From contig NC_057756.1 in NCBI RefSeq assembly GCF_004010195.1, forward strand, positions 8,361,200 through 8,395,853: a DNA stretch of 34,654 bases, given 5' to 3'. Every line of letters starts with the position of its first letter. The first letter of the stretch is position 1. This document shows positions 1 to 34,654 of the stretch, piece after piece. A program made the translations under genes and the position numbers. Under the pieces are notes generated by a model, which ran no database searches, was not told the DNA's origin, and saw nothing but the letters and a program-made list of their open reading frames with translations. The DNA comes from Chiloscyllium plagiosum (taxonomy: Eukaryota).

Positions 1-185
1 GCACTCCCTAAGCACTGACCCTCCGACAGTGCAGCACTCCCTCAGCACTGACCCTCCGACAGTGCAGCACTCCCTCAGCACTGACCCTCCGACAGTGCGG
101 CGCTCCCTCAGCACTGACCCTCCAACAATGCTGCACTCCCACACCACTGACCAACTGACAGTGCAGCACTCCCTCAGCACTGACT
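1..185. repeat. Degenerate 33-bp minisatellite (CAGCACTGACCCTCCGACAGTGCAGCACTCCCT), about 5.5 variable copies
   Basis: Tandem units visible directly; same family as the 1203-2930 array. Confidence 0.95.
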
Positions 186-204
186 CTCTGCCAGCGCGAT
201 GCTC

Positions 205-1195
205 TGCTTTCAGCGAGGATAGAGTAATACGCCATCTCCTCCATGATAACACTCAACACTGGAGCCCTCCCATGGGGCACCTTCTCACCCCACCTCCCCC
301 GCTACTCCCTGTCCACACGTGACTCTGGAGCTAAATTGTGAACAAACGCTACCTACACATTTGCTGACAACACCACTCTATGGTGCGACAGACCCCAAAC
401 GACGATGAGTCAGAATACAGAAAGGAGATACAGGGCTCTGTGACAACCTCTCTCTCAGTGTCAGCAAAAGGAAAGCCCTGGTCACTGAGTTCTGGACGGA
501 AAGTGCAGAACACGCCTCCACCTGCATCATTGGAGCTGATGTGGAGAGGGTTGAGGGCGTCACGTTCCTGGGCTTGAAGATAACCGACAGTGTGTCCTTG
601 ACTTTCAACATAGCTGCAACGGGTCAAGAAGGCACAACAACACCTTGTCATCCTCAGGAGGCTCAGAACATTTGGCATGTCCATAAAGACCCTCACCAAC
701 ACTTACCGATACACCGTAGAGACCATACTGTCTGGGTGCATAACCGCTCTGCCCAGGACCGTAAGAAACCGCGGAAGGTTTTGTACACATCCCAGACCAT
801 CACAGAAGCCAACTTCCCACCCACGGGCTCCGTTTACACCTCTCGCTGCTGTGAAAACGCTGCCTGTATCATCAAAGACCCCTCCCATCCCGGTAATGCT
901 CCCCTACAACCCCATCCGCCAGGCAGTAGGTACAGAAGCTTGAACACACGCACCAACAGATTCAGGAACAGCTTCTTCCCGGCTGTTATCAGAATGCTAA
1001 ATGGACCTTTCTAACTTTAAATAATGCAGATCTTGCTTTGCACAGCTGCTGTGCAGCTATAACCTTGTCTGCCTTGCTCTGTCAAAGCACCTGATCATCT
1101 CTATGATCCTGTTTGTTGTAATCTGCCTGTACTACTCACAAAACAAAACTTTCACTGAACTTAGGTCCAAATGACCATAGTAAACCAAATCAAAT
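205..1195 (+). mobile_element. 5'-truncated, decayed Rex1/Babar-type non-LTR retrotransposon (RT C-terminus and 3' end)
   Basis: Frameshifted peptides ITLNTGA, YTFADNTT (FADD motif), NDDESEYRKEI, VERVEGVTFLGLKIT, VKKAQQHLVILRRL, YRYTVETILSGCITA, RTNRFRNSFFPAVIRMLN; ends in a CAAAT-repeat tail. Confidence 0.8.
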
Positions 1196-1202
1196 ACAGT
1201 GT

Positions 1203-2930
1203 CCACTCCCTCAGCACTGACCCTCCGACAGTGCCCACTCACTCAGCACTGTCAGCACTGACCCTCCTACAGTGCAACACTCCCTCAGCACTGACCCTCC
1301 TACAGTGCAACACTCCCTCAGCACTGACCCTCCTACAGTGCAACACTCCCTCAGCACTGACCCTCCTACAGTGCAACACTCCCTCAGCACTGACCCTCCT
1401 ACAGTGCAACACTCCCTCAGCACTGACCCTCCTACAGTGCAACACTCCCTCAGCACTGACCCTCCTACAGTGCAACACTCCCTCAGCACTGACCCTCCTA
1501 CAGTGCAACACTCCCTCAGCACTGACCCTCCTACAGTGCAACACTCCCTCAGCACTGACCCTCCTACAGTGCAACACTCCCTCAGCACTGACCCTCCTAC
1601 AGTGCAACACTCCCTCAGCACTGACCCTCCTACAGTGCAACACTCCCTCAGCACTGACCCTCCTACAGTGCAACACTCCCTCAGCACTGACCCTCCTACA
1701 GTGCAACACTCCCTCAGCACTGACCCTCCTACAGTGCAACACTCCCTCAGCACTGACCCTCCTACAGTGCAACACTCCCTCAGCACTGACCCTCCTACAG
1801 TGCAACACTCCCTCAGCACTGACCCTCCTACAGTGCAACACTCCCTCAGCACTGACCCTCCTACAGTGCAACACTCCCTCAGCACTGACCCTCCTACAGT
1901 GCAACACTCCCTCAGCACTGACCCTCCTACAGTGCAACACTCCCTCAGCACTGACCCTCCTACAGTGCAACACTCCCTCAGCACTGACCCTCCTACAGTG
2001 CAACACTCCCTCAGCACTGACCCTCCTACAGTGCAACACTCCCTCAGCACTGACCCTCCTACAGTGCAACACTCCCTCAGCACTGACCCTCCTACAGTGC
2101 AACACTCCCTCAGCACTGACCCTCCTACAGTGCAACACTCCCTCAGCACTGACCCTCCTACAGTGCAACACTCCCTCAGCACTGACCCTCCTACAGTGCA
2201 ACACTCCCTCAGCACTGACCCTCCTACAGTGCAACACTCCCTCAGCACTGACCCTCCTACAGTGCAACACTCCCTCAGCACTGACCCTCCTACAGTGCAA
2301 CACTCCCTCAGCACTGACCCTCCTACAGTGCAACACTCCCTCAGCACTGACCCTCCTACAGTGCAACACTCCCTCAGCACTGACCCTCCTACAGTGCAAC
2401 ACTCCCTCAGCACTGACCCTCCTACAGTGCAACACTCCCTCAGCACTGACCCTCCTACAGTGCAACACTCCCTCAGCACTGACCCTCCTACAGTGCAACA
2501 CTCCCTCAGCACTGACCCTCCTACAGTGCAACACTCCCTCAGCACTGACCCTCCTACAGTGCAACACTCCCTCAGCACTGACCCTCCTACAGTGCAACAC
2601 TCCCTCAGCACTGACCCTCCTACAGTGCAACACTCCCTCAGCACTGACCCTCCTACAGTGCAACACTCCCTCAGCACTGACCCTCCTACAGTGCAACACT
2701 CCCTCAGCACTGACCCTCCTACAGTGCAACACTCCCTCAGCACTGACCCTCCTACAGTGCAACACTCCCTCAGCACTGACCCTCCTACAGTGCAACACTC
2801 CCTCAGCACTGACCCTCCTACAGTGCAACACTCCCTCAGCACTGACCCTCCTACAGTGCAACACTCCCTCAGCACTGACCCTCCTACAGTGCAACACTCC
2901 CTCAGCACTGACCCTCCTACAGTGCAACAC
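1203..2930. repeat. 33-bp minisatellite; about 51 identical copies of TCAGCACTGACCCTCCTACAGTGCAACACTCCC from 1252 to 2930
   Basis: Exact 33-bp period (printed lines recur every 660 nt); the long ORFs here are repeat artefacts. Confidence 0.98.
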
Positions 2931-3719
2931 AGCCTGTGCACTGCCTGTTATGACCTCCTGTGTACATTTTGATCTCCAGTCATTGGTTCTGTGTTGTATC
3001 TCTCAGTTTATAAGCAGCATTCCATGTTACCCACCTCGGTCTCTGTGATGACAATAAGGTGCAGACTTCAGCTTGGACACGCTCCAGAGGTCATGGTCAT
3101 TTGACCAGGTGTCTTGAACGACTTCAGGAAAAGAATTCAGTGAAACTGTAACCTGAATCCGTCGGGTATCGTTCACTCAATCTGTCATTGTCTCATTGTC
3201 AGTGAGGTCTTGATGTTTTACCGTTAACTGTTGGATATTGTGCGATCACATCTGAGAGAGACTCTGAATCCAACCCTTCCAAAGTGCCTTTAATGTGCAG
3301 GTGCACGTTAAACCACGCCCTGCTGCAAATAAATTAATTCACTTCAATTAACCTTGTTAAATGTTCCTTACAAAACCCATTTCATGTTCTTTAACGTCCA
3401 TGATTCCAAGTTACACCTGTCAGCATACACTCAACCTCCCTTGTCTCTCCAAGCAGGCCATGTAATTCATGTAGTTTGTTTCATGATTAGGATTCTTTGG
3501 AGAGACATGTGTTGTTGGTGTACTCACAATGGTTTTCTCTTTTTCATTGATTAATCGGTGTTGCTGGTGGGGCTTTCCTCGGCTATCTGACTCTCAGTGC
3601 CAATGTGGTAATGTGTTGGCGAGCTGGACCATTGAGGTGACTGAGCCTGCACTAACCCCACTGCACCAAAAAACCCAGGAGACCTTTTCACTTCTGATAA
3701 TGATCCACTTCCCTGTTAG

Positions 3720-4510
3720 AGTCATATAGGTGTACAGTACGGAAACAGACCCTTCGCTCCAAACCATCCATGCCAGATATCCCAACCCAATCCAGTCCCA
3801 TTTGCCAGCACCTGACCCATATCCCTCCAAACCCTTCCTATTCATATACCCATCCAAATGCCTCTTAAATGTTCCAATTGTACCAGCCTCCACCACTTCC
3901 TCTGGCAGCTCATTCCATACACATATCACCCTCGTGTGAAAAAGTTGCCCCTTAGGTCTCTTTTATATCTTTCCCCTCTCACCGTAAACCTATGTCCTCT
4001 AGTTCCGGACTCCCCATTCCCAGGGAAAAGACTTTGCCTATTTATCCTATCCATGCCCCTCATAATTATGTAAACCTCTATAAGGTCACCCCTCAGTCTC
4101 TGATGTTCCAGGGAAAACAGCCCCAGCCTGTTCAGCCTCTCCCCATAGCTCAAGCCCTCCAACCCTGGCAACATCCTTGTAAATTTCGTCTGAACCCTTT
4201 CACATTTCACAACATCTTTCCGATAGGAAGGAGACCAGAATTGCACGCAATATTCCAACAGTGGCCTCCCAACTCCTGTACTCAATACTCTGCCCAATAA
4301 AGGAAAGCATACCAAATGCCTTCTTCACTATCCTATCTACCTGCAACTCCACTTTCAAGGAGCTATGAACCTGCACTCCAAGGTCTCTTTGTTCAGCAAC
4401 ACTCCCCAGGANNNNNNNNNNNNNNNNNNNNNNNNGGCACTCCACTGGTCACAGGCCTCCAGTCTGAAAAACAACCCTCCACCACCACCCTACCTTTGAG
4501 CCAGTTCTGA
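3720..4510 (-). mobile_element. CR1 LINE 3' fragment (contains a gap)
   Basis: LEYCVQFWSPSYRKDV, RLRGDLIEVY, TRGH, VWNELPEEVVEAGTI, FKRHLDGYM motifs plus CR1 3' UTR. Confidence 0.92.
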
Positions 4511-4559
4511 AAGCTTCAGTTGAACCTGCCTTTGCCATCCCCTCAGGGACAGCATCCCA

Positions 4560-5105
4560 CATGCAGACCAGTTGCTGAATGGAGTATGGTGTCCAGTTCT
4601 GGTCGCCCACTTGTGAGAATAATATTATTAACCTGGAGCAGGATCAGAGGAGATTTACCAGGACCTTGCTGGCAGTGGGGGGGGGGGAGGGGTTATAAGG
4701 AGAGGCTGGATAGGCTGGGAGGTTTCTCACTGGAGCGTAGGAGGTCGAGGGGTGACCTTATGGAAGTTTATAAAATCATGAGGGGCATGGATCGCTTTAT
4801 TGGAAGGCGTCTTTTCCCCAGGGTGGGGGATTTCAAGGCTGGGGAGAGGAGAGAGATTTAAAAAAAGGCACACAAGGCAATTTTTTTTTTACAAAGAGGG
4901 TGGTTCACGTGTGGAATGAACTGCCTGCCGACATAGTGGACGCGGGTACAATTACAACCTTGAAAAGACACTTGGATGGATTCCTGGAGAGGAAAGGTTT
5001 GGAGCGATGTGGGCGAGGAGCAGGCAGGCTCAGTTTGGGATTAGGGTCAGCCTGGACTGGTGAGACCAAGAGGTCCCTTTCTGTGTCATGTGACGTCGTG
5101 ATTCG
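4560..5105 (+). mobile_element. Decayed CR1 LINE 3' fragment
   Basis: YKERLDRLG, SLERRRSRGDLMEVYKIMRG, VWNELPADIVDAGTI. Confidence 0.88.
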
Positions 5106-5314
5106 GTGAAATAACGTGATTGGTTAGGGTGAGGCTGTTGTTTCTGCTGTCAATCACCTCTTCCGAGTGAGATTGAAACGGGTCACTCAGATCCCCTCGT
5201 GTAAGGGGTGGAGGGGTCTCGATCAGGGGGGCACTGTCTCTAGAAGCAGGAGGGTCAGTCCCCAGAGGGGAGACAGTTTGAAGAGAATTGGGAAAAGAGT
5301 GAGAGGGACTCACT

Positions 5315-6030
5315 GAGTCACAGAGATGTACAGCCCGAAAACAGACCCTTCGGCCCAACCCGTCCATGCTGACCCAGATATCCCAACCCAATCTAGTCCC
5401 ACCTGCCAGCGCCCGGCCCATATCCCTCCAAACCCTCCCTATTCATATACCCATCCAAATGCCTCTTAAATGTTGCAATTGTACCAGCCTCCACCACTTC
5501 CTCTGGCAGCTCATTCCACNNNNNNNNNNNNNNNNNNNNNNNNNNNNNNNNNNNNNNNNNNNNNNNNNNNNNNNNNNNNNNNNNNNNNNNNNNNNNNNNN
5601 NNNNNNNNNNNNNNNNNNNNCTATTTATCCTATCCATGCCCCTCATAACTTTGTAAACCTCTATAAGGTTTATAGAGGTTCCGACGCTCCAGGGAAAACA
5701 GCCCCAGCCTGTTAAGCCTCTCCCTGTAGCTCAGATCCTCCAACCCTGGCAACATCCTTGTAAATCTTTTCTGAACCCTTTCAAGTTTCACAACATCTTT
5801 CCGATAGGAAGGAGACCAGAACTGCACGCAATATTCCAACTGTGGCTTAACTAATGTCCTGGGTAAAAACAATGACTGCAGATGCTGGAAACCAGATTCT
5901 GGATCAGTGGTGCTGGAAGAGCACAGCAATTCAGGCAGTGTCCGATGAGCAGCTTCCTCGGATGCTGCCTGAACTGCTGTGCTCTTCCAGCACCACTGAC
6001 CAATGTCCGGTACAGCCGCAACATGCCAGC
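5315..6030 (-). mobile_element. CR1 LINE 3' fragment interrupted by a Penelope-like insert at about 5862-5999
   Basis: LVKPQLEYCVQFWSPSYRKDVVKLERVQKRFTRMLPGL; CR1 sequence resumes at 6000. Confidence 0.9.
5862..5999. mobile_element. Penelope-like terminal fragment arranged as an inverted repeat
   Basis: TCAGTGGTGCTGGAAGAGCACAGCAATTCAGGCAG pairs with CTGCCTGAACTGCTGTGCTCTTCCAGCACCACTGA; resembles the terminus at 34230-34270; has a one-sided ACTGCAGATGCTGGA extension. Confidence 0.7.
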
Positions 6031-6536
6031 AATGCACTGACCGATAATTGCGAGGGAGAGTGTATCTTGCAAAGTTGTTGCGATTTGGAATGTGGTGCCT
6101 GAAAGCATTGGGAGCAGATTGAACAGGAACTTTCAAAAGGTGGGGGGAGGGTGGGGGTTGGTGGTGGAACCAGGGAAATACTGGGAGGGAAACTATTCAG
6201 ACAGGCAGTAGCGGGAGGGAGAGGGAAAGAAACAGTACCAATTGCAGAAGTCTTGCAAAGACGTGGTAGCAGTTTGACAGCGTGAATGGCCTGCCCCGGG
6301 ATTGCCGGAGGAGGGTGACCTTTCCGCTGGGAGAGTACAGCTGCTGAGTGCAGTCATGTCGCAGCTTCTTGGAAATAATTTACACAGGGAACAAAGAAAA
6401 ACCACCAGATTAACACACACCCTTCAATTATTCTTTCAATGGAGTTCCTGTACTGCTGGTTTCGGTGGTAAAGGTCAGAGAGTCGAAGGAAAGACAGCAT
6501 CGAGAATTTGTTGGTGACACACAGCAAGAGTGTGCT

Positions 6537-6810
6537 CTAACTGAGGGATACGGAGACTGGAACTGTGCACAGTGCTCCGAGAGTGGGTCTAACTGAGGGA
6601 TACGGAGACTGGAACTGTGCACAGTGCTCCGAGTGTGGGTCTAACTGAGGGATACAGAGACTGGAACTGTGCACAGTGCTCCGAGTGTGGGTCTGACTGA
6701 GGGGTACAGAGACAGGAACTGTGCACAGTGCTCCGAGTGAGGGTCTGACTGTGGGGTACAGAGACTGGAACTGTGCACAGTGCTCCGAGTGTGGGTCTAA
6801 CTGAGTGATA
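6537..6810. repeat. 52-bp minisatellite, about 5.2 copies, CR1-derived
   Basis: Unit CTAACTGAGGGATACGGAGACTGGAACTGTGCACAGTGCTCCGAGTGTGGGT; resembles the CR1 segment at 5811-5853. Confidence 0.93.
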
Positions 6811-6919
6811 CTAACTACATAAACCACATTGTGGAAGAGTCCGATGTCAAATTTTGAAGAGTTTATGTTTTGAAAATAATTAACACTGTCCCACAGTTAA
6901 CCACCAGAGAATGAGCATG

Positions 6920-6972
6920 TGAGAGAGAGAGAGCGTGAGAGAGAAAGAGAGAGAGAGAGAGGAGAGAGAGAG
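6920..6972. repeat. Imperfect (GA)n microsatellite
   Basis: Direct inspection. Confidence 0.9.
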
Positions 6973-7304
6973 GCGGAAGGAGAATATAGCAAAATCAACA
7001 AGATTAATTCCATCATCAAACTGATAGCCACATTATGGAATAAATAAGGTTTCACACACCAGCTGGTCTCAGAGTTTGATGGGACATGTGATGTTCTGCA
7101 GCTGTCTCTGGGGACTGCCTCTCACTGATACAGACTGGAGATTAATTTACAAAATTAATTCCAATGTCAACATTTCACTGGGATGATGACTGATCAGATT
7201 GGTGCCTCCTTACTGTGTGTCCACAGAAACTGAGGTTGTGATTGGCTGCTCAAGAACGCTTAGAGGCTAAACCTGTAGGTCAGGAGTATTAGTCACGGAT
7301 AAGG

Positions 7305-7410
7305 ACAGGACAGGAGGGTAGGGAAATGGGGCTGGCTGGGTTATTCTTCGGAGGGTCGGTGCGGACCTGTTGGGCCGAACGGCCTGTTTCTACACTGTAG
7401 GGAATCTGTA
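7305..7410 (+). mobile_element. HE1-type SINE 3' fragment
   Basis: TTCGGAGGGTCGGTGCGGACCTGTTGGGCCGAACGGCCTGTTTCTACACTGTAGGGA matches the 3' part of the SINE at 12370-12683. Confidence 0.75.
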
Positions 7411-7789
7411 ATTCCCACAATAATTCTTCTGTACCTCCCTGTTTATCTCAAACCCGGTCACACCTGAGTTCAGTTAAAAGAAACCTCTTGTTGAATTAAT
7501 TAGTAAACGAAGTGTTCCTGGTAAAAAGGAAACCGACACGGAATCCATTGTCTGTCCCGCTCGAAGAAGGCAAGAGATCATGGGAGTTGTCTGGGGGCCT
7601 GTTGGCCCACTCAGCCTGTTCCTGACCTCCCCTGCACCACCCTCCCCCCACCCCCGTCCCAGCAGCACTAACCTTCTCCCACACCTCAGTTTCCTGCAAT
7701 GTTCAAGGAAGCCTCGTCCTGTGCTGTTCTGTGCACGGGAGCTCGAGATGTTCACAGCTCTCTGATTGAAGACCTTCAGTGGGGCCCTT

Positions 7790-8300
7790 AACCAATTGGT
7801 CAGAGTATTGAGTACAGGAGTTGGAAGGTCATGTTGCGGCTGTGCAGGACATTGGTTAGGCCACTGTCGGAATATTGTGTGCAATTCTGGTCTCCTTCCT
7901 ATGAGCGTCGGAGGCTGAGGGGTGACCTTATAGAGGTTTACAAAATTATGAGGGGCATGGATAGGGTAAATAGACAGAGTCTTTTCCCTCGGGTGGGGAA
8001 GTCCAAAACTAGAGGGGCATAGGTTTAGGGTGAGAGGGGAAAGATATAAAGAGACCGAAGGGGTAACTTTTTCACCCAGAGGGTGGTGCATGTGTGGAAT
8101 GAGCTGCCAGAGGAAGTGGTGGAGGCTGGTACAATTGCAACATTTAAGAGGCATTTGGATGGGTATATGAATAGGGAGGGTTTGGAGGGATATGGGCCGG
8201 GCGCTGGCAGGTGGGACTAGATTGGGTTGGGATATCTGGGTCAGCATGGACGGGTTGGGCCGAAGGGTCTGTTTTCGGGCTGTATATCTCTGTGACTGTA
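7790..8300 (+). mobile_element. CR1 LINE 3' fragment with an internal deletion near 7903
   Basis: LVRPLSEYCVQFWSPSY joined directly to ERRRLRGDLIEVYKIMRG; complete 3' UTR. Confidence 0.92.
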
Positions 8301-8537
8301 TGTTAATTCCAGAACTGCACACAATACTCCGTCACCAACTTAGGCAATGTTTATACCGTTCCTGTACCCCCTCCCTGTGTTTAAGCTCTGAGCCTGACCT
8401 GAATATGGATATTTCCCAATGAACTTCTGAATTGCTTTAGCTGCCTCTCTGGTACACCTTGGTCCCTCTGAATGTCAGTTCTCCTGAACAATCCGGTCAC
8501 CCTTGACCTGAGCAAATTCTGCGGGCAGTGCTCTTTT

Positions 8538-8795
8538 TAATTCATTCGTGGATTGAGGGCATTGCTGACTAGGCCAGCATTTATTACCCATCCCTAATTG
8601 CCCAGGGGGCAGTTAAGAGTCAACCCCCATGGCTGTGGGTCTGGAGTCACATGTAGGCCAGACCAGGAAGCAAGGGCAGTTTCCTTCCCTAAAGGACATT
8701 AGCTGACCAGGTGGGTTTTTCCTAATTCCAGGTGTTTACTGAATCCAAATTCCACCATCGACCAAGACGGGATGTGAACCGTGACCCCCAGAACC
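8538..8795 (-). mobile_element. tRNA-derived SINE of a second (non-HE1) family
   Basis: B-box-like GGTTCACATCC on the minus strand near 8770-8781; tail GGCAATTAGGGATGGGTAATAAATGCTGG...GAATGAA; related to 21935-22122. Confidence 0.6.
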
Positions 8796-8819
8796 TTACT
8801 GTGTTCATGACTCTCTCAC

Positions 8820-9265
8820 GGAGAGGGGTCTGAGGGAGTGACCTGATCGAGGGGGTTACAATTCTGAGAGGGGGGTCACTCGGGGAGATGGAGAGATGAT
8901 GGTTCCACTTGTGGGAGGGAGAGACCGGAAAGAGGGGCCGTCCCAATGGAGACAATCCCGGATAAATCCCATTGGGAATTCAGGAGAAACATCTTCACCC
9001 AGAGGGTTGGGGACGGGAATGTGGGACTGACTCCCACAGGGAGTGGGGGGGGGAAATGTGGGACTGACTCCCACAGGGAGTTGGGGGGGAAATGTGGGAA
9101 TCACTCCCACAGGGAGTGGGGAAGGTGAATCCTGTCAAAATATTGAGGAGAGGGAGAGAAAGACATAGTGATGGGAGGGGTTGATGAAGAGAGTTTTCGG
9201 GAAGAGAGGGTGGTGTGTAGGAAGAAGGCTAGCACGGAGCAGAGGGAGTGAATGGCCTGTTGTGT
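8820..9265 (+). mobile_element. Decayed CR1 3' fragment containing a 3x ~38-bp internal tandem repeat (9015-9125)
   Basis: GAGGGAGTGACCTGATCGAGG, AGGAGAAACATCTTCACCCAGAGGG; repeat unit AATGTGGGACTGACTCCCACAGGGAG. Confidence 0.75.
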
Positions 9266-9739
9266 TCAGGGACAGTGCACAGATGAATGGGCGGCCAATG
9301 TTTTTACAAGCCTGTTGACATCAGGAAGTGTGACTGCTCTATCACAGAGCCGTGATATTTAATTACACCTGAATGACCCAAAGTGCTACGTTCAAATGGT
9401 AAACACCTTGCATATTTAAACAGTCAAATAGCTCCTTTATCATGAGATGATTAGATTGTATTGATCATTGCCAAGTTACAGAAAATCTCCTTTGACTGTT
9501 TCTGCGGGTCACACTTGCTCAACAATTATGGTCTGTTTGCTTCAATGCTCTTATGTAAATATGTTTTTATTAATCTGTTGTGGTGATGTCTCCAACTGCC
9601 ATATTTGGTGGCTTGTTCTGATGGAGTCCTGTTCTTCCTCCTGTGATAACTTTATCCTCCCTTCATTCAGTGTCACGAGTATTGTATGAATCATCTTCCG
9701 GTCCCAGTTTCTCCAGATATCGGGAGGCATTCAGATTAG

Positions 9740-9903
9740 CACCATCACCTTGAGTATCCGAGGGGAACACCATTGACCAGAAACTCAACCCACATGAGCA
9801 CACTGGCTCCAAGAGCAGGTCAGAGGCTGGGCATACTGCAGTGAGTAACTCTCCTCCCCAAAGCCAGTCACACCATCGACAAGGCACAAGGCAGGAGGGT
9901 GAG
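9740..9903 (+). mobile_element. Fragment of a second CR1-clade LINE family
   Basis: ACCATTGACCAGAAACTCAAC...GCAGGTCAGAGGCTGGG...CAGTGAGTAACTC, shared with 20880-21055 and 30110-30185. Confidence 0.7.
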
Positions 9904-10403
9904 NNNNNNNNNNNNNNNNNNNNNNNNNNNNNNNNNNNNNNNNNNNNNNNNNNNNNNNNNNNNNNNNNNNNNNNNNNNNNNNNNNNNNNNNNNNNNNNNN
10001 NNNNNNNNNNNNNNNNNNNNNNNNNNNNNNNNNNNNNNNNNNNNNNNNNNNNNNNNNNNNNNNNNNNNNNNNNNNNNNNNNNNNNNNNNNNNNNNNNNNN
10101 NNNNNNNNNNNNNNNNNNNNNNNNNNNNNNNNNNNNNNNNNNNNNNNNNNNNNNNNNNNNNNNNNNNNNNNNNNNNNNNNNNNNNNNNNNNNNNNNNNNN
10201 NNNNNNNNNNNNNNNNNNNNNNNNNNNNNNNNNNNNNNNNNNNNNNNNNNNNNNNNNNNNNNNNNNNNNNNNNNNNNNNNNNNNNNNNNNNNNNNNNNNN
10301 NNNNNNNNNNNNNNNNNNNNNNNNNNNNNNNNNNNNNNNNNNNNNNNNNNNNNNNNNNNNNNNNNNNNNNNNNNNNNNNNNNNNNNNNNNNNNNNNNNNN
10401 NNN

Positions 10404-10702
10404 ATCATGAGGGGGACATGGATAGCGTAAATAGACAAGGTCTTGACCCCCTGGGGTGGGGGAGTCCAGAAATGGAGGTTTATAAAATCATGAGGGGGAC
10501 ATGGATAGGGTAAATAGACAAGGTCTTTTCCCCCTGGGGTGGGGGAGTCCAGAACTATAGGGATATAGGTTTAGGATGAGAGGGGAAAGATATAAAAGAG
10601 ACCTAAGGGGCAGCTTTTTCCCCCAGAGGGTGGTGCGTGTGTGGAAGGAGCTGCCAGAGGAAGTGGTGGAGGCTGGTACAATGACAACATTGGAAAGACA
10701 TC
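10404..10702 (+). mobile_element. CR1 3' fragment with a short internal duplication
   Basis: EVYKIMRG, RGERYKRDLRGSFFPQRVVRVWKELPEEVVEAG. Confidence 0.88.
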
Positions 10703-10705
10703 AAG

Positions 10706-10925
10706 GGGGCGGACAGTTGGATTGTCTCTCGTTGGAAACAGCTATTTCCTGGTATTTGTGTGGCACGTGTATTCCCTGTCAGCCCAGGCCCTGGGTATTA
10801 TCCAGATCGTGTGGTCTTTGGAGACAGTCTGCTTCGGTACCTGAGGAGCAAGCAGATGGAACTGGGAATGTGCGATCATTGGTGAGCAGCCCCCACCTCT
10901 GACGGAGGGAATGTTCAGCAGTGAT
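10706..10925 (-). mobile_element. Second-family CR1-clade LINE RT fragment
   Basis: Reverse-complement similarity to 29860-30060. Confidence 0.55.
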
Positions 10926-11184
10926 CAGGAGGAGCAGTGGTGGTAAGGAACGCGCAAACGATTGGCCGGAAACAGGAGAGAGAGGAAGCGACAGAGGTTT
11001 GGGAATACAGTATAGTAGGGAGCTCCAGTAGGCCTCTCACTGAGGCTAACCCAGGAGATGACAGCACAGCAGCAACAACCAATCACACGGTGGCCCTTCA
11101 GCCCAAACTGGGCCATGCGGTCTCGTTCCAAACGCCCGCTTTTGTCCATCTCCCTCTGAACCCTTCCCGTCGGTGTACCTGTCC

Positions 11185-11615
11185 AATTAAGCTGGAGAGG
11201 GTCCAGGAGAAATTTACCGGGATGTTGCCGGGTGCAGAAGGTTTGAGCTACAAAGTAAGGCTGGGACGACTTAGGTGGGAGGTTGAGCGATGACTTGAGA
11301 GAAGTTCATAAAATGATGAGGGGTCGAGTTAGCGGGGAGGTAATTTTCCCTAAGAGATGGGGGATTTCAAGGCGGGCTGGGGGCGGGGGGGGGCACACTT
11401 TAACAAGACATGAGCCTGTGTTTGAAAGGCAGGGTGGTTTGTGTGTGCAACTTCCTGAGGAAGCAGTGGGTGCGGGTAGAGCTACAATGTTCAACAGACA
11501 TTTGGAGAAGTGTCGTGGATCAGAAAGGTTTGGAGGGTTCCGGGCCAGGAGCAGGGCTGGCGTGGGACTGGTTCCGTTTGGGATTACGGATCGGTTCTGT
11601 GTCCGTGGGTAGTTC
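11185..11615 (+). mobile_element. Decayed CR1 3' fragment
   Basis: IKLERVQEKFTGMLPG, DLREVHKMMRG, LPEEAVGAG. Confidence 0.8.
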
Positions 11616-11619
11616 TCTG

Positions 11620-12915
11620 AATAAGTCAAGGGATGCGCGGTCCTTTATCAAACACCTGCTGGGAATCCAAATACATTACATCTACTGCCTCCCCCTTATC
11701 ATGCTGCTTATTTCCTCTTCAAAGCATTCTAATAAATTTGTCAGGCATGATCTCCCCTTCAGGAAGCTGTGCCAGCTCTTCTTAATCATATTTCTAAATG
11801 CTGTGCTGTTAACTCCTTTATTGTAGATTTTAACATTTTCGGAAAGACTAGATGTTTACGGTAACTGACCTATAGATTTTAGTCATGGATGCCTACAGCA
11901 TGAAAGTATGCTCTTCTGCCCAATACTGCCCAGTTTTCACAATTTAACCTCTGCCCCTTTGCCAGTGTTTGGTCCATATCCCTCCGTACCGATCCCAATC
12001 GTGTCCCTGACCAGATGTTTCTAAAATGATAAAATTGCACTCCTCCCCGCTGCTACCTCTGGCAGACCATTTCAGGCACTCGCCATCCTCTGCGTGTACA
12101 AATTGCCCCCCCGGACCCTTTTGTATCTCTCCCCTCTCACCTTTCAAACCTATGCCCCCTAGTTTTAGACTCCCCTACCCTGGGGAAAAGCTGTCTGCTA
12201 ACTACCCTTACCCACGCTTCCCATGATTTTGTCGACCTCTATAAGGTCAACCGCCCCCCCCCCCCCCTCCCCCACCATCTCAGTCTCTGACGCATCAGCG
12301 TAAAAACATTCCCAGCCCATCCAACCTCCTTATAACTCAGACCTTCCAGGCCAGGTACCATTCTAGTATGGGGTGGCACAGTGGCTCAGTGGTTAGCACT
12401 GCTGCCTCGCGGCACCAGGGACCCGGGTTTGATTCTGGCCTCGGGCAACTGTCTGGGTGGAGTTTGCACATTCTCCCCGCGTCTGCGTGGGTTACCCCCG
12501 GGTGCTCCGGTTTCCTCCCACAGTCCAAAGATGTGCAAGTTAGGTGAATTGCTAAATTGTACCATAGTGTTAGGTGCATTAATCAGAGGGAAATGGTTTT
12601 TGGGTGGGTTACTCTTCGGAGGGTCGGTGTGGACTGGTTGGGCCGAAGGGCCTGTTTCCACACTGTAGGGAGTCTAATCTAAATCTTTTCTGCGCCCTTC
12701 CCAGTTTAATAATACCCTTTCGATAGTTGGGCGACCCGAACCCCATGTTTGGCCTCACCAGTGTCTTGTCCAGCTGCAACAAAACTTCTCACCTCCTCTA
12801 CTCAGTGCTCTGCCCGGTGAAAGCACTTTCACTGTCCTGTCTACCTGTGAGTCCACTTTCAAGGAATTATGAACCTGTTCCCCGGGATCACTTTATTTTG
12901 GAACATTCCCCTACA
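11620..12915 (-). mobile_element. Decayed CR1 fragments, interrupted by an HE1 SINE at 12370-12683
   Basis: Minus-strand VDVMYLD/DKGP-like RT remnant at 11630-11780; CR1 3' UTR from 11880; CR1 sequence resumes at AAATCTTTTCTG after the SINE. Confidence 0.75.
12370..12683 (+). mobile_element. Full-length HE1-type tRNA-derived SINE
   Basis: A box TGGCTCAGTGG (12382-12392), B box GGTTTGATTC (12426-12435), V-domain GGAGTTTGCACATTCTCCCCG...CTCCGGTTTCCTCCCACAGTCCAAAGATGTGC, CTAAT tail. Confidence 0.9.
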
Positions 12916-12921
12916 ACGCAT

Positions 12922-13168
12922 GATTCGGTGTTGGACTGGGGTGTACGAAGTTAAAACTCACCCAACACCAGGTTATAGTCCAACGGATTTATTTGGAAGC
13001 TTTCAGAGTGCTGCTCCTTCATCAGATGGGTGTGGAGTATAAGATCTATAATTCTGTGTCTTACGATCTTATATTCCACAACCACCTGATGAAGGAGCAG
13101 CGCTCCGAAAGCTAGCGCTTCCAAATAAACCTGTTGGACTACAACCTGGTGTCGGGTGGGTTTTAACT
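12922..13168. mobile_element. Penelope-derived fold-back (inverted-repeat) insert with a hammerhead-like core
   Basis: Arms of about 100 bp (12949-13046 and 13066-13167) are complementary; CTGATGA-A-GGAGC-AGC-GCTCC-GAAAGCTA at 13086-13114. Confidence 0.75.
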
Positions 13169-13179
13169 CCCGATGACAC

Positions 13180-13784
13180 TGTCGCGGACTAGGCTAGACC
13201 ACTCAAAACAGGCAGCCCAGACCGTAACTTGGCTATTTATTTCGGTAAACGTGCAGCGAAAATGACCCGGAGTAAGTTAGCGAGGTTGACTACCAGGCTT
13301 TAAAACAAAACTTTATTCACCAAACTTACGGAATGAAACACAAAGAAAGGAATGTAGAATACCCACAGAACTCTGTCGATCCGAGCTAGACGTAATTGTG
13401 CTGTTCCAAAAATGCACGCGCCCTTTAGCATACCCGCTAACCCGTGGCATGAGCAGCCACAGCAGTGCAGAGAGAGAGAGAGACTTCCAACTTTCCATAC
13501 ACCCTCTGTTGCAACTAAACTAAGTAAAGTTCTGAACGGATCTTACTGACAACAGCTCACCTTCGAGGACTGACCACTCCCCTTCTCATCATGCAGGTTA
13601 CTTCTCAAACATAAAAGCTTGGCGTCTGAAGTCTCATTTGTTGACGTCCAAACAAAACGCCACTCAGTAAACCCTTTCATCTCTCTACCAGTTCGGTCGA
13701 CTCGGAGCTTGGGCTGTTCTAGGGCCCCGCTGGCCAAACAAAATCAAGGGCACACTATCGTTGAGAAGGACCAGCTTTGTGCCA
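13180..13784 (-). mobile_element. Possible solo LTR
   Basis: TG...CA ends; minus-strand AATAAA (13312-13317) followed by GTTTTGTTTT; no clear target-site duplication. Confidence 0.3.
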
Positions 13785-13859
13785 GTGCACATACAAAGTT
13801 AGCACTTGGTGATGAACAATATAGAGATTGGCATCGTGATGGCGAGAAAATGTCAGGCA

Positions 13860-14332
13860 GGGTGGCACAGTCCCTCAGCGGTTAGCACTGCTGCCCCACC
13901 GCGCCAGGGACCCGAGTTTGATTCCAACCTTTGGTGGCTATCTCTGGAGAGTTTGCACATTCTCCTCCGGTTTCCTCCCATGCTCCAAAGATATGCAGGT
14001 TAGGGTGGATTGGCCGTGCTAAATTGTCCTCATAGTGCCCAGGGATGTGCAGGTTAGGGTGGATTGGCCGTGCTAAATTGTCCCCGTAGTACCCAGGGAT
14101 GTGCAGGTTAGGGTGGATTTGCTGTGCTAAATTGTCCCCGTAGTGCCCAGGGATGGGCAGGTTAGGGTGGATTGGCCGTGCTTTATTGCGCTTAGTGTTC
14201 TGGGATGTGTCGCTGAGCTGATTGGTCAGGGGTAAACGGAGAGTGAAGGGGTAGGAGTGAAGGATCTGGGTGGGTTACTCTTTGGAGGGTCGGTGTGGAC
14301 GTGTTGGGCTGAAGGGCCTGTTTCCACACTGA
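13860..14332 (+). mobile_element. HE1-type SINE with a 4x 54-bp internal tandem expansion
   Basis: tRNA-like head GGTGGCACAG...GGTTAGCACTGCTGCC, V-domain, units GCAGGTTAGGGTGGATTGGCCGTGCTAAATTGTCC at about 13995-14190, SINE tail. Confidence 0.88.
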
Positions 14333-14389
14333 TGAACAGATGAGATTAAGCATCGGGTGACAGAGTGAGGGAGGAGTGTGCAGGGACGG

Positions 14390-15300
14390 TCAGTGCTTCA
14401 GGACTCTAGCAAAGGCATTCAGAGGATACCGCAGGCCATCCTTCAGCTCCTGACGGAACCTGCTCTGAGTGACTGTGTAAATGCAACCGTTGGTGCAGCA
14501 GCTGAGCAGCTGGAGCATGTTTGCACCCTCCTGGAGGATAAACCTTGGGTCACTGGCATTGAAACCAGCAAAGTAAGAGCCCTTGTGGAACTGGACGTAG
14601 AAGAAATTGACGACGTAGGTCGTCCAGAGCAGGACGAAGGCGCCCGAGACGGCAAAGAGCAGGACGATGGATCTCCTGCGGTTATCTGCCTCTGGATCGC
14701 TCCGTCCTGTCAGGAGAGCTGGAGCTCGGAGCCTCCTGCGGGCACTATTAGCAGCTAGGACATGCCTAATGGTGAAAGCGTTGAGCAGGAGGATCAGCAA
14801 GAAGGGGGCACACGGGGTCAGGAGGCGATCGAGCCAGTCAAATGCCTTCCAGGCAGGGGAGGAGTAGAACGCAGGTTTGATGCTGCAAAACCAAGGCTGG
14901 CCATTGATGATGTAGAGTGGCTCATACGTGAAATAGAAAGGGATGTTTTTCAGGCAGCATAGCATGCTGACCGTCCCGATGACCACCGCCGCTGTCCTCT
15001 GGGTGCAGTGTCGGGCTTTCAGCTTCTGGAGACAGATGGCAATGAAGCGATCCAAAGTGAAGGCCACGGTCAGCCAGACAGAGCTGTCGCGGGCCGCGTA
15101 GATGAGCACAGTGCTGAGGCTGCAGCCTGGCGTGCTGGAGAAGAGGCTGAGCGGGAAATAGATGCCGCTGATGCGGTTCAGTACCACTGCTGTGATGACC
15201 AGGAGTAGATCGGTCACTGCCATGGCCACCAGGTAACGGCTGACGCAGCCAGAGAGGCCGCACTTTCCCCGACACAGGATCACAATCACCATCAAATTCA
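14390..15300 (-). CDS. GPR139/GPR142-like class A GPCR, coding exon 2 (end of TM1 through TM7 and C-terminus)
   Basis: Intact frame to a TGA stop; acceptor ttgtctgttccgacag| at 15301; motifs NLMVIVILCRGKCGLS, YLVAMAVTDLL, WLTVAFTLDRFIAIC, TPCAPFLLILLLN, SIVLLFAVSGAFVLLW, LQLLSCCTNGCIYTVTQSRFRQE. Confidence 0.93.
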
Positions 15301-15622
15301 CTGTCGGAACAGACAAGTCACTCGTGTGAAAGGAGCGAATTCTATAGCATAGAGAGAGCAAGATCACATTTTTGTGTTGCATGCCTGATCCCAGTAAGAC
15401 ACCTTGACATTATCCAGAGCTCCAAAATTCCTTCCAAAATGCTTGCTTCTTATAGTTGATTAGCTTGCATTTGCTACAATAAAGAGCGTCTGCTTCATTC
15501 TTTGGAGCTTGGGTGCCGACTAAGGATGGGGATTGCCAGACATATACTGGCCAGTCTGCAAACAGGGCTGTACCAATTCTGGTGGCTTACTGTTGTAATT
15601 TATCTTCCTGTTGCAGTGACTC

Positions 15623-16425
15623 AGAATCATACAAACCCCACACAATGGAGGCAAGCCACTCGGCCTACTGAGTCCATGCTGACCATTTAAAAAGCAACCC
15701 ATCCAGACACCCACCCAGAGTCCTCTAATCCTATGTTTCCCATGGATAATCCCCCCAGACTGCACATCCCTACACACTATGGGACAATTTGGCATGGCCA
15801 ATCCACCCTAACCCGCACCTCCCTGGGCACTACGGGGACAATTTAGCACAGCCAATCCACCCTAACCTGCACATCCCTGGGTACTACAGGGCAATTTACA
15901 ACGGCCAATCCACCCTAACCTGCACATCCCTGGGTACTACAGGGCAATTTACAACGACCAATCCACCCTAACCTGCACATCCCTGGGTACTACAGGGCAA
16001 TTTACAACGACCAATCCACCCTAACCTGTATATTCCTGGGCACTATGGGACAATTTAGCATAGCCAATCCAACCTAACCTGCAAATCCCTGGGCACTATG
16101 GCTGATTTAGCACTGCCAATCCACCCTAACCTGCACATCCCTGGGCAGTATGGGACAATTTAGCACGGCCAATCCACCCTAACCTGCACATCCCTGGACA
16201 CTACGGGGACAATTTAGCACGGCTAATCCACCCTAACCCGCACATCCCTGGGCACTACGGGGACAATTTAGCACGGCCAATCCACCCTAACCTGCACATC
16301 TTTGGACTGTGGGAGGAAACTGAGCACCCAGCGGTAACCCACACAGACACGGGGCAGTCACCCGAGAGTGGAATTGAACATGTGTCCCTGGCGCTGTGAG
16401 GCTGTAGTGCTAGCCACTGTGCCAC
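15623..16425 (-). mobile_element. HE1-type SINE with about 10x 52-55-bp internal tandem expansion (about 15760-16300)
   Basis: Head at 16370-16425, V-domain at 16290-16350, units CCAATCCACCCTAACCTGCACATCCCTGGGCACTACGGGGACAATTTAGCACGG. Confidence 0.9.
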
Positions 16426-16569
16426 TCCAGCACTACAGTGTTTTCACCTCCTTGACCATTCCTTTCTCCCTCATATCCTTAGCACGGTCAGTCCTCATGT
16501 TGGCCAAATTATTGACTACTGTGAAGCCATCACGTCTGCAGCTTGCTTTCTTATCAGAAGAAGCTTCCC

Positions 16570-19560
16570 TGTTCCTGGAAATCTACGACCAAGGTGGTCT
16601 ACACCTGAACCAGAGAGATACCAATATCTTGCCGGGTGGGAGCTTTGCTAATGGTCTTTGGGAGGGTTTAAGCTAAGTCAGTAAGGTGATGGAAATTTGA
16701 ACTGTAGTTCCAGTATCCAGGCAATTGAGAGTAGTGAGGTCAGAAATAAGGTTTCAAGGTCACAACTGCACCAGCAAATGGGAAGGTGGTTTGAAGTGTG
16801 TCTACTTCAATGCCAGGAGCATCCTGAATAAGGTGGGTGAACTTGCAGCGTGGGTTGGTACCTGGGACTTTGACGTTGTGGCCATTTCGGAGACATGGGT
16901 AGAGCAGGGACAGGCATGGATGTTGCAGGTTCCGGGGTTTAGATGTTTCAGTAAGAACAGGGAAGGTGGTAAAAGTGGGGGATGTGTGGCATTGTTAGTC
17001 AAGGACAGTATTACAGTGGCAGAAAGGACACTTGAGAATTTGTCGATTGAGGTAGAATGGGCTGAGGTTAGAAACAGGAAAGGGGAGGTCACCCTGTTAG
17101 GAGTTTTCTATAGGCCTCCAAATAGTTGCAAAGATGTAGAGGAAAGGATAGCAAAGATAATTCAGGATAGGAGCGAGAGTGACAGGATAGTTGTTATGGG
17201 GGGGGGGGGGGGGGGGGTTAACTTTAAATAGCGACTGGGAATACTGTAGTTTCAGTGGTTTAAATGGGTCATCTTTTGTCCACTGTGTGCAGGAGGATTT
17301 TCTGACACAGTATGTAGACAGGCCAACAAGGGGCGAGGCCATATTGGATTTGGTACTGGGTAATGAACCCGGCCAGGTGTTAGATTTGGTGGTAGATGAG
17401 CACTTTGGTGATAGTGACCACAATTTGTTTATGTTTAGCGATGTTAAGGGGTAGGTATATAACCACATGGCAAGAGTTATAGCTGGGCTGAAAGGCAATT
17501 ATGATGTGATTTGGCAAGATTTAGGATGCATAGGATGGGGAAGGAGACTGCAGGGGCTGGGCACAATAGAAATGTGGAGCTTATTCAAGGAACAGCTACT
17601 GCATGTCCTTGATAAGTATGTACCTGTCAGGCAGGGAGGAAGTGGTTGAGTGAGGGAGCCATGGTTTACTAAAAGAGTTGAATCTCTTGTCAAGAGGAAG
17701 AAGGAGGCTTATGTTAGGATGAGATGTGAAGGCTCAGGGTGCTTGACAGTTACAAGTCAGCCAGGAAAGACCTAAATAGAGAACTAAGATGAGCCAGGAG
17801 GGGACATGAGAAGTCTTTGGCAGGTAGGATCAAGGAAAACTTTAAAGCTTTCTATTGGTAGGTCAGGAATAAAAGAATGACTAGAGTAAGATTAGGGCCA
17901 ATCAAGGACTGTAGGGGGAAGTTGTGTGTGGAGTCCGAGGAGATGGGGAAGCGCTAAATGAATATTTTTTGTCAGTATTCCCACTGGAAAAAGACAGTGT
18001 TGTGGAGGAGAATGTTGAGATACTGGTGACTAGACCAGACGGGATTGAGGCTCATAAGGAGGAGGTGTTAGCCATTCTGGAAAGTGAGAAAATAGACAAG
18101 TCCCCAGGGCCAGATGGGATTTATCCGAGGATTCTCTGGGAAGCCAGGGAGGAGATTGCNNNNNNNNNNNNNNNNNNNNNNNNNNNNNNNNNNNNNNNNN
18201 NNNNNNNNNNNNNNNNNNNNNNNNNNNNNNNNNNNNNNNNNNNNNNNNGGTGACCAAACAGGTGGATGAGGGTAAAGCGGTTGATGTGGTGTATATGGAT
18301 TTCAGTAAGGCGTTTGATAAGGTTCCCCATGGTAGGCTACTGCACCAAATACGGAGGCATGGGATTGAGGGTGATTTAGCGGTTGGGATCAGAAATTGGC
18401 TCACTGAAAGAAAACAGCGTGTTCTCTCTGGGGGCTGGTTGACAGGAAGGTGGTAGTGGGGGTAGGTACAGCCTGGCAACTCTTGCCAGCAGCCTGTTTA
18501 TCCAACTACAGGACAGGTGGCTCTTCAACCAAGGAGGGCATCACTTGCTGAGAAGCTCCCTCCCTGATCACATACAACTATTCCACCACCTCTGTCCTGT
18601 CTGTCCCAGGGATGGTGGTGGTTGATGGGAAATGTTCATCCTGGAGCTCAGTTACCAGTGGGGTACCACAGAGTCTATTCTGGGGCCACTGCTGTTGGTC
18701 ATTTTGATAAATGACCTGGATGAGGGTGTGGAAGTATGGGTTAGTAAATTTGCGGTTGACACTAAAGTCGGTGGAGTTGTGGATAGTACTGAAGGATGTT
18801 GCAGGTTACAGAGGGACAGAGATAAGCCGCAGAGCTGGGCTGTGAGGTGGCAAATGGAGTTTAATGCGGAAAAGTGTGAGGGGATTCACTTTGGAAGGAG
18901 TAACAGGAATGCAGAGTACTGGGCTAATGGTAAGATTCTCGGTAGTGTAGATGAGCAGAGAGATCTCAGTGTCCATGTACACAGATCCCTGAAAGTTACC
19001 ACCCAGGTCGATCAGGTTGTTAAGGCGTACGGTGTGTTAGCATTTATCGGGAGAGGGATTGAGTTTCAGAGCCACGAGGTCATGCTGCAGCTGTACAAAA
19101 CTTTGGTGCGGCCGCACTTGGGAGTATCGCGTACAGTTCTGGTCACCGCATTATAGGAAGGATGTGGAAGCTTTGGAAAGGGTTCAGAGGGGATTTCCCA
19201 GGATGTTGCCTGGTACGGAGGGAAGGTCTTATGAGGAAAGGCTGAGGGACTTGACAGGGAGAGGCTTTTCCCTCGGATGGTGATGGCTAGCACGAGGGGA
19301 CACAGCTTTAAATTGAGGGGGTGATAGATATAGGACAGATGGCAGAGGGAGTTTCTTTACTCAGAGAGTAGGAGGGGGCGTGGACCACACTGCCTGCCAC
19401 AGTAGTAGACTCGCCAACTTTAGGGGTATTTAAATGGGCATTGGATAGGCATATGGATGAGAATGGAATAGGGTAGGAGAGAGGGGCTTCAGATTGGTCA
19501 GCACAACGTGGAGGGGCCGAAGGGCCTGTACTGTGCTGGAATGTTCTATGTTTATGTATG
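16570..19560 (+). mobile_element. Near-complete but inactivated CR1 LINE (ORF1 end, APE endonuclease, RT, 3' UTR), antisense within the GPCR intron
   Basis: ORF1 esterase-like GGLHLNQRDTNIL; APE YFNARSILNK, AISETW, GVFYRPPN, ILDLVL, FGDSDHN; RT SPGPDGIYPRIL, YMDFSKAFDKVPH, ILGPLLLVILINDL, KFAVDTK; stops, frameshifts and a gap; (TATGT)-like tail. Confidence 0.95.
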
Positions 19561-19584
19561 GTCTATGTATCTTGTTCCAATACA

Positions 19585-20320
19585 AAGTCACAGAGATGTA
19601 CAGCATGGGAACAGACCCTTCGGCCCATCTCATCCATGCCGACCAGATACCCTAAATTAAGCTAGTCCCATTTTCCAGCATTTGACCCATATCCCTCGAA
19701 ATCCTTCCGATTCATATTCCCATCCAGACGCCTTTCAAAGGTGGCCAGCCTCCACCATTTGCTATGGCAGCTCATTCCATGCATGCACTACCCTCTGCGG
19801 GAAATAGTTGCCCCTGTTTAAATCTTTCCCCCTTCACCTTAAACCTGCGCCCTCTACTTTTGGACTCCCCTACCCTGGGAAGAAAGATGTTAGGTATTCA
19901 CCATGCCCCTCATGATTTTATAAACCCTCTATGACCTCTGTGTAAAGAGAAAATAACTCCAGCCAATTCAGCCTCCCCCGATCCTGGTAACGTCCTCGTC
20001 AATCTTTTCAGAACCCCTTCCAGTTTTAACAACAGCTTTCTTATAGCAGGGAGACCCAGAACTGAACACAGTATCCCAAATGTGGCCTAACCAATACACC
20101 CGCAACATGACCTCCCAACTCCCGGACTGAATAGGACTGAACAGTAAAGGTATTCACCATCCTGTCTCCCTGCATCTCCACTTTCACGGGACCACAAAGC
20201 TGCAGTCTCTTTGTTCTGCAACTTGCCCCAGGACCCTTCCGTTAACTGTGAAAGTTCTGCCCTGATTTGCCTTTCCAAAATACAACGCCTCACATTTATC
20301 TAAATTAAACTCCACATGGC
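19585..20320 (-). mobile_element. CR1 3' fragment, tail-to-tail with the previous element
   Basis: Similar to 3720-4410 and 31365-31480. Confidence 0.85.
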
Positions 20321-20587
20321 ATTGGCTCTGGATGAAGACACAGTCTTTCTGTTACACAAAGCAACCAATTGTCAAGAAAGTTTCAAAACAGATCTGCTTA
20401 TGTAGCTTTGATTCCTTCTCCCAAAAGTGACTATTTGACTTCAGTTATTGTAGTTTATTCCAGACAGACTTATTGCTGGTTCTTTCTGTGTGTAACAGTT
20501 GTTCTGAAGTTTGCACTGTCACATAAGTAACATTGACACTATACAAATGACCATCTTCAACGAGAGAGAATCTAGCCATCGCCTACT

Positions 20588-20865
20588 TAGATTAGATTAG
20601 ATTCCCTACAGTGTGGAAACAGGCCCTTTGGCCCACTGACCCTCCGACGAGCAACCCACCCAGACCCATTCCCCTACATTTACCCCTTCACCTAACACTA
20701 CGGGCAATTTAGCACGGCCAGTTCATCTGACCTGCACATCTTTGGATTGTGGGAGGAAACCCACACAGACACGGGGAGAACGTGCAAACTCCACACAGAC
20801 AATGGGAATTGAACCCGGGTCCCTGGCGATGTGAGGCAGCAGTGCTAACCACTGAGCCACCGTAC
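20588..20865 (-). mobile_element. HE1-type SINE
   Basis: Minus strand reads GGTACGGTGGCTCAGTGGTTAGCACTGCTGCCTCAC...GGGTTCAATTCCC, V-domain and (CTAAT)n tail. Confidence 0.9.
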
Positions 20866-20874
20866 CGGCCTGTA

Positions 20875-21720
20875 ATTTGACATCCAATGGCTGAATCCCC
20901 TCCACAAACAACATCCTGGTTGGGGGGGGCAACCGTTGACCATAAACTGAACTGGACCCAGCCATATTGACTACAAGTCGAGGTCAGAGGTGAAGATCCT
21001 GCAGTGAGTAACTTCCCCGTCTGACTCCCCACACCCTGTCCACCACCTACAAAGCTAAAAGTGAGGACTGCAGATGCTGGAGATCAGAGTGCCCTTCCAC
21101 CGACGCTCTCATTCGTTTGGCTGAACTGGTCCCCACCCTGAACGATTTCTCCTTCGAATCCTCCCGCTTCCTCCAGACCAAAGGGGGTAGCCGTGGGCCC
21201 CAGCTACCCCGGTCTCTTCGTTGGTGCTTTTCCAGCCTCCCCACCCCTACGGAGTCAGGAGGGTGAGGGAACACGCCCCACTCGCCCGGGCGGGTGCGGC
21301 TTCGGCCAGCGCACGAGGAACCCGACACCGTCCGGGACAGAGCAGCCCCCTGCTTGATTGGCACCGCGTCCAACAGCTTCGTAACCCTCCCCCACCGACG
21401 CAGCCACGTGTGCCACCTGCCCGGGCTGCTTTATCCAAACCTGCCAACACTGTGGAGAGTGGCAAGGGCGAGGGCAGCAGAGATTTGGGAGCACCGCCCA
21501 GTGCAAACTCCCCACCACCCCCACCCAACCAAAGCCACTCGCTGTCCTGACTTGGAAACATTTGGCACAGAATCCCCGAACTCCCTGGTGGCACTACAAA
21601 GGGGTGCCCGCACCACCCAGGGCACCAGAGCGGTTCGTGAAGGTAGCTTACTCCTCACCTTCTCAACTCGGATCAGTAACGACATGTTGAGTGATGGGAT
21701 GCATCCCGTGAAAGATGAAC
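20875..21720 (+). mobile_element. Second-family CR1-clade LINE 3' fragment, interrupted by a Penelope RT piece
   Basis: ACCGTTGACCATAAACTGAACTGGACC, CAGTGAGTAACTT...GACTCCCC, AGCAGCCCCCTGCTTGATTGGCACC; shared with 9740-9903 and 31735-31835. Confidence 0.7.
21056..21235 (+). mobile_element. Penelope-like element fragment (terminal extension plus RT segment)
   Basis: PSTDALIRLAELVPTLNDFSFESSRFLQTKG / VAVGPSYPGLFVG, the Penelope RT 'Q..G.AMG...PSYA.LF' region, with a frameshift. Confidence 0.8.
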
Positions 21721-21934
21721 CGAAAGCAAACCTTCACACCTCTAAACAACACTTCGGTCCAACCAGGAGGAATAAAATTCCAGCGACACTTCTGAATCAT
21801 TTCAAAGTGCCATTCTGACAGCAATTTCCCACACGGTACGGAGCAACGGGCTTGCTTTCCGAAGTTAGGCTCGTTCAATTAAAACAAGTGCACGTTCAAC
21901 ACTTGAATTTTAGATTTCTAAGCTCAAACTGCCA

Positions 21935-22122
21935 CAGGGTGGCTGAGTGGCATTATCGTGAGACTCTGAATCACGAGGACCAGCTAATGTGCTGGGGACC
22001 AGCATTCAAATCTTGCCCCGGGAGACAGCGGGGAAAATCGGGAATTGCAAAGCTGACTGGGGACCGTGAAACTGTTGTCAATAGTCAGGTTAAAAAAACC
22101 ATCGAGTTCACTAATGCCTTTG
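21935..22122 (+). mobile_element. 5' part of the second tRNA SINE family
   Basis: GGGTGGCTGAGTGG...GGGGACCAGCATTCAAATC...GTTCACTAATGCCTTT; complementary to 8690-8795. Confidence 0.55.
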
Positions 22123-23330
22123 TATCGATCCCCAAACTAATCCCACTGCCCCNNNNNNNNNNNNNNNNNNNNNNNNNNNNNNNNNNNNNNNNNNNNNNNN
22201 NNNNNNNNNNNNNNNNNNNNNNNNNNNNNNNNNNNNNNNNNNNNNNNNNNNNNNNNNNNNNNNNNNNNNNNNNNNNNNNNNNNNNNNNNNNNNNNNNNNN
22301 NNNNNNNNNNNNNNNNNNNNNNNNNNNNNNNNNNNNNNNNNNNNNNNNNNNNNNNNNNNNNNNNNNNNNNNNNNNNNNNNNNNNNNNNNNNNNNNNNNNN
22401 NNNNNNNNNNNNNNNNNNNNNNNNNNNNNNNNNNNNNNNNNNNNNNNNNNNNNNNNNNNNNNNNNNNNNNNNNNNNNNNNNNNNNNNNNNNNNNNNNNNN
22501 NNNNNNNNNNNNNNNNNNNNNNNNNNNNNNNNNNNNNNNNNNNNNNNNNNNNNNNNNNNNNNNNNNNNNNNNNNNNNNNNNNNNNNNNNNNNNNNNNNNN
22601 NNNNNNNNNNNNNNNNNNNNNNNNNNNNNNNNNNNNNNNNNNNNNNNNNNNNNNNNNNNNNNNNNNNNNNNNNNNNNNNNNNNNNNNNNNNNNNNNNNNN
22701 NNNNNNNNNNNNNNNNNNNNNNNNNNNNNNNNNNNNNNNNNNNNNNNNNNNNNNNNNNNNNNNNNNNNNNNNNNNNNNNNNNNNNNNNNNNNNNNNNNNN
22801 NNNNNNNNNNNNNNNNNNNNNNNNNNNNNNNNNNNNNNNNNNNNNNNNNNNNNNNNNNNNNNNNNNNNNNNNNNNNNNNNNNNNNNNNNNNNNNNNNNNN
22901 NNNNNNNNNNNNNNNNNNNNNNCTCTCTCTTCCCATAGCCCTGCATCAATCCCCAAACTAATCCCACTGCCCCCCGCTCTTTCCCCATAGCCCTGTATCA
23001 ATCCCCAAACTAATCCCACTGCCCCCCGCTCTCTCCCCATAGCCCTGTATCAATCCCCAAATAATCCCACTGCCCCGCTCTCTACCCATAGCACAGTATC
23101 GATCCCCAAACTAATCCCACTGCCCCGCTCTCTACCCATAGCACAGTATCGATCCCCAAACTAATCCCACTGCCCCACACACTCCCCATAGCCCAGTATC
23201 CATCCCCAAACTAATCCCACTGCCCCCACTCCCTCCTGATAGCACTGTATCAATCCCCAAACTAATCCCACTGCCCCCCGCTCTCTCCCCATAGCCCTGT
23301 ATCAATCCCCAAACTAATCCCACTGCCCCG
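22122..23330. repeat. About 52-bp minisatellite spanning a gap, just inside the GPCR intron near exon 1
   Basis: Unit CCCTGTATCAATCCCCAAACTAATCCCACTGCCCCCCGCTCTCTCCCCATAG present on both sides of the gap. Confidence 0.92.
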
Positions 23331-23510
23331 TGCTACCACTGAACCCCGTATTAATTCTGACCCTTGCTGTCAAAACTCTCCATCTCAGAAAAGTGAGATC
23401 TGGTTGCTCTTTGCCTCTCTGATGTGAAATATTCCCGGGTGTTGAGATGCCCCGACCCCATTACGGAAGTGCCAGGGCACTCAGTCGAGGAGTTTATGAG
23501 ACGGTCTTAC

Positions 23511-23580
23511 CTGGGATGCCAATGGCTGCCAAGGTGGGATAATAAATGGCATATCCCAGTCCAGTGAGGGGCCCATGCAT
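23511..23580 (-). CDS. GPR139/GPR142-like GPCR, coding exon 1 (MHGPLTGLGYAIYYPTLAAIGIP)
   Basis: AAAATG start; 70 nt ending CCA G|GTAAG; the phase-1 join to exon 2 (G+TG = Val) gives the family TM1 motif IYYP..AAIGIPVN. Confidence 0.9.
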
Positions 23581-23635
23581 TTTTCAGAGGAGTCTGTGAG
23601 TGGTTCACAGCCTGCATCTGACATCACAACACTTA

Positions 23636-23641
23636 CTTATA
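23636..23641 (-). promoter_or_regulatory. Candidate TATA box of the GPCR gene
   Basis: TATAAG about 55 nt upstream of the ATG, in non-repetitive sequence. Confidence 0.35.
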
Positions 23642-23769
23642 CCACTCGGTGAAACCTCCAGAGAGACTAAGAGGACCTGGGATTACTTCTGTAACTTCCA
23701 GTCTTCTGAACAAACAAGTCAAGTCTCTGGTGGTTATAAAAAGCTCTTTTTTTTTCCTGATCTCCCCTG

Positions 23770-24215
23770 TATTGAATTGAATTTATTGCCACGTGTACCG
23801 AGGCACAGTGAAAAGCTTTGTTTTGTGGGCAGATCTCAGAATGAAGTGGCGTAGTTAAGTAAATATTAGGTAAACAGCGGCAAAAAAACAGATACAGGCC
23901 AATGTTAAGAGTTTGTGAGTCCGTTCACGATTCTAACAACAGGAGGGTAGAAACTGTTTGGAAACCGCCCGGTGCGTGTGGTCTGTACCTTCTCCCCGAT
24001 GGTAGAAAAACGTTGCCAGGGTGGGACAGATCTTTGAGAACGCTGGCGGCCTTTCCTTGACAGCGAGGCCTGGAAGGTGGATTCTATAGATGGGAGGTTG
24101 GGCCTTTGGAATTGTCCGGACCGAGTTCACCCCACTCTCTGTAACCGTCTCCGATCTTGAACGGTACAGTGACGCTTCCAGACAGATTGCTCTCGATGGC
24201 ACCTGTAGACTCCTG
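23770..24215 (-). mobile_element. Rex1/Babar-type LINE 3' fragment
   Basis: Reverse-complement similarity to 790-1195 (IPKAQPPIYRI; AAACAAAGCTTTTCACTGTGCC...AATAAATTCAATTCAAT tail). Confidence 0.7.
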
Positions 24216-24329
24216 CCAGGAACAATACCGAACCTGGAAAATCATGGGATTGCCATCATTTACAAGTTCCCCTGATAATCATCACCGTCGCACGATGTAC
24301 GTTTTATTTTCCGGTTCTGAAGTGCCGGT

Positions 24330-24570
24330 TGAAGGTATATCTCGGAAGGTACTGAACCCGTGGAATTCTGCACACTGTGGTCAAGTGTGGTTTGTCGAAC
24401 GTGCTCAAGGCTGAGATGGACAGGCTTTTAAAATCTAAGGTCGTGGGGGTAAAGGGAGGAACGTCAAGTTGAGGATGATCAGATTTGTCACAGTCTCGTT
24501 GAATGGGGGGGGGGGAGAAGCAGACTCGATGGGCCGAATGGCCAATTGCTTCTTCCATTTGCTGTCTGGG
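24330..24570 (+). mobile_element. Decayed CR1-clade LINE 3' end
   Basis: GTGGAATTCT...CAAGGCTGAGATGGACAGGCTTTT...GATGGGCCGAATGGCC. Confidence 0.6.
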
Positions 24571-24634
24571 ACTTGAATGTGACTTTTTCATGAAAGACGA
24601 TTGAACGTGTAGGGTTATTAAGTTTCTGAGACAT

Positions 24635-24960
24635 TCTGGAATCCCTCCAGTGCAGCAAGACGTCATTCGGCCCATCGAGGCTGTTGTGACCCTCTGAAGA
24701 GCAGCCCACCCAGACTAACCCCCGCCATGCAACCCTGCATTTCCCAAGGCTAATCTGTCTAGCCTGCACACCTCTGCAGACTATGGACAATTTACGTTGG
24801 CCAATCCACCCTAGCCTGCATACCTTGGGATTGGGACGGCACTTGATGGAAACCTGGGGAGAACGTGCAAACTCCACACAGACAGTCGCCTGAGGCTGGA
24901 ATTGAACCCGGGTCCCTGGTGCTGTGAGGCAGCAGTGCTAACCACTGAGCCACTGTGCTG
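24635..24960 (-). mobile_element. HE1-type SINE
   Basis: Minus strand reads GCACAGTGGCTCAGTGGTTAGCACTGCTGCCTCACAGCACCAGGGACCCGGGTTCAATTCC. Confidence 0.88.
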
Positions 24961-24964
24961 AAAA

Positions 24965-25590
24965 ATAAAGGACTCAGAAAGTCTAAGCTCTCACTTTCGT
25001 GAAATAATCCAGGTAAAATACTGAGAAAGTGTAAGATCTCAGTTATGGAATTAATCCTGGTTAAAAAAAAATGAGCAAGTCTAAGCTCTCAGTTATATGA
25101 TTAATCCAGGTAAAATACTGAGAAAGTAGAAGCTCTCAGCTGTGTGAATAATCCATGTAAAAAACTGAGAAAGTCTAAGCTCTCAGTTATATGATTAATC
25201 CAGGTTAAAAAGTGAGAAAGTCAAAACTCTTAACCATGTGATTAATCAAGGTAAAAGACTCAAAGTCTAAGCTCTCAGTTATGTAATTAATCCGAGTAAA
25301 ATATTGGGAAAGTCTAAGGTCTTAGCTGTGTGATTAATCCAGGTAAAAGACTGAGGAAGTCTAAGCTCTCAGTTATGTAATTAATCCAGATAAAAAACCG
25401 AGGAAGTCTAAACTCTTAGCTGTGTGATTAATCCAGGTAAAAAACAGAGAAAGTCGAAGCTCTCAGTTACGTGATTAATCCAGATAAAAAAAAACGAGGC
25501 AGTCTAAGCTCTTGGTTATATGATTAATCCAGATAAAAGGTTTGATAAAGTCTAAACTCTCAGCTGTGTGTTTAAGCCAGCTAAAGACTC
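24965..25590. repeat. AT-rich ~47-bp minisatellite, about 13 diverged copies
   Basis: Unit GAGAAAGTCTAAGCTCTCAGTTATGTGATTAATCCAGGTAAAATACT. Confidence 0.92.
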
Positions 25591-25629
25591 TGTTTAAGAG
25601 ACAGCAGATCTTTGTGATCAGGGCACAGG

Positions 25630-25870
25630 TTGATAAGGGCAAAGAAGAGGCTATTATGTTCCCCTTGGATATGTTCGGCGATGGAGACCAAGTCAGGGGT
25701 TCTTCTGAGATGTTGAAAGCTGTACTGTGCCTCTGGGAGTATTCCCCTGCTCTCTCGACACAGACAAGTCTGAAGTGTGCAGCCGAACCTTCCCTCTTCT
25801 GTACTAATGTGAAATATCTTAACAGTTGACTCTTTACGAGCTGACTTCCTTCATTGAAGACAGTTAAAAC
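25630..25870 (-). mobile_element. Old RTE-clade LINE RT remnant
   Basis: ILPEAQYSFQHLRRTPDLVSIAEHIQ...LFFALINL resembles the RTE pattern LPESQCGFR..RST.DMIF..RQLQ..LY.AFIDL. Confidence 0.5.
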
Positions 25871-26321
25871 TGTTAAAGGTGTGTGATTTATGGATTTAAA
25901 AGTTTGCATCTCAAACTAATGGCATGTGGGTGTTAGTCAATTTTTATGAACACAATAAAAATTAATATGGTCAGTCTTCCCAGCACCATGATAGCGTAGC
26001 AGAAAGAAGCTGATTGGAAGGCTTCCTGCAGTGTTAATGGAAGTCTAGGCTTCCTGCAGTGTTAATGGAAGTCTATGTACACTGTGTGGGGGCTTACAAA
26101 GGAGAGAGATAACATTGAGCCATTAGCTTCAGCAGAAAGACAATTTGGCATGTTTTTTTTTGAAAAAGTGGCTAAAAAGGCTTAGGTTCATTTAGAAGTC
26201 AGATGCAAATGTTGCCATTCTTGGAAAAATAAGATTTTTCAGAGCTGTTCAGGGAATAAGCTACCTCTGTGGCAATTATGAATGTTCCAGACCAGGAGTG
26301 TTGGTTAGTACTCTACAGATT

Positions 26322-26445
26322 ATTAAAAAGCTGAGAAAGTCTAAGCTCTCAGATTGTGTGAATAATCCAGGTAAAAATACTGAGAAAATTTAAGCTTGTT
26401 AGTTCTGTGATTGATTGAGGTAAAATACCAAGTAGGTTTAAGCTA
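26322..26445. repeat. Continuation of the ~47-bp minisatellite (2-3 copies)
   Basis: CTGAGAAAGTCTAAGCTCTCAGATTGTGTGAATAATCCAGGTAAAAATACTGAGAAA. Confidence 0.85.
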
Positions 26446-26457
26446 TCAGTGTGTGTG

Positions 26458-27357
26458 TGAGGGGCTTGGATAGTGTGAATAGTCCAGGTCTTTTCCCAAG
26501 AGTAGGGGAATCCAAAGCGAAAGGGCATAGGATTAAGCTGGGAGGGTAAAGATTTAAAAGGGATGTGAGGGGTAACATTTTTACGCAGAGGGTGGTGCGT
26601 GTATGGAACAAGCTGCCAGAGGAAGTGGTGGAGGCTGGTACAATGACAACATTTAAAAAGCATCTGGATGGAGACATGGATAGGAAAGGTCTAGAGAGAT
26701 ATGGCAGATAAATGTGAGGTGTTGCATTTTGGGAAAGCAAATGTTAGCAGGTCTTATACACTTAATGGTAAAGTCCTAGGGAGTGTTGCTGAACAAAGAG
26801 ACCTTGGAGTGCAGGTTCATAGCTCCTTGAAAGTGGAGTCGCAGGTAGGTAGGATAGTGAAGAAGGCGTTTTCGGAGGCTGAGGGGTGACCTTATAGAGG
26901 TTTACAAAATTATGAGGGGCATAGATAGGGTAAATAGACAAGATCTTTTCCCCCTGGGGTGGGGGGAGTCCAGAACTAGAGGGCATAGGTTTAGAATGAG
27001 AGGGGAAAGATATAAAAGAGACCTAAGGGGCAACTTTTTCACGGAGAGGGTGGTACGTGTATGGAATGAGCTGCCAGAGGAAGTGGTGGAGGCTGGTACA
27101 ATTGTAACATTTAAGAGGCATTTGGATGGGTATATGAATAGGAAGGGTTTGGAGGGATATGGGATGGGTGCTGGCCGGTGGGACTAGATTGGGTTAGGAT
27201 ATCTGGTCGGCATGGACGGGTTGGACCAAAGGGTCTGTTTCCGTGCTGGACATCTCTATGACTGTATGACTCTATTGGGTTGGGATATCTGGGTCGGCAT
27301 GGACGGGTTGGACCGAAGGGTCTGTTTCCGTGCTGGACATCTCTATGACTGTATGAC
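26458..27357 (+). mobile_element. Two fused CR1 3' fragments with an internal deletion and a duplicated 3' tail
   Basis: DKCEVLHFGKAN, AEQRDLGVQVHSSLKV, RVVRVWNELPEEVVEAG; tail repeated at about 27188-27270 and 27275-27357. Confidence 0.9.
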
Positions 27358-27424
27358 CAAACACTGGCAAATGAATTGAGTTGCTTCGTGTGATAATCAC
27401 ATATTTAGATTCAGGAAATGGATG

Positions 27425-27525
27425 GGAGAGACAAAAAGTGCTGGAGTAACTCAGCAGATCTGTGGAGTGAGAGAGAGAGACACAGAGAGAGTGAATATTT
27501 CGAGTCCCGTGTCCTTCTTCAGTCT
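27425..27525 (-). mobile_element. Degenerate Penelope-like terminus
   Basis: AAGTGCTGGAGTAACTCAGCAG; minus-strand CTGAAGAAGG...CTCGAAA. Confidence 0.45.
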
Positions 27526-27619
27526 ATGTCGAATCAGCAGAAGAGAACGCTGAAATTGAGACGTGGCAGATAAAATGAGCCAAGACACAGCTTAAAATGA
27601 ACCATCTCACCTTACAGGG

Positions 27620-29140
27620 AAGTGAAAAGTGGGGTCGGTGAGAGTGAAGAAAGGTTACAAAGGCATCTTGCTCAATTGAGCCGAGAGGCTGAGGAGTGGC
27701 AGGCGGAGTTTAATTCGGATAAATGCAGGGTATTGCATTTTGGTAACACGAACAAGGGCAGACTTACACAATTATTGGTAGGGCCTTGGGTAACGTCACA
27801 GGGCAGAGGGACCTCGTGGGGTTCGGCGACATGATTCTTTGATTCGGAGATGCCGGTGTTGGACTGGGGTGCACAAAGTTAAAAAAAATCACACAACACC
27901 AGGTTATAGCCCAACAGGGTTTAATTGGAAGCACTAGCTTTCGGAGCGTCGCTCCTTCATCAGCTGGTTGTGGAGGGCACAGAATTTATAGCAAGAGTTT
28001 ACAGTGTGATGTAACTGAAATTAGACATTGAAAAAGACCTTGATTGTCTGTTGAGTCTGTGTAAATGTGTAAATCACAAAACCTTTTTTTAAACGTTGCA
28101 TTCTCAGGTTAACTGTAACAATTGGTGTTGGCGAGACAATACGTTAAAACTCTGTTATCTCACTTTTTAGATTAGAATCGATCCAAACGTCATGGCATAG
28201 ACAGAGAACACAGGGGGCTAACACCTTCAACGTATTGTCTCGCTATCACCATTGTTACAGTTAACCTGAGAATGCAACGTTTAAAAAAAGGTTTTGTGAA
28301 ACTACCATGGTATTCGAACAGATGAAAGACTCAACAGACAATCAAGGTCTTTTTCAATGTGTAATTTCAGTTACATCACATGGTAAATTTCTGCTATAAA
28401 TCATGTGCCTTATAATTGTATCCTCCTGCTGAAGGAGCGACGCTCCGAAAGCTAGTGTGCTTCCAATTAAACCTGTTGGACTATAACCTGGTGTTGTGTG
28501 ATTTTTAAACACCATTCTTTGAAGTTGGCATCACAGGGAGACAGGGTGGGTAAGAAGGTGTTCAGCACGCTCAGAGCTTTCAGGACAGGGAGCTGGGGAA
28601 CGTCACGTTGAGGTTATATAGGACGTTGGTGAGGCTTCGTCTGGAGATCTGAGTCCAGTTCTGGTCACCCCGTTACAGAAAGGACCTGGAGAGGGTTTGG
28701 GGGGGGAAGATTGACCAGGAGGTTGCCGGGAATGGGGGTGGGGTTTGGGTTAGGAGAGGCTGAACAGGCTGGGGCTGTTTTCCTTGGAGCGTCGGAGGCT
28801 GAGGGGTGACCTTATAGGGGTTTATAAAATCACGAGGGGAATAGATTAGGTGAATTAGCTAGTTCCCCGCCCCCGCCCCCCCTCCACACCCCGGGGTAGG
28901 GGAGTCCAATACAAGAGGTTTAAGGTAAGAGGGTAGAGTGACCATTTTCACCCAGAGGGTGATAGGTGATTGGCATAAGCTGACAGAGGAAGTGGTAGAG
29001 GCATTTATATGGCCAGGTACATGGATAGGAGAGGTTTTGAGGGAGATGGGCCAAATGGGGCTAGTTCAGTTTGGGAAACCCATGGATGAGTAGGGCCGAA
29101 GGGTCTCATTTCGTGCCGAATACCTCTCTCATGCCATCTC
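27620..29140 (+). mobile_element. Decayed CR1 RT/3' fragment, split by a fold-back insert
   Basis: RLQRHLAQLSREAEEWQAEFNSDKCRVLHFG; resumes after 28510 with GTCCAGTTCTGGTCACC and GGAGGCTGAGGGGTGACCTTATAG. Confidence 0.85.
27841..28510. mobile_element. Penelope-derived fold-back element, about 670 bp, with long inverted arms and hammerhead-like cores
   Basis: 27878-28146 is complementary to 28228-28509; same family as 12922-13168; ATTCTTTGA occurs on both flanks. Confidence 0.8.
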
Positions 29141-29189
29141 ATAGTGTCGTAGTGTGAGTGTGTGCCAAATTACATTGACAACCATCGCA

Positions 29190-30185
29190 AAAGGTACAAC
29201 TGAAACATTGGAATTAATCTTTCGCCAGCAGTGCTGAGTGGATGATCTATCTCGACCTCCTCCGGTGGTCCCCAGTGTCACAGATACCAGCCAATTCGAT
29301 TCACTCCAAGGCATTGGGCCCTGATGACGTTCTGGCAATATTGCCGAAGGCTTGTGCTCCAGAACTTGTCGCTACACCCAGCCAAGCTGCCCCAGTACAG
29401 TTACAACACTGTATGCAAAAAGCAGGACAAATCCAACCCGGCCAATTCCTGCCTCATCCGTCCGCTCTCCATCATCAGTAAAATAACAGTGCTATCAAGC
29501 AGTGCCCGCTCAGCGATAACCTGCTCAGTGATGCCCCATTTAGGCTCCATTCAGCTCCAGGCCTTGGGCCTAGACGTGGAACAGTGGAGCTGAGGTTCCC
29601 CGAGGGGGTGGGGATGGGGGTGGGGGGAAGAGAGTGCCAGCCCTCGACATCGAGGGAGCCCTGGTGAGACTGGACTCGGGTATCAAGGGGCCAACTCTGT
29701 GCTAGTTAGAGTCATACCTGGCGCAAGGGAAGGTGGTTGTGGTTGTTGGAGGGTCAGTCTGCTCAGCTCCAGGACATCCCTGCAGGAATCCCTCAGGGTA
29801 GTGTCCCAGGCCCCAACCATCTTCAGCTGCTTCATCAATGACCCTCCACCGTAAGCTCAGAGGTGGGGATGCTCCCCTGACGGTTACACCATGTTCAGCA
29901 CCATTCGGCCCCTCCCTCAGATACTGAAGCACTCCGTGTCTAAATGCACCAATATCTGGACAATATCCAGGCTTGGGCTGACCAGGGGCAAGTTAGACTT
30001 GCACCACAAGAATGCCAAGTTATGCCCATCACCAGTAAGAGACAATCTACCCATCGCCACCTTGACATTCAATGATGTTACCACCACTGAATACACCACT
30101 ATCAACATCCTGGGGGTTACCATTGACCAGAAATTCAATTGCATGCACCACATAAACATAGTGGCTACAAGAACAGGTCAGAGTC
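29190..30185 (+). mobile_element. Second-family CR1-clade LINE RT fragment
   Basis: KALGPDDVLAILPKACAPEL, KQDKSNPANSCLIRPLSIISK, GIPQGSV...PTIFSCFIND, INILGVTIDQK. Confidence 0.8.
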
Positions 30186-31730
30186 AAAGAGTCACAGGGA
30201 ATGTACAGCACCCTTCGGTCCAACCCGTCCAGATATCCCAACCCAATCTAGTCCCACCTGCCAGCACCCGGCCCATATCCCTCCAAACCCTTCCTATTCA
30301 TATACCCATCCAAATGCCTCTTAAATGTTGCAATTGTACCAGCCTCCACCACTTCCTCTGGCAGCTCATTCCANNNNNNNNNNNNNNNNNNNNNNNNNNN
30401 NNNNNNNNNNNNNNNNNNNNNNNNNNNNNNNNNNNNNNNNNNNNNNNNNNNNNNNNNNNNNNNNNNNNNNNNNNNNNNNNNNNNNNNNNNNNNNNNNNNN
30501 NNNNNNNNNNNNNNNNNNNNNNNNNNNNNNNNNNNNNNNNNNNNNNNNNNNNNNNNNNNNNNNNNNNNNNNNNNNNNNNNNNNNNNNNNNNNNNNNNNNN
30601 NNNNNNNNNNNNNNNNNNNNNNNNNNNNNNNNNNNNNNNNNNNNNNNNNNNNNNNNNNNNNNNNNNNNNNNNNNNNNNNNNNNNNNNNNNNNNNNNNNNN
30701 NNNNNNNNNNNNNNNNNNNNNNNNNNNNNNNNNNNNNNNNNNNNNNNNNNNNNNNNNNNNNNNNNNNNNNNNNNNNNNNNNNNNNNNNNNNNNNNNNNNN
30801 NNNNNNNNNNNNNNNNNNNNNNNNNNNNNNNNNNNNNNNNNNNNNNNNNNNNNNNNNNNNNNNNNNNNNNNNNNNNNNNNNNNNNNNNNNNNNNNNNNNN
30901 NNNNNNNNNNNNNNNNNNNNNNNNNNNNNNNNNNNNNNNNNNNNNNNNNNNNNNNNNNNNNNNNNNNNNNNNNNNNNNNNNNNNNNNNNNNNNNNNNNNN
31001 NNNNNNNNNNNNNNNNNNNNNNNNNNNNNNNNNNNNNNNNNNNNNNNNNNNNNNNNNNNNNNNNNNNNNNNNNNNNNNNNNNNNNNNNNNNNNNNNNNNN
31101 NNNNNNNNNNNNNNNNNNNNNNNNNNNNNNNNNNNNNNNNNNNNNNNNNNNNNNNNNNNNNNNNNNNNNNNNNNNNNNNNNNNNNNNNNNNNNNNNNNNN
31201 NNNNNNNNNNNNNNNNNNNNNNNNNNNNNNNNNNNNNNNNNNNNNNNNNNNNNNNNNNNNNNNNNNNNNNNNNNNNNNNNNNNNNNNNNNNNNNNNNNNN
31301 NNNNNNNNNNNNNNNNNNNNNNNNNNNNNNNNNNNNNNNNNNNNNNNNNNNNNNNNNNNNNNNNCTCTTTGTTCAGCAACACTCCCTAGGACCTTACCAT
31401 TAAGTGTATAAGTCCTGCTAAGATTTGCTTTCCCAAAATGCAGCACCTCGCATTTATCTGAATTAAACTCCATCTGCCACTTCTCAGCCCATTGGCCCAT
31501 CTGATCAAGATCCTGTTGTAATCTGAGGTAACCCTCTTCGCTGTCCACTACACCTCCAATTTTGATGTCATCTGTAAACTTACTAACTGTACCTCTCATG
31601 CTCGCATCCAAATCATTTATGTAAATGATGAAAAGTAGAGGGCCCAGCACCGATCCTTGTGGCACTCCACTGGTCACAGGCCTCCAGTCTGAAAAACAAC
31701 CCTCCACCCCCACCCTCTGTCTTCTACCTT
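30185..31730 (-). mobile_element. Young CR1 LINE RT/3' fragment (gap 30375-31364)
   Basis: RRQRVGVEGCFSDWRPVTSGVPQGSVLGPLLFIIYINDLD, KFTDDIKIGG, WQMEFNSDKCEVLHFG. Confidence 0.93.
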
Positions 31731-31837
31731 GGGCTAGGGATACTGCAGTGAGTAACTCCCCTCCTGACTCCCAAAGCCTATTTACCACTTACAAGTCAGG
31801 AGGGTGAGGGAATACTCCCCACTTGCCCTGGATGGGG

Positions 31838-32065
31838 AGGACAATAGGTGAATGGGGGAGGGGATGGAGGTGATAGGTCAGAGGGGAGGGTGAGGAGAAG
31901 GTAGCAAAGAGTACAATAGGTGAATGGGGGTGGGGACGGAGGTGATAGGTCAGAGGGAGGGTGGAGGTGATAGGTCAGAAGGGAGGATGGAGTACATGGT
32001 TGAAGAGCTTCAGGGTAGAGGAGATGATCTGGCGGTTGCAGTGAGAGAGACTCACTGAGACCCAC
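31838..32065 (-). mobile_element. Probable Penelope-like fragments with short tandem duplications
   Basis: Purine-rich GGAGGTGATAGGTCAGAGG repeats similar to 34385-34425. Confidence 0.45.
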
Positions 32066-32174
32066 CTGCATCATCTATACCCCTGATGGTTTTATAATGG
32101 GAAATGGGACTGGATTAATTTAGGATATCTGGTCGGCATGGATGAGTTGGACCGAAGGGTCTGTTTCCATGTTC

Positions 32175-32650
32175 AGTCCCCCCCTCAACCTCCTACGCTT
32201 CCAGGGAAAATTGTCTCAGCATAGCTCGAGAAAGAAAATCGAGGAAATCGGCTCCAACGCTGAAATAAGAACCTCAAAGAGAAATGAGCAGGTCTTACAA
32301 CTACCCCATTCTCCAGTCCTCCATCTTGGATTCCCCGCAATCCTTCCCCTTCCCCTTCCACGTTGAGTTGGATCGGTTCAAATGTTCAAATCACACCTCC
32401 TTAAAACTCAAACCCTCCAGTCCCGGTAACATCTTCCTGCAGACTCTCCAAAGTCCTTCCTGTAGGAAGGGTGACCAGAACTGAACACAATATTCCACAA
32501 GTGACCTTATCCTTTATGGCCGTAATGTGACATCGCAACACCTACGTTCAGTGCTCTGACCAAGTGTGCCAAATGCCTTCTTTACCACCCTGTCTACCTG
32601 TGATGCCAACTTTAGGGAACTATGTACCTGAACCCTGTGGTCTGACACCA
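32175..32650 (-). mobile_element. Decayed CR1 fragment with an insert at about 32212-32397
   Basis: GGGTGACCAGAACTGAACACAATATTCC, CCAAATGCCTTCTTTACCACCCTGTCTACCTG. Confidence 0.75.
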
Positions 32651-32980
32651 CCACTCCCTCCCACCTTGGAGATTTCTTTTGAGTAGCGTCCTCTCTTTAC
32701 TCCCGTAACATGATGCGCTACTGTGGGGGGCCCTGTAACTCAAGATCTACACATTCGAACCATCATGCGCCCCCTCCCCTTTGCTCCCTTTTAAGGGATT
32801 GCCAAACATGGTGCGATTTGAACATCCGAACGATCCAGCTCAACTGAGAAGAAGGGCAGAGGAGGACTGCGGGGAATCCAAGATGGAGGACCGGAGAAAA
32901 CGGTGGTTTGGCAGAGTCGCTAATTTCTTTTTGCAGTTTTCTTCAGCGTTGGAGATGATATCCTCGAATTTTCGTCTCTT
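32230..32980. repeat. Pair of diverged ~170-bp inverted repeats (32230-32397 and 32810-32980)
   Basis: TCTCCAGTCCTCCATCTTGGATTCCCCGCA pairs with TGCGGGGAATCCAAGATGGAGGACCGGAGA, and GTTGAGTTGGATCGGTTC with GAACGATCCAGCTCAAC. Confidence 0.8.
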
Positions 32981-33764
32981 TTTTTTTGGAGCAGGAATTC
33001 CCGTTTTTGAAGCTGTTGCATTGTTTTGGAATGTTGTGAAGGTGTAAGTGTGTGCTGTACCTTTAAGAGAGACTGGCGCGGATGTAGAGGGGCACAGAGT
33101 GCGCTGANNNNNNNNNNNNNNNNNNNNNNNNNNNNNNNNNNNNNNNNNNNNNNNNNNNNNNNNNNNNNNNNNNNNNNNNNNNNNNNNNNNNNNNNNNNNN
33201 NNNNNNNNNNNNNNNNNNNNNNNNNNNNNNNNNNNNNNNNNNNNNNNNNNNNNNNNNNNNNNNNNNNNNNNNNNNNNNNNNNNNNNNNNNNNNNNNNNNN
33301 NNNNNNNNNNNNNNNNNNNNNNNNNNNNNNNNNNNNNNNNNNNNNNNNNNNNNNNNNNNNNNNNNNNNNNNNNNNNNNNNNNNNNNNNNNNNNNNNNNNN
33401 NNNNNNNNNNNNNNNNNNNNNNNNNNNNNNNNNNNNNNNNNNNNNNNNNNNNNNNNNNNNNNNNNNNNNNNNNNNNNNNNNNNNNNNNNNNNNNNNNNNN
33501 NNNNNNNNNNNNNNNNNNNNNNNNNNNNNNNNNNNNNNNNNNNNNNNNNNNNNNNNNNNNNNNNNNNNNNNNNNNNNNNNNNNNNNNNNNNNNNNNNNNN
33601 NNNNNNNAAAGAAATTCTTGGCTTTGCACAGTAATCGATCGTAACCTGCACCTCCATTCTAACTGATTAAAGATACAAAAGCCAGTCAATCCATTGAGTT
33701 GTGTGACCCTTTGATCTTTTCCTGATGTGGGTGTGGGTGTGTCCAATATCTCCCTCTCACACCA

Positions 33765-33865
33765 GTACCTGGTGAAGCATCAGCACTCTGAAAGCTAGTG
33801 TTTTCGAGTGCTATAAACGCATTTGACTATGAGCTGGTGCTGTATGGTTTTTGACCTTGTCCATT
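33765..33865 (+). mobile_element. Degenerate copy of the Penelope-derived arm
   Basis: ACCTGGTGAAG...CTCTGAAAGCTAGTG...GACTATGAGCTGGTGCTGTATGGTTTTTGAC, similar to 28426-28510. Confidence 0.6.
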
Positions 33866-33871
33866 TCTGTG

Positions 33872-34140
33872 ATGGAACTCTGCACTGTTGGAGGTGCCAT
33901 CTTTCAGAGATACATTAAACTGCTCTGTCTGCCGTCTGGGCACTTTGGAAGAGAAGTAGGGAGCAGTTCACCTCTGTGTTCTGGGGCCTATCAATTTCTC
34001 CCTTAAACAACACGGAGTTATTCTAATACAGCTGTTTGTTGTGTGTGAACTGGTTGCTTTATTCCCAACATTAAATCAGTTCAATAAATGACATCTTTCA
34101 GTGGCTGAGGAGCATTTGGGACGTTCGGAGCATGAACGAT
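33872..34140 (+). mobile_element. Decayed Deu-domain SINE (SacSINE1/AmnSINE/SINE3-like)
   Basis: CTGCACTGTTGGAGGTGCCATCTTTCAGA...TTAAAC...GGCACTTTGGAAGAG..AGGG and the tail GCATTTGGGACGT match the recalled DeuSINE consensus. Confidence 0.6.
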
Positions 34141-34224
34141 GAACTCATAACTTTTGCCTCCAGTGTAAGAAAAACAAGGTTAAAGCCACAGAGCTTTTAC
34201 AAGGCTATGCAGTAATTTAAGCTG

Positions 34225-34654
34225 AAATTGTGTTGCTGGAAAAGCGCAGCAGGTCAGGCAGCATCCAGGGAACAGGAGAATCGACGTTTCGGGCATAAGC
34301 CCTTCTTCAGGAATGAGGAAAGTGTATCCAGCAGGCTAAGATAAAAGGTAGGGAGGAGGGACTTGGGGGAGGGGCGTTGGAAATGCGATAGGTGGAAGGA
34401 GGTCAAGGTGAGGGTGATAGGCCGGAGTGGGGCAGGGGCGGAGAGGCCAGGAAGAAGACTGCAGGTTAGGAAGGTGGTGCTGAGTCCGAGGGATTTGACT
34501 GAGACAAGATGGGGGGAGAGGAAATGACGAAACTGGAGAAATCTGAGTTCATCCCTTGTGGTTGGAGGGTTCCTAGGCGGAAGATGAGGCGCTCTTCCTC
34601 CAACCGTCATGTTGCTATGGTCTGGCGATGGAGGAGTCCAAGGACCTGCATGTC
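34225..34654 (-). mobile_element. Penelope-like element 3' end (GIY-YIG C-terminus, 3' UTR, hammerhead-like motif); continues beyond the window
   Basis: DMQVLGLLHRQTIAT*RLEEERLIFRLGTLQPQGMNSDFSSF; CTGAAGA-A-GGGC-TTAT-GCCC-GAAACGTC at 34310-34283. Confidence 0.85.

Follow-up and report, generated by a model that had tools for sequence, protein, structure and literature searches.

The locus examined here raises two questions: whether an intact receptor gene lies within this 34,654-nucleotide stretch of Chiloscyllium plagiosum DNA (hereafter the window), and whether its product is a shark GPR139 or a member of some other receptor family. The window contains an unbroken two-exon gene on the minus strand for a class A G-protein-coupled receptor (GPCR). 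Coding exon 1 (23511..23580; 70 nt, or 23 codons plus one base) carries the ATG, a short extracellular N-terminus and the first half of transmembrane helix 1 (TM1), with an in-frame TGA six bases upstream of the ATG. It is followed by a GTAAGA donor and an 8,210-nt phase-1 GT–AG intron (15301..23510), which contains two tandem arrays and two assembly gaps and whose AG lies at 15301. Coding exon 2 (14390..15300; 911 nt) runs from the rest of TM1 to the stop codon and matches Pfam 7tm_1 (E = 3.2e-23); when joined, the exons give 326 amino acids with no internal stop. On the same strand, a TATA-like element about 60 nt upstream of the ATG (23637..23641) and an AATAAA about 200 nt downstream of the stop (14182..14187) are a putative promoter element and polyadenylation signal, respectively.

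Exon 1 is not a chance reading frame: a profile built on the opening 23 residues in 87 relatives gave it 63.9 bits, compared with 2.0 bits for the next best of 62,269 window positions, and no other site in the window comes near it. Its product is identical at 18 of 23 residues to that of the Heterodontus francisci (horn shark) orthologue P0004. In 87 of the best 120 of 1,686 database matches the first segment has the same length, with Met1 and an Asn at position 25, as in the spliced product. Among the candidate in-frame acceptors from 15450 to 15251, only the AG at 15301 gave the required spacing, and it also has the richest upstream pyrimidine stretch (11 of 16). These results bear out the first-pass annotation, which had proposed a 70-nt exon some 8.2 kb away joined in phase 1, and had judged the N-terminus of a 330-amino-acid single-exon open reading frame to be spurious: the ATG of that frame, at 15382, lies in the intron, and its N-terminus is intronic read-through (15301..15382, minus strand). 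Neither this form nor a 277-amino-acid single-exon form was among the database proteins searched. The description of exon 1 as hidden holds for some gene models only. It is absent from both whale-shark models of the window gene, one of which (P0426, ab initio) reads through the same acceptor letters, and the paralogue models P0032 and P0428 have a similar apparent read-through start; P0427, from the same cluster, has exon 1, as do most public models of relatives.

We infer splicing and expression of the two-exon gene from these features. Four sequencing runs compared with positions 14200–15600, that is, exon 2 and its flanks only, are neutral on splicing either way, and no junction or loose end at 15300 appeared among the records listed. 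Runs X2 and X3, of unrecorded kind but probably DNA by size, yielded unspliced contigs extending from exon 2 into the intron at approximately 99% identity; X1, which we guess to be RNA, gave two depth-2 records over exon 2, and X6, a single-cell RNA run of which about 2% was covered, gave reads solely at a repeat tail (14265–14331).

The exon 2 product has the class A residues D2.50, R3.50, C3.25, the second extracellular loop (ECL2) cysteine, W6.48, N7.49 and Y7.53. An AlphaFold model of orthologue P0004 (pLDDT 88) shows seven long helices and helix 8, with TM1 beginning at residue 8. All motifs noted at first pass are present in the spliced protein: DRF, LLWTT, NGCIY and no N-terminal sequon, the sole sequon being N271 in ECL3. 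They do not mark a peculiar gene, however, as they are largely family-wide. Among the best 120 relatives, 99 have DRF and 79 have Thr at 6.50, where proline falls outside the four commonest residues, and in human GPR139 too the NPxxY site is altered, to NFFLY; Gly at 7.50 alone is particular to the window protein (0 of 120).

The search that supplied these relatives returned 1,686 proteins at E ≤ 1e-3, and the best 120 comprised 117 named elasmobranch proteins and 3 unnamed ones. Most of the 120 are 57–85% identical to the window protein, and none exceeds 85% among the matches listed. These 120 include at least 42 paralogues from Heterodontus francisci (28 on one 59.5-Mb contig; pairwise identities 57–97%) and at least 21 from Heptranchias perlo. 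At 50% identity, 114 clusters reached E ≤ 1e-30; all 16 representatives identified, drawn from the 68 below E = 1e-58, come from chondrichthyans, including one from Callorhinchus. In trees built without true GPR139 and GPR142 sequences, the window protein grouped with P0003 of Rhincodon (whale shark) and P0004 of Heterodontus (horn shark), its clear orthologues, at a support of 100/100, and it nested inside chondrichthyan paralogue clades (100/99 and 100/100). Supported orthologue groups contain both sharks and rays. The counts and the nesting support membership of a cartilaginous-fish-expanded orphan family, as the first-pass annotation had proposed. The expanded set was monophyletic in only 44–66% of bootstrap trees. 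It joined an amphibian-plus-sturgeon lineage, with one match per species in 20 amphibian species, at 94/90, just under the support threshold, making that lineage its likely sister in these trees. Separate shark members fell in another low-copy clade (100/99), and the shark family and its low-copy vertebrate relatives grouped together against invertebrate outgroups (100/99). The window holds no second family copy detectable by tblastn with 17 family proteins.

Bony-vertebrate relatives already have tentative names. Non-mammalian relatives of GPR139 and GPR142 have tentatively been called 'GPR210A/B' in a survey that leaves sharks unmentioned (Rinne et al. 2019, PMC6504862), and 'NMOGPR' and 'Orphan 139-like' are tabulated elsewhere (PMC5207463). 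The low-copy coelacanth, ray-finned fish, amphibian, reptile and shark relatives found here resemble the window protein in having a short N-terminus and C3.25 and in lacking the NPxxY proline. They differ in being only 26–31% identical to it, in having mostly one match per species, and in a strongly conserved pocket, which in one clade retains E2.61, R6.51 and D7.36 as in GPR139. Because low-copy bony-vertebrate relatives have it too, the short N-terminus is no sensory hallmark. Shark, ray and chimaera RefSeq and UniRef models labelled 'probable G-protein coupled receptor 139' belong to the same family as the window gene, with equal first-exon length and the same motifs. A literature search, with most subscription journals outside its scope and several queries loose, found no paper on the shark expansion.

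Comparison with GPR139 itself shows both kinship and distance. Human GPR139 (PDB 7vug, 9m42) was the best solved sequence match (E = 2.9e-9 for exon 2; 2.2e-13 for the full-length orthologue) and came first in a fold comparison with the orthologue model, with a marginal lead over neurotensin and galanin receptors. Pfam at E ≤ 0.1 returned only 7tm_1 and a sub-threshold Srw match, which, with GPR139 and peptide receptors as nearest solved relatives, gives no membership by sequence in the OR, TAAR, V1R, T2R and V2R families, nor among FPR or MRGPR receptors. GPR139 likewise has two coding exons (PMC7318219) and no NPxxY proline, and both proteins have W6.48, an acid at 7.36 and N7.39. Identity between the P0004 model and solved GPR139 is, however, 23–24%, whereas the zebrafish GPR139 orthologue is 70% identical to the human protein (PMC7318219). 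The GPR139 agonist pocket comprises E3x32, F3x33, H5x43, W6x48, R6x51 and N7x38 (PMC7318219, PMC12775434); the window protein has I90, Y91, D181, W249, Y252 and N284 at these sites, two identical, one similar and three replaced, with the anchors E3.32, H5.42 and R6.51 becoming I, D and Y. D2.61 and P6.50 are also not kept, and the window protein's C3.25 and ECL2 cysteine are absent from the aligned GPR139 chain. GPR139 has one copy per genome, compared with dozens in the shark family. These sequence comparisons show that the protein belongs to the family, that species carry many paralogues, and that it differs from GPR139, the last as foreseen at first pass.

We next consider what such a repertoire might bind. 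Pocket positions, taken from a generic class A list, were set by alignment, not from a structural model, and the control was other outer-half TM positions. The window protein and each orthologue agreed at 31 of the 32 pocket positions, compared with 33–34 of 43 control positions (Fisher p = 0.02 and 0.04), and ten reciprocal-best Heterodontus–Heptranchias pairs shared 93% of pocket versus 84% of control positions. Across 40 broad representatives, entropy was higher in the pocket than at control positions (2.31 versus 1.97, P = 0.045; by residue class, P = 0.004), whereas in 39 low-copy relatives it was lower (0.54 versus 1.02; interaction P = 0.0002–0.01), a contrast that is partly expected because the low-copy set consists of orthologues across species and not paralogues. 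Ten-residue pocket signatures were all different in the broad representatives. Among the 42 Heterodontus paralogues, which carry 30 different signatures, pocket variability was not significantly above that of control positions (1.09 versus 1.00, P = 0.28); an excess against all TM positions (P = 0.003) was overstated and disappeared with the outer-half control. Because of this, and because paralogue pairs keep the pocket slightly more than control positions (73% versus 67%), the near subfamily shows loss of constraint, not OR-like hypervariability. Predicted pockets kept in orthologues and diverse in paralogues fit a repertoire for different ligands and lend indirect support to the chemosensory or metabolite-sensing hypothesis raised at first pass. 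The resemblance to OR, TAAR, V1R, T2R, FPR and MRGPR repertoires is a working analogy and no more, covering multiplication within one lineage, the presence of many copies on a single contig, and pockets conserved in orthologues and varied in paralogues.

On balance, we lean slightly towards reading the window gene as a two-exon receptor of a lineage multiplied in chondrichthyans, likely one member of a ligand-diversified sensing repertoire. The predicted ligand, a small polar molecule or short peptide, would sit in a TM pocket lined by R3.36, D3.37, D5.39, D5.42, R5.43, W6.48, Y6.51, E7.36 and N7.39; signalling would proceed through a heterotrimeric G protein, with Gq/11 suggested solely by analogy with GPR139, and different paralogues would bind different ligands. 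The single most probable setting, held only tentatively, is in chemosensory cells or sentinel cells of an epithelium that sample chemicals from outside. Equally tentative is the proposal that the family is a further large chondrichthyan chemosensory family, unrelated to OR, TAAR, V1R, V2R and T2R receptors, that arose from a GPR139-like orphan single in amphibians and is annotated as GPR139, the window gene being an intact member.

The literature credits sharks with a 'relative paucity' of GPCRs (PMC8455134) and with few chemoreceptors, the catshark count being 2 OR, 6 OR-like, 3 ORA, 3 TAAR, 2 TARL and 32 V2R (PMC11979771). With 42 or more distinct paralogues in a single shark, the present class A family exceeds that V2R count and is at odds with this picture. 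If the family is sensory, the account of shark chemical detection changes; if its role is immune or endocrine, a large receptor repertoire is still left to be explained. The window gene by itself is an ordinary intact family member.

The clustering of numerous paralogues on a single contig and the diversity of their pockets would fit equally a repertoire of immune or barrier-tissue receptors, resembling formyl-peptide receptors or MRGPRs and acting in leukocytes or epithelia, not as a sensory-organ family. Expression of catshark OR-like genes in spleen, testis and stomach but not nose, as given in PMC11979771, is consistent with this reading, yet nothing in the sequence indicates leukocytes, and we regard it as unlikely. 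Slightly less probable is that the paralogues serve a few endogenous peptides or metabolites that are related to one another, with a neuroendocrine, osmoregulatory or reproductive role, and that they are distinguished chiefly by site of expression. In favour of this, GPR139 and peptide receptors are the closest solved structures, similar-looking invertebrate clusters carry FMRFamide-receptor-like names, the TM3–ECL2 cysteine pair is retained, and no ten-residue signature is commoner in Heterodontus than that of the window protein (9 of 42). However, the 40 broad representatives share no signature, and receptors for endogenous peptides do not usually number dozens per genome.

It is improbable that amplification of the family was for the most part functionless, with the present copy intact only because decay has yet to reach it. 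Of 140 conserved columns, the window protein differs from the family consensus in 18, a number reached by only 4 of 121 rows (median 9), and its branch length is 0.14, compared with 0.037 for its whale-shark orthologue, which could reflect relaxed selection; both coding differences listed in other individuals alter an amino acid. Set against this are the open frame, both splice sites, a pocket selectively kept across three genera, and the supported orthologue groups reaching across sharks and rays. A shark orthologue of GPR139 or GPR142 that likewise senses L-Trp and L-Phe can be dismissed as highly improbable: top solved matches, automatic names and the retained W6.48 and N7.39 speak for it, but the low identity, the replaced anchors and the paralogue number speak against it. 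Other automatic names within the same family are GPR15-like, capa receptor-like and V2 receptor-like.

We defined the gene by conceptual splicing. On the minus strand, a 70-nt exon (23580–23511), which opens with an ATG and is followed by the donor GTAAGA, joins in phase 1, over 8,210 nt, to a second exon (15300–14390; AG precedes 15300, stop codon 14392–14390), giving 326 residues without a stop. A profile of residues 1–23 from 87 relatives scored exon 1 at 63.9 bits, versus 2.0 bits for the runner-up among 62,269 window positions, and in 87 of the 120 best relatives Met1 and Asn25 stand at the spacing that this splice gives. Sequencing runs aligned to exon 2 and its flanks (14200–15600) gave no read that crosses the junction. 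The start ATG of the 330-residue ORF lies 82 bases inside the intron. Both structural proposals of the first-pass annotation, a hidden exon joined at the acceptor at 15301 and a spurious N-terminus in the ORF, are thus upheld, and its two-exon structure is, as far as sequence can tell, right. An in-frame TGA lies six bases upstream of the exon 1 ATG, and a TATA-like word on the same strand, 60 bases upstream of the ATG, may belong to the promoter; the only AATAAA in the stretch about 200 bases downstream of the stop is a putative 3′-end signal. Both whale-shark models of the gene lack exon 1. The protein collection searched contains no entry for either single-exon version of the window protein. 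In P0003 (the whale-shark orthologue), P0426 (a whale-shark ab initio model) and P0032 and P0428 (models of a paralogue), the 70-nt exon is missing or replaced by apparent intronic read-through. Because several public models lack the true first exon, the shark family is often mis-modelled.

A search with the window protein returned 1686 matches. Among the best 120 of these, 117 were named elasmobranch proteins and 3 were unnamed, the label was nearly always 'probable G-protein coupled receptor 139', and the top matches came from whale shark (85% identity) and horn shark (77%). Clustered at 90% identity, the same 120 rows set lower bounds of at least 42 paralogues in Heterodontus francisci and at least 21 in Heptranchias perlo. 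A single 59.5-Mb contig carries 28 of the 42 Heterodontus paralogues, a pattern suggestive of clustering; no second family copy was found within the 34.6-kb window. There were 114 representatives at 50% identity with E ≤ 1e-30, and all 16 that were checked, from 68 with E < 1e-58, were chondrichthyan, including one Callorhinchus protein, in agreement with the earlier proposal of a family expanded in cartilaginous fish.

Exon 2 matched Pfam 7tm_1 (E 3.2e-23), and the full-length predicted model of P0004, the horn-shark orthologue, has seven long helices, with TM1 starting at residue 8, and helix 8. Human GPR139 was the best solved match but a weak one (E 2.9e-9 with exon 2, 2.2e-13 with P0004); a fold search gave 23–24% identity to it, with neurotensin and galanin receptors scoring nearly as high, whereas the zebrafish GPR139 orthologue is 70% identical to the human protein in the available text of PMC7318219. 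Of the pocket residues named for GPR139 in the accessible parts of two papers (E3.32, F3.33, H5.42, W6.48, R6.51 and N7.39; PMC7318219, PMC12775434), W6.48 and N7.39 are shared with the window protein, numbered by alignment, but Tyr replaces F3.33, and Ile, Asp and Tyr take the places of E3.32, H5.42 and R6.51, respectively. The shark family also has C3.25 and an invariant ECL2 cysteine, both absent from the aligned GPR139 chain. By these comparisons, and in line with the first-pass annotation, the window gene is not GPR139. The gene is intact and belongs to a large family of chondrichthyan receptors for which that label is misleading.

The unusual motifs listed in the first-pass annotation are present but not peculiar to this gene: DRF occurs in 99 of the 120 best relatives, in which residue 6.50 is mostly T, L, M or V, and human GPR139 itself has NFFLY at the NPxxY site. 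At 7.50, T is found in 102 and P in 11 of the 120, and Gly only in the window protein. None of the 88 relatives starting MH has a sequon in its first 14 residues (an ECL3 sequon is present in 47 of 120), and in most low-copy relatives, too, just 24–27 residues precede N1.50. Being common among relatives, these motifs characterize the lineage rather than the window gene and, taken alone, would be no sign of a sensory role.

The low-copy, GPR139-like relatives of bony vertebrates fall into two lineages. The first (support 100/99) comprises coelacanth, ray-finned fish, amphibians, reptiles and its own shark members; of the named rows in the best 120 of 145 matches, none is from a mammal or a bird. 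The second yielded a single match per species in 20 amphibian species and one more in sturgeon, from a search whose 25 matches included 4 shark-family members. Two trees held 42 and 35 rows selected from the matches, with true GPR139 and GPR142 absent, and one of them joined the expanded set and the amphibian–sturgeon lineage at 94/90. Monophyly of the expanded set was recovered in only 44% and 66% of bootstrap trees, the divergent P0190 being the main cause. P0311 (Stegostoma) and P0409 (Hyla), from the low-copy clade, are annotated as 'transmembrane protein 183A' isoforms, suggesting that the low-copy gene is located within or next to TMEM183A, which could serve as a synteny marker. Non-mammalian relatives of this kind have been catalogued as GPR210A/B (PMC6504862, whose available text does not contain 'shark') and elsewhere as 'NMOGPR' and 'Orphan 139-like', with ill-defined members (PMC5207463). 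We found no paper on the shark-family expansion in the literature searched, which covers few subscription journals, nor any description of the family itself, whose annotated name is misleading. For GPR139 and cartilaginous fish together, the search gave a review whose accessible text names GPR139 solely in a reference (PMC12294341). The available main texts on catshark (PMC11979771), whale shark (PMC8455134), skate (PMC10115646) and blue shark and skate (PMC12361510) contain no word beginning 'GPR', and the accessible supplements searched (PMC8455134, 24 files; PMC12361510) contain one GPR142 entry and no GPR139.

At 32 class A pocket positions placed by alignment (a generic list rather than one taken from a structure model), the window protein matched each of its two orthologues at 31, versus 33 and 34 of 43 other outer-half transmembrane positions (p = 0.02 and 0.04). 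This conservation indicates selection on the pocket and hence a working receptor. Ten reciprocal-best pairs from two distant sharks gave 93% for the pocket versus 84% for the other outer-half positions (p = 3e-5). Relaxed selection on the window copy is possible: it differs from the consensus at 18 of the family's 140 conserved columns, against a median of 9, its branch is about four times as long as that of the whale-shark orthologue, and both coding differences in other individuals' contigs, at 14874 and 14911, alter an ECL2 residue (P166L and I154V).

Among 40 divergent representatives, the pocket was more variable than other outer-half positions (2.31 versus 1.97 bits; P = 0.045, or P = 0.004 by residue class). 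The reverse held for the first 39 low-copy relatives listed, with a less variable pocket (0.54 versus 1.02) and a significant interaction (P = 0.0002–0.01). The excess was not significant in 42 near Heterodontus paralogues (P = 0.28), which carry 30 different 10-residue pocket signatures. The pattern fits a repertoire whose sub-lineages would retain their own ligands, and on balance we lean towards a ligand-diversified sensing repertoire. That it is specifically chemosensory is a more doubtful proposal. The contrast between orthologue and paralogue pockets is what one would expect of any family with ligands that vary among its members, whether or not they have a sensory role. In the alignment, TM3 and TM5 supply Arg and Asp to a polar, charged pocket in the window protein, and the predicted ligand is a small zwitterionic molecule or a short peptide.

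Several tandem repeats surround the gene. Thirteen 47-bp units (24972–25585; 75% matches) lie 1.4–2.0 kb upstream of exon 1, with a shorter echo at 26324–26425; most contain TAATCC and about half TAAGCT, which we take to be K50 homeodomain-type words, enriched because the unit repeats. The array could be either regulatory or a plain minisatellite. A distinct 52-bp array just inside the intron (22925–23329) has a TAATCC per unit, and a single TAATCC (23680–23685) lies about 100 nt upstream of the ATG. The putative 3′ UTR holds a high-copy repeat tail (14265–14331), where polyadenylated reads of the repeat accumulate, and a 54-bp tandem repeat (13990–14182), both beside the AATAAA. A perfect 33-bp array (1252–2930; 51 copies, 100% match) is possibly assembly fill.
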